Of a stretch of 64,000 nucleotides of DNA, positions 1-64,000 are shown in pieces. The stretch covers positions 36,475-100,474 of the forward strand of contig JAJDYG010000019.1 of the NCBI GenBank assembly GCA_022822855.1, in the 5' to 3' direction. Made by a program: the position numbers and the translations under genes. Position 1 is the first letter of the stretch, and each line of letters starts with the position of its first letter. Below the pieces are notes generated by a model. The model had not been told where the DNA came from. It saw nothing but the letters and a program-made list of their open reading frames with translations, and ran no database searches. The stretch comes from Dehalococcoidia bacterium. Its GTDB lineage: Bacteria; Chloroflexota; Dehalococcoidia; Bin125.

Positions 1-3
1 AAC

Positions 4-1032
4 ATGCGGGTGCTGCTGGAAGAACTGTCGCGCGACCCGCTGATGATTTTCTGGCTGGACAACAGCGAGTCGGTCGTGGGCGCTCCGAACGAGAACTATG
101 GACGCGAGCTGCTTGAGCTCTTCTCGATGGGCGTGGGCAACTACACCGAGGACGACATCAAGGCGGCGGCGTACAGCTTCACCGGCTGGACCTTCCAGCA
201 GCCGATTCCGCTGTACCCGCACGGCGGCTACCCGGCTCGCTTCGTCTACCGCGACGACCTGCATGACCACTCGGAGAAGGAGTTCCTTGGCCACAAGGGC
301 GACTTCAACGGCGAGGACATCATTGACATCATCGTCCAGCAGCCGGCGACCGGCCGCTTTATCGGGCGGCACCTGTACAACTTCTTCGTCAAGGACGAGC
401 CGGGCGTTTCGGCCTGGTCGGTGACGGAACCGGGCAACCCGGAGGCCGTTGCCGAGTTGGCCTCCGCCTTCGCCGAGTCGAATGGCGACCTACGCTCCGT
501 GATGCGCGTGCTGTTCAACGCGGAATGGTTCAAAGAGGCGCGCTACGAGCGGGTCAAGTGCCCGGCCGAGTGGGTTGCCGGCGCGTACAAGCTGTCCGGC
601 AAGCTCGGCCTCCCGCAGCCCGAGATGTGGAACCTGCACATGACGATGGGCGCGATGGGTCAGAGCCTGATGGACCCGCCCTCGGTCGAGGGCTGGCACA
701 CCGGCAAGGAATGGATCGACGGCGGCACGCTGATGGAGCGGATCAACTTCGCCTCCAAGCTGGTCTCCGACCCGTCCACCCCGGGCGTGCAGGAGCTGGT
801 CAGCCGACTGCAGCAGGTTGGCGCGAGCAGCGCCGAGGAGCTGGTCGACGTGACGCTCGACTTCGCCGGCCCGCTGGAGGTCTCGGACACAACCCGCGAG
901 GCGCTGCTTGATGCGGCCTCAGAAGGCGGCGAGCTTTCCTTCGATGGCGACGAGGCGGTCGAGGCGGCCGGTCAGCGCGCGGCGCAGACGCTGCGCCTGG
1001 TGATTGCTTCGCCCGAGTACCAGTTCGCCTAG
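4..1032 (+). CDS. DUF1800 domain-containing protein (5' end lies outside window)
   Basis: ORF runs from the window edge. Motifs NENYGRELLELFSMGVGNYTEDD and FTGWT are typical of DUF1800, and its usual partner DUF1501 gene follows immediately. Confidence 0.6.
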   Translation: MRVLLEELSRDPLMIFWLDNSESVVGAPNENYGRELLELFSMGVGNYTEDDIKAAAYSFTGWTFQQPIPLYPHGGYPARFVYRDDLHDHSEKEFLGHKGDFNGEDIIDIIVQQPATGRFIGRHLYNFFVKDEPGVSAWSVTEPGNPEAVAELASAFAESNGDLRSVMRVLFNAEWFKEARYERVKCPAEWVAGAYKLSGKLGLPQPEMWNLHMTMGAMGQSLMDPPSVEGWHTGKEWIDGGTLMERINFASKLVSDPSTPGVQELVSRLQQVGASSAEELVDVTLDFAGPLEVSDTTREALLDAASEGGELSFDGDEAVEAAGQRAAQTLRLVIASPEYQFA

Positions 1033-1040
1033 GCGGGCCC

Positions 1041-1072
1041 TCACCCTAGCCCTCTCCCAGAGGGAGAGGGGA
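1041..1072. repeat. Perfect hairpin element ccctctccc-aga-gggagaggg just after the DUF1800 stop, REP/terminator-like (family A)
   Basis: 9-bp stem at 1050-1058 and 1062-1070. A near-identical element follows the next gene at 2274-2311. Confidence 0.6.
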
Positions 1073-1102
1073 CCAAAGCAAGCAACGGAACGGAACACCT
1101 CA

Positions 1103-2266
1103 ATGAGCGGCAACGGACACAGCGAGAAGAAGGATCCCGTCCTGGTCATTGTCCAGCTTTCGGGCGGCAACGACTTCATGAACACCCTGGTCCCGTACAA
1201 CGAGGGCCACTACTACGACGCGCGGCCGTTGGTCGGCGTGCCTCAGGACGAGGTGATGCCGATCAACGACGAGTTGGGCTTCAACCCGGCCGCCGAGCGG
1301 ATGAAGAAGATGTACGACAACGGCGATGTGGCCGTGATCCAGGGCGTCGGCTATCCGAACTCGTCACGCTCGCACTTCCGCGGCATGGACATCATGCACA
1401 CCTGCGAGCCGGACCGGATCTCAACCGAGGGCTGGGTCGCGAAGCTGATCCAGCGGCTCGACCCGGACTCGGAGAATCCGCTGACCGGGATCAACATCGG
1501 CCGCGGTCTGCCGCGCGCGATGGTCTCGGCGGGCGTGACGGCGACGTCGGTGGGCGACCTCGACAACTACGGCCTGATGCCCGACATCCAGGCCGAGGAA
1601 GACCGCAACCGCGATCTTGAGATCTTCAAGCGGATGTACACGCCGGCGATCGGCGCGGGCATGGTGATGGACTACCTGCGCCAGACCGGGATCGACTCGC
1701 TGGCCGGGGCCGACATGCTGGCACCGGTTCCGGGGATGTACGAATCGTCGGTCGAGTACGGCTCGAACCCGATCGCCAAGGCGCTGCGCGACGTCGCGCG
1801 GATCCACACCGCCGGGCTGGGCGCTCGCGTCTTCTACACGAACCACATCGGCTACGACACGCATTCGCACCAGCCGCCGGTTCACCCCGGTCTGCTGCGC
1901 GACATGACGGGCGCGCTGGACGACTTCCTGACCGACCTGCGCGAGCACGATGCGGCCGAGGAAGTCTCGATCTTGGTGTTCACCGAGTTCGGCCGGCGGA
2001 TGAAGGACAACGGCTCGGGCACCGACCACGGTTCCGGCGGCGGCGCGTTCATCATCGGTGAGAACGTCAAAGGCGGCTTGTATGCGGAGTACCCGTCGGT
2101 CGACCCGAAGGACTGGCTGAACGGCGAGGACCTGCAGCACACGATCGACTTCCGCGGGATCTACGGCACGATGCTCGAGCAATGGATGGGCGTCGAGCCG
2201 GAGGAGATCGTGGTCGGCGACTTCGAGCAGGTCCAGCCGTTCGAACGGACGATGCTGCCGAACTGA
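1103..2266 (+). CDS. DUF1501 domain-containing protein (sulfatase-like fold)
   Basis: MSGNGHSEKKDPVLVIVQLSGGNDFMNTLVPY ... GVGYPNSSRSHF motifs are characteristic of DUF1501. ATG at 1103 inside a longer ORF, after the upstream hairpin. Confidence 0.65.
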   Translation: MSGNGHSEKKDPVLVIVQLSGGNDFMNTLVPYNEGHYYDARPLVGVPQDEVMPINDELGFNPAAERMKKMYDNGDVAVIQGVGYPNSSRSHFRGMDIMHTCEPDRISTEGWVAKLIQRLDPDSENPLTGINIGRGLPRAMVSAGVTATSVGDLDNYGLMPDIQAEEDRNRDLEIFKRMYTPAIGAGMVMDYLRQTGIDSLAGADMLAPVPGMYESSVEYGSNPIAKALRDVARIHTAGLGARVFYTNHIGYDTHSHQPPVHPGLLRDMTGALDDFLTDLREHDAAEEVSILVFTEFGRRMKDNGSGTDHGSGGGAFIIGENVKGGLYAEYPSVDPKDWLNGEDLQHTIDFRGIYGTMLEQWMGVEPEEIVVGDFEQVQPFERTMLPN

Positions 2267-2273
2267 GGGGGAT

Positions 2274-2311
2274 CCTCACCCTAACCCTCTCCCAGAGCGA
2301 GAGGGGATCGG
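2274..2311. repeat. Family A hairpin repeat copy downstream of DUF1501 gene
   Basis: cctcaccctaaccctctcccagagcgagaggg matches the 1041-1072 element. Confidence 0.55.
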
Positions 2312-2336
2312 AGTGGCGAGAACCGTCGGCAGCGGA

Positions 2337-2377
2337 CCCCCTCAGTCGCTGCGCGACAGCTCCCCCAGAGGGGGAGC
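2337..2377. repeat. Family B structured repeat (CCCCCTC-GTCGC..GCGAC-CTCCCCC-aga-GGGGGAG)
   Basis: Nested inverted repeats that share a consensus with the copies at 12954, 14688, 34673, 36457, 37433 and 48289. Confidence 0.55.
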
Positions 2378-2404
2378 AAATTGAGAACCTGCAGGAGGAC
2401 TCAG

Positions 2405-3427
2405 ATGGCTTTTCCACACGCGATGTTGCGTTGCGGATACCCGTATGAGCGCGTGCTTGGCATGCGCCGCGTGACGACGTTCCCGGTTGACGTGGCGATT
2501 GGCGACGACCGGATCTACGTGATTGGTCGGACCGAACTCGGCGTCGGCGGGAACATCCGGATGGTTTCGCTGAAGGACGACGACGAGCTGGGCGACGACC
2601 TGACGCACGGCGACATGGGCACGATGGCCGACACCGGGCACCTGTGGCCGGTTGGGATTCTGCGCACCGACGAGGGCAACCTGCACGTCCTTGACGAGGG
2701 CAATCACAACATCACGACGTATTCGCCGGAGGGCGAGAAGCTCAATCAGTGGGGCGAGCACGGCTCGGAGCCGGGCCAGCTCGACCGGCCGTCCGGCTTT
2801 GCGTTTGACGCCGACGGCAATGTATGGGTGGTCGACACGCTGAACAACCGAATCCAGCAGTTCTCGTCGGAGGGTGAGTACGTCGGCGGATTCGGCGAGG
2901 CCGGTGACGGCCCCGGACAGTTCAACATGCCCTGGGGGATCACCTTTGACTCCGAGGGCGATGTCTACATCTCCGACTGGCGCAACGACCGCGTCCAGAA
3001 GCTGACTGCGTCGGGCGAACACATCATGGACTTCGGCACGCGGCCGGGTTACGAAGTGGTCCGACCGTGCGGGATCGCGGTCGACGAGCACGGCGACCTG
3101 TACGTTGCCGAGCGCAACAAGCATCACGTGGTGATGTACGACCATCGCGGTCGCTACGTCGAGTCGTTCCAGGGCGCGGCGACGCTGGGTCGGATGGGTC
3201 GCGAGTACATTCGCGCGAACCAGAAGACGCTGCGTCTGCGCGAGATGACCTCTCTCGAAGAGCAGAAGCTGCTGCGCTTCCCCCAGGGCGTTCGCTACCA
3301 CGAGGGACGGCTCTACATCTGCGACTTCGGCAGCCACCGCGTCCAGATCTACAAGAAGGACGCTGAAGCGCTGACCGAGCAGCAGATCATGGCCGAGTTG
3401 CGGGCTCCGACGCTGTCGACGACTTAG
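2405..3427 (+). CDS. NHL repeat-containing protein (six-bladed beta-propeller)
   Basis: Repeated motifs such as NNRIQQFSSEGEYVGGFG, GQFNMPWGITFDSEGDVYISD and NDRVQKL. ATG at 2405 is preceded by GGAGGA. Confidence 0.6.
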   Translation: MAFPHAMLRCGYPYERVLGMRRVTTFPVDVAIGDDRIYVIGRTELGVGGNIRMVSLKDDDELGDDLTHGDMGTMADTGHLWPVGILRTDEGNLHVLDEGNHNITTYSPEGEKLNQWGEHGSEPGQLDRPSGFAFDADGNVWVVDTLNNRIQQFSSEGEYVGGFGEAGDGPGQFNMPWGITFDSEGDVYISDWRNDRVQKLTASGEHIMDFGTRPGYEVVRPCGIAVDEHGDLYVAERNKHHVVMYDHRGRYVESFQGAATLGRMGREYIRANQKTLRLREMTSLEEQKLLRFPQGVRYHEGRLYICDFGSHRVQIYKKDAEALTEQQIMAELRAPTLSTT

Positions 3428-3436
3428 CCGCCGACT

Positions 3437-3489
3437 TCCCTCTCCCTCCGCCGCGCGGGGGGAGATGTCACGGAGTGACAGAGGGGGGT
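3437..3489. repeat. Family B structured repeat, inverted orientation
   Basis: ggggggagatgtcacggagtgacagagggggg is the reverse complement of the family B core. Confidence 0.5.
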
Positions 3490-3495
3490 CCTCAG

Positions 3496-3834
3496 ATGCC
3501 GATGGTGTTCGGCTTCGCGACACACCGCCGCCAACAGCTCGAGGCGGAGTTCCTGCGTATGGCCGGCTCGATGCTCCAACTGGGAGCGGAACGATTCTGG
3601 CTGGCTGGCGACCTTGCCCGTGACGACGTCGGACCCGACTCCGAGCTGGAGTTGCTCATTGTTCACGAGACCGAGCGGCCGTTTCATCGCCGCTCAGATT
3701 TCTTCCAGACCCACCTGCGGCCGCAGGTCGGCACGACGTTCACTGTCTATACGCCTGAGGAGTTTGCCGAGCACTGCGAAACCGATCGGCTGATCATTGA
3801 GGCGACGAGTCTCAGCGATGAGGTGATCGTGTGA
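3496..3834 (+). CDS. Nucleotidyltransferase-domain protein (MntA-like antitoxin of HEPN/MNT pair)
   Basis: Motif AGDLARDDVGPDSELELLIV resembles GSxxRGxxxxxSDxD of minimal nucleotidyltransferases. It overlaps the downstream HEPN gene by 4 nt (GTGA). Confidence 0.55.
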   Translation: MPMVFGFATHRRQQLEAEFLRMAGSMLQLGAERFWLAGDLARDDVGPDSELELLIVHETERPFHRRSDFFQTHLRPQVGTTFTVYTPEEFAEHCETDRLIIEATSLSDEVIV

Positions 3835-4241
3835 GTGCTGCGCCCGAGGCGGCACGCTGGCTGGCGCAGGCCGGTCATGATCTCGAGGCGGCCGAACACG
3901 CGATTGACGGTGACTTCCATGCGTTGGCCTGTTTCCTCTGCCACCAGGCGGGAGAGAAATCGGTGGCGGGGTTTCTGTACGCGCACGGCGCCGATCATGT
4001 CTGGGGACACGCTCTCGCCGACCTGTGCGAGGATGCGATGCAACTGGACAACTCGTTTGATGTGATCAAGTCGGTCGCGATGCTGCTGGACAAGTATCAT
4101 CACCCGACCCGCTATCCGACGGGTCTGCCGGGCGGCGTTCCGCACGATGTCTACGATGGCGACGATTCCGGCCGCGCGCTTGAGATCGCGCGCGACGTGC
4201 ATCAGTTCGTGTCGACCAAGCTCCAGTCTCTCGACCAGTGA
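3831..4241 (+). CDS. HEPN domain protein (HepT-like toxin)
   Basis: QAGEKSVAGFLYAHG ... LLDKYHHPTRYP matches the HEPN consensus (AxEKxLKA ... Y..tRYP). GTG start overlaps the MNT stop. Confidence 0.55.
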   Translation: MSAAPEAARWLAQAGHDLEAAEHAIDGDFHALACFLCHQAGEKSVAGFLYAHGADHVWGHALADLCEDAMQLDNSFDVIKSVAMLLDKYHHPTRYPTGLPGGVPHDVYDGDDSGRALEIARDVHQFVSTKLQSLDQ

Positions 4242-4531
4242 TCCAGTTCCGACACGTCCGACTGAACGAGTACCACTGCGCCATGCTGGCAGACCTGATG
4301 GAGCTGCAGGACGCGCCGGCTCCAAAGACAGTGATCGTCGAGGACGCGGTGGCCGAGAACGGCCTGGTCTTTCGGCCTCAGTTGCGCCACACGGGTTACC
4401 ATCCCGGAGTGTTGGCCAAACTCGCCGAGCACGGTCTCGTGGATCTGACGCATGTCGGAGAATCGGCGTACCGGGTGTACGTCACGCCGGTCGGCCGGGA
4501 CTGTTATGACGATATGTGCGGCCTGACCTGA
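4238..4531 (+). CDS. Hypothetical protein, translationally coupled to HEPN gene
   Basis: 97-aa ORF with protein-like composition (MIQFRHVRLNEYHCAMLADLMEL...). GTG start overlaps the HEPN stop (GTGA). No recognisable domain. Confidence 0.35.
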   Translation: MIQFRHVRLNEYHCAMLADLMELQDAPAPKTVIVEDAVAENGLVFRPQLRHTGYHPGVLAKLAEHGLVDLTHVGESAYRVYVTPVGRDCYDDMCGLT

Positions 4532-4536
4532 GCACG

Positions 4537-5481
4537 ATGCCAGCGAGATCCGAGCAGCCGGAACTGCCGCGGCCACTGTCACCGCAACGCCTCGGGGCGA
4601 TTCGCAAGCGGCTGTTGCAGTGGTACGCCGAGCATGAGCAACCCTTTCCGTGGCGCCACGCCAGGGATCCGTATGCCGCGCTGGTGGCGGCGGTCTGCGC
4701 GCAGCAGACCCAGATGTCTCGGGTACTGGAGATCTACGATCGCTGGATGGAGGCGTTTCCGACAATTCAAGCGTTGGCTGAGGCCAGCGATGCGGATGCG
4801 ATCCGAACCTGGGGCCGGGCCGGATATCCGCGACGAGCGATGTACCTGCATCGGACGGCGCGAATCGTCTGCGCAGAGTATGACGGTCGGCTACCGAACG
4901 ATCGGGCCATGCTGGAAGCGCTACCAGGTATCGGGCCGTTCACTGCAGCAATTGTCTTGTGTTTTGGTTATGGAATCGACGCCGCAGCGATAGATACGAA
5001 CATTACCCGTGTGCTGGGAAGGGTACTGTTCGGCGATCTACAACCGACGATTGACACACCGCCGGCGTACATACGATGGGCTTCGGAGCGGTTGCTACCA
5101 GCGAAAGAGGCAGGGCGCTGGAATCCGGCGTTGATGGACTTCGGCGCGGCGATCTGCAGCCCGCAGCCCAAATGCCACTCCTGTCCGCTGACCGGGCTTT
5201 GCGTCGCGCATGAGCAGTTCAAGGCCGGCGCTCGAGCGAAGGCTGTACGCGCGCAGCCTTCGTTCAGCGGATCGCAACGTGAGATCCGCGGCTTGATTAT
5301 GTCCGCATTGCGCTCTGCCGACGGCGCGATCAGTCGCGAACAGGTGATCGCGGACGTAGCGAAGCGTGCAGGAGCCCGAAGGTCGCGGGTGATGCTGGCG
5401 GAACGGTCACTGATAGATGACGGTTTGATTCGACAGTCAGGTCATAGACTCAGTTTAGGAACCGATAGATCGTTGACTTGA
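4537..5481 (+). CDS. A/G-specific adenine glycosylase-like HhH-GPD protein (MutY/Nth family)
   Basis: HhH-GPD region LPGIGPFTAAIVLCFGYGIDAAAIDTNITRVLGRV with catalytic Asp, and an FCL iron-sulfur loop CSPQPKCHSCPLTGLC. Confidence 0.6.
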   Translation: MPARSEQPELPRPLSPQRLGAIRKRLLQWYAEHEQPFPWRHARDPYAALVAAVCAQQTQMSRVLEIYDRWMEAFPTIQALAEASDADAIRTWGRAGYPRRAMYLHRTARIVCAEYDGRLPNDRAMLEALPGIGPFTAAIVLCFGYGIDAAAIDTNITRVLGRVLFGDLQPTIDTPPAYIRWASERLLPAKEAGRWNPALMDFGAAICSPQPKCHSCPLTGLCVAHEQFKAGARAKAVRAQPSFSGSQREIRGLIMSALRSADGAISREQVIADVAKRAGARRSRVMLAERSLIDDGLIRQSGHRLSLGTDRSLT

Positions 5482-5587
5482 GCTTTGGAAGGCTGCTTAT
5501 ACTAACGATGCACAGCGGTGGATTGAGGCCCGGAGCAACGTGGCGTTCCGGTGGAACTCTCAAACATCACCGAAGGGAATCACAACG

Positions 5588-6109
5588 ATGGCGGATTCAT
5601 TCGAGAACCAACTGCGTTCTGAACTCAGTGGCATTCAGTCTGAGATCGAGCGTCTTGAGCGCAAGCGCCAACTGATCCAGGAACTGTTGAGCAATGAGTC
5701 CGGCTCAGCCGCGCCTGCGGCAGAAGCCAAGCCCACCCGTCGGCGCGCAGCGCGACGGGGAGGAGCGTCGGTGAAACGCACGCGACGACCGCGCGGGTTG
5801 ATCACGGGCAAGGTGCGCGAGTTCCTTGGTCAGCAGCGGGAGCCGGTGCACGCGACGGAAATCCTGGCATTCCTCGAGAGGAACGATGCCGCTCCGCAGT
5901 CGGCCAAGCCCATGCCGACGCTGCAGTCCACATTGCAGCGAATGAAGGAGATGGGCGAGATTCAGAACACGGGCCGCAACCGATGGACGTTGTCTGCCGC
6001 ATCGGGCAGCGGTGGTCCGAGCGAGGCCGCTCCGGCGGTGCGCAGTGACGGTCCGCCTGTGGTCACATCGACCACTACGTTCGGCAGCCGTCCCCTGGGC
6101 AGCCAGTAG
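5588..6109 (+). CDS. Hypothetical protein: N-terminal coiled coil, basic linker, C-terminal winged-helix-like region
   Basis: ATG at 5588 inside a longer ORF. ELSGIQSEIERLERKRQLIQELL, then an RRRAARRG..KRTRRPRG stretch, then HATEILAFLERN...LQRMKEMGEI. Confidence 0.35.
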   Translation: MADSFENQLRSELSGIQSEIERLERKRQLIQELLSNESGSAAPAAEAKPTRRRAARRGGASVKRTRRPRGLITGKVREFLGQQREPVHATEILAFLERNDAAPQSAKPMPTLQSTLQRMKEMGEIQNTGRNRWTLSAASGSGGPSEAAPAVRSDGPPVVTSTTTFGSRPLGSQ

Positions 6110-6206
6110 CTCAGCCTGAGCCGGTAACATGCGGTTGCGGCCGCGCAACGTGAAGTGGCGGCCGTTGGACCATTGACGCACCAACACTGACAGGGAGCAT
6201 CTCAAC

Positions 6207-6527
6207 ATGCTGTTTGAACTTCGCCAGTACACGATCAACGAGGGACGCCGCGAGGAATTCGTCAAGCTGATGGAGGAACAGATCATCCCGTTCCAGACCG
6301 CTCAGGGGATGACCATTCTTGGCTCGTTCGTCTCCGAGGAAGACGAGAACACCTACGTCTGGATTCGGCGCTTCCACTCTGAGGCAGAACGTGAGCAGCT
6401 CTACGAGTCGGTGTATGCCTCGGACTACTGGAAGAACGAAATCGCCCCGCAGGTTGGCGAAATGATGAGCCGGGACAGCATCTCGGTGAAGCGGCTTGAA
6501 GCGACCCCGCGCTCGCCAATCCAGTAG
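6207..6527 (+). CDS. NIPSNAP family protein
   Basis: MLFELRQYTINEGRREEFVKLMEEQIIPFQ...YVWIRRFHSEAEREQLYESVY is typical of NIPSNAP. Confidence 0.6.
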   Translation: MLFELRQYTINEGRREEFVKLMEEQIIPFQTAQGMTILGSFVSEEDENTYVWIRRFHSEAEREQLYESVYASDYWKNEIAPQVGEMMSRDSISVKRLEATPRSPIQ

Positions 6528-6569
6528 TTGACTCAATCGCAGGCAGCGACGGAAGCTGACCGACCGGAC

Positions 6570-7400
6570 ATGTCGCTGGACATGCCCCGGGACATGCCTG
6601 GCGGTGCGCTGTTCACGCGCGACGGCGACTGCTTCATCCCGACGGATCGGGCGAGGGGCCCGTGGTCGCCCGACTCTTTGCACGGTAGCCCGGTCGCCGC
6701 GCTGGTGGCGTTCTGCATCGAGCAGAAGCTCCAGGAGACTTCGGCTCGAACGAGCGGCGGAACGGGGGAGTTGCGGATCGCTCGCCAAACGATCGACCTG
6801 TTTCGGCCGGTGCCGTACGGTCGCCTCGCAGTTGAAGTCGAGCCGATCCGTCAGGGCCGGCGGATCGCCGTGTTCCAGAGCCGGCTACGTTGCGAGGGCA
6901 AGTTGCTCACCCAGGCAACGACGCTGTGCCTGCTCGCCGACGAACAGTTCGGCTCGGTGGGCGCCGATCACACGGCTGAGCCTCCTCCCCCACCCTCTGA
7001 AGGGATCGCGAACAAGATTGACCGGGTTGGCAATCGATGGGTGTCATATCCGGGCACGTTGGAAATGTGTCACATTGTGCCACCGGGATCGGAGCGCGCC
7101 CCAGTCGTCTGGATACGGAACGATGCGCCGGTGCTGGAAGAGACGCCGCTCTCTCCTGCCGTGCGGGCGGCGGGGATCGCCGACTTCGTCTCTCCGTTCG
7201 CCAACATGCAGCCCGGCCGGAGCGGATATGTGAACGCCGACATCACGATGCACCTGCATCGACCTCCAGTCGGGGAATGGCATTACCTCAGGGTGGTCTC
7301 GCGCGGCGCTGCCGACGGCGTTGCGACAGCCCAGGCCGTGCTCGGCGACGAGTCCGGGGCTTACGGCGCGAGCTCGGCCGCCAGCCTGATCAATCTCTGA
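6570..7400 (+). CDS. Thioesterase-family protein (TesB-like double hotdog)
   Basis: GPWSPDSLHGSPVAALVAFCIE and RIAVFQSRLRCEGKLLTQATTLCLL resemble thioesterase-like superfamily proteins. The ORF could start earlier at TTG 6528. Confidence 0.4.
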   Translation: MSLDMPRDMPGGALFTRDGDCFIPTDRARGPWSPDSLHGSPVAALVAFCIEQKLQETSARTSGGTGELRIARQTIDLFRPVPYGRLAVEVEPIRQGRRIAVFQSRLRCEGKLLTQATTLCLLADEQFGSVGADHTAEPPPPPSEGIANKIDRVGNRWVSYPGTLEMCHIVPPGSERAPVVWIRNDAPVLEETPLSPAVRAAGIADFVSPFANMQPGRSGYVNADITMHLHRPPVGEWHYLRVVSRGAADGVATAQAVLGDESGAYGASSAASLINL

Positions 7401-7460
7401 TTCATGCCAATCTCCCGTCGGGTCGTAGCGTCACCAGAGTCAGATCGTTAATCTTTAGCT

Positions 7461-9509
7461 ATGGCTGGCCGAATCGTTGGGATGATCTCCGTTCTCACGA
7501 TTGTGGGAGTGATCGCCGCTGCTGCGGTGCTGTTGATGCTGGCGCTGGACTCGGAAGAGGACTCCGGCCGCCATTCGGCCAAGGTGCTCGCCGAAGCGGT
7601 CGCAGGGTGGCTTGAGGCGAATCAGCTTGAGGACCTGACTGACGAGCAACTTGAGGCGCTGATTCGCGCCAACACACCGATTGACGATGCCTCGGGCGAC
7701 GAGGAGTCGCAGTTCGGCGACCTGTGGGTCTTCAACACTCAGGCGCGCCTGTCGGCTTCATCGGAAGGCACGCGCCCGATCACGCGTGACGAGATTCTGC
7801 CTGCGCGGCAAGTCATGGAGCCGGACGCGGAGACAGTAATCGAATCGCTCACCGCGGGCCGCTACGCCGGCACGGCGGCCATTCGAGATGTGGACGGCAC
7901 CGTGTTGGGCGCGGTCCGGATCGAGTTCACGACCAGCGAAATCGGCACCCACTTCGAGCTCTACCGCACCGAGTACCTGATTGGCGTCGTGGTCATCCTG
8001 GTGGCGTTGGTGCTGGGCAGTTGGTTCCTCGCCACGCGGCTGGCGCGACCGATTGGCACCATGGTGCGCGCCGCGAGGGCGGTGGAAGCCGGACGCCAGC
8101 CCGAGCCGGGCGTGGCGGCGTCGCTGCGCAACACATCGTTGACGAGAGACGAATACGGCGAACTGGCCGGCGTGTTCCTAGACATGGCGAGGGAGGTCGG
8201 AGCGAGAGAAATCCAGCTCAACGCGCTGGTCGAAGAGCGAACCGTCGAACTGTCGCAGAAGAACCTGGCGCTCGAAGACGCGCAGCGCGAAATCCGCAAC
8301 GACCTCGAGATGGCCCACTCGGTCCAGGCGGCCCTGGTACCCGCCGACCTGCCCGAGGACCCGCGAGCGGGCGTTGCCGCATTCATGACTCCGGCGCTGG
8401 ATGTCGGCGGCGACTTCTACGACGCCTTCCTGACCGACGACGGCCGCCTCGCGTTCGCGATCGCCGACGTCTCCGGCAAGGGCGTGGCCTCGGCGCTGAT
8501 GATGGCCGTCGGCCGTGCGGTCCTGCGCAGCGCTGCCAATCAGCATGCGGATCCGAGCGACGCAATCGCCTCGACCAACGATCAGCTTTGCGGCATGAAT
8601 CCGAAGGAACTGTTCATTACCGCGTTCTTCGGAGTCATCGACCTGGAACTGGGCACCCTGACCTACGTGAACGCGGGACACGATCCTCCCTATCTGATCC
8701 GCCCCAACGAGGGACCGGAGATGATTCCACATACGGGCGGGATCGCACTCGGTGTGTTGCCGGAGCTCAGCTACGCGGAGACCACGATTCCGCTCGATCC
8801 CGGCACTGCGCTCTATCTCTACACGGACGGGATCACCGAGGCCGAGAATGCCAGCGGGCAGCAGTTCGGCCGCGAACGGCTGGAACAGAAGCTGGCCGAG
8901 ATGAACGGCGCCGGACCGCAGGGATTGATGGACGACATCCTGTTCGACCTCCGTGAGTTCACCGGCGACGCCAAGCAGTTCGACGACATCACCTGCATGG
9001 CCGTGCAGTTCGTCGGCGGAGCGTCGCCGGAGCAGTACATCCCGGGCCGAGGCGACGCACATCTCGCGTCAGGTTGGCGGCGAATGGTCGTCCAGCCGAC
9101 CCTGGAGACGTCGCTGCCGAGAGTTGCGGCGTTCGTAGAGCGATTCGCCGAGTCGCAAGGCTTCTCCGCCATGGAGGTGTACCGGATCAACCTGGCCCTG
9201 GACGAGCTGCTGACGAACACTGTTGAGCACGGCTTCCCGGGGCGTGAACAGGAAGCGGATATCTCCGTCGCGATTCGCAGCGAGGGCGACAGCGTGATCG
9301 TGCGCTACGAAGACAACGGCCCTGAGTTCAATCCACTCGAGGCGACCGAGCAGGACACTGAGTTAGAGTTGGAAGAGCGACCGATCGGAGGATTGGGATT
9401 GCAGCTAATCGCTTCGACCTTCGACGACGTCAGCTACGAGCGGGCGAACGAACGCAATGTCACCACATTGCGACAGAGTCGTAAGACGCCGACTGAGGAG
9501 CCAGATTAG
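7461..9509 (+). CDS. Membrane-anchored PP2C (SpoIIE/RsbU-type) phosphatase with HAMP region, fused to a C-terminal RsbW-like HATPase_c anti-sigma kinase domain
   Basis: Two TM segments and a PP2C region (AFAIADVSGKGVASALMMA ... YLYTDGITEAENASGQQFG). C-terminal LALDELLTNTVEHGF ... GGLGLQLIASTFDDV is a GHKL ATPase motif set. Confidence 0.65.
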   Translation: MAGRIVGMISVLTIVGVIAAAAVLLMLALDSEEDSGRHSAKVLAEAVAGWLEANQLEDLTDEQLEALIRANTPIDDASGDEESQFGDLWVFNTQARLSASSEGTRPITRDEILPARQVMEPDAETVIESLTAGRYAGTAAIRDVDGTVLGAVRIEFTTSEIGTHFELYRTEYLIGVVVILVALVLGSWFLATRLARPIGTMVRAARAVEAGRQPEPGVAASLRNTSLTRDEYGELAGVFLDMAREVGAREIQLNALVEERTVELSQKNLALEDAQREIRNDLEMAHSVQAALVPADLPEDPRAGVAAFMTPALDVGGDFYDAFLTDDGRLAFAIADVSGKGVASALMMAVGRAVLRSAANQHADPSDAIASTNDQLCGMNPKELFITAFFGVIDLELGTLTYVNAGHDPPYLIRPNEGPEMIPHTGGIALGVLPELSYAETTIPLDPGTALYLYTDGITEAENASGQQFGRERLEQKLAEMNGAGPQGLMDDILFDLREFTGDAKQFDDITCMAVQFVGGASPEQYIPGRGDAHLASGWRRMVVQPTLETSLPRVAAFVERFAESQGFSAMEVYRINLALDELLTNTVEHGFPGREQEADISVAIRSEGDSVIVRYEDNGPEFNPLEATEQDTELELEERPIGGLGLQLIASTFDDVSYERANERNVTTLRQSRKTPTEEPD

Positions 9510-9550
9510 GCTATTCTGTCCACTGTCAGACGTGACTGAGGAGATGCGCA

Positions 9551-9886
9551 ATGGTAGACCTGTACCCCGAATACGACGACAGCGTATTGGTTCTGAACCC
9601 GCTGGGCCGCATCGACGGCACGAACGCGAAGGCGTTCGAGGAGGCGCTGCTGGGACGGATTGACGCGGGCGACACGCAGATTCTGATGAACTTCGAGGGG
9701 ATCAACTACATCTCCTCGGCTGGTCTTCGGGTTCTGTTGATGGCCGCGAAGCGCACCAGTCAGTCGGCGGGCCAACTGGCCCTCTGCGCGGTCCAGGACC
9801 ACATCCAGGAAGTGTTCAAGTTCTCCGGCTTCGCCGAGATCATTCCGATTCACGACGACCGTCCGGCGGCGCTCAACACCTTCTAG
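9551..9886 (+). CDS. STAS domain anti-sigma factor antagonist
   Basis: LVLNPLGRIDGTNAKAFEEAL...INYISSAGLRVLL carries the conserved phospho-Ser context of SpoIIAA/RsbV-like proteins. Confidence 0.6.
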   Translation: MVDLYPEYDDSVLVLNPLGRIDGTNAKAFEEALLGRIDAGDTQILMNFEGINYISSAGLRVLLMAAKRTSQSAGQLALCAVQDHIQEVFKFSGFAEIIPIHDDRPAALNTF

Positions 9887-9920
9887 GCGTCGACCCCTTC
9901 GATAGTCGAGAACCCACAAC

Positions 9921-9965
9921 ATCGCCTGAACGCTGCGCCCCTCGCCGGGGCGGCGTTCAGGCGAT
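9921..9965. terminator. Long GC-rich hairpin between convergent STAS and aminotransferase genes, likely a bidirectional terminator
   Basis: atcgcctgaacgc ... gcgttcaggcgat forms a 13-bp stem. An inner stem (cgcccc..ggggcg) nests inside it. Confidence 0.5.
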
Positions 9966-10000
9966 GTCGTGTATTCGCGCGCGTTTCTGGTCTCTCGCGG

Positions 10001-11368
10001 CTACAGCCCCAGTTCGCTTTCGAGCTTGGCGATCGCTCGCGAGATTCGGTTGATCAGTTCGTCCGCCTCTTCCAGGTTGGTCGTGAGCGGGGGCGCGACG
10101 GGAATTGCGGCTCCGCCGCGGGCCAGGACGCCCTCGTCTCGGAGGTACTGCGTCACACGGGCCTGGACGTTGTCGGCTTCGTCGAAGTCCTCGCCTGAGG
10201 CCGGATCTTTCTTCAGCTCGATGACCTGCATCAGGCCGATGCCGCGGGTGTGGTGGATCGTCCGGTGCTCTTCGCGCAACTGCACGAGGCGCGAGCGGAC
10301 GTGTTCGCCGACTCGGGCGGAGTTCTCGACCAGGCCTTCGCGCTCGATGATGTTGAGGTTGCCCAGGGCGACGGCGCAGGAGACCGGATTGGCGCCCCAG
10401 GTGATGCCTCCGATGGTCCCGTCCTTGCCGGCCTCCTCGAAGGTGCGGGCGATGTTGTCGTTGACCAGCGTGGCGGCGATCGGCGAGTAGCCAGACGAAA
10501 TCTGCTTGGCCGTGGTCATGATGTCGGGCTCAACATCGAAGTGATCCATGCCGAACCACTTGCCGGTTCGTCCGAAGCCGTTGATCACTTCATCGGCGAT
10601 CAAAACGATGTCGTGCTTGTCGCAGATCTCGCGCAAGGTTTTCCAGTAGGCCTTGTCGGGAACGTAGCTGCCGTTGGCGGTCGAGATCGGCTCGGCGATC
10701 ATGGCGGCGACGGTGCCGGGACCGGCGGCCATGATCGTGTCCTCGATGGTGCGGGCGCAGAAGACGTCGCAGTCGGGGAAGGTCTTCTCGTAGGGGCAGC
10801 GGTCGCAGTTGACGTTGGGCACGTGGATCGAACCCGGCACGAGCGGTTCGTATGGCGCGCGCATGGAGTAGGCGGCGGCGTTGACCGAGAGCGCGCCGGC
10901 GGTCTGACCGTGGTAGGACCCGATCCGCGAGATGACCTTGAACTTTTCTCCGTTACCCCGGATGTGGTGGTAGTGCTTGGCGATCTTGAGCGCGTTCTCG
11001 ACCGCTTCGGATCCACCGTTGACGAAGACGGCCTTGCGGATGGTCGACGGAGTCAGCTCGAAGAGCTTGGACGCCAGCGCGACCGCCGGCTCGGAGGCGT
11101 AGGCGAAGGTGTTCTGGTAGGCGAGGTTGGACATCTGCTCGTGGGCGATGTCGGCCAGCTCGGTGCGGCCGTGCCCGACGGCGTTGAGCCAGAGGCCGGA
11201 CATGGCATCGATGTACTCGCGTCCCTGGTCGTCGTGGAGGAAGATGCCTTCGCCCTTCTGGATTACCAGCAGTCCATCGTCGGCGGCGAGGTCGGCGTGG
11301 GACTGAGTGGGGATCCAGAGGTGCTCGAGCGATTGCTTGCGAAGGGCTTCCTGGGTCGGGGTCGTCAT
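10001..11368 (-). CDS. Class III (omega) aminotransferase family protein
   Basis: YIDAMSGLWLNAVGHG, ALKIAKHYHH and IADEVINGFGRTGKWFG (PLP-Lys context) are typical of class III aminotransferases. Confidence 0.65.
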   Translation of the reverse strand: MTTPTQEALRKQSLEHLWIPTQSHADLAADDGLLVIQKGEGIFLHDDQGREYIDAMSGLWLNAVGHGRTELADIAHEQMSNLAYQNTFAYASEPAVALASKLFELTPSTIRKAVFVNGGSEAVENALKIAKHYHHIRGNGEKFKVISRIGSYHGQTAGALSVNAAAYSMRAPYEPLVPGSIHVPNVNCDRCPYEKTFPDCDVFCARTIEDTIMAAGPGTVAAMIAEPISTANGSYVPDKAYWKTLREICDKHDIVLIADEVINGFGRTGKWFGMDHFDVEPDIMTTAKQISSGYSPIAATLVNDNIARTFEEAGKDGTIGGITWGANPVSCAVALGNLNIIEREGLVENSARVGEHVRSRLVQLREEHRTIHHTRGIGLMQVIELKKDPASGEDFDEADNVQARVTQYLRDEGVLARGGAAIPVAPPLTTNLEEADELINRISRAIAKLESELGL

Positions 11369-11470
11369 GCAAGGTCCTGTCATGCCATGGGTTGTCAGGA
11401 CAGGATAGGCGTAATGCCCGGGTCGCGTGGCTGAACGGGCAGGACAGATGGGCGTCGCGCCAGAGAAGGA

Positions 11471-11512
11471 CCCCCTCCGCCTACGGCACCCCCCCTGCGA
11501 GGGGGAGGAAAG
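11471..11512. repeat. Family B-related structured repeat
   Basis: ccccctccgcctacggcaccccccctgcgagggggagg. Confidence 0.45.
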
Positions 11513-11545
11513 AATGTTCGAGGGCTCCCCAGTGGGTAAGTTTAT

Positions 11546-12151
11546 CTAGCGTTGGGCGGAAGTGGGGGCTCCTCGGGCGCGGAGGTCGTAGGCCATGACG
11601 ACGAGGTCCCGGAGGCGGCCGCTGCGGTCCATGACCCAGCCGGGGAGAGTGGCGACGACCTGGAAGCCGAGGGACTCAAAGACCGCCTGAGCGCTGTGCT
11701 GGTCGTGGGTCATGCGGGCGGAGATGCGTTCGAGGCCGATCGAGTCGGCGATTGCGAAGATCTCCTCGGCCAGGAAGCGGCCGAGACCCTGGCCGCGGAT
11801 CTGCGAGTTCACGGTGACGCGGATCTCCCCCATGTGGTCTGTCCAGCCCGCCTCGTTGTGGACCAGCGAGGCCTCGCCGACGATGTCACCGGAATCGACC
11901 GCGAGCACGGTGGTGGTGCGGTGCTCGGCGATGTTCTCAAGCCAGCGGTCGACAACGTATTCGTCAGTGATGTCCCAGGGCAGGTAGAGCAGATCGTCGG
12001 TCGAGAGGGAGCGGGCGAAGGCGAGGAATCTGGCCTTGTCCGGCGATCCCATCAGGCGCATATCGATCTCGCGGCCTCCGCGCAGGGTGGCGCGACTCGG
12101 GTATCGCCGCGAGATCAGGGCGGCTTGGCGGGCGGATGCTTCGGTGGTCAT
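11546..12151 (-). CDS. GNAT family N-acetyltransferase
   Basis: The acetyl-CoA motif region RGQGLGRFLAEEIFAIADSIGLERI is typical of GNAT motif A. Confidence 0.55.
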   Translation of the reverse strand: MTTEASARQAALISRRYPSRATLRGGREIDMRLMGSPDKARFLAFARSLSTDDLLYLPWDITDEYVVDRWLENIAEHRTTTVLAVDSGDIVGEASLVHNEAGWTDHMGEIRVTVNSQIRGQGLGRFLAEEIFAIADSIGLERISARMTHDQHSAQAVFESLGFQVVATLPGWVMDRSGRLRDLVVMAYDLRARGAPTSAQR

Positions 12152-12295
12152 CGATCGTCTCCCGTTCCACAGTCCTGACGCGCCCAACGCGTCTGTCTCA
12201 ACTCAGGGTCTGGTACGCATTTGCGTTCGCGCAGAGTACCACTGCGCGGGCGCGGTCGATTGCCGCAGTGCTACGAAATTGTGACCATCGCGACC

Positions 12296-12847
12296 TCAGC
12301 TCGAGGGCGGCCGCCAGCGGGTTGTCTTGGGCTGGAGGCGCGCGCCGCGGTCGGCGGCGGAGTCGATCTCGAGGGTGACGTCGTCGCCCGGGTACATGGT
12401 GCCCTGGCGGACGACGCGGGCGTAGAGCCGCGAGCGGCCAGGGTAGGTGGCCTGGTTGATGCGGTTGAAATCGCCGTCGCGGAAGCAGTGGGAGATGATC
12501 CGGCAGGGCGCCGCGTAAGAGGTGATCTCGACGACCACCTGCTCGCCCAGATGGACCCGCGCGCCGGGAACGAGCTTCTTCCAGTCGATGCCCCGGATGG
12601 TGACGTTCTCGCCGGTGGCGCCGGGCCCGATCGGATTGCCGTCGGCGCGGAGACCGTCGAGGATCTCGGCCGAGAAGAGGCAGACGGCGCGCTCGGTGCC
12701 GCCGTGGTGGCGTCGGTCCCGCTGGCGGTCGCGGGTCAGGCCGTACTCGTTGACGACGGCCTCGGAGACGGCTCGCTTGGGGACTCCGCCGGGCGAGACG
12801 TTGAGCTGTTCGATGCGTCCGGTGGTCCTGGGTGTCAGATCTGGCAT
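12296..12847 (-). CDS. MOSC domain-containing protein
   Basis: GENVTIRGIDWKKLVPGARVHLGEQVVVEITSYAAPCRII carries the conserved Cys of the MOSC beta-barrel. Confidence 0.6.
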   Translation of the reverse strand: MPDLTPRTTGRIEQLNVSPGGVPKRAVSEAVVNEYGLTRDRQRDRRHHGGTERAVCLFSAEILDGLRADGNPIGPGATGENVTIRGIDWKKLVPGARVHLGEQVVVEITSYAAPCRIISHCFRDGDFNRINQATYPGRSRLYARVVRQGTMYPGDDVTLEIDSAADRGARLQPKTTRWRPPSS

Positions 12848-12938
12848 GGTGTTATCCGCCTCGCATCCGCGATTGGCACGATTCTAATGCTTGCCGCGCA
12901 CGGGGTTTTGGCAACCAAGAACATCGATTCTACCGGGG

Positions 12939-14645
12939 TTAGCGTTCGGGGTGCCCCCCTTTGCCTTCGGCATCTCCCCCCGCTTCGCGGGGGGAGAAAG
13001 GAATCGGAGAACTCTGCGGGTGCTTCCAACTTGCGATCATTCCGTCGACGTAGAGGACTCGGAGGGCGGTGAGGAGGCCGGGGAGGAGCTTGGCCTGCTG
13101 CTGCTGGGAGACTCCCTCGAAGAGGTCGTCGAGGAGGGAGCGGACGGGGCGGCGTCCGTCGATCCTCGAGGCGAGGGCGGCGACCAGCATCGAGATTGGC
13201 GCTCCCTGCGGTCTGGCCGGGGACGACATGACGGCTCCCCACTCGAACTGTCCGTCTCCGACGACCGGCTTGCGGGCCAGACTGATGCCTTCGGCAAGGG
13301 TCGGCACGGCGTCGAGCATCGGGCTGCGATTGGGCCAGGCGGAGTCGATCAGGCGGGACATCTCGGTGTCGCGGCGGGCGCGTTCGGATTCGACGGCGGC
13401 GACGCCCTCGACGAAGTCGGACGGCGCTTCCCCCTTCTCCAGCACGACGCGCTCGTAGCCCTGGGGCGGCTGCCCGGCGACGGCGGCGATGAATGCCTCG
13501 CGGGGGGAGACATCGTCGGTCGTCTGGGTGATGCGGCGTGCCTCCCAGAAGTAGGAGTCTGAGGTGCGGTTGGAGGCGTAGAAGAGTGCGGCCATCTCGC
13601 GGAACTGGTGGTACTGCTGCATGTAGAGCTGGGTGTAGACCTCGGCGGCGGGCTCGCGCATGTCGGGGTCGCGCAGGGCCGAGGTGACGTAGGCGGAGGC
13701 GAGGACAGCCGAGGAGAGGGCCAGGTGGACGCCGGAGGAGAAGAGCGGATCGATGAAGCAGGCGGCGTCGCCGATGAGGATGTAGCCGTCGCCGACCAGG
13801 CGCTGGGACGTGTAGGACCAGTCGCGGATCACTCGCGGTTCGTCGATGATCTCCGCCTCGGAAAGCATGGCGGCGGTTCGACCGGTCATGGCGAGTTGCT
13901 GCCGGTAGAACTCCTCGGTCGGCTGGTCGGTGAGTTGCGAGCCACCCCAGGCGGCATCGACAACCACTCCGACGGACATGACGTCGTCGGGCAGGGGTAT
14001 GGCCCAGGACCAGCCGTGCTCGTAGGCCTCGATGAAGATGTTGCCAGCGTCCGGCTCGGGGAGCCGGTCGGCTCCTCGGTAGTAGCTGTAGACGGCGAGA
14101 TTGCGGAAGAACTCGTCGTGCGTGCGGAGGTCGAGGCGGCGGGCGAGGAAGCCGTTCTGGCCGCTGGCGTCGACGATCCAGTCTGCGCGGTGAGTTTCGC
14201 GGCTTGTGTCGCTGGATTCGATGGTGACGGTTGGTGGTTGGTCCGTCTCGACGGCTGCGTCGACGACGCGGCAGCCCTGGCGGACGCTGACGCCGCTTCG
14301 CTCGGCGTTGTCGAGCAGCATCTGGTCGAAGGTCGGGCGCCAGACCTGGTAGGCGTGGGGATAGCTGGCGTTGGTCTCAGCGAAGTGCCAGGACCAGGGC
14401 TCGGGATCGCGGCCCCAGACCATGGTGGCGCCGTACTTGGGGGTGAAGCCGGCGGCTTCGATCTCGTCGATGACCCCCAGGGTTTCGAGGATGGGGATGG
14501 AGGCGGGGAGGAGGGACTCGCCGACGTGTTCCCGGGGGAAGACTTCGCGCTCGAAGAGCGTGACGCTGAAGCCCTGTCGGGCAAGCAGAGTGGCGGCGGT
14601 CGAGCCGCCTGGTCCACCGCCAATGACGATGATGGTGTCGGACAT
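12939..14645 (-). CDS. FAD-dependent halogenase-like oxidoreductase (tryptophan-halogenase family)
   Basis: N-terminal GGGPGGSTAA dinucleotide-binding motif. GWSWAIPL matches the WxWxIP signature of flavin-dependent halogenases. Confidence 0.55.
   Translation of the reverse strand: MSDTIIVIGGGPGGSTAATLLARQGFSVTLFEREVFPREHVGESLLPASIPILETLGVIDEIEAAGFTPKYGATMVWGRDPEPWSWHFAETNASYPHAYQVWRPTFDQMLLDNAERSGVSVRQGCRVVDAAVETDQPPTVTIESSDTSRETHRADWIVDASGQNGFLARRLDLRTHDEFFRNLAVYSYYRGADRLPEPDAGNIFIEAYEHGWSWAIPLPDDVMSVGVVVDAAWGGSQLTDQPTEEFYRQQLAMTGRTAAMLSEAEIIDEPRVIRDWSYTSQRLVGDGYILIGDAACFIDPLFSSGVHLALSSAVLASAYVTSALRDPDMREPAAEVYTQLYMQQYHQFREMAALFYASNRTSDSYFWEARRITQTTDDVSPREAFIAAVAGQPPQGYERVVLEKGEAPSDFVEGVAAVESERARRDTEMSRLIDSAWPNRSPMLDAVPTLAEGISLARKPVVGDGQFEWGAVMSSPARPQGAPISMLVAALASRIDGRRPVRSLLDDLFEGVSQQQQAKLLPGLLTALRVLYVDGMIASWKHPQSSPIPFSPREAGGDAEGKGGHPER
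12954..13003. repeat. Family B structured repeat
   Basis: cccccctttgccttcggcatctccccccgcttcgcggggggaga. It overlaps the 3' end of the halogenase ORF. Confidence 0.55.
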
Positions 14646-14687
14646 GAGATGAGGTTATCGGGCATTGTTGGATTGGGAGGCGGGAGA

Positions 14688-14745
14688 GCCCCCCTCTGCC
14701 TTCGGCATCTCCCCCCGCTTGCGCGGGGGGAGATGGGAAAGGGAC
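14688..14745. repeat. Family B structured repeat
   Basis: cccccctctgccttcggcatctccccccgcttgcgcggggggagatggg is near-identical to the 12954 copy, so the two bracket the halogenase gene. Confidence 0.55.
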
Positions 14746-14810
14746 GTTCGGTATGCCTCCTCTTGCCTGGGGAGGATGGGTTTCAGGCGATGTTGTGTGA
14801 GGGAACGCGA

Positions 14811-14836
14811 GAGACCCGCGCCGAAGCGCGGGTCTC
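14811..14836. terminator. GC hairpin gagacccgcgc-cgaa-gcgcgggtctc
   Basis: 11-bp perfect stem with a 4-nt loop, downstream of the minus-strand small membrane protein gene. Confidence 0.4.
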
Positions 14837-14862
14837 GCTTCTCCCCCAATGCCAAACTAGGC

Positions 14863-15231
14863 CTACTGCACTGGTTGGTTTGGGTTGTCGTCGCCACCTG
14901 CGCCCGGCAACTCAGCTCCCGCTGCACCCGACCTAGCTACCGGAGTCGGGCCTGAAGATGGAACCAAGTAACTGGAGGGGATCAGCACGGCCAGAATGAT
15001 CCCAACAGGACCGAACAAGAGTCCATACGACGCGAATAGCATCACGCTACCTGAACCGGCATTCTCTACTTTTCTGTTGAGAATGTCGATGCACTGGAGC
15101 ACGTGCACGAGGCTGAGGACGATCGAGATTCCGACTGCGATCCATACAGGGGTCTCGAGGTCGTAGCTGTCAGTGCCAAGAAATGTCAATAGCCAGCCGA
15201 AACTTGCGATGACAATGAAGTAGACGAACAC
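14863..15231 (-). CDS. Small integral membrane protein, hypothetical
   Basis: Three hydrophobic segments (FVYFIVIASFGWLLTFL, VWIAVGISIVLSLV, LLFGPVGIILAVLI) and no recognisable domain. Confidence 0.3.
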   Translation of the reverse strand: MFVYFIVIASFGWLLTFLGTDSYDLETPVWIAVGISIVLSLVHVLQCIDILNRKVENAGSGSVMLFASYGLLFGPVGIILAVLIPSSYLVPSSGPTPVARSGAAGAELPGAGGDDNPNQPVQ

Positions 15232-15273
15232 AGGTTGCTCCTCGCCAGACCTCTTTCGCCAAGCTCCCGAAGC

Positions 15274-16569
15274 TTAGTCGCCGGGGAAGGCGGCTCCCGA
15301 ACCGGTGTTCACTTCGAAGGCGCCCTTGAGGTCGAGTTCCTTGCCCATCTCTCGGACGGCGGGGATGACTTCCTCGCCGAAGAGGCGGAGGGAGCGCATC
15401 GCGTCGTCGTGGTTCATCGCGCCGTCGCCGTCCCAGAAGAAGATGTTGCCGGGGCGCAGCTCTTCGAGGACGTGGCGGATCTTGGGGATGACGGTCTTGG
15501 GGGTACCCGTGATGATCGAGTACTTGTTGACCTGCTCCTCGTAGGTGCCGAAGGCGTCGGCGTCGACCTTGTCGGTTTCGGCTTCCTTCTCGGCGAGGGC
15601 GGCGTCGCGGTCGGACTGGCGGCCGCGGGCGGCGGCGGCGAAGGTGCTGACCGTGGGCAGGAGCTGGGTGCGGGAGGTCAGACCGGGGAGGTTCTGCAGG
15701 TTGCTGCGAACGGTTCCCTGGTTGCCCTCGAGGAACGGGTTGGCCGGGCCGCTGATGTACTTGCGTCCGGCTTCCTCGGCCAGTTCTTCGGTCTCGTCGA
15801 CGTGAACCTTGAACAGGTAGCCGTGGTGCTCGGTCGAGGCCTCGTAGCCGTTCTCGCGGGCGACTTCGTCGTAGTACTCGAACGACTTCTTGGTCGGCTC
15901 GATCTCGGTGGCGAGCATGACGTAGGGGTAGCGATGCTCGGCGCACCACTTGACCGTGTTCCTCGACATCACGCCGGGGATCCAGATCTGGGGGTGCGGG
16001 TCCTGGTAGGGGCGGGCCCAGGGGTTGACGTAGCGGTACTGGTAGTGCTCGCCTTCCCAGCGGAAGGGACCGGGGGTCGACCAGGCCTTGACGACGAAGT
16101 CGTGGGCTTCCTGGAAGCGCTCCCAGTTGAAGGGGGCCTGCGAGTTGTGGGCGACGGACTCGCGGCCGGTGCCGCGGACCCAGCCGGTGACGAGGCGGCC
16201 GCGGGAGATCATGTCGATCTCGGCGAGTTCCTCGGCCAGCCACAGCGGGTCTTCCCAGATTGGGAGGACGTTGCCGAGCAGGACGATCTTGGCTCGCTTG
16301 GTAATCCGAGCGAGGATCGCCGCTTCAACGTTCATCACGCCGCCCATGCAGAACGGGGTGGAGTGATGCTCGTTGAGCATCAGGCCGTCGAAGCCCATCT
16401 CCTCGGCGTAGACCTTCTCGTCGAGGTAGCGGTTGTAGAGCTCGGCGCCGATGCGGGGGTCGTAGTCCCCGTTGGTCATGCCCAGGTCTTCGATCTCACG
16501 CCCGGTCGCGCCGACCCAGCCCGATTCGAAGTCCTGGTAGGGACGCTCGGTGAAATAGCCAATGAACAT
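15274..16569 (-). CDS. LLM-class (luciferase-like) flavin-dependent oxidoreductase
   Basis: GFDGLMLNEHHSTPF ... NVLPIWEDPLWLAEELAEIDMISRGRL is typical of bacterial luciferase-like monooxygenases. Confidence 0.6.
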   Translation of the reverse strand: MFIGYFTERPYQDFESGWVGATGREIEDLGMTNGDYDPRIGAELYNRYLDEKVYAEEMGFDGLMLNEHHSTPFCMGGVMNVEAAILARITKRAKIVLLGNVLPIWEDPLWLAEELAEIDMISRGRLVTGWVRGTGRESVAHNSQAPFNWERFQEAHDFVVKAWSTPGPFRWEGEHYQYRYVNPWARPYQDPHPQIWIPGVMSRNTVKWCAEHRYPYVMLATEIEPTKKSFEYYDEVARENGYEASTEHHGYLFKVHVDETEELAEEAGRKYISGPANPFLEGNQGTVRSNLQNLPGLTSRTQLLPTVSTFAAAARGRQSDRDAALAEKEAETDKVDADAFGTYEEQVNKYSIITGTPKTVIPKIRHVLEELRPGNIFFWDGDGAMNHDDAMRSLRLFGEEVIPAVREMGKELDLKGAFEVNTGSGAAFPGD

Positions 16570-16666
16570 GGTTGCGGTTCCTGTTCTTCCGGTTCAGCGG
16601 GTGGTTGCTGGGGCCGGTTGTACGTTCCTCAAAATGATACGTGATCTCGCATGAATCGCCGGGAGC

Positions 16667-17461
16667 CTAAAGGCCGGCGATGAACGAGCTCACGGCGTCG
16701 GCGGCGGCCTGCGGATTCTCGAGTTCGACCAGGTGTCCGAGTCCGTCGAGGACCTGCAGCGTGCTGTTGGGCAGGCTGGCGTTGTAGACCTCGGCGACGC
16801 TGAGCGGGGTGACACGGTCGTTCTCGCCCCAGAGGAGCAGGGTCGGCGTTTCGACCTCGGAGAGGAGGTGCGGCAACTGGCGGTTGAACATCCAGGGCTT
16901 CCAGGTCAGACGCGCGGTCATCTCGCGCGAGAAGTCCCAGAGTTCCTTGAGTTCGGGCGCGGCTTCGTCGCCGAAGACTTCGGCGTAGGCCTCGTCGGAG
17001 GAGAAGCCGAGCTTCACGTACTCCTCGAACTCGTAGAAGATCACGTCGGCGATTTCGCCCTCTTCGGGCTGGACGCCGGCGGCCCCGACGAGGATGAGGC
17101 TGTCCAGGCCGTGCAGGTGCATCGAGGCGAGCTCGGCCGCGACCCAGCCGCCGAAGCCCAGGCCGAGCAGGTGGGCGTCGGTGTCGATGCCCATCTTGTG
17201 GATCGCGCTGTGCAGCAGGATCGCGATGTCGCGCGGATGCCGGGCCCAGCCGGGTCGCTCGGACTGGCCGTAGCCGGGCATGTCGATCACGGTGACGGTG
17301 TGGTTGGCGGCGAGCTGGTCATAGAACGGGATCCAGCCGGGCGAGCCGGTGGAGTGGTGCAGGACCACGATGTTCGGTCCGGTGCCGTCCTGCAGCGCGC
17401 TCACCTTGAGGCCGGCGACCTCAACGGCGATCTGCGAATGTGCCTCAGTCTGTGTAGTCAT
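16667..17461 (-). CDS. Alpha/beta hydrolase fold protein
   Basis: HHSTGSPGW ... GLGFGGWVAAELA (GxGxG nucleophile elbow variant) ... LLLWGENDRV. Confidence 0.55.
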   Translation of the reverse strand: MTTQTEAHSQIAVEVAGLKVSALQDGTGPNIVVLHHSTGSPGWIPFYDQLAANHTVTVIDMPGYGQSERPGWARHPRDIAILLHSAIHKMGIDTDAHLLGLGFGGWVAAELASMHLHGLDSLILVGAAGVQPEEGEIADVIFYEFEEYVKLGFSSDEAYAEVFGDEAAPELKELWDFSREMTARLTWKPWMFNRQLPHLLSEVETPTLLLWGENDRVTPLSVAEVYNASLPNSTLQVLDGLGHLVELENPQAAADAVSSFIAGL

Positions 17462-17687
17462 ACGCCTGCTCCTGACTGTGTGCTTGACAGCGTGTTCGAC
17501 GGTGTGATCGTGGGCTTGATTCAGCTTGGAGTGGGTGGGCCAGCTTCCCGCTCGCCATGTGAGCAGCAAAACTAGTTAGCCATAGGCTAAGCGCCGTTCG
17601 GGACAGGGGCAACCGAAGCGGCTGAGGCGAACCAGGCGGGCCGACTTGGGGCAGGGATCTCCCGGGCGGTCGTAGGATTGCATCATC

Positions 17688-20600
17688 ATGTTCGGACTTC
17701 TGCGCCTCTTGCGACTCGCCGCGCTGCGCGAACTGCGCGGCGGCTGGATGTTGATGCTCGGGGCGGCGTCGCTCTTGATCATCGCGGCCGGGCTGGTGGC
17801 CCTGCCGCTGGTCTTCAGGGCGGCGTCGGCCGACCTCGCTCTGCGCGAGCTGATCGAGCAGTCGCCGCGCAGCGTCGGGTTCGCCGATCATGCGCGCGCC
17901 TTCCGGCCGGCCGAGATCGACGACTTCCACGGCGTCGCCGAGACCGCCGCAGAGATCCGAGTCCGGCATCTGGCAGAGTTTGACGGTCTGCTCGGCGAGA
18001 CCCGGCGGATCATGGAGACGCCGCGGAGCTTCGCCGATTTCACGCGTCTGGACAACGAAATCGAGGAGTCGCTGCTCGCTTACCTGATGTCGTTCGAGCA
18101 GTTGGGGGTCAACGCCCGGCTGGTGCGGGGCGATTGGGCGCAGGCGGATGACGAGGTGGTGATCGGCGCGGCGCTGTCGGAGCAGCTCAGCATCGACGTG
18201 GGCAGCAGGGTTTCGTTCAGTCCGGAGATGAGCTTCGAGGTCACCGGGATCATCGAGCCGATCGTTGCCGACGCGAGCCGCTTGCTGGCGCTGCACTACA
18301 CCGACGTCTGGTTCGAGCTGCAGGAGAACATCACGCTGGGCGGCGCGATCGAGCCGTACTTCGGGCTGTTCGCCAGTCCTGAGGCGCTCGTGCGATTCGG
18401 CGCGCCGATCACTCACCGGATGCGCACCGAGTTCGTCTCGGCCGTGCTCAATTCCGATCAGGTCGAGGATGCGATTGAAGCGCTGTCGGCCTGGGAGCAA
18501 CAGCTCAATCGGTTAGAGGGCGGATCGGCGTCGACGCTGCTGCTCGGCGCGCTGCAGACGTTCGATCGGCGGGCGAAGTTCTCGGCCGGGCAGTCGTTGA
18601 TCGCCGGGCTGCAGATCGCCGCGGTGGCGATGTTTGGCGTCGGGCTCGTGGGTCGCGTGATGGCTCAGCGGACGCGCGTGGATCGGGAGCGCCTGGCCGC
18701 GCGTGGGGCGCGTCCCTGGCAGCAGGCCGGGGCGCAGGCGATCCTGGGCGGGATTGCGGCCGTGCCGGCGGCGTTTCTCGGAGCTCCCCTGGCGGCGTTT
18801 GCCCTGAGCCATGCCGGTCGGCTCGACGCCGTGGCGCGGGTTTCGGGCGGCGAGCCGTTCGACACCCGGTTGACCTGGGAGGCGTGGGCCCTGGCGGTCG
18901 CCGGAGCGCTGATCGCCTGGGTCGCCTTCGCCGCGCCGGCCTGGTTCGACGCTCGCCAGCGGGCGAACCAGCGAGTCGCCGCGGGACGTCCGCAGCGCCA
19001 GTCGCTGATTCAGCGGGCCTGGCTGGACGTCGCGCTGCTGGTGCTGGCCGCGGTGCTGTTTCTGCAGTTCGAGTCGGAAGCCTCGGGCGGGGCGCTGGCC
19101 GCGTTCGAGTCGGGCGGGATCAATCCGGTGTTGATGCTGAGTCCGGGGTTGCTGCTGCTGGGCGCGGCGCTGACGATCATGCGTCTGGCCCCGAGGATCT
19201 GGAGCGTGGTCGCCGCGGCGCTCTCACGGACGCCGACGCCCTCCTGGTTGTACCTGGGTGTGGTCAACGTGGCCCGAAATCCGACCGGCCCGATGCTGTT
19301 GACGGCGCTGACCGCGTTCATCACGGCGGTCGGGCTGATCTCGGCGACCTACGCATCGACGATTCGCAGCGTTGAGCGATCGCGAATCGAGTACGCAGTG
19401 GGATCCGACGTGCGCGGCGTATCGATCGGCGGCAACCTGGCCGGCTCGACGATCGCCCGTGTGACGGAACCGCTCGAGCGTCGGGACGGGATCAACGCGG
19501 GGGCCGCTTATCGCGGAATCGGATCGATCGGCGGCGACCGCGAGGGCAGCAGAATCGTGATGCTGGGGCTGGAGACCGGTCGCCTCGGCGAGACGATCAC
19601 GCTGGACGACCAGCTGCTCGGCATGCCGTCGGCCGACCTGCTCGACGCCATCGAGCGGGAGCCGGGGCGAGTCGGCCAGCCGCTTCCCGAGGGGACGGAA
19701 GCGCTCACGGTGGAGATTCGCAGCGATCCAGGCAATAGCAATCTGGAGCTGGCGGCGAGGGTGATCGACCGGCACGGGCAGGTTCATATGCGGCAGTTCC
19801 GGACGAACACGTCGACGATCATCGACGCCGATTCCAAGGCGATGCGAGCTCCGCTGAGCGGGCTGGCGGAACCACTGCGGATCGCGGCGATCATCCTCAG
19901 GCCGCAGGCGCGGGTCGTCCGCGCTCCGACGGGGACGCTGTACATCGAAGGACTGGTGGCGGAAGTTGGCGAGGAGACGGTGGTCGTCGACGCCTTCGAC
20001 TCTGCCGGTCCGTGGATCTCCGCGTCGAGCGGGGCCGGGGAGGATCGGATCGAGTTCGAGCAGGGTCAGCTCCGCTATCACTGGTCGCGGTTGGCGGCGA
20101 GCGATGAACGAATCATCGTGCGCGAGTCGCCCAACCTGCCGGTCAATGCGGCGATGGATAGAACGTCGATGGAGACCGCCGACCTGAGCGTCGGCGATGT
20201 CGTTCCAATCGAGCTGAGCAACGCCAGCATTCCGGTGCGAATTACGGCGGCGGTTGACTACTTTCCCACGCTCAACCCGGCCCAGGGCGGGTTCCTGATC
20301 GCCGATCTGCTGGCGTTGCGCAGCGCGGCCCTTGTCGCTGCCGTGCAGGCGGTCTTGCCGATTACCGAGGTCTGGGCGGCAACGGACACCAATGCTGGAC
20401 GGCTGATCGCGAATGACCTACTCGATGACGTGTACCTCGCCAGTACGGTGCTCGATGCAGAGGCGCGGATTGACGCGGCCGAACAGGATCCGTTCCGCTC
20501 GGGCGGAGCCGCGGCGCTGTTCGTGGTTGGCTTCATCGGACTGTTAATCGTCGGCTCGGCGGCGCTCGTCTTCACACTGGCGGCGGCCGGCGGCGAACGG

Positions 20601-20930
20601 GCCCGGGAGTTCGCGCTGATGCGTACCGTCGGCGCAGGCCGAAGCGGGCTGACCAGTCAGGCGGCGGTCGAGGTCGGCCTGGTCCTGGTCGCCGGTGTCG
20701 CCCTCGGGATTGGCCTCGGACGCGCGGTGGCGGGCGCATTGCTGGCGTTTCTCAATGTCACCGCTGAGGGAATCGCCGCTGCGCCTCCGACGGTGTTGTC
20801 GATTGATTGGGTGCTGGCCGGCATCGGCGTGGGTGTGATCGTCGCCTGCGCAATCTTCGGGACGACCGCGATCGCGCGTTGGGCCACGGGGCAAGACGCA
20901 GCGCCGCTGCTGCGTGAAGGCGCGGACTAA
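17688..20930 (+). CDS. Large FtsX-like ABC permease family protein (~1080 aa; two FtsX modules with large extracytoplasmic domains)
   Basis: N-terminal TM, long soluble region, clusters of TM helices, and a C-terminal FtsX-like four-helix block (FALMRTVGAGRSGLTSQAAVEVGLVLVAGVALGIGLG). Confidence 0.5.
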   Translation: MFGLLRLLRLAALRELRGGWMLMLGAASLLIIAAGLVALPLVFRAASADLALRELIEQSPRSVGFADHARAFRPAEIDDFHGVAETAAEIRVRHLAEFDGLLGETRRIMETPRSFADFTRLDNEIEESLLAYLMSFEQLGVNARLVRGDWAQADDEVVIGAALSEQLSIDVGSRVSFSPEMSFEVTGIIEPIVADASRLLALHYTDVWFELQENITLGGAIEPYFGLFASPEALVRFGAPITHRMRTEFVSAVLNSDQVEDAIEALSAWEQQLNRLEGGSASTLLLGALQTFDRRAKFSAGQSLIAGLQIAAVAMFGVGLVGRVMAQRTRVDRERLAARGARPWQQAGAQAILGGIAAVPAAFLGAPLAAFALSHAGRLDAVARVSGGEPFDTRLTWEAWALAVAGALIAWVAFAAPAWFDARQRANQRVAAGRPQRQSLIQRAWLDVALLVLAAVLFLQFESEASGGALAAFESGGINPVLMLSPGLLLLGAALTIMRLAPRIWSVVAAALSRTPTPSWLYLGVVNVARNPTGPMLLTALTAFITAVGLISATYASTIRSVERSRIEYAVGSDVRGVSIGGNLAGSTIARVTEPLERRDGINAGAAYRGIGSIGGDREGSRIVMLGLETGRLGETITLDDQLLGMPSADLLDAIEREPGRVGQPLPEGTEALTVEIRSDPGNSNLELAARVIDRHGQVHMRQFRTNTSTIIDADSKAMRAPLSGLAEPLRIAAIILRPQARVVRAPTGTLYIEGLVAEVGEETVVVDAFDSAGPWISASSGAGEDRIEFEQGQLRYHWSRLAASDERIIVRESPNLPVNAAMDRTSMETADLSVGDVVPIELSNASIPVRITAAVDYFPTLNPAQGGFLIADLLALRSAALVAAVQAVLPITEVWAATDTNAGRLIANDLLDDVYLASTVLDAEARIDAAEQDPFRSGGAAALFVVGFIGLLIVGSAALVFTLAAAGGERAREFALMRTVGAGRSGLTSQAAVEVGLVLVAGVALGIGLGRAVAGALLAFLNVTAEGIAAAPPTVLSIDWVLAGIGVGVIVACAIFGTTAIARWATGQDAAPLLREGAD

Positions 20931-23900
20931 TGACTCAGCAGCCCGCCGCGCCTCGCGGCGAGACAGCTCGCGAACTGGCGCTGTTGGCGATCCGGCGGAT
21001 CACGTCCGCGCCCCGGCTGTCGGCGGTGCTGTTGATCGGTGCGCTCCTGGCAGTGGGGTTGGCCAGCAGCGCGCCTGTCTTCATCGAGGCAATCCGGGAC
21101 CTGGGGCTGCGGCAGACGCTCGCCGACGCCGACTCGGCCTCGCTTGATTTGCGCTTCGTCCAGGGCAATGTGACCGCCACCGCCAAGTCGGTCGAGCCGG
21201 TGGAATCGCTGATCAACGACGAGGTCGGGATGGCGGCCGAGACGCTTGTCGTGGGCCGCATGTCGGCGATGCGGACGGGCGGATACACCCTGCGGACCGA
21301 CGATCAGGAGTTCAACTCGCCGGGTGCAGACCATGCCACATTCGTGGCGCAGAGCGACCTCGAGGATGTCTCCCAGGTCGTCGAGGGTCGCGCTCCCCAG
21401 ATCGACGGCGGCGTGCTGGAGGTCGCCGTCGAGGCCTCGCAGGCGGAGGTGTTCGGCCTGGCCGTCGGCGATGAGCTGCTGGCCCAGCCCTTCTGGCTGG
21501 GAACGCAGCATGAGACCCGCGTCCGAATTGTCGGGCTGCTGACGCCCTCGGAAGATGAGCGGCGATGGTCGACGCTCGATCCGGTTTACATGCCGATCGC
21601 CGCGCGAGACTCCGAGCTCCGCTTCTGGACGTCGCGCGAGGGCATCCTGGGCATTCTGGCCGAGCAGTCGCCGACCCTGCGGCTGACCCTGTTGCAACGA
21701 TTCCGCACCGACCTGTCCGGCGCGACGGCAGCAGAGGCATCGGCCGCCTCCGAGGCGCTGCAGCAGATGACCCGACGCGTCGCGCAATCGCTGGAGGGGG
21801 TCCAGCAAGAAACCGAGCTGGTCGACACCCTGGTCGGATTCAGCCGCCGATTCCAGTTCGCCCAGTCGACCCTGCTGATGATCGTGCTGCAACTGGTCGG
21901 AGCGGTGCTGGTCTATGCGGTCGTGGCGGCGGCGATGCTCGCCGAACAGCGGACCGAGGACACGGCCTGGCTGCGATCACGCGGCGCCCGCCAGCGGGAT
22001 GTAGCGACGCTGCACATCGTCGAGGCGGCAATCCTGACCGCGCCGGCGATCGCATTTGGCCCGCTGATCGGCATGGGGCTGGTCAGCCTGTTGGGCTTCG
22101 TCCCACCGTTCGACGAGGCGCTGGCCGCGACCGGCGTTGGTCCGTTCCTGCCCGTGTCGCTGCCGGCCGAGGCCTGGTACCTGGCGCTCGGCGCGGGCGC
22201 GCTGGCGCTGCTCGCGCAGGCTATCCCGACCTTCCGGGCGACCCGCCAGACGATGGTCACCACGCGACGCGAACGCGGACGGCCTCCCTCATCCTGGACG
22301 CAGCGCGCGCTGATCGACGCGGCGGTCGCGGCGCTCGGCGCGCTGCTGATCTTCGAGTTGCAATGGGCTGGCGATCCGATCGATTCGCCGCTGGTCGGAG
22401 AGACGCGCCTCGACTGGCTGGCGGTGGCGACGCCGACGGTCCTGCTGTTCGTGGTCGGCCTGATCGTGCTGCGGCTCTTCCCGCCTGCCATGCGTCTGTT
22501 GGCGAGGGTCGCTTCGCCCTGGCGCTCGCTGACCCTGCTATTGGGCGCCTGGTACCTCGGACGGACACCGACGCACTACGCGCGAACAGTGCTCCTCCTG
22601 ACCATCGCCGGCGCGCTGGCAGTCTTCGCCGCATCCTTCCGCAACACGCTCGAGACCTCCTACGACGATCGAGCATTGCACGCGGTCGGCTCGGCCGTGC
22701 GTCTGACCGAGCCTTATTCGGAGTCCGTGCCCTTCGAGCAAATCGAGCAGGTCGGCGGTGGAACGGTCGCCCGCGTCCAGCGCATCGCTGGAGCCTTCGA
22801 CGGAGACGAAGATTCCGGCCGCCTCGAGATCGCCGCCCTCGACGCCCGGGCGGTCGCGAAACAACTGCAAACGCGCGACGTCGACTGGACCCTGCCTCCT
22901 GCCGAGCTGGCCGCGATTGCCGCGCCGATCCATGGCGGCGAGCGAGCGCAGCTCGCCGACCTCGGCGGCCGCCTGACCCTGCGCGTCGACGCCGTCTCGC
23001 TGCAACAGGAGACCCCAATCGGCGTCAAGCTGCTCGACGCCAACGGACGCTATTGGTGGTACACCATCGGCGTCCTGCCGCCCACCCAGGAAGGCGTCGC
23101 AACGCCGCCCACACTGTCCGCCCCCTTGACCTCGGAGCCGGACGCCTACCTACCCCTCGAGGGCGCCAGAACCGTGCAGACCCGAAGCCGCTGGCGCGCC
23201 GCCGTCACCGAACGGCCCCAGGCCCCATTGACCCTGATCTCTCTTGATCTCGCCGTCACCCGAGCCGTCGGCGAGATCGTGCTGCACGAGCTGACCTACG
23301 ATCACGGTGGCGAACGCCGCGTACTCGCCGATTTCACCTCCGGCCGTTGGGAAGCGACGCCGCTCGAAGTCGGCGAGGAGCCACTCGACTTGTTCCGCCT
23401 CGAAGACGGCGGCGCGCGCTACCGCTGGAACCAGACTCCCGCCTCCCTGCGCGGCGTCCGCTACGTCGCCGATCGCGAACCGTTGCCCGCCCTCCTCTCG
23501 GCCGAAGCGATGGAGCAGGGCCGCCTGGAGGTCGGCGAGACCGTCCGGCTGCGCGTCGGCCCCACACCGGTGCGCTTTCTGGTCGTCGGCCGCTTCGACG
23601 CCTTCCCCGGCTACGACGCCCAACGCGACCATCCGCTCGTGCTCATCGATCGCGCCGCCTTTGTCGAGCGGCTCTACGGCAGCGCCGCCGCCGGCGTCGC
23701 CCTGGCCGTCGGCGACGAGCTCTGGGTCTCAGCTCCGCTCAGCCGCTGGTCCGGGTTGTTGACCGAGCGCGAAATCCCGCTCGACGCCGACTCCATCGCC
23801 ACCATCGAGAGCGCCCGCGACGACCTCGCCGCCGACCCGCTGATCGTCGCCTCCTGGAACGGCGTCTTCATCGGCGCGCTGGCCGCGGTCGCCATCGCCT

Positions 23901-24274
23901 CTGCCTTCGGACTGGTCGTGCTCACCGCGGTCACCGCGCAGGCCCGGCGAGTCGAATTCGCCGTCTGTCGGAGCGTCGGCATGAGCATGCGCCAGATCCT
24001 GGGCCTGATCGCCCTGGAGCAGTTATGCGTGATCGTGATCGGCCTCGGCGCGGGCCTGATCGTCGGCACCCAGGCGGGAGCGATCCTGCTGGACTTCTTC
24101 GCCCTCACCCCGGACGGCCGAGATGTCGTGCCGCCGCTGAAGTTCATCATCGACTGGCCAGGAGTGGGCATCCTGTTCGGCGCCCTGACCGGACTGTTCG
24201 CGCTCAACCTCGGCGCGTTCCTCTGGTTCCTGCGCCGGATCGAGTTGCACGGAGCGCTGAGGCTCGCCGCCTGA
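20930..24274 (+). CDS. Second large FtsX-like ABC permease family protein (~1114 aa), paralogous to the upstream gene
   Basis: Same architecture. ATG overlaps the TAA of the upstream gene by 1 nt. C-terminal FAVCRSVGMSMRQILGLIALEQLCVIVIGLGAGLIVG. Confidence 0.5.
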   Translation: MTQQPAAPRGETARELALLAIRRITSAPRLSAVLLIGALLAVGLASSAPVFIEAIRDLGLRQTLADADSASLDLRFVQGNVTATAKSVEPVESLINDEVGMAAETLVVGRMSAMRTGGYTLRTDDQEFNSPGADHATFVAQSDLEDVSQVVEGRAPQIDGGVLEVAVEASQAEVFGLAVGDELLAQPFWLGTQHETRVRIVGLLTPSEDERRWSTLDPVYMPIAARDSELRFWTSREGILGILAEQSPTLRLTLLQRFRTDLSGATAAEASAASEALQQMTRRVAQSLEGVQQETELVDTLVGFSRRFQFAQSTLLMIVLQLVGAVLVYAVVAAAMLAEQRTEDTAWLRSRGARQRDVATLHIVEAAILTAPAIAFGPLIGMGLVSLLGFVPPFDEALAATGVGPFLPVSLPAEAWYLALGAGALALLAQAIPTFRATRQTMVTTRRERGRPPSSWTQRALIDAAVAALGALLIFELQWAGDPIDSPLVGETRLDWLAVATPTVLLFVVGLIVLRLFPPAMRLLARVASPWRSLTLLLGAWYLGRTPTHYARTVLLLTIAGALAVFAASFRNTLETSYDDRALHAVGSAVRLTEPYSESVPFEQIEQVGGGTVARVQRIAGAFDGDEDSGRLEIAALDARAVAKQLQTRDVDWTLPPAELAAIAAPIHGGERAQLADLGGRLTLRVDAVSLQQETPIGVKLLDANGRYWWYTIGVLPPTQEGVATPPTLSAPLTSEPDAYLPLEGARTVQTRSRWRAAVTERPQAPLTLISLDLAVTRAVGEIVLHELTYDHGGERRVLADFTSGRWEATPLEVGEEPLDLFRLEDGGARYRWNQTPASLRGVRYVADREPLPALLSAEAMEQGRLEVGETVRLRVGPTPVRFLVVGRFDAFPGYDAQRDHPLVLIDRAAFVERLYGSAAAGVALAVGDELWVSAPLSRWSGLLTEREIPLDADSIATIESARDDLAADPLIVASWNGVFIGALAAVAIASAFGLVVLTAVTAQARRVEFAVCRSVGMSMRQILGLIALEQLCVIVIGLGAGLIVGTQAGAILLDFFALTPDGRDVVPPLKFIIDWPGVGILFGALTGLFALNLGAFLWFLRRIELHGALRLAA

Positions 24275-24277
24275 CAG

Positions 24278-24847
24278 CTAGCCGAGTCGGAACGGCGGGT
24301 AGCGGTCGGTGATCAGCAGGAACGCGTAGGCCTCGACCCGCAGAATCCAGCGCTCGACGTTGAGCATGAACGTGAACAGCGGCCGCGGATAGACGCCGCT
24401 GAAGAGGATCGCCAACCAGGCGATCAACACGGCAAGGGTCTGCAGCAGGCCCAGCACGTAGAAGACGATGTAGTGAGGCAGGGCGAGCAACCACTTGACC
24501 AGCGGCAGCCAGCGGCTGAGATGGGAAGCGTCGGGATAGTCGAGGTCGAGCCTGACCGATTGCTCGTCATCGGTCGCCGGATAGCTGTCGGTCATCAGGT
24601 TGAGATAGGCGTTGACCCGATTCCGGAAGCGGGCCATCTCCAGGTTGAAGTCGAACCACCAGCGCGGATACTTCCGTCGGAAGACCAGCATCATGGCGAC
24701 CGGCAGACAGAGCATCGGCGGGATGAATGAGACCAGCAGCACGATCGGGATCGCCAGGATCGGTCGGAGCAGCGTCGAGATCCGGTCAAGCGACTGCGGA
24801 TACTCGATATCCAGGCGGGCCGGGTACTCATCGGCGGTACGTTGCAT
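24278..24847 (-). CDS. DUF4389 domain-containing membrane protein
   Basis: YPARLDIEYPQSLDR ... RKYPRWWFDFNLEMARF ... LDLDYPD ... YPPFRL is the DUF4389 pattern. Confidence 0.5.
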   Translation of the reverse strand: MQRTADEYPARLDIEYPQSLDRISTLLRPILAIPIVLLVSFIPPMLCLPVAMMLVFRRKYPRWWFDFNLEMARFRNRVNAYLNLMTDSYPATDDEQSVRLDLDYPDASHLSRWLPLVKWLLALPHYIVFYVLGLLQTLAVLIAWLAILFSGVYPRPLFTFMLNVERWILRVEAYAFLLITDRYPPFRLG

Positions 24848-24955
24848 GAGGAATCTCCCTCGAAGACTGGATCTGCGGGGCCGGTGAACTCAGGCTATCG
24901 ATTATGGTAAGCGGTCGAGTCCGACGGTCCGGGTTCGACTGTCAGTGTCCGACGG

Positions 24956-25456
24956 TCAGGGCGCGATGCCCAGCGTGCGCTGGATCTGGCGGACGTGAAA
25001 GAGCTGGTGATCCGCGGCCGTGAGCGCGAGCGTGCGCAGGGACATGTCCAGCACGTCGCCGTCCAGATCGATGTTCGCCGGCTCTCGCAGTTCATCCGGG
25101 GACAGGTCGGACAGCAGGCGCTGGGTGTCCTCGCGCACGCTGGTCAACGCCCAGCGCAGCTCGGGCAGGGACGCATTGGACTCGGTATCGGGCAGGTTCA
25201 CGCCGCCGACAGGCGGAACAGCGAGCTGCGGCGCCACCTCGCGCCGCAGCAGCATGAGCTGGGGATGCAGCCAGCGCTCCGAGTGGACGACGTGCAGCAG
25301 GATCTCGCGGGTCGACCACTCGGCGGGGCTGAGACGCTCGTCGAGACGCTCATCGGTGCAGATGTCGAGCAGAGCGCGCAGCTCGTCGAAGTTCTGCTCG
25401 AGCGCGGCCTCAATGTCGACAGTCACGTTTACAAGATCAGCGATGATGTTTACCTC
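24956..25456 (-). CDS. DinB-family (DinB_2-like) protein
   Basis: WSTREILLHVVHSERW ... LTAADHQLFHVRQIQ carries the His-rich four-helix DinB signature. Start assigned to a GTG within a longer ORF; uncertain. Confidence 0.4.
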   Translation of the reverse strand, partial: EVNIIADLVNVTVDIEAALEQNFDELRALLDICTDERLDERLSPAEWSTREILLHVVHSERWLHPQLMLLRREVAPQLAVPPVGGVNLPDTESNASLPELRWALTSVREDTQRLLSDLSPDELREPANIDLDGDVLDMSLRTLALTAADHQLFHVRQIQRTLGIAP

Positions 25457-25568
25457 AACCCGTATCCAGCGCGTGGGCCGTCGCGCACAGTGTCGATGAA
25501 CGGCGGCGGCGGGACAACTCACTGATCCTCTCCCCACTGCACGGGGATCGCAGAAGGCGGCCGGCCAT

Positions 25569-26453
25569 ATGGCCCGAGTTCGTGAGATCCCGTCTCGAGC
25601 CGAACAGCTCGCGCTCGAGTCCACGATTCCGTCGGAGCACCGCCGCGAACTCGCCAGGGGCGCAGCCGAGTGGGACGCGAAGCAATTCTTCGACGCACAC
25701 GAAACCTGGGAAGAGATCTGGCAGGTCGAGCGCCGGCCGATTCGCAGCTTCTACCAGGGTCTGATCCTGCTCGCCGCCGGTCTGCATCACTGGACAGGGA
25801 CGCACCGTCCGCGCGGCGTGCGGATCAAGCTGTCATCAGGAGTTGAGCGCCTGGCGCCCTATGCGCCGTCGTATCTGGGAGTGGACGTGTCGACGATGAT
25901 CGTCGATGCGGCGGCCCTCCTGCGCCAGGCGCCCGAACGTCCAGCCGCGTTGGCCGACACGCCGCTGGATGCCTTCCCGCCGTTCCGTTGGGCTGTGACG
26001 GACGGCGGCAGGCTCGGAGCTCTGCGTGTGCGGCGACTGCGCGCGGCGGCGCAGTTGCCCACACGCGGCTCCGAGCTGTCCTCCGGCCTGGACCTGTATG
26101 CCGAACTCTCCGAGCTGGGCGGCTCACTCCAACTCACCCCGATGCCTCAGCCGGTGCCCACCGGGATCGCCTGCGCGCCGCCGCACGGCTGCGAGATTCA
26201 GATCCGCCCGCGCTCAGGCCTGACGCGCCGTGGAGTCGAGATCGGTTGGGGCACGGTCGACGCCGACTATCGCGGGGAGTTGCTCGTCTCGATGTCGCTG
26301 CGCGGGCCGGCGGGTCGCGGATACCGGATCGAACATGGCGATCGGATCGCGCAGCTGGTGGTCGCGCCCGTCGCTCTGGCGTCTGTCGAGGAAGTGGACG
26401 AACTGGACGACACCGAGCGCGGCGCAGGCGGCTTCGGTTCGACGGGCCGCTGA
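25569..26453 (+). CDS. DUF309 domain fused in-frame to dUTP diphosphatase
   Basis: N-terminal FFDAHETWEEIWQ ... FYQGLILLAAGLHHW is DUF309. The C-terminal part has dUTPase motifs SGLDLYA, IRPRSGL, GTVDADYRGE and RGAGGFGSTG, with no stop codon between the two parts. Confidence 0.5.
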   Translation: MARVREIPSRAEQLALESTIPSEHRRELARGAAEWDAKQFFDAHETWEEIWQVERRPIRSFYQGLILLAAGLHHWTGTHRPRGVRIKLSSGVERLAPYAPSYLGVDVSTMIVDAAALLRQAPERPAALADTPLDAFPPFRWAVTDGGRLGALRVRRLRAAAQLPTRGSELSSGLDLYAELSELGGSLQLTPMPQPVPTGIACAPPHGCEIQIRPRSGLTRRGVEIGWGTVDADYRGELLVSMSLRGPAGRGYRIEHGDRIAQLVVAPVALASVEEVDELDDTERGAGGFGSTGR

Positions 26454-26456
26454 CCA

Positions 26457-26828
26457 ATGACGGTAGCCGCGATTGCCTCAATCGCCCTCGGCGGCGCCTT
26501 CGGCTCGGTGCTGCGCTACTTGCTGAACCGCTGGATCGGCCAGCCCGACGGTCTGCCCCTGGGCATCCTGGTCGTCAATCTCAGCGGGACGCTCGTGCTG
26601 GGGCTCGTCGCGACGCTGTTTCTCGAACGAATCGGCGTGTCCGACAATCTGAGACTCGCGATCACCGTTGGTTTGCTGGGCGGATTCACGACCTTCTCGA
26701 CGGTCTGGCTCGACACGCTGCATCTGCTCAACGGCGGGCGCTGGGCCTGGGCGTTGACCAATCTGTTGGTCTCGGCCGTGGGCGGACTGGCGGCGGCCTG
26801 GCTGGGACAGCAACTGGCCCGCATTTGA
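26457..26828 (+). CDS. crcB: Fluoride ion channel CrcB/Fluc
   Basis: GGAFGSVLRYLL ... LGILVVNLSGTLVLG ... GLLGGFTTFSTV is the hallmark CrcB motif set. Start is 3 nt after the dut stop. Confidence 0.7.
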   Translation: MTVAAIASIALGGAFGSVLRYLLNRWIGQPDGLPLGILVVNLSGTLVLGLVATLFLERIGVSDNLRLAITVGLLGGFTTFSTVWLDTLHLLNGGRWAWALTNLLVSAVGGLAAAWLGQQLARI

Positions 26829-26920
26829 CACGATTGGGTACGCGATTGGGGCGCTGGGCACCGCTCCGAAGCCTGAATGTGTATAGAGTGGCAACAGGCG
26901 ACGGGGCGGTTGAGTCACTG

Positions 26921-28306
26921 ATGTCCCAATATCGTTGGCTTGCCCGGCGGCGCGCCGTGGCACTTGCTCTTCTTGTTCTTGTCCTCGCATTGAGTTCTGT
27001 GTCCCTCTCCGGCTGCGGCCTGTTCGGCGGCGACGATCAGGCGACGCCCGAGGTTGTCGAACGTCCCGACAGCGCGGCAGACGGCACCGAGAATCAGAGC
27101 CCCACCGCCACTCCGGCAACCTCCGACGACGCGGCGGCAGACCAGCAGGACGAACCCACCGAGGCCGTCGCAGTCACCACTTCGCCGTCAGATGACGAGG
27201 ACGCTCAGGACGACCAACCGGCAACCGAGACCACGGAACCGGAGCAGCAAGCCGATCCGTCGATCTACATCGTGCAGCCGGGCGACACGTTGGCGGAGAT
27301 CGCCAATCGGCTTGATGTCCGCATTGATGACCTGATCACGCTCAACGGGATCCAGGATCCCGATGTACTCCACGTCGGCCAGGAGTTGAGGATTCCGGTC
27401 CCGGCAGCGGCCGACGAGCCGGATGACGATCAAGAGCAGGCAACGGTCGATCAGCAGGACGAGCAGCAAGAGCAGGCTGAGGAAGACCAGATCGATCCGC
27501 CCAGCGTCGAACTGCCGACCGTCGCCGTTCCGGCAGCCACGCCGACACAGGTGACCTACACACAGTTCCCTCAGCCGGGACCCGACCAGACCACCGACAC
27601 CATCCCCGACGCGCCGGCCAACTTCCTCCAGTACGGAGCCGCCGCGCTCCCCTGGCTGCACGGAATCAACCAGGTCGAGCCGATTATCGAGCTGTTCAAG
27701 GCCTGGCCGATGCCCGCTCTGGCCGTCGGCAACGACCGCGTCGTCCTGCTCGATACCAACGCCGACGGCCAGTTTTCGGCGGCGATCGTCTACACGGACC
27801 CCAACTCCTTCGGCGCGGCGGTGCCGTTCTCCAACCTCGTCGTCTACGACCCGGTCCCCGGCAACGCCTCCCGGTATCGGATCGCGTACGACCATGCGCA
27901 GGCCTACTCCCGCGAGGTGCAGGGCATCCAGCAGCTCAGCGATACCGACCTGACCGGAGACAACTCTCGCGACCTCACATTCCGCGAGATCACCTGCGAC
28001 GCGAGCGGGTGCGTCAGCGTCTTCTACATCCTCGTCTCGACCGGCGACGGCTACCGGACAGTGACCGGATCGGCCGCGCAGGTCGCCGAAGTCTCGTCCA
28101 TCTCGATCGAAGACCTGACCGGCGACGGCGTGCCGGACATCGCGGTCGACGGATTGGCCACCGATCAGGCGACGGCGGCTCGATACCGGTTCGTCTTTAC
28201 CGCGCAGGACGACAGCCTGGTCGAAGCAGCGCGCCTGTCCTTGGACGGCGGCGCCGCGGAGGAGGCTGAGACCGAGGAGCCCGAGGACGACTCGCTGGAG
28301 GAGTAA
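26921..28306 (+). CDS. LysM domain lipoprotein with uncharacterised C-terminal domain
   Basis: Lipobox LSGCG after an N-terminal hydrophobic segment. LysM motif YIVQPGDTLAEIANRLDVRIDDLITLNGIQDPDVLHVGQELRIPV. Acidic low-complexity linkers. Confidence 0.5.
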   Translation: MSQYRWLARRRAVALALLVLVLALSSVSLSGCGLFGGDDQATPEVVERPDSAADGTENQSPTATPATSDDAAADQQDEPTEAVAVTTSPSDDEDAQDDQPATETTEPEQQADPSIYIVQPGDTLAEIANRLDVRIDDLITLNGIQDPDVLHVGQELRIPVPAAADEPDDDQEQATVDQQDEQQEQAEEDQIDPPSVELPTVAVPAATPTQVTYTQFPQPGPDQTTDTIPDAPANFLQYGAAALPWLHGINQVEPIIELFKAWPMPALAVGNDRVVLLDTNADGQFSAAIVYTDPNSFGAAVPFSNLVVYDPVPGNASRYRIAYDHAQAYSREVQGIQQLSDTDLTGDNSRDLTFREITCDASGCVSVFYILVSTGDGYRTVTGSAAQVAEVSSISIEDLTGDGVPDIAVDGLATDQATAARYRFVFTAQDDSLVEAARLSLDGGAAEEAETEEPEDDSLEE

Positions 28307-28434
28307 CGACCCCGAGCCGGCCTGTTCCGATTGCCCCCTATGAGGCAGAGGCATAGCCTCGAACCGTAGAGTTCCGCGGCGAGAGCACGGCGCGCCCGAC
28401 GACTGCCCGCTGCGTACGACGGGTGAACTGAGCG

Positions 28435-30537
28435 ATGTCCCTGGTTGCTCGTCCCTCGAGACGGTTTGGGACGCGCTCGGCGCAGCTCTTCTGGCGACTC
28501 CCGTTGATCGGCCGGGTCCGGGTACCTCGCAATCTCGTCCCGCTGCTGCTGGCCGGGGCCGTCGGCCTGGCGGCGGGATTCGCGGCCGTCGCGCTGACAG
28601 CCGTGGTCGACGGACTGACGATCGTCTTCGACGAGCTGGGCTCCATCCTCGAGGGTCTGGCCGGCGGTTGGACGTTGATGCTGGTTCCGGCGATCGCGGC
28701 CATCCCGGTCGCGTTCATCGTCTCCAGGATCGCCGCAGAGTCCCAGGGAGCGGGCGTTCCCTACGTCATGGTCGCGGTCGAGCGGGCAGGCGGCTTCGTC
28801 CGACCGATCATCGCGCCGGCCAAGCTGGTCGCGACCGGTTTCACCCTCGGCGGCGGCGGAGCAGCCGGTCGTGAGGGACCGATCGTCCTGATTGCCGCTT
28901 CGCTGGCATCGTCAATCGGACGCTTGACCAGGCAGCCGTCCGACATGCTCGTCCTCATGGTCGCTGCGGCCGCCGCCGGCGGCATCTCCGCGACCTTCAA
29001 CACGCCCATCGCGGGCACGTTCTTCGCGATGGAGGTCGTGCTGCGCCGCTTCAACGTGCGCAACTTCACGATCGTGGTCGTGTCGGCGGTCGTCGCCAAC
29101 ATCGTCGCGATCTCGTTCTACGGCGATTCCGCCGGCCTGGACCTGCCCGACCTCGACATCAACAGCAACTGGGAGCTGTTCCTCCACGCGATCGTCGGAA
29201 TCTCAGCGGCGATCGCCGGCATTCTCTTCGTCAGAACTCGCTTCTTCACCGAGGACGTCTTCGAGTTCCTCGGAGTCTCGCTTGGAGTCAGGCCGATCCT
29301 CGGACTGCTCGGCGTCGGTGTGCTCGCGCTCATCGAGACCAACATCCTCGGCTCCGGACTCGACCAGATCAGGGTCTTCGCCGAAGGCGAGACCGCCGTA
29401 TCCACGCTGGCGATCCTGATGGTGCTGAAGCTGATCGCCGCCTCGCTGACGATCGGTTCCGGAGCCTCGGGCGGCGCGTTTGCCCCGCTGCTCTTCGTCG
29501 GCGCGACCTTGGGCGCGCTGATGGGCGCGGGATTCGAGTCGGCCTTGCCCAGCATCGTCGGTCCGACCGGAACATACGTGGTTGTCGGCATGGCCGCCGT
29601 CTTCGCCGCCGCCGCCCGCGCGCCGTTGACCTCCCTCTTCATCGTCTTCGAACTCAGCGGATACTCATTGATCCTGCCCCTGATGACCGCCGTCGCCCTC
29701 GCCGCGGCGCTGGCCCAGCTCCTGACCCGCGACACGATCTACAACGTCCGCCTGCGCCGCGCCGGACTCGATGTCAGGGACGAGCGAGCCCCCTCGCCGC
29801 TGGACGAACTGACCGTCGCAACGACGATGCGCACCGACACGCCGATCGTCTCCAGGATGGCCACGATCCAGGACCTCGCCAACGCCATGAGCCAGTCGCG
29901 AGGCAACGTCGTCGCCGTCGCCGACCAACGCAACCGCTTCATCGGCCTCGTCACCGCTACCGACGTCGCCTCCGCGGTCGAGCGCCAGGAACTCAACCGG
30001 CGAGCCTTCGACCTGGCGGTCGTCGCCCCGATCTTCGTCCACCCCGACGACAACCTGCGCTACGCGCTCTCGCTGCTGGTCGACCACGATGTGCGCCAGC
30101 TCCCGGTCGTGGCGCGAGAGGACGAGACCCGCCTGATGGGCATGCTGACCCAGAGAGACGTGCTGCGCGAGGTCGCCCAACCGACCGACCGCGAGCCCGG
30201 TCAGCGAGCCGCGCCGGCGCCGGTCCGGCGGCTGGTCGGCGCAGTCGAGATCGAGGCCCGCGTGGAACCGGGATCGCAGGCCGAGGCGACGATGGTCTCC
30301 CAGCTTCCGCTGCCCGAGGCATCGGTGATCACCGCGATCCACCGCCGCGGCGAGGTCGTCATCCCGCGAGGCAGCGTCAAGCTCGAGGCGAACGACCTCG
30401 CCATCGTCCTCTCCGTCCCGCCCGAGGAGGCGGCCGTGCGCACGCTGTTCATCAATCACGCCTCGCAGACTCGCAACAACTGGTGGTTCCTGCCCCACGC
30501 GCCGAACACGCCCGACACCGACGCCAACGATCGGTAG
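28435..30537 (+). CDS. ClC family voltage-gated chloride channel/antiporter with C-terminal CBS pair and TrkA-C domain
   Basis: ClC motifs GAGVP (GSGIP-equivalent with Ser to Ala), GREGP and GAFAP. C-terminal CBS-like repeats and a TrkA-C-like end. Confidence 0.65.
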   Translation: MSLVARPSRRFGTRSAQLFWRLPLIGRVRVPRNLVPLLLAGAVGLAAGFAAVALTAVVDGLTIVFDELGSILEGLAGGWTLMLVPAIAAIPVAFIVSRIAAESQGAGVPYVMVAVERAGGFVRPIIAPAKLVATGFTLGGGGAAGREGPIVLIAASLASSIGRLTRQPSDMLVLMVAAAAAGGISATFNTPIAGTFFAMEVVLRRFNVRNFTIVVVSAVVANIVAISFYGDSAGLDLPDLDINSNWELFLHAIVGISAAIAGILFVRTRFFTEDVFEFLGVSLGVRPILGLLGVGVLALIETNILGSGLDQIRVFAEGETAVSTLAILMVLKLIAASLTIGSGASGGAFAPLLFVGATLGALMGAGFESALPSIVGPTGTYVVVGMAAVFAAAARAPLTSLFIVFELSGYSLILPLMTAVALAAALAQLLTRDTIYNVRLRRAGLDVRDERAPSPLDELTVATTMRTDTPIVSRMATIQDLANAMSQSRGNVVAVADQRNRFIGLVTATDVASAVERQELNRRAFDLAVVAPIFVHPDDNLRYALSLLVDHDVRQLPVVAREDETRLMGMLTQRDVLREVAQPTDREPGQRAAPAPVRRLVGAVEIEARVEPGSQAEATMVSQLPLPEASVITAIHRRGEVVIPRGSVKLEANDLAIVLSVPPEEAAVRTLFINHASQTRNNWWFLPHAPNTPDTDANDR

Positions 30538-30585
30538 CAGCCGCGCGTCAGCGCCGGTTCTCCGAGGCGGCCTAGACTCCGTTCC

Positions 30586-30996
30586 ATGCCGAGACTGTTC
30601 ACTCTCGCCCAGGCCCGACGATCTTTGCCGGCCATCGCGGCAGCGGTGATCGTGATGCGCAAGCGAGCGCTGCGACTGGACGAACTCTCGGCGCTGGCAG
30701 CGTCGATGCGGCGCACCACGAGCGCCGACGGCGACCCGGTGATCGGCGACGACTCGGAGATCCAGGCCGAAATCACCAAGCTCGAAGGCCAGATCGCCAC
30801 ACTGATCGAACACATCCAGCAGCAGGGCGTCGAGGTCAAGGACATCCGCCGCGGGCTGGTGGACTGGAGGGCCGAGCGGGACGGTCGCGAGGTCTACCTC
30901 TGCTGGCAATACGGCGAGCGCACGGTGAGCTGGTGGCACGAGCTGGCCGACGGCTTCGCCGGCCGCCAGCCGATCGTCGTCGCCGAGTGGACCTGA
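30586..30996 (+). CDS. DUF2203 family protein
   Basis: [15 protein letters not shown] ... [30 protein letters not shown] ... WHEL fits the DUF2203 consensus. Confidence 0.5.
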
Positions 30997-31006
30997 GACG
31001 CCGCTC

Positions 31007-31804
31007 GTGCCGCATCATCGAACGCTCGCCCCGCCCGAGCAGCGCCGTTCCTCCACAGGCGCCGCCGCGCCCGTCATTCATGCCGAACTGAGGCGTCATT
31101 ATGACGCCCTCTACGACCTGCTGCTCGACGGCCGAGCGCCGCGCGACGCCAGACCCGTCCTCGACGCGGGCAGCGGCGACGGCCTCGCGTTGACCGCCAT
31201 CACGCAGGGCACTCCCTTGCGCGGCGTCGGCGTCGACATCGCCTCGCCCGGACAGTGGCTGGGTCCGCCAGAGTGGGACGTGATCCAGGCGGACGTCCAG
31301 CGCCTGCCCTTCGCCGACGGCGTCTTTCACTCCGCCTTAATGGTCGACGTATTCGAATGGTTGCGTCATCCGATCGCCACGCTCGGCGAGATCGCCCGGG
31401 TCACGAACGGACCGATCCTCGTCGTCCAGACCGATTGGGAAGGCTTGTGGTTCCAGGCCGACGAGGCCGAGATCGGCCGCGACCTGGTCCGAGCCTTCAC
31501 CAAGGGCGCGCCCGAGCACCTGCGAAGCCGCATCAGCAGTTCCGCCGAGGCCGCCGGACTCGATGTCAAGGCGGTCTCCACGGTCTCGATCACGGCCGAC
31601 CGACTGGAGCAGGGCGCGCTCGCCTGGGATCTGCTGGAGTCGATCCGCCGCTACCTGGTGATCGAGTCGGCGCAGGTCCGCGCACGCAGATTCGACAACT
31701 GGCGATCCGAACTGCAACACGCCGCCGACGAGGGCCAGTTCGCCATGCTCGTCCGCCGCGTCGTGGCCCTGCTTGAGCGCAACCCCGCACGCAACCCCGC
31801 ATAG
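31007..31804 (+). CDS. Class I SAM-dependent methyltransferase
   Basis: VLDAGSGDGLALTAI (motif I) ... ADVQRLPFADGVFHSAL (motif II/III). Confidence 0.5.
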   Translation: MPHHRTLAPPEQRRSSTGAAAPVIHAELRRHYDALYDLLLDGRAPRDARPVLDAGSGDGLALTAITQGTPLRGVGVDIASPGQWLGPPEWDVIQADVQRLPFADGVFHSALMVDVFEWLRHPIATLGEIARVTNGPILVVQTDWEGLWFQADEAEIGRDLVRAFTKGAPEHLRSRISSSAEAAGLDVKAVSTVSITADRLEQGALAWDLLESIRRYLVIESAQVRARRFDNWRSELQHAADEGQFAMLVRRVVALLERNPARNPA

Positions 31805-31809
31805 AGGGT

Positions 31810-32700
31810 TCAGCGCGACGGGCCGTGGCGGTGCCCCTCGCTGTGCTCGTGATCCTCCATGTGCAACTGGAGCTCATCGGCCAGCAGCAGCGTGTGATGC
31901 TCGCGCGGCTCGCTCTCTTCGCCGTGGACTTCGCCGCGCGAGAAAATCGCTAGCTCACGGCCGAAGGTCCGGCGCAGCACGTCCTCGGTCAGCACATCCG
32001 ACGGATCGCCCTGGGCGATGATTCCGCCGTCCGATGAGTTGACGCAGATCACCTCGGCATAGTGCTCGATCACCGTCGACAGGTCGTGCGTGGTCATGAT
32101 CACGGACGTGCCCAGATCGGTCAGGTCGCAGAGCACGTCGAAGAGCTGATCGTCGGAGACCGCATCCAGCGCCGCCGACGGTTCGTCCAGCAGCAGGATC
32201 CGCGGCTGCCTCGCCAGCGCGCGCGCGATCAAGGCTCGCTTGCGCTGGCCGCCCGACAACTCCTGGATCTGGCGGTCCTGCAGGTCCTGCACATCCATCA
32301 TCGCGAGCGCCCGGTCCACCGCGATTCGATCCTCGCGCGTGTGAATCAACCGGCCCAGGCGTTGTCTCCAACTGAACTGGTAGCGGCCCATCTCGACCAG
32401 TTCCCGCACCGTGATCGGGAAGCGCCAATCGACGTTGCTGACCTGCGGCATGTAGCCGAGAAACGCGCGCGCGTCCTGGGGCGCCTGGCCGCCGACCAGC
32501 ACCTCTCCCTGGGCCGGAGAAATCAGCCCCGCGATCGTCTTGAGCAGGGTGCTCTTGCCCGAGCCATTGCCGCCGATGATGCCCGTGAAGATCCCGCCGG
32601 GGATGTTCAGCGAGAGGTCCTCGAACACCCGGACTCCCGGATACCCGACCGTCACGTTGCGAATCGCGACTTCCGCTCCTGCAACTGGGGCAATCGTCAT
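31810..32700 (-). CDS. ABC transporter ATP-binding protein (metal/Zn-Mn type) with His/Glu-rich C-terminal tail
   Basis: Walker A GGNGSGKST, signature LSGGQRKR, Walker B ILLLDEP, and C-terminal HGEESEPREHHTLL...HMEDHEHSEGHRHG. Confidence 0.6.
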   Translation of the reverse strand: MTIAPVAGAEVAIRNVTVGYPGVRVFEDLSLNIPGGIFTGIIGGNGSGKSTLLKTIAGLISPAQGEVLVGGQAPQDARAFLGYMPQVSNVDWRFPITVRELVEMGRYQFSWRQRLGRLIHTREDRIAVDRALAMMDVQDLQDRQIQELSGGQRKRALIARALARQPRILLLDEPSAALDAVSDDQLFDVLCDLTDLGTSVIMTTHDLSTVIEHYAEVICVNSSDGGIIAQGDPSDVLTEDVLRRTFGRELAIFSRGEVHGEESEPREHHTLLLADELQLHMEDHEHSEGHRHGPSR

Positions 32701-32758
32701 CGAGCGCTCCGACTAGTCGACCGGTCGGCGTTTGCCGGTCGCTGATAGCCTCAGATAC

Positions 32759-33655
32759 ATGCCCAGCGTAGTTGACGCGACCGGCACGGAACTCGATCTC
32801 GAGCGTCCCGCGCGCGAGGTCGTCTCGCTGGTGCCCTCGTTCACCGAGCTGGTCTGTTCGATGCGGCTGGGATCGCGGCTGGTTGGCGTGACCAAATTCT
32901 GCGTCGAGCCGGCCGAGGAAGTAACGCCGATCCGCAAGGTCGGCGGGACCAAGAATCCCGACATCGAGCGGATCATCCGGCTCAATCCGCAACTCGTCCT
33001 GGCCAACCGCGAGGAGAACAACGAGGAAGACGTCGATGCGCTGCGCCAGGCGGGCCTCGACGTCTACGTCGGGGACGTGCGAACCGCCGAAGAGGCGCTG
33101 GAGGAAGTCGACCGGGTCGGCAAGCTGCTCGGCGGCATCTCGATGAAGACCGCCGATTCGATCAACGAAGCGCTCGAGGAACAACGCCACGTAGAGCGAA
33201 TGCGGCCGCGAGTCCGGGCGGCGGCGCTGATCTGGCGCAACCCCTTCATGGCCGCGTCGGGCGACACCTACATCGGAGACCTGCTCAGGGTCTGCGGAGC
33301 AATCAACGTCTGCGAGGACGCGGGCCGAGGCCGCTACCCGCGCCTCTCGCTGACCGACCTGATCGCCCTGGACCCCGAGGTCATCCTGCTCCCCTCCGAG
33401 CCGTATCGATTCCGCGAACGCCACGCCCAGGAGTTGCTCGCCCAGCACGGCATGACCGCCGCCCGCGAGGGCCACGTCTACCTCTGCGACGGCCAGAACC
33501 TGACCTGGTGGGGAATCCGAACCGCAGCCGCAATTCACGAAGTCGCAACCCTCCTCGATCACGCCCGAGCCGGCTGGCAAGCCGAAGCCGCCATGACCCC
33601 CGAACTCCCCCCGGGCCTCAACCTCAACGTCACCCAACAAGACGTCGTCGAGTAA
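32759..33655 (+). CDS. Periplasmic-binding-protein fold substrate-binding protein (BtuF/TroA-like, cobalamin or metal-chelate type)
   Basis: VVSLVPSFTELVCSM ... PDIERIIRLNPQLVLAN ... LIWRNPFMAASGDTYIGDLL fits the PF01497-type pattern. No obvious signal peptide. Confidence 0.45.
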   Translation: MPSVVDATGTELDLERPAREVVSLVPSFTELVCSMRLGSRLVGVTKFCVEPAEEVTPIRKVGGTKNPDIERIIRLNPQLVLANREENNEEDVDALRQAGLDVYVGDVRTAEEALEEVDRVGKLLGGISMKTADSINEALEEQRHVERMRPRVRAAALIWRNPFMAASGDTYIGDLLRVCGAINVCEDAGRGRYPRLSLTDLIALDPEVILLPSEPYRFRERHAQELLAQHGMTAAREGHVYLCDGQNLTWWGIRTAAAIHEVATLLDHARAGWQAEAAMTPELPPGLNLNVTQQDVVE

Positions 33656-33671
33656 CAGCCCCTTGGACACT

Positions 33672-34110
33672 CCCTCCCCAGTCCCCGCTTCATGCGGAGC
33701 CTGCCCCCGACTTGTTCGGGGAACCCGTTCCCTCCGAGTCCGGCGCGGGCGACCACAAGGGTCGCCCCTACAAGGCTTCGATTCTGGATCACTGAAGACC
33801 TTCCCCTCCCGTCCGATGCCCCGTGCTTGACACGGGGCCCAGAGCAACCGACTCCGCCAGAGCGACTACGTCCCGCCTCACCTCGGACGCCGCGACCCAT
33901 GATCCCAGTCCCCGCTTCATGCGGGGACCCGCTCCCTCCCCCTCCCCCCTTCCCCCGTCCGATGCCCCGTGCTTGACACGGGGCCCAGACCTCCCAACTT
34001 CGCCAGGCCGACCAACGCCAGCCTCACCTCAACCGCCGAAACCCCTCCCTCCCCAGTCCCCGCTTCATGCGGAGCCTGCCCCCGACTTGATCGGGGGGAC
34101 CCGCTCCCGT
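33672..34110. repeat. Composite array of short palindromic repeat elements (families C and D) in a long non-coding stretch
   Basis: cagtccccgcttcatgcgg(ag/gg) occurs 3 times and cccccgacttgWtcgggg 2 times. An ~85-bp unit ccgatgccccgtgcttgacacggggcccaga...cctcacctc is duplicated in direct orientation at ~33812 and ~33958. Confidence 0.6.
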
Positions 34111-34211
34111 CCCTCTCCCTCCGCAAACCCCAACACACTCACACCTGCCCACGCAGAACACCAGTACATATACCATCAACCTCCAACACACGTTCACAGA
34201 TAGGACCGGCC

Positions 34212-34544
34212 ATGAGCACCCCGCAATACACCCCGCAAGCCATCCAGGACCGCTACTGGACAATCGCCAACGACCCCAACGAACGCGGCTACTCCCAGGT
34301 CCGGGCGCTCGACTCCCTCTGTCGGCTCCTCGACCTCTTCCCGCGAGGTCAGCAGCCCGCCCCGGATCCACCCCAACCCGAACAGATCGATCCCAACCTC
34401 CTCATCGCCGGCATGACCGACGCACAGATCGACGCCCTGATCGCCAGAGAACAAGCCGAAGCGGAAGCCAAGGCCAAGGCGGAAGCCGAGCGGACCGAGG
34501 AGGACGACGAAGCGTCCAGCGAGGAAGAGGATGATCCGCTCTAA
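34212..34544 (+). CDS. Hypothetical small protein with acidic/Ala-Glu-Lys-rich C-terminus
   Basis: 110-aa ORF with ATG at 34212. N-terminal half is protein-like (YWTIANDPNERGYSQVRALDSLCRLLDLFP). C-terminal EAEAKAKAEAERTEEDDEASSEEEDD. Confidence 0.3.
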   Translation: MSTPQYTPQAIQDRYWTIANDPNERGYSQVRALDSLCRLLDLFPRGQQPAPDPPQPEQIDPNLLIAGMTDAQIDALIAREQAEAEAKAKAEAERTEEDDEASSEEEDDPL

Positions 34545-34672
34545 TACCCCAACCGCGTTTTTTTCTCTCGCACGCACGCCCAGAACCCGACGACCAGCGG
34601 GATCCGGCCCCGCACACCCACTTCCTGCCTCTCCCAAACAGCGAGGTCTGGTCTTCCGCACCCTGCCTCAGA

Positions 34673-34740
34673 GGGACCCCCTCTGTCACTTCGTGACATC
34701 TCCCCCTTGGATCGGGGGAGAAAGGGGAGGGAGGGGTTTC
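34673..34740. repeat. Family B structured repeat
   Basis: ccccctctgtcacttcgtgacatctcccccttggatcgggggagaaagggg. Confidence 0.55.
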
Positions 34741-34749
34741 GGCGCTGTG

Positions 34750-34835
34750 GAGGTGAGGCTGGCGGTGGTTGGCCTGGCGGAGTTGGTTGCTCTGGGCCCC
34801 GTGTCAAGCACGGGGCATCGGGAGGGGGCGGGGGA
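34750..34835. repeat. Inverted copy of the ~85-bp family D element found at 33812 and 33958
   Basis: Its reverse complement reads ccgatgccccgtgcttgacacggggcccagagcaaccaactccgccaggccaaccaccgccagcctcacctc. Confidence 0.55.
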
Positions 34836-34856
34836 GGAGCTGTTGCGGGCTGATGG

Positions 34857-35687
34857 CTAGAGGGGGCGGCCGCTGTCGAGCATCAGGGCTCGGGCGGCGA
34901 TCTGGGCTGCCAGGACTGCTGCGGTGGTCAGGTAGAGGAGACCGGTAGCGGCCATCATCGAGCGCATCCTCGCCGTCGTCCAGGCCATCCAGCCGAAGAC
35001 CAGCGGGAGGATGAATCCGATCACGATGCGCAGCCAGAAGGTCGGATCGCCGGTCAGCGACTGGTCGCGTCCGCCGACCGGATCCTCGATCGACACGGCC
35101 AGGGCGACGCCGAAGAGGATGGCCTGGACCAGCACCACGATCAGGAATGCGGTCGTGATCTCCACCAGCGGCCGCGCGGGGAGCCGGGGCGTAACCAGGT
35201 ACCAGTGTCCGAGCGCCAGCCCGACGGCCGACAGCCCAAGCGCCAGCGCCCCGAAGGCGAGGCTAAAGACGGTCAGCGCTTCGGGCGAGCCGGCCAGCGT
35301 CGCCGCCGTCAGACCAAGCGCGGCCAGCGAGAGCCCGCTCAACAGCCATCCGATCCGCCGCGCCCAGGCGTCGCGGTCGGTGTACAGCGCGACGTTGTGC
35401 AAGACCGAGGCGGCCGTCAGCGCGGCCAGCGTCCAGACCAGCGCCTCGCGCGGTCCCGAACGCACGGCGAAGCCCTCGACCACGTCGCCATCGAGCGTGA
35501 ACGCCGTCCAGAATGCCAGGCCGAGGACGATCGGCACCATGATCGTCGTGGCGCGCACGAATCCCGGCGTGGCCTGTCCGCGCAGGTGGACGGCGTGCAT
35601 GACCAGCGCGCCGCCGACGCCCAGCTCGATCAGCAGGAGCAACAGCGTGTACGGCAGGGCTCCCGAGGCCGACACCGCGTCGTTCAC
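34857..35687 (-). CDS. Polytopic integral membrane protein, hypothetical
   Basis: About eight hydrophobic helices; no recognisable family motif. Confidence 0.4.
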   Translation of the reverse strand: MNDAVSASGALPYTLLLLLIELGVGGALVMHAVHLRGQATPGFVRATTIMVPIVLGLAFWTAFTLDGDVVEGFAVRSGPREALVWTLAALTAASVLHNVALYTDRDAWARRIGWLLSGLSLAALGLTAATLAGSPEALTVFSLAFGALALGLSAVGLALGHWYLVTPRLPARPLVEITTAFLIVVLVQAILFGVALAVSIEDPVGGRDQSLTGDPTFWLRIVIGFILPLVFGWMAWTTARMRSMMAATGLLYLTTAAVLAAQIAARALMLDSGRPL

Positions 35688-35693
35688 CGCCGT

Positions 35694-35906
35694 CTACGAG
35701 CCCAGCTTGAGCAGCAACACTTCGCGACGCAGCCCCTCGTCGCCGATCTCGACCTGCACGCTGAGCACGCGGAAGCGATCGTCGCGGCCGCCGCGGCGGA
35801 ATCGCAGAATGTCGCCCTTGCTCCAGGGATAGTCGGTCTCGAGCGTGTCGAGCAGCGCCTCGCGCCGCTCGGTGAACGTGTCCGACTCCCAGAACTCCGT
35901 CAGCAT
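35694..35906 (-). CDS. Small hypothetical protein upstream of the membrane protein
   Basis: 70-aa ORF (MLTEFWESDTFTERREALLDTLETDYPWSKGDILRFRRGG...) ending 6 nt before the membrane protein start. Confidence 0.3.
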   Translation of the reverse strand: MLTEFWESDTFTERREALLDTLETDYPWSKGDILRFRRGGRDDRFRVLSVQVEIGDEGLRREVLLLKLGS

Positions 35907-35996
35907 CGCAACCCTCCCGCGACAGACGTACCGACATATCGTATCCCACCAACAGGCCGCAGCCTGACCACCGACTCGCAGGTCCCATGTGTCAGA

Positions 35997-36449
35997 ATGG
36001 CGGGCATGAGCGACACCGAGACGTCCCGACGCTGGTTGATGAAGGCGCTGCGCGAAGCGTCGGGCGAGATGCACGAGCTGATGATGCGCGCGCTGCGCAG
36101 CTCGATGCCCGAGGCCGAGGCATTGATCGAGCGCGCCTGGCGTCACGAGACGATCGCCGCCTGGCAACTCGGACATCTGCTCTTCCAGAACGTCGACGAC
36201 TTGCCCCTGCACGACTACGAGTGGCTCGAACAGGCCAGCACGCCCGACTGCTACGAACAGCTCCGCGAGTGGTATCACACGAGGGAGCAGATCTCAGGCG
36301 TGCTCTATATGATCTCCAGCTACGAGTGGGAACAGACCGCGAGCCACCGCTTCCGGGGAGAGCTCGACGTGGAGTCGATCGCACGCTCGCTGCATCGCAC
36401 GGACCTGGAGATCCTCAACACGCTTCGGGCTCAGTTGCAGCCGACGTAG
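35997..36449 (+). CDS. Hypothetical protein, possibly DinB/YfiT-like four-helix bundle
   Basis: ATG at 35997 within a longer ORF whose upstream part is antisense to the membrane protein. WQLGHLLFQNVDD ... LREWYHTREQ; His/Trp pattern only weakly DinB-like. Confidence 0.3.
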   Translation: MAGMSDTETSRRWLMKALREASGEMHELMMRALRSSMPEAEALIERAWRHETIAAWQLGHLLFQNVDDLPLHDYEWLEQASTPDCYEQLREWYHTREQISGVLYMISSYEWEQTASHRFRGELDVESIARSLHRTDLEILNTLRAQLQPT

Positions 36450-36456
36450 TGGGCTC

Positions 36457-36530
36457 GCCCCCCTCTGTCGCTCCGCGACATCCCCGCATCAAGTGCGGGG
36501 CAGGCTTCCCCCGCTGCGCGGGGGGAGAGT
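36457..36530. repeat. Family B structured repeat, two-hairpin subtype (extra ccccgcatcaagtgcgggg hairpin)
   Basis: cccctctgtcgctccgcgacatccccgcatcaagtgcggggcaggcttcccccgctgcgcggggggagag. Confidence 0.6.
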
Positions 36531-36536
36531 GTGATT

Positions 36537-37424
36537 CTAAGTTTGATCAGCTTTCCAGCCCAACGCCGAGGCCACCTCGGACGCTGCACGCGCGAAGTTC
36601 ATCGTGTAGATGTGCAGGCCCGGCGCTCCCAGCTCCAGCAGTTCCCGACCCAGCCTGGACGCGACCTCGACGCCGATCTCTCGCCGCTCGGCTGGGCTCG
36701 AAGCGCGCTCCAGGCGCTCACGGACCTCGGTCGGGAACTCGGTCGCGTTGAGCGCTGACATCCGCTCGATCCCCGCGACATTGGTGGGCGGCATGATTCC
36801 GGCGATCACCGGCGTGTCGACGCCTCGCGCGTCGAGCTGATTGACGAACTGTTCGTAGTACTCGGCTCGGTAGCCGAATTGCGTGATGGCGAAGTCCGCC
36901 TGGGCCAGTTTGCGTGTCTGGTGCGCCAGATCGGCCTCGACCGAGGCGGCCATCGGATGCCCCTCCGGATGCGCGGCGACGCCGATGTCCCAGTCTGCTC
37001 GTTTCCGGATGTATTGGACTAACTGTGCCGCGGTTTCGAAGGCAGGGAGCCGCCCAGAGTGAGGGAGCTGGGAGTTCGATTGCGGTTGGTCTCCGCGCAG
37101 AGCGAGGATGTTCTCGATGCCGTCCTGCCGGTATTCGTCGATGATCTGGGCGACCTCGTCGGGCGTATGAGCGACGCAGGTCAGGTGCGGCATCTCGGAG
37201 ACGCCGAGCGGCCCGTACTCGTCTCGAATCGCGCTGACCCAGTCGCGGGTCGGGCCTCGCGTCGTGCCGCCCGCGCCGTAGGTCACCGACATGAACTGTG
37301 GTCGATGCTGCGACAGCCTGGCCAGCGTCTGCCTCAGACGCTCCGCTCCGGCCTCGTCTCGCGGCGCCGAGAATTCGAAGGACAACGTTGGGCCCGCATC
37401 AAGCAAGTGCGTGATGCGGGCCAT
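36537..37424 (-). CDS. metF: 5,10-methylenetetrahydrofolate reductase
   Basis: LSFEFSAPRDEAGAERL ... FMSVTYGAGGTTRGPTRDW ... PEGHP ... FITQFGY are MetF family motifs. Confidence 0.7.
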   Translation of the reverse strand: MARITHLLDAGPTLSFEFSAPRDEAGAERLRQTLARLSQHRPQFMSVTYGAGGTTRGPTRDWVSAIRDEYGPLGVSEMPHLTCVAHTPDEVAQIIDEYRQDGIENILALRGDQPQSNSQLPHSGRLPAFETAAQLVQYIRKRADWDIGVAAHPEGHPMAASVEADLAHQTRKLAQADFAITQFGYRAEYYEQFVNQLDARGVDTPVIAGIMPPTNVAGIERMSALNATEFPTEVRERLERASSPAERREIGVEVASRLGRELLELGAPGLHIYTMNFARAASEVASALGWKADQT

Positions 37425-37432
37425 TGGGGAAG

Positions 37433-37513
37433 CCCCCCTCTGTCCGTACGGGACATCCCCGCATCAAGCAAGTGCGGGGTAGGGTTCCCCCCGCTGCGCG
37501 GAGGGAGAGGGAG
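37433..37513. repeat. Family B structured repeat, two-hairpin subtype; direct repeat of 36457-36530
   Basis: cccccctctgtccgtacgggacatccccgcatcaagcaagtgcggggtagggttccccccgctgcgcggagggagaggg. Confidence 0.6.
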
Positions 37514-37517
37514 ATTG

Positions 37518-37901
37518 TTAGATGCAGGAGCGGGCCTGGGAGGCACCGCCGCCAGCGGCGGTGTCGAAGCTCGAGCCGCAGGCGCAGGAGTGCGAGGCGT
37601 TCGGGTTCGAGATCGAGAAGCCCTGCTTCATCACATCGTCGATGTAGTCGACGCGCGAGCCGGCGATTAGCGGGGCCGATTCCTCGTCGACGAGGAAGCG
37701 GACGCCGTTCTTCTCGACGATCTGGTCGCCGGTTTCGGCGTCCATCGCGAGGGCCATGCCGTACTGGTAGCCGGAGCAGCCGCCGCCGACCACGAAGACG
37801 CGCAGCGCGCCCTCGGCGAAGCCCTTGTCCTCAAGCAGCGACTTGGCTTTCTCCGCCGCGAGGTCCGAAACGTCCAGCATCTCAGTCATCTGAAAGACCA
37901 T
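37518..37901 (-). CDS. Iron-sulfur cluster insertion/assembly protein (IscA/SufA/ErpA HesB family)
   Basis: RVFVVGGGCSGYQYGMALAMD and C-terminal CACGSSF are the three conserved Cys of A-type carriers. Confidence 0.65.
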   Translation of the reverse strand: MVFQMTEMLDVSDLAAEKAKSLLEDKGFAEGALRVFVVGGGCSGYQYGMALAMDAETGDQIVEKNGVRFLVDEESAPLIAGSRVDYIDDVMKQGFSISNPNASHSCACGSSFDTAAGGGASQARSCI

Positions 37902-38019
37902 GAAGCAGTCCTCTCAACAGGATGAGTTCACATACGAGCATAACCGACGTCTATGCCGCCCCGCCAGTGCCGGCCGCAGCGCGGCCAACGACGGCAGGCT
38001 ACTCCGTTACTCTGACCTC

Positions 38020-39183
38020 ATGGAACGTGCGTATTTTGACCACGCGGCGACGACTCCTCTGGACCCTCGGGTGTTGGAGGCGATGGCGCCGGCATTGCAG
38101 CATGGATGGGGGAATCCCTCGGGGATTTACCGCGAGGCCCAGTACGCGGCAGGGCTGTTGGACCAGGCTCGGGATGATATTGCGGGGGTGCTGGAATGCT
38201 CTCCTTCAGAGGTCGTGCTGACCTCGGGCGGCACGGAGTCCGACAACCTGGCGATTCGCGGAGCGGCGCTGGCCCGTCAGCACGCGGGTCGGCACTTGAT
38301 CACCCAGGCCACCGAGCATCATGCGGTGCTGCACACGATGGAGCAGCTCGAGCATGAGGGCTTCGAGTTGACAGTGCTGGGCGTCGACGCGGACGGGTTT
38401 GTCGATCCGGACGAGGTTGCCTCGGCGGTTCGCGAGGACACGACGGTCGTCAGCATCATGCTGGCCAACAACGAGATTGGGGCTGTGCAACCGCTGGCCG
38501 AGATCTCGCGGGCGGTGAAGGAGCGCAATCGGCGCGCGATTGTGCATACCGACGCCGTGCAGGCGGCGGGCGCGGTCGATATCCGTCCCGACGTGCTGGG
38601 CGTGGACCTGGTCTCGCTGACGGCTCACAAGATCTACGGACCGAAGGGCGCAGGCGCGCTCTATGTGCGGCGCCGGACGCCGCTGCAGCCGTTGCAGCTC
38701 GGCGGCGGTCAGGAAGAAGAGCGCCGGGCGGGCACGGAATCGGTGGCCCAGGCGGTGGGTCTGGCGACGGCGCTGACCCTGGCGGAAGAGGAGCGTGCGG
38801 CGCGGACGGACCACGCGTCGGAGCTGCGCAATCGGCTCTGGCGAGAGCTGAACGAGCGCGTCCATCCAATCAGGCTGAACGGACCGTCCGACTGGTCGCG
38901 GCGGCTGGCGAACAACCTGAATGTGAGTTTCCCCGGCGTCGAGGGCGAGAGCATCCTCCTGCAGCTTGATCTGGAGGGATTCGCCGCCTCCTCCGGCAGC
39001 GCCTGCAGCACGGGCAGCACCGAGCCGAGTCACGTGCTCAGCGCGATTGGTCTGGATCCCGACACCGCCCACGGCACCCTGCGTCTCAGTCTGGGCCAGT
39101 CGAACACCGAGGAACAGATCGACAGTATTGCCCGGTCGATCGAGCAGATCACGGCACGGCTACGGGCGCTGTCGCCTGTATAG
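38020..39183 (+). CDS. Cysteine desulfurase (IscS/NifS class V aminotransferase)
   Basis: YFDHAATTP ... VLTSGGTESDNLAIRG ... SLTAHKIYGPKGAGALYV (PLP-Lys) ... SSGSACSTGSTEPSHVL (active-site Cys loop). Confidence 0.7.
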   Translation: MERAYFDHAATTPLDPRVLEAMAPALQHGWGNPSGIYREAQYAAGLLDQARDDIAGVLECSPSEVVLTSGGTESDNLAIRGAALARQHAGRHLITQATEHHAVLHTMEQLEHEGFELTVLGVDADGFVDPDEVASAVREDTTVVSIMLANNEIGAVQPLAEISRAVKERNRRAIVHTDAVQAAGAVDIRPDVLGVDLVSLTAHKIYGPKGAGALYVRRRTPLQPLQLGGGQEEERRAGTESVAQAVGLATALTLAEEERAARTDHASELRNRLWRELNERVHPIRLNGPSDWSRRLANNLNVSFPGVEGESILLQLDLEGFAASSGSACSTGSTEPSHVLSAIGLDPDTAHGTLRLSLGQSNTEEQIDSIARSIEQITARLRALSPV

Positions 39184-39208
39184 GGTGAGTCGAGTCAGGA
39201 GCAGCCCA

Positions 39209-39883
39209 ATGGTCACTGCGGAGCCCAGGCCGTCAGCATCACTCACGGGAACGACGCAGCCCAGGCCGCCTGTCCGTGGTGTCTTTCCGGTCCGATTGAC
39301 GCTGCCCTCCGACTGGGAGCTGACCGATGACGTACTCAGCGAAATGGGATCACTCAATGAACTGTGGCGATTCGAAGTCGACAAGTCCGGTTGTCTGCTG
39401 ATCATGTCGCCATCGTTCCCACTCAGCGGGATACGCGCCGGACGGATTCTCTCTCAGCTCGTTGTCTGGTCGGACGAGCACAATTCAGGTATCGTCGCCG
39501 ATTCCAGCTCGATGTTCCGATTGCCGAACGACGAGGTCAGGGTGCCTGACACAGCATGGATAAGCGATGAACGGTTGCAATCGGTATCTGAAGACCTGGA
39601 AGGAGCCTGGCACATCTGCCCGGATTTCGTCGTCGAAGTCCGTTCAGGATCTGACCAACTCGCAGATCTGCAGATCAAGATGGAGATGTGGGTGTCGCAG
39701 GGGGCGCGATTGGCGTGGCTCGTCGATCCGTACGAGGACGCGCTCTGGATCTACCGACCGGAGCAAGAGCCGGAGCGTCTGCAGCGGCCCGACAGAGTGA
39801 CAGCGACCGAGATCGCCGACGATCTGGTGATCGACTTCACCCGCATCTGGCCGGATCGGAAGGCTCGCGATGGTCACGGCTGA
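39209..39883 (+). CDS. Uma2 family (DUF820) PD-(D/E)xK endonuclease-like protein, copy 1
   Basis: LELTD..L.E..SLNE.W..E.D ... CPDFVVEVRS ... MEMWVSQGARLAWLVDP is the DUF820 pattern. Confidence 0.55.
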   Translation: MVTAEPRPSASLTGTTQPRPPVRGVFPVRLTLPSDWELTDDVLSEMGSLNELWRFEVDKSGCLLIMSPSFPLSGIRAGRILSQLVVWSDEHNSGIVADSSSMFRLPNDEVRVPDTAWISDERLQSVSEDLEGAWHICPDFVVEVRSGSDQLADLQIKMEMWVSQGARLAWLVDPYEDALWIYRPEQEPERLQRPDRVTATEIADDLVIDFTRIWPDRKARDGHG

Positions 39884-40550
39884 GCGATCTGAGGCAGCGG
39901 GCCTCGCGGCCACGGTCGCGTCAAGGGGAGCCTGGGAGACTGCGCCGCGGGCGTTTCCACTGCGCCTGCAATTGCCGCGCGACTGGGAGCTGACGGACGA
40001 GCGACTCCTGGAGTTGGGGTCGCTAAATGAAGAGTGGTACCTCGAGGCCGACTGCGAGGGAGGACTGTTCATGGCGCCGCCACCAGGACCGCTGAGCGGC
40101 AAGCGGGAGTTGCGGATCGGCTCGCAGATTCTCAACTGGAGTGACGCCGCCAAGAGAGGGGACGCATTTCCTTCGGCCACATTTCGGCTGGCAAATGGTT
40201 GGCGGCGCGCACCAGACGCGGCCTGGGTCAGCGATGAACGTCTCTCAGGGATCGCCGCCGACGATGAGGGGGTCTGGGCAGTTTGTCCCGACTTCATAGT
40301 GGAAGTGCGTTCAGCGAACGATCAACTGGGTCTCTTGCGAGAGAAGATGGAGATGTGGGTGTCGCAGGGGGCGCGATTGGCGTGGCTCGTCGATCCGTAC
40401 GAGGACGCGCTCTGGATCTACCGACCGGAGCAAGAGCCGGAGCGTCTGCAGCGGCCCGACAGCGTGACAGCGACCGAGATCGCCGACGATCTGGTGATCG
40501 ACTTCACCCGCATCTGGCCGGATCGGAAGGCTCGCGATGGTCACGGCTGA
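39870..40550 (+). CDS. Uma2 family (DUF820) endonuclease-like protein, copy 2
   Basis: Same family. Its 3' ~190 bp are identical to copy 1, and it overlaps copy 1 by the 14-nt ATGGTCACGGCTGA junction. Confidence 0.55.
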   Translation: MVTAERSEAAGLAATVASRGAWETAPRAFPLRLQLPRDWELTDERLLELGSLNEEWYLEADCEGGLFMAPPPGPLSGKRELRIGSQILNWSDAAKRGDAFPSATFRLANGWRRAPDAAWVSDERLSGIAADDEGVWAVCPDFIVEVRSANDQLGLLREKMEMWVSQGARLAWLVDPYEDALWIYRPEQEPERLQRPDSVTATEIADDLVIDFTRIWPDRKARDGHG

Positions 40551-41220
40551 GCGATCTGAGGCAGCGGTCCCCGCGGCGACGGTCGCTGCAAAGGAAGCCT
40601 GGGAAGTTACGCCGGAGGCGTTTCCGTTGCGCCTGCAGTTGCCATCCGACTGGGAGTTGACGGATGAGTGCTTCCTCGAACTGGGCCGCCTCAACGAGGG
40701 CTGGCGGATTGAAGCGGACGGCGAAGGAGGCCTGCTGATCATGGCGCCAACCGGTCCGATGAGCAGTGCCCGGGGAAGCAGCGCCCTGGCTCAAATCTGG
40801 GTCTGGAGCGACGCACACGAGTCGGGAATGGTCTTCGATTCGAGCGCCACCTTCCTGCTGGCCAACGGTGATCGCCGGATGCCCGATGCAGCCTGGATTA
40901 GCGACGAACGGCTGGCGGAGATTGCCGACGACGATGACATCATCTGGCGAATCTGCCCCGATTTCGTCGTCGAGGTGCGATCACAGTCCGACCGGCTGGC
41001 GCCTCAACAGGTGAAGATGGAGTTGTGGATCTCGCAGGGCGCCCGGCTTGCATGGCTTGTCGATCCGTTGGAGGAAACGGTCTGGATTTACCGACCGGGG
41101 CAAGAGCCGGAGCAGGTCGAGCGGCCCGAGAGCGTGACGGCGACGGAGATTGCGGATGATCTGGTGATCGACTTCACTCGGATCTGGCCGCAGCGGGATC
41201 AAGGGTCAGAGACCAGCTGA
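40537..41220 (+). CDS. Uma2 family (DUF820) endonuclease-like protein, copy 3
   Basis: Same family but more diverged. The junction with copy 2 is identical to the copy 1/copy 2 junction. Confidence 0.55.
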   Translation: MVTAERSEAAVPAATVAAKEAWEVTPEAFPLRLQLPSDWELTDECFLELGRLNEGWRIEADGEGGLLIMAPTGPMSSARGSSALAQIWVWSDAHESGMVFDSSATFLLANGDRRMPDAAWISDERLAEIADDDDIIWRICPDFVVEVRSQSDRLAPQQVKMELWISQGARLAWLVDPLEETVWIYRPGQEPEQVERPESVTATEIADDLVIDFTRIWPQRDQGSETS

Positions 41221-42319
41221 CATCAGTACCGAGGAATCGGGCGATCTCGGCGAACTCCGATTCCAGTTGAGACCGCGCGTCGTCCGAGAACGGTTCGAAG
41301 CAAGTGACGCTCACGGCCAGTCCCCGCGCTCGACGCTTGCGTTCCCAGGTGCCGACGAGCCGGCCGTCGATGATCACGCATGAACGGATCATCCCGCCGC
41401 CGGCGTTGATTCGTTTGAGCAGCGGCTCTTCAACGCCGAGTTGTCGTTTGGCGTAGCCGAGCAGATACGGATCGAACGGGCCCAGCACTCGCACGACCTC
41501 CGCCGGGTCCGAGAGGACCTCATCGATGCGGGCCGCCGAGTCCGGGGTCATCCACATCTCCGCGCCGTCAACGCTGACTCCGTTGAGCTCGTCGGCGAGC
41601 GCGGTGAATCCGCGCCGAGCGTCCGCCGCGGGCAAGCCCGTCCACCAGCGGAAGTCGGCGGCGGTCGCGGGTCCGTAGGCCGAGAAGTAGCGGCGCGCGA
41701 GCTCTGCCCACGGATCGGCCGGCGGCTCGTCGTCGGGCAGCCAATCGTCGATCAGGATGTGAGTCTCATCGTCGTCTTGATCGGGCCCGAAACAGATCAC
41801 TCCAAGCATCGACGCGGTTCGCAAGAGATGCCGCGGCGCTTGACTTTCTGCGGGGAGTCCGGCTGCGGCGAGCACGTCGGTGACTTCGGTCCGCTTCAGG
41901 GTTCCTCGGCGAGTGAGATCGGCTCGGAAGAAGTCGAGGACTCTGGCGTGGTCCTCGGGGCTGATGCCCAGATCGGCGCGGCGCTTGAGCGCCTTGGCAT
42001 CCATCGCCTGGCCGAGCAGGCCGAGCATCCAGCGGAAGTCTTCGGCGGGAACCAGATGCAGGGTGCCTCGCATGAGCCAGCTACGCACGACGGTTCGCTC
42101 GACGTTGCGGGCCCGCTCCACGTCCTCGGCGGTCAGTCCGACCGAACGAGTTCCCACTCCCAGCAACCAACCGAGGCGGTCCTGCGCCTGGATCGCGCCA
42201 GCCTGTCGCACGGCTCCGGCGACATCGGCCGCGCGCGCCGCGCCGAGCCCCTGCGCGTGCGTTCGCAGGCGTCGGGCCTCGGACCAGTTGAGCGAGACGG
42301 GATTGCGACCTGCCGGCAT
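41174..42319 (-). CDS. Winged-helix DNA-binding domain protein of the AlkZ/YcaQ (HTH_42) DNA glycosylase-like family
   Basis: Length and motifs WLMRGTLHLVPAEDFRWM ... FDPYLLGY ... fit the HTH_42/DUF1006 pattern. Confidence 0.5.
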   Translation of the reverse strand: MPAGRNPVSLNWSEARRLRTHAQGLGAARAADVAGAVRQAGAIQAQDRLGWLLGVGTRSVGLTAEDVERARNVERTVVRSWLMRGTLHLVPAEDFRWMLGLLGQAMDAKALKRRADLGISPEDHARVLDFFRADLTRRGTLKRTEVTDVLAAAGLPAESQAPRHLLRTASMLGVICFGPDQDDDETHILIDDWLPDDEPPADPWAELARRYFSAYGPATAADFRWWTGLPAADARRGFTALADELNGVSVDGAEMWMTPDSAARIDEVLSDPAEVVRVLGPFDPYLLGYAKRQLGVEEPLLKRINAGGGMIRSCVIIDGRLVGTWERKRRARGLAVSVTCFEPFSDDARSQLESEFAEIARFLGTDVSWSLTLDPAAARSE

Positions 42320-42399
42320 GGTGTCCGTTCTTGCTGTCCGCTCCTACCCGGTTTCCGCCGACCTCAGGCTAGGACAGGCGAGTTGGTAGGCTCACGCTC

Positions 42400-43182
42400 G
42401 TGACCACTCCTCGACGCGACGAATGGCAGCCCGACCAGTACGCCCGCTTCAAGGCGGAGCGGGAGCAGCCGTTTTACGACCTGTTGGACCTGGTCGAGGC
42501 GATTCCAGAGGGCCGGGTCGTCGATCTGGGCTGCGGCACGGGCAAGCTCACTCGAGTGCTGCACGAGCGGACGCAGGCGGCGGAGACGGTTGGGCTGGAT
42601 CGCTCCGACGCGATGCTGGAGCAGACGGCGCAGTACGCCGGCGGAGGCGTCCGGTTTGAGCGGGGCGACATCGGGGAGTTCTCGGACTCCGGGCTGGACG
42701 TCGTCTTCGCCAACGCGTCGATCCAGTGGGTGCCCGACCACGCGGCGCTGTTTCCCCGGCTGGCAGCGACGCTCGGGCCGGGCGGCCAGCTCGCGGTGCA
42801 GATGCCGGCCAACGAGGATCATCCCTCGCACGCGGTCGCTCGGGAGGTGGCAACCCACTCGCCGCACGCCGAAGCGCTGGGCGGCTTCGTCTACCGCCAC
42901 TCGATTGAGCCGGAGGAGTGGTACGCCGAGCAGTTCGCGCGGATTGGCTTCGCCGAGCAGCACGTGCGAGTCCAGGTCTACCTGCACCGGCTGCCGGGGC
43001 GGGAGGATGTCGTCGAGTGGGTCAAGGGGTCGCTGCTGACCGGCTACCGCGATCGGATGGCGGCGGAGGACTACGAGCTGTTTCTGGCCGACTATCGGGA
43101 GCGGTTGCTGTCGGTGCTGCCGGACGAGCGGCCGTTCCTGTATCCGTTCAAGCGGCTACTGCTGTGGGGGCGGATGGGGTAA
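42400..43182 (+). CDS. tam: Trans-aconitate 2-methyltransferase-like class I SAM methyltransferase
   Basis: QPDQYARFKAEREQPFYDLLDLV ... VVDLGCGTGKLT ... VFANASIQWVPDH closely matches the Tam family. GTG start. Confidence 0.55.
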   Translation: MTTPRRDEWQPDQYARFKAEREQPFYDLLDLVEAIPEGRVVDLGCGTGKLTRVLHERTQAAETVGLDRSDAMLEQTAQYAGGGVRFERGDIGEFSDSGLDVVFANASIQWVPDHAALFPRLAATLGPGGQLAVQMPANEDHPSHAVAREVATHSPHAEALGGFVYRHSIEPEEWYAEQFARIGFAEQHVRVQVYLHRLPGREDVVEWVKGSLLTGYRDRMAAEDYELFLADYRERLLSVLPDERPFLYPFKRLLLWGRMG

Positions 43183-43473
43183 GCGGGTGTCAATTTCTGC
43201 TAGTTTTTCCTAGTTTCGACCAAGTATTTTCGCCTCGTTATGTTCGGGATTCTTGCGGATTTCCTGTGCTTTGCTGGGTTTCGTGATCGGGGTTCGGGTT
43301 TCAGGCGGGAAATTTTTTCCGCCGGCCGCCGACGCAGCGAAGCCGGGGGGTCCGGAGCTAGTCGCTCTCCTGTTCTTGGTTCATGATAGCGGGTTGTTGG
43401 AGGGTTTGTTGGACGCCCTGTTGACGCCGAGGTATATCCTGTCATTGTGGCGAACCGCTGAGGGAGCGTGAAC

Positions 43474-43644
43474 ATGACGACTCAGGAAGAATCGAGACCG
43501 GCAACGCTCTCGGAGTTGTTCCTGGTTCGAGATCAACTCAACAGCCGGATCGATGACCTCCAGAAAGTGATGTTCTGGGGATTCGGGCTGTTGGCGGCGC
43601 TGCTCATCGCATTGCTTGGTGTGGTCCTGAGCGGAGCAGGCTGA
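43474..43644 (+). CDS. Small (56 aa) single-pass membrane protein with N-terminal helical segment; paralog of 47734-47982
   Basis: ORF below the 60-aa track cut-off: ...LNSRIDDLQKVMFWGFGLLAALLIALLGVVLSGAG. Shares N.RIDDL...W-G...LLxALLG with the 82-aa protein. Confidence 0.3.
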   Translation: MTTQEESRPATLSELFLVRDQLNSRIDDLQKVMFWGFGLLAALLIALLGVVLSGAG

Positions 43645-43650
43645 CCAACC

Positions 43651-45279
43651 TCACCCCTCCAACTTCGGCTGTACGCCTTCCCGACGGCGGCGGCGCGGGG
43701 CCTTGCGGAAGGTCTGGGGGGCGGCGAAGCGGGGGTAGTCGGGCTGGGCGCCGTCGAGGAGCTGCTCGATGGTCAGGATCTGGACCTTCGGATAGCGGTT
43801 GCCGGGCAGACTCTCCGGCTCGTAGAAGCCCGCGCCGATCGCTTCCTGGCGCATGGGCTCGGTCGGCTCTTCGAGCGTGATGAAGATGCCGACGGCGGCT
43901 TCCTCGCGATCCATGTCGCCTTTCAGCGTGGCGATCATCCCGCGGTTCACGTGGCCGCTCTTGACCTGGACGATGATCCGCCTGGCCTTGCCCGAGTTGT
44001 CGTCGAAGAAGTTGATGTAGCCGTCGATGCCGGAGTCGGCGCCCTTCTTGCCCGTCGCGGGGCGGGCGTCGACGAGGCCGAGGGCCCAGTACTCGAACTG
44101 GTAGCGGCCGTCGTGCTCCGACTCCGTCGCCAGCGCCCGAGCGCTGGCGACGTCCTGGGGCAGACCGATCACTGAGTACTCGGACAACTCTGAGCCGAAC
44201 GTGTCGTGGAGGCGGTGTTTCATCAGCGACACGGCAAGATGCGTGATGTCTATGCCGATCCAGCGCCTCTTCAGGCGCTCGGCGACAGCGACCGCGGTAC
44301 CGCATCCGCAGAACGGATCGAGAATGACATCGCCTTCGTTGCTGCAGGCACTAATGATGCGCTCAAGTAGCGCTTCAGGCTTCTGGGTCGGATATCCGAG
44401 ACGCTCTTGGTGCCAGGAGCGTAAAGCTTCAATGTCGGTCCAATTGTCCTGAACGGCCAGACCTCGCGCCTCGTCCAGATACCGCTTGATACGAGGTATG
44501 CCGTTCCGCGTGTAGAAGATTCTTCCCTCGGCGTCCAGGCGAGCCATCGTTGACTCGGGAACGCGCCACAATCTGGTTACGCCCTTCCATTCATATGTAT
44601 AGCCACCTCCTTGCAGTCCACCAGCCCCCAGGTCTCCGGACATGAAGCGCCGGCCATCATCATCCGTGTATCGATAGTACTGTTCAACGTATTGAGGATC
44701 GTAGTCTTGGTACTCTTGATTCCAGAGGTAATCGCTTGAGTTCGAAAAGAACATCAGAACATCGTGGACCGAACCGTATCTCCTTGCATCGCTGTGAGCG
44801 CTTGTCCTCTTCCAGATGATCTCGTTGCGGTAGTTGTCATGTCCGAACACCGCGTCCAACAGCAGCTTGATGTAGTGGCTGGCCGTCGGGTCGCAGTGGA
44901 GGTAGATGCTCCCCGTGGGCTTGAGCACTCGGCGGAGTTCGGCCAGCCGCTGGGCCATCATCGTCAGGTAGGCCATCATGTCGTTCTGGCCCAGGAAGGC
45001 TCGCATCGCCTGGAGCAGGCTTGCGAGCCGCTCCGGACCCTGCGTCACCACCTCGCGGTAGGCGGCCTCCGAGCCAAGGTCCCAGTGCCAGGTGTCGTCG
45101 AAGGCCGTGATCTGCGCGGCCGAGTCCTCGCCCGTCTTCTCCTCGAAGAGGACGTTGTAGGTGGCGTTGGAATTGAAGGGCGGGTCGAGGTAGATCAGGT
45201 CGACGGACTCGTCGGGGATGTGTTCGCGGAGGACGCTGAGGTTGTCGCCGAAGTAGAGCTGGTTGGTCCAGGTGGTCAT
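43651..45279 (-). CDS. N4/N6 DNA methyltransferase (beta class) fused to C-terminal Mrr-like restriction endonuclease domain
   Basis: DPPF motif (DLIYLDPPFNSNATY), SAM motif TQKPEALLERIISACSNEGDVILDPFCGCGTAV, and a C-terminal GADSGIDGYI ... RIIVQVKSG (D..QxK nuclease-like core). Confidence 0.65.
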   Translation of the reverse strand: MTTWTNQLYFGDNLSVLREHIPDESVDLIYLDPPFNSNATYNVLFEEKTGEDSAAQITAFDDTWHWDLGSEAAYREVVTQGPERLASLLQAMRAFLGQNDMMAYLTMMAQRLAELRRVLKPTGSIYLHCDPTASHYIKLLLDAVFGHDNYRNEIIWKRTSAHSDARRYGSVHDVLMFFSNSSDYLWNQEYQDYDPQYVEQYYRYTDDDGRRFMSGDLGAGGLQGGGYTYEWKGVTRLWRVPESTMARLDAEGRIFYTRNGIPRIKRYLDEARGLAVQDNWTDIEALRSWHQERLGYPTQKPEALLERIISACSNEGDVILDPFCGCGTAVAVAERLKRRWIGIDITHLAVSLMKHRLHDTFGSELSEYSVIGLPQDVASARALATESEHDGRYQFEYWALGLVDARPATGKKGADSGIDGYINFFDDNSGKARRIIVQVKSGHVNRGMIATLKGDMDREEAAVGIFITLEEPTEPMRQEAIGAGFYEPESLPGNRYPKVQILTIEQLLDGAQPDYPRFAAPQTFRKAPRRRRREGVQPKLEG

Positions 45280-45432
45280 GTCCCCACTCTACCTCCTACA
45301 ACAGACTTGTCCCACGGAGGGAAAGGAGCGCAGAGGTGCCCTCTCCCCTCCGTGATTGTCGCGCATGCAGGAGTCCATTCGAGTAGCGCATGTCGAAGGG
45401 GAGAACAACGTACTTGACTCGCATTTTACCAC

Positions 45433-46386
45433 TCACAGCGACTCACGTAAGGCGTACCAGTTATATCTCCCCGCGTCCAGGGGCTGAGCAGTGACCTGCA
45501 CCATATCGTTCAGCAAGAGTCCAACAAAGATCGACCAGGGCTCACTAGATTCGAAATCTACTATGTGTCCTTGCGGCTCCGGTGTGAGTTCTATTCTAAC
45601 CAAGGAATGTTCCGGCATCTTGCTGTCTTTGGTTTCGTTAGCACTAACCAGTATGTTCTTCTTGCCTGCGCTATGATTGAGCGCGACCGCCAGATCTATA
45701 CGATCGCGGTGCCCCAGCCCATGCTGACGTACTAAGTGTTCATAGCTCAGCCGCAGGCTGAGAAAATCCGTAGCGTCGAAGGCTATCACAAAGAAAATCG
45801 ATTCCCAGTAGCGGCCGGCGCCAAGCGCTTCGCCAAAGGGCTTTGCGGTGGCGATGGGATGATAGGGATGCGGATCACGGTACGCAACGCGCGACAGTGA
45901 CTTGTAGCTCTCGCACTTGTCAAAGCAGTCTCGAAGCTGGCTCGCATGCAGCCTTGTCTTCACTTCTCCACATGCGTAGGTAGCCTCAACCGGGAATACT
46001 TCAGCTCCATCAGGCCCAGCCGCTGCCCGAATCCTTGGGCAGTTGAAGCGATCATAGAGAATGATGTCCATTTGCTTGGAAGTGCTTCCATAGGAATCTA
46101 CTACGAAGCCATGTGAGATACCGACCTTCTCAGGAGGCACGCTGCTGAGAGCTTCACGGATTCGGGATTCGATACTCTGACCAATCTCTCCCGGACTCGG
46201 AAGCTTGCGATCACCCTCAATGTCAGCGATCAAGCGCGTTTGCATGTCGTAAAGGGACTCTGCGAGTTGGCCACGCGTTGGTGCGGGTGCATTCCCGCCA
46301 TCGTTGGGAGCCCGCGTCGGTCGGGGATTTACGATTGGTAGGCTGCGTTCTTTCTGTCGCCTGCGATTCTCTTTCGACATTGCCAT
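45433..46386 (-). CDS. Uncharacterised PD-(D/E)xK nuclease-like protein (candidate restriction/defence endonuclease)
   Basis: GFVVDSYGSTSKQMDIILYD ... AEVFPVEATYACGEVKT gives a D-x(n)-E-x-K arrangement. It sits directly upstream of and co-oriented with the MTase gene, in an AT-richer segment. Confidence 0.35.
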   Translation of the reverse strand: MAMSKENRRRQKERSLPIVNPRPTRAPNDGGNAPAPTRGQLAESLYDMQTRLIADIEGDRKLPSPGEIGQSIESRIREALSSVPPEKVGISHGFVVDSYGSTSKQMDIILYDRFNCPRIRAAAGPDGAEVFPVEATYACGEVKTRLHASQLRDCFDKCESYKSLSRVAYRDPHPYHPIATAKPFGEALGAGRYWESIFFVIAFDATDFLSLRLSYEHLVRQHGLGHRDRIDLAVALNHSAGKKNILVSANETKDSKMPEHSLVRIELTPEPQGHIVDFESSEPWSIFVGLLLNDMVQVTAQPLDAGRYNWYALRESL

Positions 46387-46882
46387 CCTACTCACGATTC
46401 TCAGGACACCTTGACCACGCCCCATTGTCGTCAAGCAGGTTCCGCCAATCAAGGAATTGGCTGCAATCCACGCAGTGGCGCACCGGCCTAGGCGATGACA
46501 GGTGCGATATCCCCAATGGTGGTTTTGCGCCGCGCGATGTTGAAATCGTAGCCGCGCTGCAGGTTGAGCCTAAACGCCGGCGTCGTGTCCAGCGGCTGAA
46601 GTGCGGTCCCGATAGTGCGCTGTAAACTGAGTGGACAGCGATCAGGAAGAGATGCGCGATGCCGGACGAAGAGAGGGGCTTGACCGTCGGGCAGGCGGTG
46701 CGCGGCGACGGGCCGCCGATGGACCCGGAAGAGGCCCGCAAGCTCCGCGAGCGCGTCTCCGGGAGCTGGGAGAAGTACTTCCGCGAGTACCCGGCACTCG
46801 AGGAAGCCTACGGGCAGCACCGACGCCCCAGCTTCGAAAGCGGCTAGCCAATCACGGTATTCATCGACGGAGTGTTCAGGCC

Positions 46883-47125
46883 GTGGAGCGGATTTACTCC
46901 AAGGACACCGACACGCTGATGTTCGTCTTTTCCGACGAGCGCATCGTTGACCATGTCGATCTCGACTACCAGACGCTGCTCGAGCTGGACTGCGACGGCA
47001 ACCCGGTCGCATTGACCATCGAGCACGCCCGCGAACGCGAGGTCTTGCGGCCTCCTGATGCCGGCGGGCTGCCTAATGCTACGACCGCACCGACCTCTGT
47101 ACGTGCTCGCGGAGCGCCTGGTTGA
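46883..47125 (+). CDS. DUF2283-like small protein
   Basis: RIYSKDTDTLMFVFSDERIVDHVDLDYQTLLELDCDGNPVALTIEHARER resembles the DUF2283 pattern (Y D.EAD.L.I.L ... D.D.dG.lvGIEI). Putative GTG start; the long upstream in-frame extension looks non-coding. Confidence 0.3.
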   Translation: MERIYSKDTDTLMFVFSDERIVDHVDLDYQTLLELDCDGNPVALTIEHAREREVLRPPDAGGLPNATTAPTSVRARGAPG

Positions 47126-47363
47126 TCTTGGTCTGATAGCCCCGACCCTCCTGCGCCTGCGCCTTGAACCAGGCGATCACGTCGGCATCGATTCTGAGCG
47201 TGATCTGTTGCTTGACCGGCCGGTAGAACTTGCCTCGCACGGCGCCCGTCCAGTCAGTCGTTTCCGGAATGTCACTGAAGTCGATCTGGTCATCCGGGAG
47301 AGCTTCCAAGGCCCTAATCTGAGCCTGCGACTCGGGCGACAGATCACTCATTTCCTTCTTCAT
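47079..47363 (-). CDS. brnA: BrnA antitoxin (CopG/RHH-like)
   Basis: SDIPETTDW ... ITLRIDADVIAWFKAQAQEGRGYQTKINQALREHV is the BrnA family pattern. Overlaps the brnT 3' end. Confidence 0.55.
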   Translation of the reverse strand: MKKEMSDLSPESQAQIRALEALPDDQIDFSDIPETTDWTGAVRGKFYRPVKQQITLRIDADVIAWFKAQAQEGRGYQTKINQALREHVQRSVRS

Positions 47364-47634
47364 ACTCCCGCCTCTCTGACCTCGACGCCTTTCGTGCCGA
47401 GATGACTCGCGCGCTCAGTTCTGGCCCCATGGGCGTTTCCTCAAACCAGGTGTGAATCACCACAATGACCTGGGACGCAACCATGCCGATTGTCCGCCAG
47501 CGTTGCTCCTGCCGATAATGATCCTCGACCGTGATCGACATCGGATCGTCGAAGACTGCGACCGCAGTTGGAAAATCGATGTCGTGCTTGCGAAGGTTGG
47601 CAACGTTCTTCGCGGGATCCCAGGTCCATCTCAA
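47344..47634 (-). CDS. brnT: BrnT toxin (DUF497 ribonuclease)
   Basis: WTWDPAKNVANLRKHDIDFPTAVAVFDDP ... RVISARKASRSERREYEEG matches the BrnT/DUF497 consensus. Start appears to be TTG. Confidence 0.6.
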   Translation of the reverse strand: MRWTWDPAKNVANLRKHDIDFPTAVAVFDDPMSITVEDHYRQEQRWRTIGMVASQVIVVIHTWFEETPMGPELSARVISARKASRSERREYEEGNE

Positions 47635-47733
47635 TCCCTCCGGCTCCTTCCGTCACTACGACAGTGTAACTACCCCGCCCATCGTGAGCATGCAGGATGA
47701 GAGAGCCTCTGTCGCCAGACTCGGTCCTGCCTA

Positions 47734-47982
47734 CTACCCAGCCCGGGCGAGTAGGGCGCCGAGGATGGCGAGGATTGAGGCGTATCCGACGGCAATGCCC
47801 CAGGTCAGGAGTCGGAAGCGGGCGTTGACTTCCTGTCTCAGATCGTTGAACCGCGCGTTCACGTCTTTGCGCATGTCGTCGATCCGCGCGTTGCCGTCGT
47901 CGATGCGCTGATTCGTAATGGTTAGCGCGTCGCGGATCCCCGATGGATCACTCGGCTCGCCTGGGTGCTCGCTCGTGACCAC
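47734..47982 (-). CDS. Small (82 aa) coiled-coil/single-TM protein, XhlA-like architecture; paralog of 43474-43644
   Basis: Internal repeats RIDDGNARIDDMRKDVNARFNDLRQEVNARF followed by TM segment LLTWGIAVGYASILAILGALLARAG. Confidence 0.3.
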   Translation of the reverse strand: MVTSEHPGEPSDPSGIRDALTITNQRIDDGNARIDDMRKDVNARFNDLRQEVNARFRLLTWGIAVGYASILAILGALLARAG

Positions 47983-48108
47983 GCCATTGCCTCCGACCCT
48001 CGCGCCCGCTGTAGTGCATTCTTATCAGTTGGATAACACCAACACGGGGGTCATGCGCTCCCCTTTGCCTACCGAGGATCCACTCGGCCCTGCGTTGAGG
48101 CAGCGGCG

Positions 48109-48250
48109 CCGAGCGGGTCCCCGAACAAGTCGGGGACTGGGAGGCGAGCCGGTCTCCGAACGAGTCGGGGAACGGGAGCCGAGCGGGTCCCCGAACGGGT
48201 CAGGGAACAGGTGCCGAGCGGGTCCCCGAACGGGTCGGGGAGTGGGAGCC
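48109..48250. repeat. Four tandem copies of a ~35-bp unit, each a small hairpin (gtccccgaacRRgtcgggga)
   Basis: gagcgggtccccgaacgggtcggggaacgggagcc with minor variants, repeated head-to-tail four times. Confidence 0.6.
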
Positions 48251-48288
48251 GGGCGGACGCCCGCGTGAAGCGGGGAGCGGCCCCCTCC

Positions 48289-48323
48289 GTCGCATCGCGA
48301 CACCTCCCCCAAAGGGGGAGGTC
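48289..48323. repeat. Family B structured repeat (short form)
   Basis: ccccctccgtcgcatcgcgacacctcccccaaagggggag. Confidence 0.5.
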
Positions 48324-48369
48324 TTGGGATCCTCGTGTATCCTGAGCGCTGAGGCTGAATGGAGTTGGG

Positions 48370-49077
48370 ATGGTTTCTCGGACGATTGACACTGGCGGGG
48401 CTCCGATCCCTCTGCTGGACCCGGTGACGGATGTGGAGGCCGAGCTTCGCTCTCAGCTTCTCGTCTCGACCGTGGACAAGGTGTTCGGCTGGGCGCGGCG
48501 GTCGTCTCTCTGGCCGGCGATGTTCGGGCTGGCCTGCTGCGCGATCGAGATGATTGCGACGGCCAACGCCCGCTACGACCTGGCCCGCTTCGGGGCCGAG
48601 GTCTTCCGCGCGTCGCCGCGGCAGGCCGACCTGATGATCGTGGCCGGCACGGTGACCTGGAAGATGGCGCCGCCGGTTCGGCGCATCTACCTGCAGATGG
48701 CCGAGCCCAAGTGGGTGATCTCGATGGGCTCCTGCTCGAACATCGGCGGACCCTTCGCTCACGGCTACTCGACGCTGCCGGGCGTCAACAACGTGGTCCC
48801 GGTCGACGTCTACGTGCCCGGCTGCCCGCCGCGTCCCGAGTCGCTGCTGGCCGGTCTGATGCTGCTGCAGCAGGTGATCGACGACGAGCACGCGCACAAC
48901 GGTCGCAAGCGGCGTCCGGAGCCGACCGGCGACTTCTCGAAGATGCTGCCCGAGGGCGACCCGATCCGGGCGGAGCTCGAATCGCTGTTCCCGCCGTACC
49001 TGACCGCCGACGGTCAGCCGCGCGACCGCTTCACCGGCGCGCTGCCGCACGACGAGAACTACTTCGCCAGCCGCTAA
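48370..49077 (+). CDS. nuoB: NADH-quinone oxidoreductase subunit B (NuoB/Nqo6-like) with C-terminal extension
   Basis: GLACCAIEM (CCxxE) ... [11 protein letters not shown] ... VPGCPPRPE are the four N2-cluster Cys contexts. ~60-aa C-terminal tail. Confidence 0.7.
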
Positions 49078-49128
49078 ACGTTTGAGCGGGCGAAGCCGCT
49101 AGACTTCGAGCGCTAGAGGGACAGAGAC

Positions 49129-49614
49129 ATGGTCTTCGGCAAGGGCATCGCCAAGGGATTGATGACTGTCGTCAAGCACGTGCGCCGCGAGCCGGTCACG
49201 GTCCAGTTCCCCGAAGAAGAACGCGACATCCCGCCGCGCGCGCGTACCAACCTGGTCTGGTTCGTCGAGCGCTGCACCGGTTGCTCGACCTGCGCCCAGA
49301 GCTGCCCCGACGGCTGCATCCTGGTCGACACCGAGCCGCGCGAAGACGGCTCGTTCCTGGTCAACCGCTACGAGATCGATTTCCGGCTCTGCATGTACTG
49401 CGGTCTCTGCACCGAGGCCTGTCCTTATGAGGCAATCCAGGTCGGCGGGTCGTACACCAACGTGGTCACGAACCCGAACAACCTCTACAAGGACAAGGAA
49501 GACCTGATCGAGCTGGCCAACGAGTACCTCGAGCAGCACGACTGGGTCTACCCGAACGGCCAGCAGGCGGTCCAGCAAACGGTCCACCCGACCGAGCGTC
49601 GGCAGCATCACTAG
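49129..49614 (+). CDS. nuoI: NADH-quinone oxidoreductase subunit I (NuoI, 2x[4Fe-4S] ferredoxin)
   Basis: CTGCSTCAQSCP and CMYCGLCTEACP ferredoxin motifs with NuoI-type spacing and N-terminus. Confidence 0.7.
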   Translation: MVFGKGIAKGLMTVVKHVRREPVTVQFPEEERDIPPRARTNLVWFVERCTGCSTCAQSCPDGCILVDTEPREDGSFLVNRYEIDFRLCMYCGLCTEACPYEAIQVGGSYTNVVTNPNNLYKDKEDLIELANEYLEQHDWVYPNGQQAVQQTVHPTERRQHH

Positions 49615-49638
49615 CCGTCTTGTTCCGGGTCGCCGCCG

Positions 49639-51312
49639 CTAGCACCTGGTCCGGGTGAGGCGGAGTTCAATCTCCAGGTCAACCTGCTCGACAACCAGAA
49701 GGTTGGCGTCCTCGTCCTCCTCGGGCGCAGGCTCGGACTCCGCAGGGTCCGTGCGGCACCCATCCACAGCGAGTTCGACGAGATACTCGCCCGGCGGAGC
49801 GTACAGCCGGAAGCTGCCATCCGGCCAGGAAGCGGCACGCGCCGCCAGTTCTCCGGTCGAGGCCCGCCGCAGCTGAACCTGATAGTCGTGAATCGATTTG
49901 CCGTCCGCATCGACGGCCAACCCGGTGAGGAGCTGTCGCAGCGCGGCGCCCTGACTTCTGGAGTCGGCTCGCTGGCAGGTGGCGTGGAGCTCGAACTCGC
50001 CCAGGGTCTCGGCGACCAACCCGGCCAGGTCGGGCGCGTAGTGCGTCAGGTCGAGCCGATTGTTCTTGTGCGGGTAGAACCGGCCGACCAACCCGAACCA
50101 GGACTGGACGCCGGTGGCCCAGTACTCGGCCGTGTTTCGACCCGCGTGCGTCCCGTCCCAGGGACCCGAGGACGCGCCTGATCGGTAGGCCGAGGCCAGG
50201 GATCTGCTGAATCCACCGCTGTTGATGCCGCTGCGGATCGCGAAGTCGATCGCGTGGGCGAACTCATGCACCGCCACGTCGTGGCCCAGGTAGGGGTCAT
50301 CCTGGTCGCAGAGCAGGTTCTCTTCGGGAATCAGCGTCGGCGTCAGCCTGTTTGGCCCCAGTCCACGGGGGCCCTCGGGACCGAAGGCCTCCAGTTCGAT
50401 TCGATCCCGGTACTGCCGATAGGGGGTCAGGTCGAAGGTGTCTTCGGTGCGGCCGACGACCACGATGTGGACTCGGTGGCGGATCAGGGTGTCGCGGATG
50501 TCGGGCCGATTGACCAGCATCTCGTCGAAGATTGCGGCGGCGCGGAAGAGCGCCTCGTCGGTGACGTTCTCGGTTGCGATGACGGCGATGCCGTCGGCAT
50601 CGAGGTACTTGTCGAACGAGGCGTACCAGCGGACGTGATCGGGCGGCGGTCCAAGCGGATAGAGGGCGCGTTCGCCGCTGGGCTGCAACCAGTTCGATGG
50701 CGATGAGTTGAAGACCCAGAGGCCATCGCCCCGCTGCAACTGATGCTGAGGTCCGGCCTCCAGTCGTGAACCGGTCTGATAGACCGCAAGTTCACTGCTC
50801 TGCGCGCTTGAGTAGAGGGCGTGAGTGAAGGAACCGCCGATCGAACGGAGCGCCAGATCGATGGGCGTGCCGCTCGGGCCGGTCCAGGCGACGAGGTTTG
50901 CGCCGGCTCTCAGCGCGACCCACTCGCCATCGGCGACGGTGGGTTGACTCCACTCGACCGGTTCGTCGCCTGCGATCCGCACGACGAGACCCATGCCCGG
51001 CCTGACGGTCTGAAGCGAGGACTGCAAGTTGCGAGCGGCAAAGTGGTATCGGCTCGACTCAGCGTCCCAGGTGTAGATCAGTTCCGCCTGCGGGATCTGG
51101 TCGAACAAGTCCTGGGTTGGCGCGGCGTAGCCGACCCAGCCGATCAGGTTGTCTCCGGGATGCAGGATTCGCAGATTTGGAAAGTCCTGCTCGCCTGCCG
51201 CCAGCGCCTCGGTCAGCCACAAGGCGAGCGACAGGACGCAGGTCACGGCGATCAGCCGGGAGACCGCTCGTCGTCGGCCGTTCTGCCAAAATACGCTCTC
51301 TGTGTCTCGCAT
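49639..51312 (-). CDS. Secreted/membrane-anchored HExxH zinc metallopeptidase-like protein (possibly ATLF-like)
   Basis: N-terminal hydrophobic anchor AVSRLIAVTCVLSLALWL, an HEFAHAID zinc-binding motif, and an acidic C-terminal region. Confidence 0.4.
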   Translation of the reverse strand: MRDTESVFWQNGRRRAVSRLIAVTCVLSLALWLTEALAAGEQDFPNLRILHPGDNLIGWVGYAAPTQDLFDQIPQAELIYTWDAESSRYHFAARNLQSSLQTVRPGMGLVVRIAGDEPVEWSQPTVADGEWVALRAGANLVAWTGPSGTPIDLALRSIGGSFTHALYSSAQSSELAVYQTGSRLEAGPQHQLQRGDGLWVFNSSPSNWLQPSGERALYPLGPPPDHVRWYASFDKYLDADGIAVIATENVTDEALFRAAAIFDEMLVNRPDIRDTLIRHRVHIVVVGRTEDTFDLTPYRQYRDRIELEAFGPEGPRGLGPNRLTPTLIPEENLLCDQDDPYLGHDVAVHEFAHAIDFAIRSGINSGGFSRSLASAYRSGASSGPWDGTHAGRNTAEYWATGVQSWFGLVGRFYPHKNNRLDLTHYAPDLAGLVAETLGEFELHATCQRADSRSQGAALRQLLTGLAVDADGKSIHDYQVQLRRASTGELAARAASWPDGSFRLYAPPGEYLVELAVDGCRTDPAESEPAPEEDEDANLLVVEQVDLEIELRLTRTRC

Positions 51313-51411
51313 GGTCCTCGCGGCCTGTTCGCCTGGTCGATGCCTCTACGAAATTCTAAGCGGCTGGTAGACTGAGCCACGATTCTGCGCGTCTGCGACC
51401 GGGGAGGCCTT

Positions 51412-54036
51412 ATGGCGACGATCACGATCAATGGACAGGCGGTTGAGGCCGAGGTTGGCGCTCCGCTGGTCGAGGTCATCAAGAACGCCGGTTTCGCGAT
51501 CTCCAACCTCTGCTACCTGGACGGGCTACCCCCGTATGCGGGCTGCCGAACCTGCGCCGTCGAAGTCGAAGGCATGCGTGGACTGCCGTTGTCCTGCACG
51601 ACCAATGTGATGGACGGCATGGTCGTGCGCACCGACACGCCCGAAGTGACCGAGATGCGCCAGGAAGTCCTGGCGGTGATCCTGGCCAACCACTCCGACC
51701 GCTGCCTGACCTGTCACCGAATCGAACACTGCCGAACGGGAGAAATCTGCCTGCGCGACAACGAGGTCACGCATCGCTGCGTGACCTGCTCCAAGAACTA
51801 CCGCTGCGAACTGCAAACCACCTGCGACGCCGCCGATGTCGGCCGCGCCAATGTCGAGCCGTACATCGACGAGGCTCGCACCTACTACCGCCACTCTCAG
51901 CCCGAGCCGGACCGAGCGAATCCATTCTTTGAGTTCGATCCGCAGATGTGCATCATCTGCACGCGCTGTGTCCGCGCCTGCGACGATCTGCGCCACACGA
52001 CGGCGATCACGCTGGCCGGTCGCGGGTTCTCAACCAGGATCGCGTTCGGAGCCGGCGGCCGGATCGATGAGTCCAACTGCGACTTCTGCGGCTCCTGCGT
52101 GGATGTCTGCCCAACGGCGACGCTGATGGAAGCGCCGAACAAGTGGGTCGCGCGACCCGACCGCTGGGTGACGACGACCTGCACCGAGTGCTCGATGGGC
52201 TGCACGATCCAGATGGGCGTGCGCGACGGTCGCGGCATCCAGGTCCGACCGGGCAACGGTAACGATGTGTCCCGCTCGCAGATCTGCGTGCGCGGCCGCT
52301 TTGGCTACGACCAGACCCGAGACAAGGACCGGCTGCGCGCCGCTTGGATCGGGCGCGGCGAGGACGCCTTCGAGCAGGACGGCGACGCGGTGCTTGAGCA
52401 TGCCGCGGAGGCAGTGTCGGCGATTCTCGCCGAGCACGGTCCGTCGGCGGTTGGGATCCTCGGCTCCGGCCAGATGATGCTGGAGGAGCTGTACGCGCTG
52501 AAGACGCTGGCCGCTCGGCTCGGCGTCACGAACCTCGACTCTTCACTTGGGCCGGTGACCGCCGCGATCGGCGACGCGCTGACTGACGCGTTCGGCTCCG
52601 AGCACCTGCCCTCGCGCTTGACCTCGGTGGAATCGGCGGACCTGATCATTGCGATCGGCGACGACATCTCGGCGTCGAACAACGTGCTTGGCGTGCGGAT
52701 CAAGGACGCCGTCGCCAACAACGGCGCCTCGATGGTCAGCATTTCTTCGCGACGCAACCCGCTCGCCGACTACGCGGTTGACGAAGCGCACGCGATTCAC
52801 CCGCCCAACGGCGACCTCGCTGCAGTGGCGCAAGCCCTGGCGACCAATGTCGTCAAGGATCTCGACGTTCGGACCGGACTGTCGGATGTCGAGGGGCTCT
52901 CGGACGTGACCGGCAATGCAGAGGGCATTGCCCCGGCGACATCGACGATTCTGCGACGACGCGGCGGCTCGGTGGCCATCGTCGTTGCTCCGTCCCGCTC
53001 CAACTCGACCCAGGCGGGCGCGCAGGTTCGCGCTGCCGCCAACCTGGCCATCGCTCTGGCCGGACCGGCGGACGCTCCGGCCGCGCTGCATGTCCTGCCC
53101 CCGGAGTCCAACTCGGTCGGCCTGCGCGACCTCGGCGTGGTTCCCGGCGATGGCGGGCTGGGCGTCACGGAGATGCTTGAAGCGGCCCGCAGCGGCAGCC
53201 TCAAGGCGCTGATCGTCGCCCGCGACAACCCGGTGCTCCTGCATCCCGATCGCGCCTCGACACTGTCGGCGCTCGACGCGCTCGACGCGCTTGTGGTGAT
53301 CGACGAAGTCGCGACGGAAACCGTGCAACACGCGACCCATGTGCTCCCTGACGTCTCCGCCTTCAGCAAGGACGGACACACGACCAACGCCGACCGCCAG
53401 ATTCTGCGGCTGCGCACAGCGACCGATGAACAGCGCAACGCCCGCCCACTCGGGCGTTGGCTGCGCGACATCGCCAAGCATCTCCCGGCCGTCGACACGC
53501 CGACAACCGACGAGAACGGCGAACCGGGCGAGCCGATTCCGGCTCCGGCCCAGCCGCAGGATGTGCGCGAGGCCCGCTCGGCGCTGGCCGCCCTGGACAG
53601 CCGTTATGCCGCACTCGCCGAGCCCGGCCCGAACCAGACTCGGATGCCGATCAACGGCGCGGCGACCCAGCGCTTCCTCAGCGTGCCTGAGAGCGGCGCA
53701 ACCAACGGCGACGGCTCGCTGACCCTGCTCGTCGGACGTGACCTGTACACCGACCGTCTGACCGCTGCGCGCGGCGATCAGAACGCCGACCTGTTGCAGC
53801 GCTCCGAGGGCGTTCAGATCAATCCGGCGGACGCTGCGTCCAATGGATTCGAGGACGGCCAGAACCTGCGTCTGGCGGCGAACGACGCGCAGATCACTCT
53901 GCCGGCCGAGGTCACGGAAGACGTGCCGGCGGGCGCGATCTGGGCCTCGGCGCTCCACAATGGCGGCGCAATCCAGGCGCTGCAGTCAGCCGGCGCCGAG
54001 CGGATTGCGTCGGTCCAGGTCAGCGCCGCCGACTAG
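51412..54036 (+). CDS. nuoG: NADH-quinone oxidoreductase subunit G-like (NuoG; 2Fe-2S, 4Fe-4S and molybdopterin-oxidoreductase-like domains)
   Basis: CYLDGLPPYAGCRTCAVEV (2Fe-2S), CxxCxxxC / CxxCxxC clusters, a long C-terminal MopB-like region, and the typical ITINGQ N-terminus. Confidence 0.6.
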   Translation: MATITINGQAVEAEVGAPLVEVIKNAGFAISNLCYLDGLPPYAGCRTCAVEVEGMRGLPLSCTTNVMDGMVVRTDTPEVTEMRQEVLAVILANHSDRCLTCHRIEHCRTGEICLRDNEVTHRCVTCSKNYRCELQTTCDAADVGRANVEPYIDEARTYYRHSQPEPDRANPFFEFDPQMCIICTRCVRACDDLRHTTAITLAGRGFSTRIAFGAGGRIDESNCDFCGSCVDVCPTATLMEAPNKWVARPDRWVTTTCTECSMGCTIQMGVRDGRGIQVRPGNGNDVSRSQICVRGRFGYDQTRDKDRLRAAWIGRGEDAFEQDGDAVLEHAAEAVSAILAEHGPSAVGILGSGQMMLEELYALKTLAARLGVTNLDSSLGPVTAAIGDALTDAFGSEHLPSRLTSVESADLIIAIGDDISASNNVLGVRIKDAVANNGASMVSISSRRNPLADYAVDEAHAIHPPNGDLAAVAQALATNVVKDLDVRTGLSDVEGLSDVTGNAEGIAPATSTILRRRGGSVAIVVAPSRSNSTQAGAQVRAAANLAIALAGPADAPAALHVLPPESNSVGLRDLGVVPGDGGLGVTEMLEAARSGSLKALIVARDNPVLLHPDRASTLSALDALDALVVIDEVATETVQHATHVLPDVSAFSKDGHTTNADRQILRLRTATDEQRNARPLGRWLRDIAKHLPAVDTPTTDENGEPGEPIPAPAQPQDVREARSALAALDSRYAALAEPGPNQTRMPINGAATQRFLSVPESGATNGDGSLTLLVGRDLYTDRLTAARGDQNADLLQRSEGVQINPADAASNGFEDGQNLRLAANDAQITLPAEVTEDVPAGAIWASALHNGGAIQALQSAGAERIASVQVSAAD

Positions 54037-54061
54037 GGCGTGTTCACACTAGTCCGATTCC

Positions 54062-54092
54062 GCGTCGCCCCGTGCTTGACACGGGGCGACGA
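54062..54092. repeat. Partial family D hairpin (ccccgtgcttgacacgggg) downstream of nuoG
   Basis: Same palindrome as in the 33812, 33958 and 34795 copies. Confidence 0.45.
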
Positions 54093-54413
54093 TCCTTTGC
54101 GGTATTGCGATAGGCGTGGGTTGTTCTGTCCTGCGTCGAATTGCGCCAACGTGGATCATCTCGCTGAGACAGAAGTGTGCACACGCCCTAGCCCGATCCA
54201 ACAGCTCGATTGATCCTCGGGATCCGGGGGCGGTATTTGCTTGTGGATGTTTGAATCGAGAACTCCTGCAGTTTGGAGTTCGTGTCAGTCTCTCTCGGAT
54301 CGCGATAAACTGACAGCCAGCCAGACGCTTATGACCCTGTGTTGAGTCCGCATCCCGTTTCCAGTCCCAGCCTGTTCACTTAGACCGACCGCTAGCCGAA
54401 GAATCGATTTGAC

Positions 54414-55682
54414 ATGGTTTTGCACCACCCTGACTCCGAACCCCAAACACCTCGCGGACACTACGTGTTCGTCGATGGCCCCTCGATTGATGGCACGCTG
54501 GGCCGAGTGATCGGCCAGCCGCCCGGTCCGGACACGCGACCGGACTGGCGGCGTCTCGAGACGTTCGTCAAGCAGCATTGCGGCCCCGCTCCCTACGAAG
54601 CGACGTTCGTCTTCTGGGCGCCGGGACAGCAGGGATTCATGCACTTCCTGCGCACCTCGGGATTCATGATCGCGCTGGGCGACCGCTTCGTCCCTGGCCA
54701 GAGCTGCGCCGATCTGATTCGCGAGCGGATCGCGAGGCTCAACCAGGCTGCCGACGAAACCCAACCCTGGCAAGTCATCGTCGGCACCCACAATCCCGAT
54801 CTGATCGCCGAACTGCCAGAACTGGCCGACATGGCCGAGCGGATTACGGTGTTCGGATTCTCGGAATTCTTGCCGGACGCCCCGGAGCTCGAGGAGCAGA
54901 TCGATTTCTACGACATCGAGGACGACGCCCGGCTGTTTCGATCGCAGCTTCCGCGCGTCGAGTTCGACGACGACCTCGACGAAGCCCCGGACGGTCTGCC
55001 CGAGCCCGGTTACCAGCCTCCGCTGGTCGACCCGCCCGCCCTTGAGCCGGCTCCGCTGCGCACATTCGCGCCCCGCCCTCCTCGCCCAGTAGGTGATGTC
55101 AGAGAGCTCTACCTGGTCGTTGACGGCCGAAGCATCGAGAAGGAACTCGGCGAGATCCTCGGTGAGAAGCCCAACCCGGGAACGCGTCCGGACTGGGGTA
55201 CGGTGCTCGACTTCGCCCGCTCCCAGTCTCAATCCCCGGACGGCGACGTGAAGGCGCTCTTCGCCCACATCGCCCCAGGTCACGCCGGATTCCGCCGGGC
55301 GCTGAAGGACCTGGGCTACACCTCCAGCCCTGTTCGACCCGACGACACACAGCCAATGCGGCCCGTCGTCGAAGAGTTCATTTGCGGTTTGCTTGGAGCT
55401 CGCGCCTTACGCGGCGAGGCCGGCGATGATCCAGCCCCGGACATCATTGTGATCGGCCACGGCCAGCCGATCTTCGATGCGCTGAGCGACATTCCCGATC
55501 GCGGACAACGTCTGTGCGCGCTCGGCTTCCCCGAGCGGATGCCGGCGACCGAGTTCTATCCCCGCGTCGAGCAGCTTGATCTCGAGCGGGACGCCCAGGC
55601 GTTCGGAGCCGAGTTGCCCAGGGAGTTCGGCGTCGATGTCGACGACTTCGACCCCGACGAAGAACTCTCGCGCCTGTTCTGA
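54414..55682 (+). CDS. Protein with two tandem NYN/LabA-like (PIN-fold) domains
   Basis: Internal duplication: YVFVDGPSIDGTLGRVIGQPPGPDTRPDWRRLETFVKQ versus YLVVDGRSIEKELGEILGEKPNPGTRPDWGTVLDFARSQ. Each half has a Vx(V/F)VDG..I start as in NYN domains. Confidence 0.4.
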   Translation: MVLHHPDSEPQTPRGHYVFVDGPSIDGTLGRVIGQPPGPDTRPDWRRLETFVKQHCGPAPYEATFVFWAPGQQGFMHFLRTSGFMIALGDRFVPGQSCADLIRERIARLNQAADETQPWQVIVGTHNPDLIAELPELADMAERITVFGFSEFLPDAPELEEQIDFYDIEDDARLFRSQLPRVEFDDDLDEAPDGLPEPGYQPPLVDPPALEPAPLRTFAPRPPRPVGDVRELYLVVDGRSIEKELGEILGEKPNPGTRPDWGTVLDFARSQSQSPDGDVKALFAHIAPGHAGFRRALKDLGYTSSPVRPDDTQPMRPVVEEFICGLLGARALRGEAGDDPAPDIIVIGHGQPIFDALSDIPDRGQRLCALGFPERMPATEFYPRVEQLDLERDAQAFGAELPREFGVDVDDFDPDEELSRLF

Positions 55683-55691
55683 ATCGGCCGA

Positions 55692-56846
55692 CTACAGGTC
55701 GAACGGCAACAGACTGCCGATCCCGAACGTCACCGCGGCGGCGAGGATGCCGACGAACACCGATCGGCTCGCCGAGTACAGCGGGTTGCGGCTCGTCACG
55801 AGAGACGTGAACAGGCCCGCGACCGCCAGCGCGGCCACGCTGCCGATCACTCCGGCGATCAGCGCCCAGTAGTCGACGCTCCAGCCGGCGGCGTGCCAGA
55901 CCAGGAACGGAACGAGTGGAATCAGCGCCCCCAATGAGAACGAGGCGAACGAGCTGATCGCCGCTCGCCACGGATCGCCAAGCTGCTCGGGGTCGAGTCC
56001 CAGTTCCTCGCGAACCATCGTGTCGACCAGCGCATCAGGTTTCTTGGACAGTTCCGTCGCCACCTGCTCAGCCAGCTCTTCCGACAACCCCTTGGCCCGG
56101 TAGATGCTGACCAGCTCGCGGCGTTCCTCGGCCGGATCGAGCAGAACTTCGTCCCGCTCCATCGCGATCTGCTTCTGCAGCACCTCCGACTGTCCGCGCA
56201 CGGAGATGTACTCGCCGGCGGCCATCGAGAAGGCCCCTGCCAGCCACCCGCCGATTCCCGCGACCAGCACCGCTTCCGAACCAATCGCCACGCCGGCGAC
56301 GCCGGCAATCAGTGCCAGGTTCGACACGATGCCGTCGTTGAGTCCAAACAGCGCAGCGCGAAACGTCGATGCACCCTGAGAGCCGACGCCGGCATGCCCT
56401 TCTCCGACCGCGCCCACGGCGCCGAACTGCGTGCCGAGCTCGGCCAGCGTCGCGCGGTGTTCGCGCTCTTCCTCAGCGAGGTCGCCGGAGTCCGGGTCCA
56501 GGACATATTTCTGGATATCGACCAGCTCCTCGCGCCGGAGCTGCGAAATCACGAAGCCAAGCCCCCAGAACCGGGCCTGAAAAGCCATCAGCCGCACGCG
56601 CAGCGACGGTCGATGGACGTCGGTCGGGAACCGTTCGTCGCCCAGCAGCCGGACCCAATGAGTGGCGTGCCGCAGTTCCGACTCGGCCATCGCGCTGAGC
56701 ATCGCAGCCGACTGGCCCTCGCTCATCCCCGCGAGCCGATCGTAAAGCCAGGCCGCGTCGAGCTCGTCGCCGATCATTTCGCGCAGCCGCGCGCGGCGCT
56801 CGTCGGTCAGCGGGACATGTGCCTGGGGCGGATCCATCGTGGTCAT
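55692..56846 (-). CDS. mbfA: Ferritin-like (rubrerythrin/Er) domain fused to VIT1/CCC1 iron-manganese transporter domain (MbfA-like)
   Basis: N-terminal ELRHATHWVRLL-type diiron helix pair. C-terminal VIT1 pattern (LFGLNDGIVSNLALIAGVAG ... five TM helices). Confidence 0.5.
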   Translation of the reverse strand: MTTMDPPQAHVPLTDERRARLREMIGDELDAAWLYDRLAGMSEGQSAAMLSAMAESELRHATHWVRLLGDERFPTDVHRPSLRVRLMAFQARFWGLGFVISQLRREELVDIQKYVLDPDSGDLAEEEREHRATLAELGTQFGAVGAVGEGHAGVGSQGASTFRAALFGLNDGIVSNLALIAGVAGVAIGSEAVLVAGIGGWLAGAFSMAAGEYISVRGQSEVLQKQIAMERDEVLLDPAEERRELVSIYRAKGLSEELAEQVATELSKKPDALVDTMVREELGLDPEQLGDPWRAAISSFASFSLGALIPLVPFLVWHAAGWSVDYWALIAGVIGSVAALAVAGLFTSLVTSRNPLYSASRSVFVGILAAAVTFGIGSLLPFDL

Positions 56847-56948
56847 TGGGCCAGTGTATCCCGCGATACGGGGCATCCATCTCGATGCGCGATGATCGAA
56901 ACACACAGAAACAGGTACAACCCGTACACCGACATCGGAGCCGCCGCC

Positions 56949-57818
56949 ATGCTCAAGTTGGGACTGCCCAAGGGATCGCTCGAAACCCCGACCTTCGACC
57001 TCTTCCGGCGCGCCGGCTTCCATGTATCCGTCAACTCGAGATCCTATTTTCCGCAGATCGACGACGAATCGATCACCTGCACGATGTTCCGAGCCCAGGA
57101 AATGGCCCGATACGTCGAGGACGGCGTCGTCGATGTGGGCATCACCGGCCACGACTGGGTCGTCGAGACCGGGGCCGATGTCGTCGAGGTCGCGGAGATG
57201 ACCTACAGCAAAGCGACCAGCCGCCCCGCTCGCTGGGTGCTGGCCGTGCCCGCGGAGTCCGAGGTGCAGGAGGTCGAACAACTGGAGGGCGGCGTCATTG
57301 CGACCGAACTGGTGCGAACGACGCGCGAGTACTTCGAGCAGCGAGGCATCGATGTCCGCGTCGAATTCAGTTGGGGCGCCACCGAGGTGAAGGCCCGAAT
57401 CATCGACGCAATCGTCGACGTCACCGAGACCGGCTCCTCGCTGCGAGCCAACAACCTGCGGGTGATTGCCGAGGTCTTGCAGAGCACCGCCCGCCTGGTC
57501 GCCAACCGCGACGCCTGGAACGACCCGGCCCGGCGGGAAAAGATCGAAGCGATCAACACCCTGCTCCAGGGCGCGATCACGGCAACGACCAAGGTCGGCC
57601 TGAAGCTCAATACACCCCGCTCAAGCCTGGAAGACGTGCTCGCCGTGATTGGCAAATTCGGCGAGCACGCCCCCACGATCAGCCCACTGATCGACGACTC
57701 ATGGGTTGCGCTGGAGATCATTCTCGATGAGAGACAGGAGCGTGAGATGATCCCCGAACTGCGCCGAGCCGGCGCCAGCGGCCTGGTTTCCTACCCGCTG
57801 AACAAGGTCATCTCGTGA
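56949..57818 (+). CDS. hisG: ATP phosphoribosyltransferase, long form
   Basis: MLKLGLPKGSL ... DVGITGHDWV ... VTETGSSLRANNL, plus a C-terminal regulatory domain. Confidence 0.7.
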   Translation: MLKLGLPKGSLETPTFDLFRRAGFHVSVNSRSYFPQIDDESITCTMFRAQEMARYVEDGVVDVGITGHDWVVETGADVVEVAEMTYSKATSRPARWVLAVPAESEVQEVEQLEGGVIATELVRTTREYFEQRGIDVRVEFSWGATEVKARIIDAIVDVTETGSSLRANNLRVIAEVLQSTARLVANRDAWNDPARREKIEAINTLLQGAITATTKVGLKLNTPRSSLEDVLAVIGKFGEHAPTISPLIDDSWVALEIILDERQEREMIPELRRAGASGLVSYPLNKVIS

Positions 57819-60299
57819 CGTCGCCGTTCCGCTCTCCAGCGCGCCGCTGATTAGCCACGCGTCGACGGGCGCATCCTCGGGCACGATCCATCGCGACGTG
57901 TCCGCCAGACTGGCGCCCGACGGCACGTAGCTCGCCTGGACCAGACCGTTGGCCAACCGCCGGGCATGAACGCGTCCGATCTCTTCACCGTCGTGACTGA
58001 CCGGTCCGCTTCTCAGCCATCGTCCAACCGTCGCATCAACCGGCAGCCGTCCCGCGGGTCGCGATCGTTCGCCATCGGACAGATCGACGGCGAACTGCAC
58101 ACGTCCGTCCTCGAGGACGCGGGCCAGCAGTCTGACACCCACCACCTGCGGCGCCTCAACTGGCTGTTCGGCGACCTCCGGAGTTGGGATCATCGGATTG
58201 GCGGAGAGATCGAGGCCGCTGAGCAACAGATCATGATCGTTGCTAGCCTCGGCTGCGCCGCAGTACGCGCGATCGAGCATCAGTCCGTAAACCGGTGAGA
58301 GCTCGCGCAGCGCTCCATCGCCGAACGACAGCGCGCCGCCGTCGACGCCGCAATCGAGCGCATCGCTGAATGCAGCCAGCGCTGCAGAGACTTCGGGATC
58401 ATCCCAGCCGTCCGCGGCGTCTCGCTTGGTCAGCACCAGCGCGGCGGCGTCGACCAATCGAGCGTCGACATGCAAGGCAGCGGCGAGGCCCGCGTGAACC
58501 TGTAACGCCTCGCTGGATGAGATCACGCGGCTCTGTTCCGTCAGCTCGGTCCAGTCCCTGTTGAACTGTTCGATCCGCCGCGCGGCGGCGCGACCGGCGC
58601 GGACCACGATCTCTTCGGCCGCATCTGCGCTCTGGAACTGTTGCTGGTCGAAGCCCCTGTCGACGAGCGTCTCGCTGTGCGAGGCGCGAAGCGCGCCGAC
58701 CAGTGCATCCAGCGTCGGAGCCGATGCGCCTGGCGCCCCTGACAGTGGCAGGCCGCCTCGCGGGACCCGCGCGTAGAGGGACTCGGTCAGCGCCTGCAGT
58801 GTTGTGATCGTCGGGGCGAGGTCGGCCAGCACCTGGGTCCGAACGCCGGCTGCGTAAATCGCACGAGCGAGGATCTCAGGTGCAAGCTCTTCCTGCTCGT
58901 CCTCGGTCGATTCCTCGGTCTCTTCATCAGCCGCGAGCGGTGCGTCGTCCTCGTCCGCGACCGGCGTGACGTCGGTCGTGACCTCGCCTTGTGCGTCGGC
59001 CACCGCGGCGACGGTGTACTCGAGATCCTCGACGCTGACCGTAACCGGCTCGAACTCGAAGCCGCTGAGCACCATGATCGGCCGGGTCAGCCAGTGAGTG
59101 GCCAGGGTATCGAAGTCGTCATTGATGACCTGGAGATCAAGCATCACGTCGGTCGGTCCGGTGCGCCACCTGAACAGACCGTCAAACGGTTGCAACTGTG
59201 GCAATGTCCGGCTTCCGAAGGCCTGCAAGTGTTCGCTGGTGTGATAGGAAGCGCCGACACCCCAGAGCTCAGTCTCTCCGTCGGCGGCGTCGATCCATGG
59301 GGTTGTCCAGTTGTCGATGTAGGGCCAACGGACACGCACCCGCAGCCGGGCGTTGGCGTCCAGTGCAGTGACGGGCTCGTCACCCAGATTGCCGATCCGA
59401 TAGTCGATCCGGAAGGGCACACCACGGACGACCCGCTCGGGCGCGTCGAGCGCTTCCAGCTTGACGATTGGTCCGTATTCATCCGATGCGATGGTGAGTT
59501 CGAACTCGCTGGTGATCAGGCCCTTGAGGTCGCGATCGCCCCAGTTCGTCGCCTCGATCGTGTAGCTGCCGGCGCCGAGGAATCGCTCGATCCGGGAGTT
59601 CAGGCCAACGCCACCGTCGTCGTCGGACTCGAGCAGCGCCCCGCTGTGGTCCAGCAGATAGACAAACGCATCCGCGAGATCCGAGGTCAGATCGATCTGA
59701 ACGCGGCGGGTCTCGGTCAACTCGAAGCGGTAGCGCTGCCCGGCGCGATCCGCCCGGTAGTCGGACTCGCATCCGAAGTGCGACCATTCGCCGGTGGCGC
59801 TCAGCGTGTCGACGAGCACGCCCAAGTCGACGACGTCAAGACAACCCTCGATGACCCGAACGGAGAGCTCGAAAGAGCCAACCTCGCGGCCGGACCAACC
59901 CAGCGCGCCGGCTTCAATCTGGTAAACGCCAGCGGGAAGTTCGCGCTCAATGCGCGCGTTGACGCCCCCGCCGGTGTCGTCGTCGGCGTCCAGCAGCCGG
60001 CCATCCTCGGCCTGCAGATAGACAATGGTGTCCCGCTCAGGCGATGTCAGGTCGATCCGCACCTCAGCCTCTTCGGCGAGCGAGAAGAGGAATCGCTGGC
60101 CCGACCGGTTGTCAAGAAATTGCGACCGGTCGCACTCGCCGTCCGACCATGTGCCCGCGACGGTCAGGATGCTGCTCAGCACACCAAGGTCGGTCGGAGG
60201 CGGGCAATCTGGAGATTCGTCCTGAGCTCGTATCGAACCCCAGGCGGCGGTGGTTCCAAGCAGCAGAATCATGACGACGAGGACTTTGACCATTCGCAT
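57699..60299 (-). CDS. Large secreted protein with three PPC (pre-peptidase C-terminal)-like repeats and a long acidic/Ala-rich C-terminal region
   Basis: Signal peptide MRMVKVLVVMILLLGTTAAWG. A ~110-aa unit repeats three times (DxxxxLLxxDDDxGGGxNxRIE..LxAGxYxIEA). Confidence 0.45.
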   Translation of the reverse strand: MRMVKVLVVMILLLGTTAAWGSIRAQDESPDCPPPTDLGVLSSILTVAGTWSDGECDRSQFLDNRSGQRFLFSLAEEAEVRIDLTSPERDTIVYLQAEDGRLLDADDDTGGGVNARIERELPAGVYQIEAGALGWSGREVGSFELSVRVIEGCLDVVDLGVLVDTLSATGEWSHFGCESDYRADRAGQRYRFELTETRRVQIDLTSDLADAFVYLLDHSGALLESDDDGGVGLNSRIERFLGAGSYTIEATNWGDRDLKGLITSEFELTIASDEYGPIVKLEALDAPERVVRGVPFRIDYRIGNLGDEPVTALDANARLRVRVRWPYIDNWTTPWIDAADGETELWGVGASYHTSEHLQAFGSRTLPQLQPFDGLFRWRTGPTDVMLDLQVINDDFDTLATHWLTRPIMVLSGFEFEPVTVSVEDLEYTVAAVADAQGEVTTDVTPVADEDDAPLAADEETEESTEDEQEELAPEILARAIYAAGVRTQVLADLAPTITTLQALTESLYARVPRGGLPLSGAPGASAPTLDALVGALRASHSETLVDRGFDQQQFQSADAAEEIVVRAGRAAARRIEQFNRDWTELTEQSRVISSSEALQVHAGLAAALHVDARLVDAAALVLTKRDAADGWDDPEVSAALAAFSDALDCGVDGGALSFGDGALRELSPVYGLMLDRAYCGAAEASNDHDLLLSGLDLSANPMIPTPEVAEQPVEAPQVVGVRLLARVLEDGRVQFAVDLSDGERSRPAGRLPVDATVGRWLRSGPVSHDGEEIGRVHARRLANGLVQASYVPSGASLADTSRWIVPEDAPVDAWLISGALESGTATSRDDLVQRVGNQAAGAGSAQFGDHLTLLSLIENDLQRNP

Positions 60300-60340
60300 A
60301 TGCACTTCCAAACCCCCAACCCTTATGTATGCTCACCATC

Positions 60341-61468
60341 TTATCCGTCACCCTCAATCTGCGGCTCGGAATCGATGGACGGAGGCTCCGCCCGGAAGCG
60401 CTCGGGAACCTCCAGCCGCGGATCACCGCTGCGGAAGTCGCTCCAGCAGTCGACCTGTCCCTCCGTCCTGATCGCGCACGCCGCCTGATCGCCGAACAGC
60501 CCGACATACCTGCGCGAGGCCGTCGTCTCGCGGTCGGGACCGCCTTCGTAGAGAAGTGTGAACGGGAGCCTCATGAAGCGATAGCGAATGTGCTGGGGCG
60601 GGCATCCGTCGTTGTCGACCGTGGGCACGGCGCACGTGTAGTACGCATGGAAGGTCTGGACGCATTCAAGTTGGCCATCGTCAAGGATTGCACAGCCCTG
60701 ATTACCCAAGATGTGCACGTTGCGAAAGAGCATTGTGAACGGTGGTGGAGGCCCGGGGCGAAGCGGGGCGCGATGGGTCAGACAAAACGCTTGGCCCGTA
60801 GCGATCACGCCGCAGACTCCGTTGCCGCTAGGGGTGATCTCGATGAACGGACCCGGCTCAAAGATCACCCGATCAAGCACGAGTTCGCCCCAGCAGGTGA
60901 GAGCCCCGTTGGTGTCTAATGCACAGAACCCACGCCCGGTGTTGATCAACTCAGTGAAGCCGGTCCCGCTTGGCGCGGAGCCATTGGACGACCCCAGGTC
61001 CCCCCAGCAGGCGATATCGCCGTCTCCGGATCTGGCGCAGGCGTAGTGCCGCCAGGGGTGGACCACCACCTGCACGAAATCGGAACGCTCAGAGGGAAGC
61101 ATCTGCGCCAGCCCACTTGCCTCGATATCAGCTTCGGGATCGCGGGCCAGGATGCGCTCGACGCTGGCTCGCACGTAGGCATAGCCCGCGCCCCAGCAGT
61201 TCACGCCGCCATCAGCGGTGATGGCACAGCCGTCGTTCGGGCCGAGGCTGACGTCGGTAAAGACGCCGGCCGGAACATCGCGGACGAGTGGGAGGTCGAA
61301 TCCCCAGCAAACGATCTCGCCGGCCTCCGTCAGCGCGCAGGCGGCAGTGGGGCCGATGCTGAACTGAACTGGTGTTTCAGCGCGCGCCATTCCCGGCAGG
61401 AGGAGGACGAACAGCACGGCGAAGGCCAGCACGAGGAGGCCGATGGCTGAAGCGAAGACGCGAGACAT
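60341..61468 (-). CDS. Secreted RCC1-like repeat (beta-propeller) protein, paralog 1
   Basis: Signal/TM N-terminus. Repeated ACALTEAGEIVCWG / GCAITADGGVNCWG / YACARSGDGDIACWG / FCALDTNGALTCWG blades. Confidence 0.45.
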   Translation of the reverse strand: MSRVFASAIGLLVLAFAVLFVLLLPGMARAETPVQFSIGPTAACALTEAGEIVCWGFDLPLVRDVPAGVFTDVSLGPNDGCAITADGGVNCWGAGYAYVRASVERILARDPEADIEASGLAQMLPSERSDFVQVVVHPWRHYACARSGDGDIACWGDLGSSNGSAPSGTGFTELINTGRGFCALDTNGALTCWGELVLDRVIFEPGPFIEITPSGNGVCGVIATGQAFCLTHRAPLRPGPPPPFTMLFRNVHILGNQGCAILDDGQLECVQTFHAYYTCAVPTVDNDGCPPQHIRYRFMRLPFTLLYEGGPDRETTASRRYVGLFGDQAACAIRTEGQVDCWSDFRSGDPRLEVPERFRAEPPSIDSEPQIEGDG

Positions 61469-61718
61469 ATGAGAAGACTAGTCGCGCCAGGTGGCCAGAG
61501 GAATCAGCTTGACGTCGGCCTCAAGGACCCACAGCCGCCCGCGAGCACCCACGTTCCAAGGTCGCCTCTGCTGGAGAGCAGCAGGCATCAACCCACAGCG
61601 ACTCGTTCAAGCAACCCTGGCAGATTTGGCCGAATCGGTTGCCCAAGACTCTCCTCAACAACCCGAACGCCTCCCTTTGCCAACCAGAGCGAGAGAGGAG
61701 GCGCGATGCGAACTGCTC

Positions 61719-62879
61719 TTAGCCACTCTCCTCGCTCGCGGGTTCATCATCGCCGGTCGCCTCCGGCTCTTGCGGCGCCTCTGGCTGGGGACGGAACCGT
61801 TCGGGGACGTCATGGCGCGGATCGCCGCGACGGAAATCGCTCCAACAGTCGATCTCTCCCTCGGCGGTGATCGCACACGCCGCCTGATCGCCGAACAGCC
61901 GGACATACCTGCGCGAGGCCGTCGTCTCGCGGTCGGGACCGCCTTCGTAGAGCGTCGTGAACGGGATATCCCACGACTGGAAGCGGATCAGCGCGGGAGG
62001 GCAATACTCGGCTTCCGGGTCGATCAGGTGATGGCACCAATGATGGGTTTGGCGGCATTGCAGCGAACCGACATCAGAGATCGCGCAGCCTTGCGCGCCG
62101 ATCACATGCACGTTGCGGAACACCTGCGCATACGACTGAGGCGGACCGGGCGCAGGCCGGGAGTCCCGAGTGCGGCAACGCACATCGCCCTCGGCGGTCA
62201 CGCCGCACAGTCCGTTGCCACTGGCGGCGATCCGCACGAACGGGCCAGCGTCGGAGATGTACCCGTCAAAGATCATGTCGCCCCAGCAGGTCGCGCTTCC
62301 ATCCGAGTCAAGCGTGCAGAATCCGCGCCCGGTGCTGATCAGATCCGTGAACCCGGTTCCGGTTGGAGCTGAGCCGCTGGACGGCGGCAGATCGCCCCAG
62401 CAGACGATCTCGCCCACGCTCGACCGAGCGCAGGCATAGTGCCGCCAGGGGTGGACGACGACCTGGACTAGGTCGTGGCGCTCCGAGGGAAGCAGTTGCG
62501 CCAACCCGCTCGCAGACAGGTCGGCCTCGGGATCGCGGGCCAGGATGCTCTCGATCTTGGCGCGCACGTAGGCATAACCGGAGCCCCAACAGACCACGCC
62601 GGACTCAGCGGTGACCGCGCAGCCGTCGTTGGGGCCGACGCTGAGATCGCTGAAGTTGCCTTCAGGAACGTCATAGACCAGGGGGCCAGGGAATCCCCAG
62701 CAGGCAATCTCACCGGCATCCGTGAGCGCGCAGACAGCAGTCGGGCCAATCACGATCTGAACCGGCGTCTCGGCGCGCGTCGGCGTAGCGCCGAAAATGG
62801 CGACGATGGCAGTGACGGCGATCAGAGACAGCACGACGACTGGCGCAACGGTCGGTCGTGAGAGCGAGGGCACAATCAT
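61719..62879 (-). CDS. Secreted RCC1-like repeat protein, paralog 2
   Basis: Same repeat pattern and order as paralog 1 (VCALTDAGEIACWG, GCAVTAESGVVCWG, YACARSSVGEIVCWG, FCTLDSDGSATCWG). Confidence 0.45.
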   Translation of the reverse strand: MIVPSLSRPTVAPVVVLSLIAVTAIVAIFGATPTRAETPVQIVIGPTAVCALTDAGEIACWGFPGPLVYDVPEGNFSDLSVGPNDGCAVTAESGVVCWGSGYAYVRAKIESILARDPEADLSASGLAQLLPSERHDLVQVVVHPWRHYACARSSVGEIVCWGDLPPSSGSAPTGTGFTDLISTGRGFCTLDSDGSATCWGDMIFDGYISDAGPFVRIAASGNGLCGVTAEGDVRCRTRDSRPAPGPPQSYAQVFRNVHVIGAQGCAISDVGSLQCRQTHHWCHHLIDPEAEYCPPALIRFQSWDIPFTTLYEGGPDRETTASRRYVRLFGDQAACAITAEGEIDCWSDFRRGDPRHDVPERFRPQPEAPQEPEATGDDEPASEESG

Positions 62880-62971
62880 TGGGCGGCATGCTAGGAGAAC
62901 GGAACCGCGCAAGACGCTCGGCTGGCGCCCCGCCGGCGGTGGGTTAGGATCGCAGTGACCGCGAACATCGA

Positions 62972-64000
62972 ATGGAGCGTGCCTTGGCTCTGCGAACTGC
63001 CGCCGAATACGTGGAATCGCTGCGTGACGACCGGGAAATCTGGTACCGAGGCGAGCGCGTTGACGACGTCACCACACACCCGACGATCAGCAAGGCCGTC
63101 AAGCACGCCTGCATCGATTACGAGATGGCGGAATCGGACGAGTACCGCGATCTCGCCACATACGAAGAGGACGGCGAGTCCTATTCCGCCTACTACCGGA
63201 TCCCGCGGACGACGGACGACCTCCTCAATCGCTCGAGGCTGATCGAAGCCGCCACGGCCGAGGGCGACACCCTGGTTGTGCTGATCAAGGAGATTGGCAC
63301 GGACGCTCTGTTCGCCCTGTTGGCGGTCACCGCCGAGTTCGAGGACCAGACCTACTTCGAGCGGGTTAAGGCCTACTACGAGCACTGCCGCGCCAACGAC
63401 CTCTCACTCGCCGTCGCCCAGACCGATGTCAAAGGCGATCGGATCAAGCGGCCCGCCCAGCAGGAAGACCCGGACATGTACCTGCGGGTCGTGGAACGAC
63501 GGCCCGATGGCGTCGTCGTCCGCGGCGCCAAGGCCCACACCTCTGTCGTGACCAATACGAACGAGGTGATCGTCCTGCCGACCCGCGCCATGGGCGCCGA
63601 CGAGCAGGATTGGTCGATCGCCTTCGCCCTGCCGGTCAATACTCCGGGTCTGCGCTTCATCGCCTCGCCGTTTGGCGACAACTCCACTCACGAGGGTGAG
63701 CGGCCGATCTCCGCGGTGCGCAAGATGATGGAGACGATCACGATCTTCGACGACGTGTTCGTGCCCAATGATCGCATTTTCCTGAACGGCGACACGGACG
63801 CCGCCGGCCAGTTGGCGCTCACCTTCGTCGAGTACCACCGGTTCACCGCGGTCTCCTACAAGCTGCCATTGGTTGACGCGCTCGGCGGTTGCGCGGCACT
63901 GGCGGCCGACTACAACGGCATCCTCGGCGTCACACATGTGCGCGAGAAGTTCATCGACCTGATCGACTACGCCGAGACCACGCGCGCCTTGCTGGAGAAA
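62972..64000 (+). CDS. 4-hydroxybutyryl-CoA dehydratase / 4-hydroxyphenylacetate 3-hydroxylase (HpaB) family protein, 3' end outside window
   Basis: DPDMYLRVVERRPDGVVVRGAKAH, ITIFDDVFVPNDRIFL and AALAADYNGILGVTHV closely match AbfD/HpaB family sequences. Confidence 0.55.
   Translation, partial: MERALALRTAAEYVESLRDDREIWYRGERVDDVTTHPTISKAVKHACIDYEMAESDEYRDLATYEEDGESYSAYYRIPRTTDDLLNRSRLIEAATAEGDTLVVLIKEIGTDALFALLAVTAEFEDQTYFERVKAYYEHCRANDLSLAVAQTDVKGDRIKRPAQQEDPDMYLRVVERRPDGVVVRGAKAHTSVVTNTNEVIVLPTRAMGADEQDWSIAFALPVNTPGLRFIASPFGDNSTHEGERPISAVRKMMETITIFDDVFVPNDRIFLNGDTDAAGQLALTFVEYHRFTAVSYKLPLVDALGGCAALAADYNGILGVTHVREKFIDLIDYAETTRALLEK

Follow-up and report, generated by a model that had tools for sequence, protein, structure and literature searches.

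A conserved tandem NYN-like protein of Dehalococcoidia with degenerate active sites, probably a non-cutting pseudonuclease

NYN domains of the LabA type are abundant in bacteria, and a 2017 survey of the PIN superfamily described functional studies of the bacterial members as lacking (PMC5499597). Solved structures of the LabA/limkain-b1 type (PF01936) include VPA0982 (2qip) and the NYN domain of MARF1 (5yaa/6fdl). The catalytic residues of MARF1 are Asp358, Asp426, Asp427 and Asp452, and its activity was lost in the D426A/D427A mutant (PMC6294520). Canonical single-domain relatives from Actinobacteria (Cellulomonas, Actinotalea and others) are about 190 residues long and conserve an intact D..N.D / VVD / SHD set. 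In the scheme of Matelska et al. 2017 (PMC5499597) they probably belong to NYN.2, the Rv0207c-like group. Members of that group occur as single-domain proteins in Actinobacteria or plants, and their genes adjoin those for TrmB and an MmpL pump (MmpL3) (PMC5499597). TrmB and MmpL neighbours were found at neither of the two loci of canonical relatives that we checked (Stomatohabitans, Cellulomonas), and we therefore treat identity with the Rv0207c group as a lead only.

Two further precedents bear on the locus described here. In SMG5 (compared to SMG6), Utp23 (compared to Utp24) and Caenorhabditis elegans NYN-1 (acting with RDE-8), selection keeps a PIN or NYN fold while the catalytic acidic residues are lost, and the known cases serve active paralogues as partners that bind RNA or provide a scaffold (PMC6294520; PMC5499597; bioRxiv 10.64898/2026.09.04.749402). 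Rae1/YacP (NYN_YacP, PF05991), a ribosome-associated endoribonuclease of Bacillus subtilis, provides a precedent for a ribosome-linked NYN nuclease (PMC12407103).

We analysed a 64-kb stretch of DNA, the window, that encodes a tandem NYN-like protein:

54414–55682, plus strand: gene for the tandem NYN-like protein, 422 amino acids plus stop codon (open reading frame list, 63 homologue clusters, dN/dS)

The product and its coordinates are as given in the initial annotation, and the start codon is supported by the invariance of Met1 across 35 aligned homologues. All 63 full-length homologue clusters (41–97% identity) come from metagenome-assembled genomes of Dehalococcoidia, sponge-associated and marine, and no other source was found. 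The family is unannotated: Pfam and NCBIfam scans at E ≤ 10 returned no match, whether run on the full-length protein or on each half, and none of the 63 clusters carries a precomputed Pfam domain. An antisense open reading frame at 54285–55283 was treated as a high-GC shadow of the conserved plus-strand gene.

The protein differs from each of the described systems. Compared to LabA-type NYN proteins, it has two domains in tandem, has lost the Asp452 equivalent in both of them, has lost the Asp426 equivalent or replaced it by glutamate, and adds two subfamily-specific features, an RPxW loop and a conserved tail at the C-terminus (D.E.D..F...LPR...FDP). The actinobacterial proteins share the RPxW loop, the GFxE motif and the C-terminal tail, and are 28% identical to each half at the profile level, but they have a single domain with an intact site and belong to another phylum; a two-domain Chloroflexota protein encoded between a NuoG-like gene and VIT1 does not fit the description of NYN.2. 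The eukaryotic pseudonucleases are paired with a separate active subunit, whereas the protein of this locus is a single bacterial polypeptide with both of its domains degenerate. Rae1/YacP belongs to a different NYN family and is single-domain and catalytically active; in structure, the 422-residue protein resembles it far less than it does LabA-type NYN proteins.

Two NYN folds in one polypeptide

The protein divides into three parts:

54453–54962, plus strand: N-terminal NYN-like domain, residues about 14–183 (AlphaFold, hhalign)
54963–55097, plus strand: acidic, proline-rich disordered linker, residues about 184–228 (pLDDT, alignment, dN/dS)
55098–55679, plus strand: C-terminal NYN-like domain, residues about 229–422 (alignment, AlphaFold, hhalign)

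The AlphaFold model (mean pLDDT 87.3) contains two domains of alternating strands and helices with Rossmann-like topology, consistent with the three-layer α/β/α fold of PIN-like proteins. The N-terminal domain is predicted with pLDDT above 88 throughout. Residues 185–212 of the linker have pLDDT below 50, and the linker varies in length and cannot be aligned among homologues. The packing of the two domains against each other is predicted with low confidence (pTM 0.52). Foldseek matched the model to 2qip (E = 1.8e-4, TM 0.73) and to MARF1 (TM 0.72).

To link the family to solved NYN structures, an intermediate was needed, because the family profile alone gave a single, spurious PDB match (guanylate kinase, E = 0.66). 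The canonical single-domain clade provided it. Both halves matched this clade in hhalign with a probability of 100% (N-half, E = 7.5e-40; C-half, E = 6.1e-42), its members pass the gathering scores of Pfam NYN (PF01936), and it matches NYN proteins in the PDB with E = 2.5e-8 to 4.5e-6. Profile-level homology to PF01936 is thus shown for both halves by way of the canonical clade; the 422-residue protein itself does not match the Pfam NYN profile directly at the gathering score. We conclude that both domains have the NYN fold, as the initial annotation had proposed from the start of each half.

Both domains also keep the non-catalytic signatures of one NYN subfamily, namely the RPxW loop, the GFxE motif and the D-x-E-x-D..F...LPR tail. 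The N-terminal domain retains D21, S24, D26, RPDW (42–45), GFSE (148–151) and the tail DIEDDARLFRSQLPR (167–181). The C-terminal domain retains D237, RPDW (258–261), GFPE (371–374) and the tail DLERDAQAF..LPR, and has the family-specific invariant residues H285, P288, G289, H290, H349 and Q365. The earlier view of the product as an internal duplication holds in so far as the halves are homologous: residues 1–209 and 210–422 are 30% identical over 191 columns (BLASTP, E = 8e-23), and the repeated motifs it quoted are found at residues 17–45 (YVFVDGPSIDG...PGPDTRPDW) and 233–261 (YLVVDGRSIEK...PNPGTRPDW). The halves are paralogous domains that are old and diverged, and not the product of a recent duplication.

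Loss of catalytic aspartates under purifying selection

We compared the active-site positions of both halves to those of the canonical relatives and MARF1 (PMC6294520). Four sites depart from the canonical pattern:

54708–54713, plus strand: A99-D100, at the canonical VV-D-E position (column counts, alignments, MARF1 active site)
54786–54800, plus strand: T125-H126-N127-P128-D129, a degenerate S-H-D-x-D (column counts, hhalign)
55371–55376, plus strand: E320-E321, in place of the canonical D-E (column counts, hhalign)
55455–55469, plus strand: G348-H349-G350-Q351-P352, a degenerate S-H-D-x-D (column counts, hhalign)

In the N-terminal domain, A99 replaces the aspartate equivalent to Asp426 of MARF1, and D100 aligns with Asp427. 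The Asp426-equivalent column contains aspartate in 77 of 79 canonical relatives, while the three commonest residues in 35 aligned N-halves are alanine (20), valine (8) and serine (3). N127 replaces the equivalent of Asp452, a column that is again aspartate in 77 of 79 canonical relatives, whereas asparagine (25), aspartate (5) and glutamine (4) are the commonest residues in the N-halves. The aspartate at position 127 in those 5 of 35 N-halves counts against inactivity. In the C-terminal domain, E320 is a conservative replacement at the Asp426 position (glutamate in 33 of 35 C-halves), and G350 takes the place of Asp452 (glycine in 26, serine in 7 and aspartate in 1 of 35). The conserved acidic cluster formed by Asp358, Asp426, Asp427 and Asp452 in MARF1 therefore reads D21/A99/D100/N127 in the N-half and D237/E320/E321/G350 in the C-half. 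By alignment, neither domain has an equivalent of Asp452, and the N-terminal domain has also lost that of Asp426. The strings HNPD (residues 126–129) and HGQP (residues 349–352) do stand where canonical relatives have S-H-D-x-D. They had been taken for a replaced second acidic motif; the motif is replaced, but the position corresponds to the last acidic residue of the site, the equivalent of Asp452, rather than the second.

Despite these losses, purifying selection on both domains is strong. The dN/dS ratio is 0.11 overall, 0.11 in the N-half and 0.07 in the C-half, compared to 0.48 in the linker, and 29 residues of the N-half and 39 of the C-half are invariant. A retained fold, lost catalytic residues and purifying selection on the domains (dN/dS 0.07–0.11) are the combination that characterizes PIN-like pseudonucleases. 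Because both domains lack key catalytic aspartates and yet are strongly conserved, the 422-residue protein is probably a non-cutting pseudonuclease. The protein part of the suggestion that this is a degenerate or regulatory nuclease is thereby supported at the level of sequence. The locus would be a clear case from nature of a bacterial NYN pseudonuclease, its two domains degenerate and yet tightly conserved.

We also considered whether the protein might still be an enzyme, with one or both domains using a remodelled site that binds a different metal to cleave RNA or another phosphoester. The four acidic residues near the C-half site (D237, E/D242, E320 and E321) could form a remodelled metal site together with the invariant H285, H290 and H349, and D21, D26, D100, D129 and H126 would be the candidates in the N-half. 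The first aspartate is invariant in both halves, the histidine of the S-H-D motif is kept in 29 of 35 N-halves and in all 35 C-halves, and the very strong purifying selection would suit an enzyme as well. PIN-fold topology would place the family-specific invariants H285, P288, G289, H290 and Q365 beside the old site, on the C-terminal edge of the sheet. Against this, loss of the strand-4 aspartate or of an Asp426-type residue goes with inactivity in PIN-like nucleases, as seen in MARF1 D426A/D427A and in SMG5 compared to SMG6 (PMC6294520) and likewise in Utp23 compared to Utp24 (PMC5499597), and the N-half retains only two or three canonical acidic positions. We regard residual catalysis as unlikely, though it is the likeliest of the alternatives considered.

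The spacer upstream of the gene

The DNA preceding the gene contains the following elements:

54037–54413, plus strand: intergenic spacer of 377 nt, from the stop codon of the NuoG-like gene (54034–54036) to the ATG (open reading frame list, GC content)
54037–54187, unstranded: window-specific segment, about 150 nt, with the arms of a 14-nt inverted repeat at its two ends
54064–54090, plus strand: GC-rich hairpin 28 nt 3′ of the NuoG-like stop codon (minimum free energy structure)
54258–54281, unstranded: imperfect palindrome GAGAACTCC-N7-GGAGTTC (spacer alignment)
54304–54311, plus strand: GATAAACT, −10-like box of the form TAnnnT, conserved, 102 nt upstream of the ATG (spacer alignment)
54318–54413, plus strand: 5′ untranslated region of about 95 nt (transcription start inferred, folding predicted as unstructured)

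The initial annotation had pointed to an unusually AT-rich leader of about 300 nt that could encode a structured leader or a small RNA. The drop in GC content is real: it is 0.545–0.56 over 54100–54499, compared to about 0.62–0.75 in the 4 kb on each side, and 0.56 over the whole spacer, compared to 0.654 for the window. It is not unusual, however. Ten stretches of the window fall below 0.58 in 300-nt windows, this one among them, and several (0.497–0.527) are deeper than the leader dip (0.543); in 45 related loci, the homologous spacer is 3–15 points lower in GC than its surroundings. The figure of 300 nt does not hold either, as the spacer measures 377 nt and only about 95 nt of it are likely to be transcribed with the gene.

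The predicted hairpin at 54064–54090 is likely the terminator of the NuoG-like gene, though it carries no T-run. Its 21-nt core (54067–54087) is a dispersed repeat with four exact copies in the window, compared to 0.01 expected. The spacer is longer than in relatives because of the window-specific segment of about 150 nt, whose flanking repeats (54037–54050 and 54174–54187) are complementary at 13 of 14 positions. Further downstream, at the place of the palindrome, close relatives carry GxGAAC-N7-GTTCxC, which lies some 25 nt 5′ of the −10-like box. The palindrome could be a binding site for a regulator; the sole other strict match to GAAC-N7-GTTC in the window is at 5604, and so a regulon cannot be derived from it. 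Most of the 34 spacers that were aligned have a GATAAGCT-like box at a distance of 96–105 nt from the ATG. As judged from this conservation, a promoter with a transcription start near 54318 appears to serve the gene. The scan of 53800–56000 for two-hexamer sigma-70 promoters and intrinsic terminators by consensus gave no sites. The inferred untranslated region contains the motif GAATCGA at −16 to −10 and has no GGAGG Shine-Dalgarno sequence; apart from the −10-like box and this short motif before the ATG, sequence in the region is poorly conserved.

A small RNA controlling the gene, or a structured cis-regulatory leader of the riboswitch or attenuator kind, would fit the lowered GC content, and the near-constant distance from box to ATG suggests a constraint on the length of the untranslated region. 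The structural evidence argues the other way. Rfam gave no match in the leader at E ≤ 10, nor in the whole window at gathering thresholds; the spacer as a whole folds with z = −1.0; and RNAalifold found no consensus pairs in 24 homologous untranslated regions. Of 12 such regions compared to shuffled controls, 10 folded worse than the shuffles, and that of this locus scored z = +1.70. There is thus no known RNA family and no conserved or unusually stable structure in 54037–54413. Low GC content is also normal for intergenic DNA here. The leader-RNA idea is largely refuted and has the smallest chance of any reading considered. A missed coding sequence was sought as well: two leader open reading frames, at 54040–54213 and 54116–54313 (57 and 65 amino acids), have no counterpart in the related loci compared. 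The AT-richer DNA before the gene looks like an ordinary spacer combining terminator and promoter rather than a structured RNA, and the leader is of no special interest.

Genomic slot and candidate function

The gene order is fixed for the family: the NuoG-like gene is followed by the 422-residue gene, then by VIT1, which is convergent with it, and then by HisG. These neighbours are housekeeping genes in fixed synteny, between which the gene is monocistronic. No partner gene, active or otherwise, is evident. At two loci of other Chloroflexota (L049 and L050), the same position is taken by tandem NYN genes, which may or may not include an L7/L12 C-terminal domain. There the slot gene is only about 28–30% identical, the block of NuoG-like gene, VIT1 (minus strand) and HisG is kept, and the outer neighbours differ.

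This conserved block might suggest a function tied to the neighbours: the protein could, for example, help to assemble or regulate the Fe-S/molybdopterin protein encoded by the NuoG-like gene, or could work with the VIT1 transporter in the handling of iron. In line with this, the block persists around a highly diverged slot gene, canonical relatives carry the IMG label 'putative heme uptake system protein', and the single-domain relative of Cellulomonas lies about 2.7–4.7 kb from a ferrochelatase gene and a chlorite-dismutase-family gene, with other genes between. However, the hairpin and a separate promoter-like element stand between the NuoG-like gene and the 422-residue gene, VIT1 is convergent, a second gene copy is found in an unrelated context (L052), and the 'heme uptake' label is a mycobacterial genomic-region assignment, what the NYN protein does there never having been studied (PMC5499597). 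With gene order preserved over the entire neighbourhood, the proximity of two genes is a poor guide to function, and we consider such a role improbable.

A toxin-like or defence module akin to the mycobacterial NYN 'toxin' Ms0251/Rv0207c, evolving fast under conflict, is more improbable still. Overexpression of Ms0251 inhibits growth of Mycobacterium smegmatis and its neighbour Ms0252 rescues it (PMC9769933). In some lineages the 422-residue protein does diverge far more quickly than the products of adjacent genes (41–44% identity, compared to 83–84% for the NuoG-like protein), and the slot holds differing tandem NYN versions across lineages. Yet the catalytic residues that a toxin would need are gone, selection within the family is purifying rather than diversifying, and the membership of Rv0207c in the same clade is itself the unproven lead mentioned above. 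No small partner or antitoxin gene adjoins the locus and no mobile-element genes flank it, its housekeeping neighbours being fixed. PADLOC and PHROGs gave no matches and no relatives were found on viral contigs, and the defence or phage reading was dropped for that reason.

The other tandem NYN proteins of Chloroflexota (P0067–P0069, P0071, P0208 and those at L049 and L050) offer a more informative comparison. They share the two-domain architecture and the slot, and their C-halves are related to that of the 422-residue protein (48–71 bits). Their C-half carries the full D-N-D...D...S-[HN]-D set, so that the distant positional orthologues of sister Chloroflexota lineages retain an intact C-terminal NYN site, whereas their N-half is far more degenerate (DYYRF..GGD). 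The N-half of the 422-residue protein is not orthologous to theirs by similarity (17–31 bits) and instead resembles 'DGPN'-type single-domain proteins (58–82 bits). Some of these orthologues have an L7/L12 C-terminal domain (Pfam E = 1.9e-18), which is absent from the 422-residue family. The intact C-terminal site of the orthologues and the L7/L12 domain of some of them make translation the most likely arena; because the family itself lacks the L12 domain, this link rests on the distant orthologues.

Taken as a whole, the explanation that we favour, with somewhat more confidence than doubt, is that of a doubly degenerate tandem NYN pseudonuclease that is transcribed singly and acts in a translation-linked arena. 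The protein consists of two diverged NYN (LabA/limkain-b1 'LK-nuclease', PIN-like) domains with a disordered linker between them, and would no longer cleave RNA in the metal-dependent way of its relatives. It may still bind the ancestral ligand, either RNA or a protein partner, and thereby regulate, shield or compete, presumably at the translation apparatus or on ribosome-associated RNA. Its gene would be transcribed alone, bounded upstream by the hairpin at the end of the NuoG-like gene and started from the conserved −10-like box some 100 nt upstream of the start codon, with an unstructured leader of about 95 nt.

A bolder and rather doubtful proposal is that the tandem NYN genes of this slot make up an undescribed translation-linked RNase system, of which the 422-residue family is a doubly inactivated regulatory derivative. 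The L7/L12 C-terminal domain of the active forms would then dock the nuclease on translational GTPases or the ribosome, and the 422-residue protein could, for instance, bind the same RNA or factor in competition and without cleavage. If true, this would be a bacterial counterpart, within one polypeptide, of the pseudonuclease logic of SMG5/SMG6 or NYN-1/RDE-8. The positional orthologues that keep an active site offer ready-made comparisons of active and inactive forms, and the recurrent fusion of orthologues to an L7/L12 C-terminal domain is a concrete lead, open to testing, that this NYN subfamily acts on the translation machinery.

The 422-residue protein is soluble and very acidic (pI 4.5, net charge −37); such strong acidity is unexpected for a general RNA binder, although the catalytic relatives are acidic as well.

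A tandem NYN protein without key catalytic aspartates

The target gene lies at the following position in the ORF list:

54414–55682, + strand: target ORF, 422 aa

The ORF is present as initially annotated, and its start codon is backed by a Met that is invariant across 35 aligned homologues. The N-half (residues 1–209) and the C-half (residues 210–422) are homologous because BLASTP between them yielded 30% identity over 191 columns (E=8e-23). Neither Pfam nor NCBIfam matched the whole protein or either half at E≤10. A search of 5.8 billion proteins returned 63 homologue clusters (41–97% identity), nearly all full-length two-domain proteins and none with a Pfam domain. All 37 genome loci of the family belong to MAGs of Chloroflexota/Dehalococcoidia, and isolate names suggest that many of these derive from sponge metagenomes. 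Searching 1.84 billion representatives exhaustively with a profile gathered 371 relatives, including other tandem proteins and many single-domain proteins of ~190 aa; most distant relatives tested passed the Pfam NYN (PF01936) threshold. Profile–profile comparison (hhalign) matched each half to the single-domain clade with 100% probability (E=7.5e-40 for the N-half, 6.1e-42 for the C-half), and this clade in turn matched VPA0982 (2qip; E=2.5e-8) and the MARF1 NYN domains (E=8.5e-7 and 4.5e-6). The protein is a tandem NYN fold, as the resemblance noted for each half had implied, with LabA/limkain-type NYN domains as its closest solved structures.

A 332-aa ORF on the opposite strand (54285–55283, −) covers most of the target gene. 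Because conservation tracks the + strand frame, the best explanation is that this high-GC coding region casts it as a shadow ORF.

The NYN site of MARF1 comprises Asp358, Asp426, Asp427 and Asp452, and a D426A/D427A mutant has strongly reduced activity (PMC6294520). Aligning the single-domain clade with MARF1 places the subfamily's ‘VVD’ Asp in the Asp426 column and the ‘SHD’ Asp in the Asp452 column.

Active-site residues by column in 79 single-domain relatives, 35 N-halves and 35 C-halves
Column; single-domain relatives; N-halves; C-halves
First Asp; 79/79; 35/35; 35/35
Asn three residues after first Asp; Asn 75/79; Ser; Ser 28, Asn 7
Asp426 equivalent; Asp 77/79; Ala/Val/Ser; Glu 33/35
Asp452 equivalent; Asp 77/79; Asn 25, Asp 5, Gln 4; Gly 26, Ser 7, Asp 1

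The hhalign alignments of each half give identical residue correspondences. Both approaches identify the HNPD and HGQP stretches, initially described as replacing the second acidic motif, as degenerate S-H-D-x-D motifs. Key catalytic aspartates have been lost from both domains. Subfamily-specific surfaces are kept, with both halves retaining the non-catalytic signatures R-P-x-W, G-F-x-E and a D-x-E-x-D..F...L-P-x-R tail. Median dN/dS values against 22–23 relatives were 0.11 (N-half), 0.07 (C-half) and 0.48 (linker), rough figures since dS is saturated. Both domains are under purifying selection, and the gene is not decaying.

We propose that the target protein would bind without cleaving, as a pseudonuclease; its ligand might be the same RNA or factor on which its active relatives act. 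The chief alternative is that the C-half has a remodelled metal site, which from the residues present could involve D237, E320/E321, H285, H290 and H349. As precedents for a pseudonuclease, inactive PIN-like domains are known from SMG5 (PMC6294520) and Utp23 (PMC5499597) and, according to a preprint, NYN-1 (bioRxiv 10.64898/2026.09.04.749402). The literature searched did not describe any bacterial polypeptide in which two NYN domains are both degenerate.

Ancestry of the two halves and the genomic slot

In other tandem relatives (proteins P0067–P0204), the N-half is strongly degenerate (DYYRF..GGD) and the C-half canonical (D-N-D-R-W-D-S-[HN]-D); among the tandem relatives compared, only the target's family has lost the C-half site too. 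The target N-half is not similar to those N-halves (17–31 bits) and is closest to ‘DGPN’-type single-domain proteins such as P0075 and P0112 (58–82 bits). The C-half groups with other tandem C-halves and ‘DGEN’ single-domain proteins. Because these groupings differ, the halves are old paralogous domains; the internal duplication noted initially holds as homology but not as a recent event. The closest sequence group, actinobacterial single-domain NYN proteins (‘putative heme uptake system protein’ in IMG), is probably the NYN.2/Rv0207c group, of which a TrmB/MmpL neighbourhood is the hallmark (PMC5499597). This hallmark was absent from the two genomic contexts of canonical single-domain relatives checked.

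All family members examined share the gene order of the window: a NuoG-like Fe-S/molybdopterin protein, the target, convergent VIT1 and HisG, within a broadly syntenic neighbourhood. The slot gene diverges unevenly compared with its neighbours (for example, 83–84% identity for NuoG-like versus 41–44% for the target), which is compatible with differential retention of old paralogues. Distant tandem relatives with an intact C-terminal NYN site occupy the same slot, including positional orthologues at two loci:

L049, 6001–7632: tandem NYN gene encoding P0069
L050, 6001–7524 and 8263–10080: two adjacent tandem NYN genes, one of 605 aa with an L12 domain

At each locus, one orthologue carries a fused ribosomal L7/L12 C-terminal domain (Pfam E=1.9e-18 in P0069), and P0071 is another such fusion. 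The target's slot is shared by orthologues that keep an active site and by L12 fusions. L12-fused NYN orthologues were not described in the literature searched. These fusions, together with the ribosome-associated NYN nuclease Rae1 (PMC12407103), point to the translation apparatus as a candidate target of the putative pseudonuclease.

One Dehalococcoidia genome carries a second copy (62% identical) outside the usual slot (L039/L052, 8001–9257 of the L052 locus; OZ241982.1). It lies divergent from a GAF-PAS-HisKA-REC-Trans_reg_C hybrid histidine kinase and precedes a 195-aa ORF without a Pfam match, a context unrelated to the usual slot. Defence and phage libraries gave no matches, and viral contigs held no relatives. 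In related genomes (loci L003–L010), the NuoG-like gene is set apart from NuoB/NuoI-like genes, with several Uma2-family (PF05685) putative endonuclease genes between them; in L004, fragments of DDE transposase also lie in the region preceding the NuoG-like gene.

The upstream spacer

The region between the NuoG-like stop codon and the target ATG contains the following features:

54037–54413: spacer, 377 nt
54037–54187: window-specific segment of ~150 nt, bracketed by a 14-nt inverted repeat
54064–54090: GC-rich hairpin just past the NuoG-like stop codon, within this segment
54258–54281: palindrome, where relatives carry GxGAAC-N7-GTTCxC
54304–54311: conserved GATAAGCT-like box (TAnnnT), at a nearly constant 96–105 nt from the ATG
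54318–54413: inferred UTR, ~95 nt

The initial annotation singled out 54100–54413 as an exceptionally AT-rich leader. The GC dip is real (0.545–0.56 across 54100–54499 versus ~0.62–0.75 nearby), but, measured in 300-nt windows, GC drops under 0.58 in ten stretches of the window, several deeper than this one (minimum 0.497). Across 45 related loci, the homologous spacer measures 156–381 nt, except in two copies with a different upstream context, and its GC is 0.49–0.65 versus 0.62–0.685 for the locus. The leader is ordinary. The suggestion of a structured leader or small RNA found no support: Rfam returned no matches, the spacer folds with z=−1.0, RNAalifold found no consensus pairs in 24 homologous UTRs, and 10 of 12 family UTRs are less stable than shuffled controls (window UTR, z=+1.70). 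A missed coding ORF is likewise contradicted, as leader ORFs are not conserved in the related loci compared.

The GxGAAC-N7-GTTCxC palindrome is conserved (loci L036, L025, L017, L020 and others) and precedes the −10-like box by ~25 nt; its arms co-vary between relatives, and it is centred ~50 nt before the inferred transcription start. A regulator may bind there. The LexA box is GAAC-N4-GTTC, from which this palindrome differs. Close-clade UTRs lack a GGAGG Shine–Dalgarno sequence and share a GAATCGA-like motif 10–16 nt before the ATG, whereas more distant family members carry AAGGAG. A consensus promoter and terminator scan returned no sites. From its sequence features, the spacer is best read as a putative terminator, promoter and unstructured leader.

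A dispersed palindrome and repeat array

Four exact copies of the 21-nt palindrome GCCCCGTGCTTGACACGGGGC, whose loop contains TTGACA, lie in the window (0.01 expected), one forming the core of the 54064–54090 hairpin:

33818–33838, 33964–33984, 34796–34816 (−) and 54067–54087: GCCCCGTGCTTGACACGGGGC
33808–33898 and 33954–34044: direct ~91-nt repeats, 81%
33946–34036 and 34744–34834: inverted arms, 87% complementary, flanking ~707 nt of C-rich sequence

Absent from all 51 related loci compared, GCCCCGTGCTTGACACGGGGC resembles a dispersed REP-like element specific to this strain. It sits within the ~91-nt repeat, present in three copies at 33800–34840. ORFs between the inverted arms (33946–34834) had no Pfam match, and the array may be a small TIR-flanked element.
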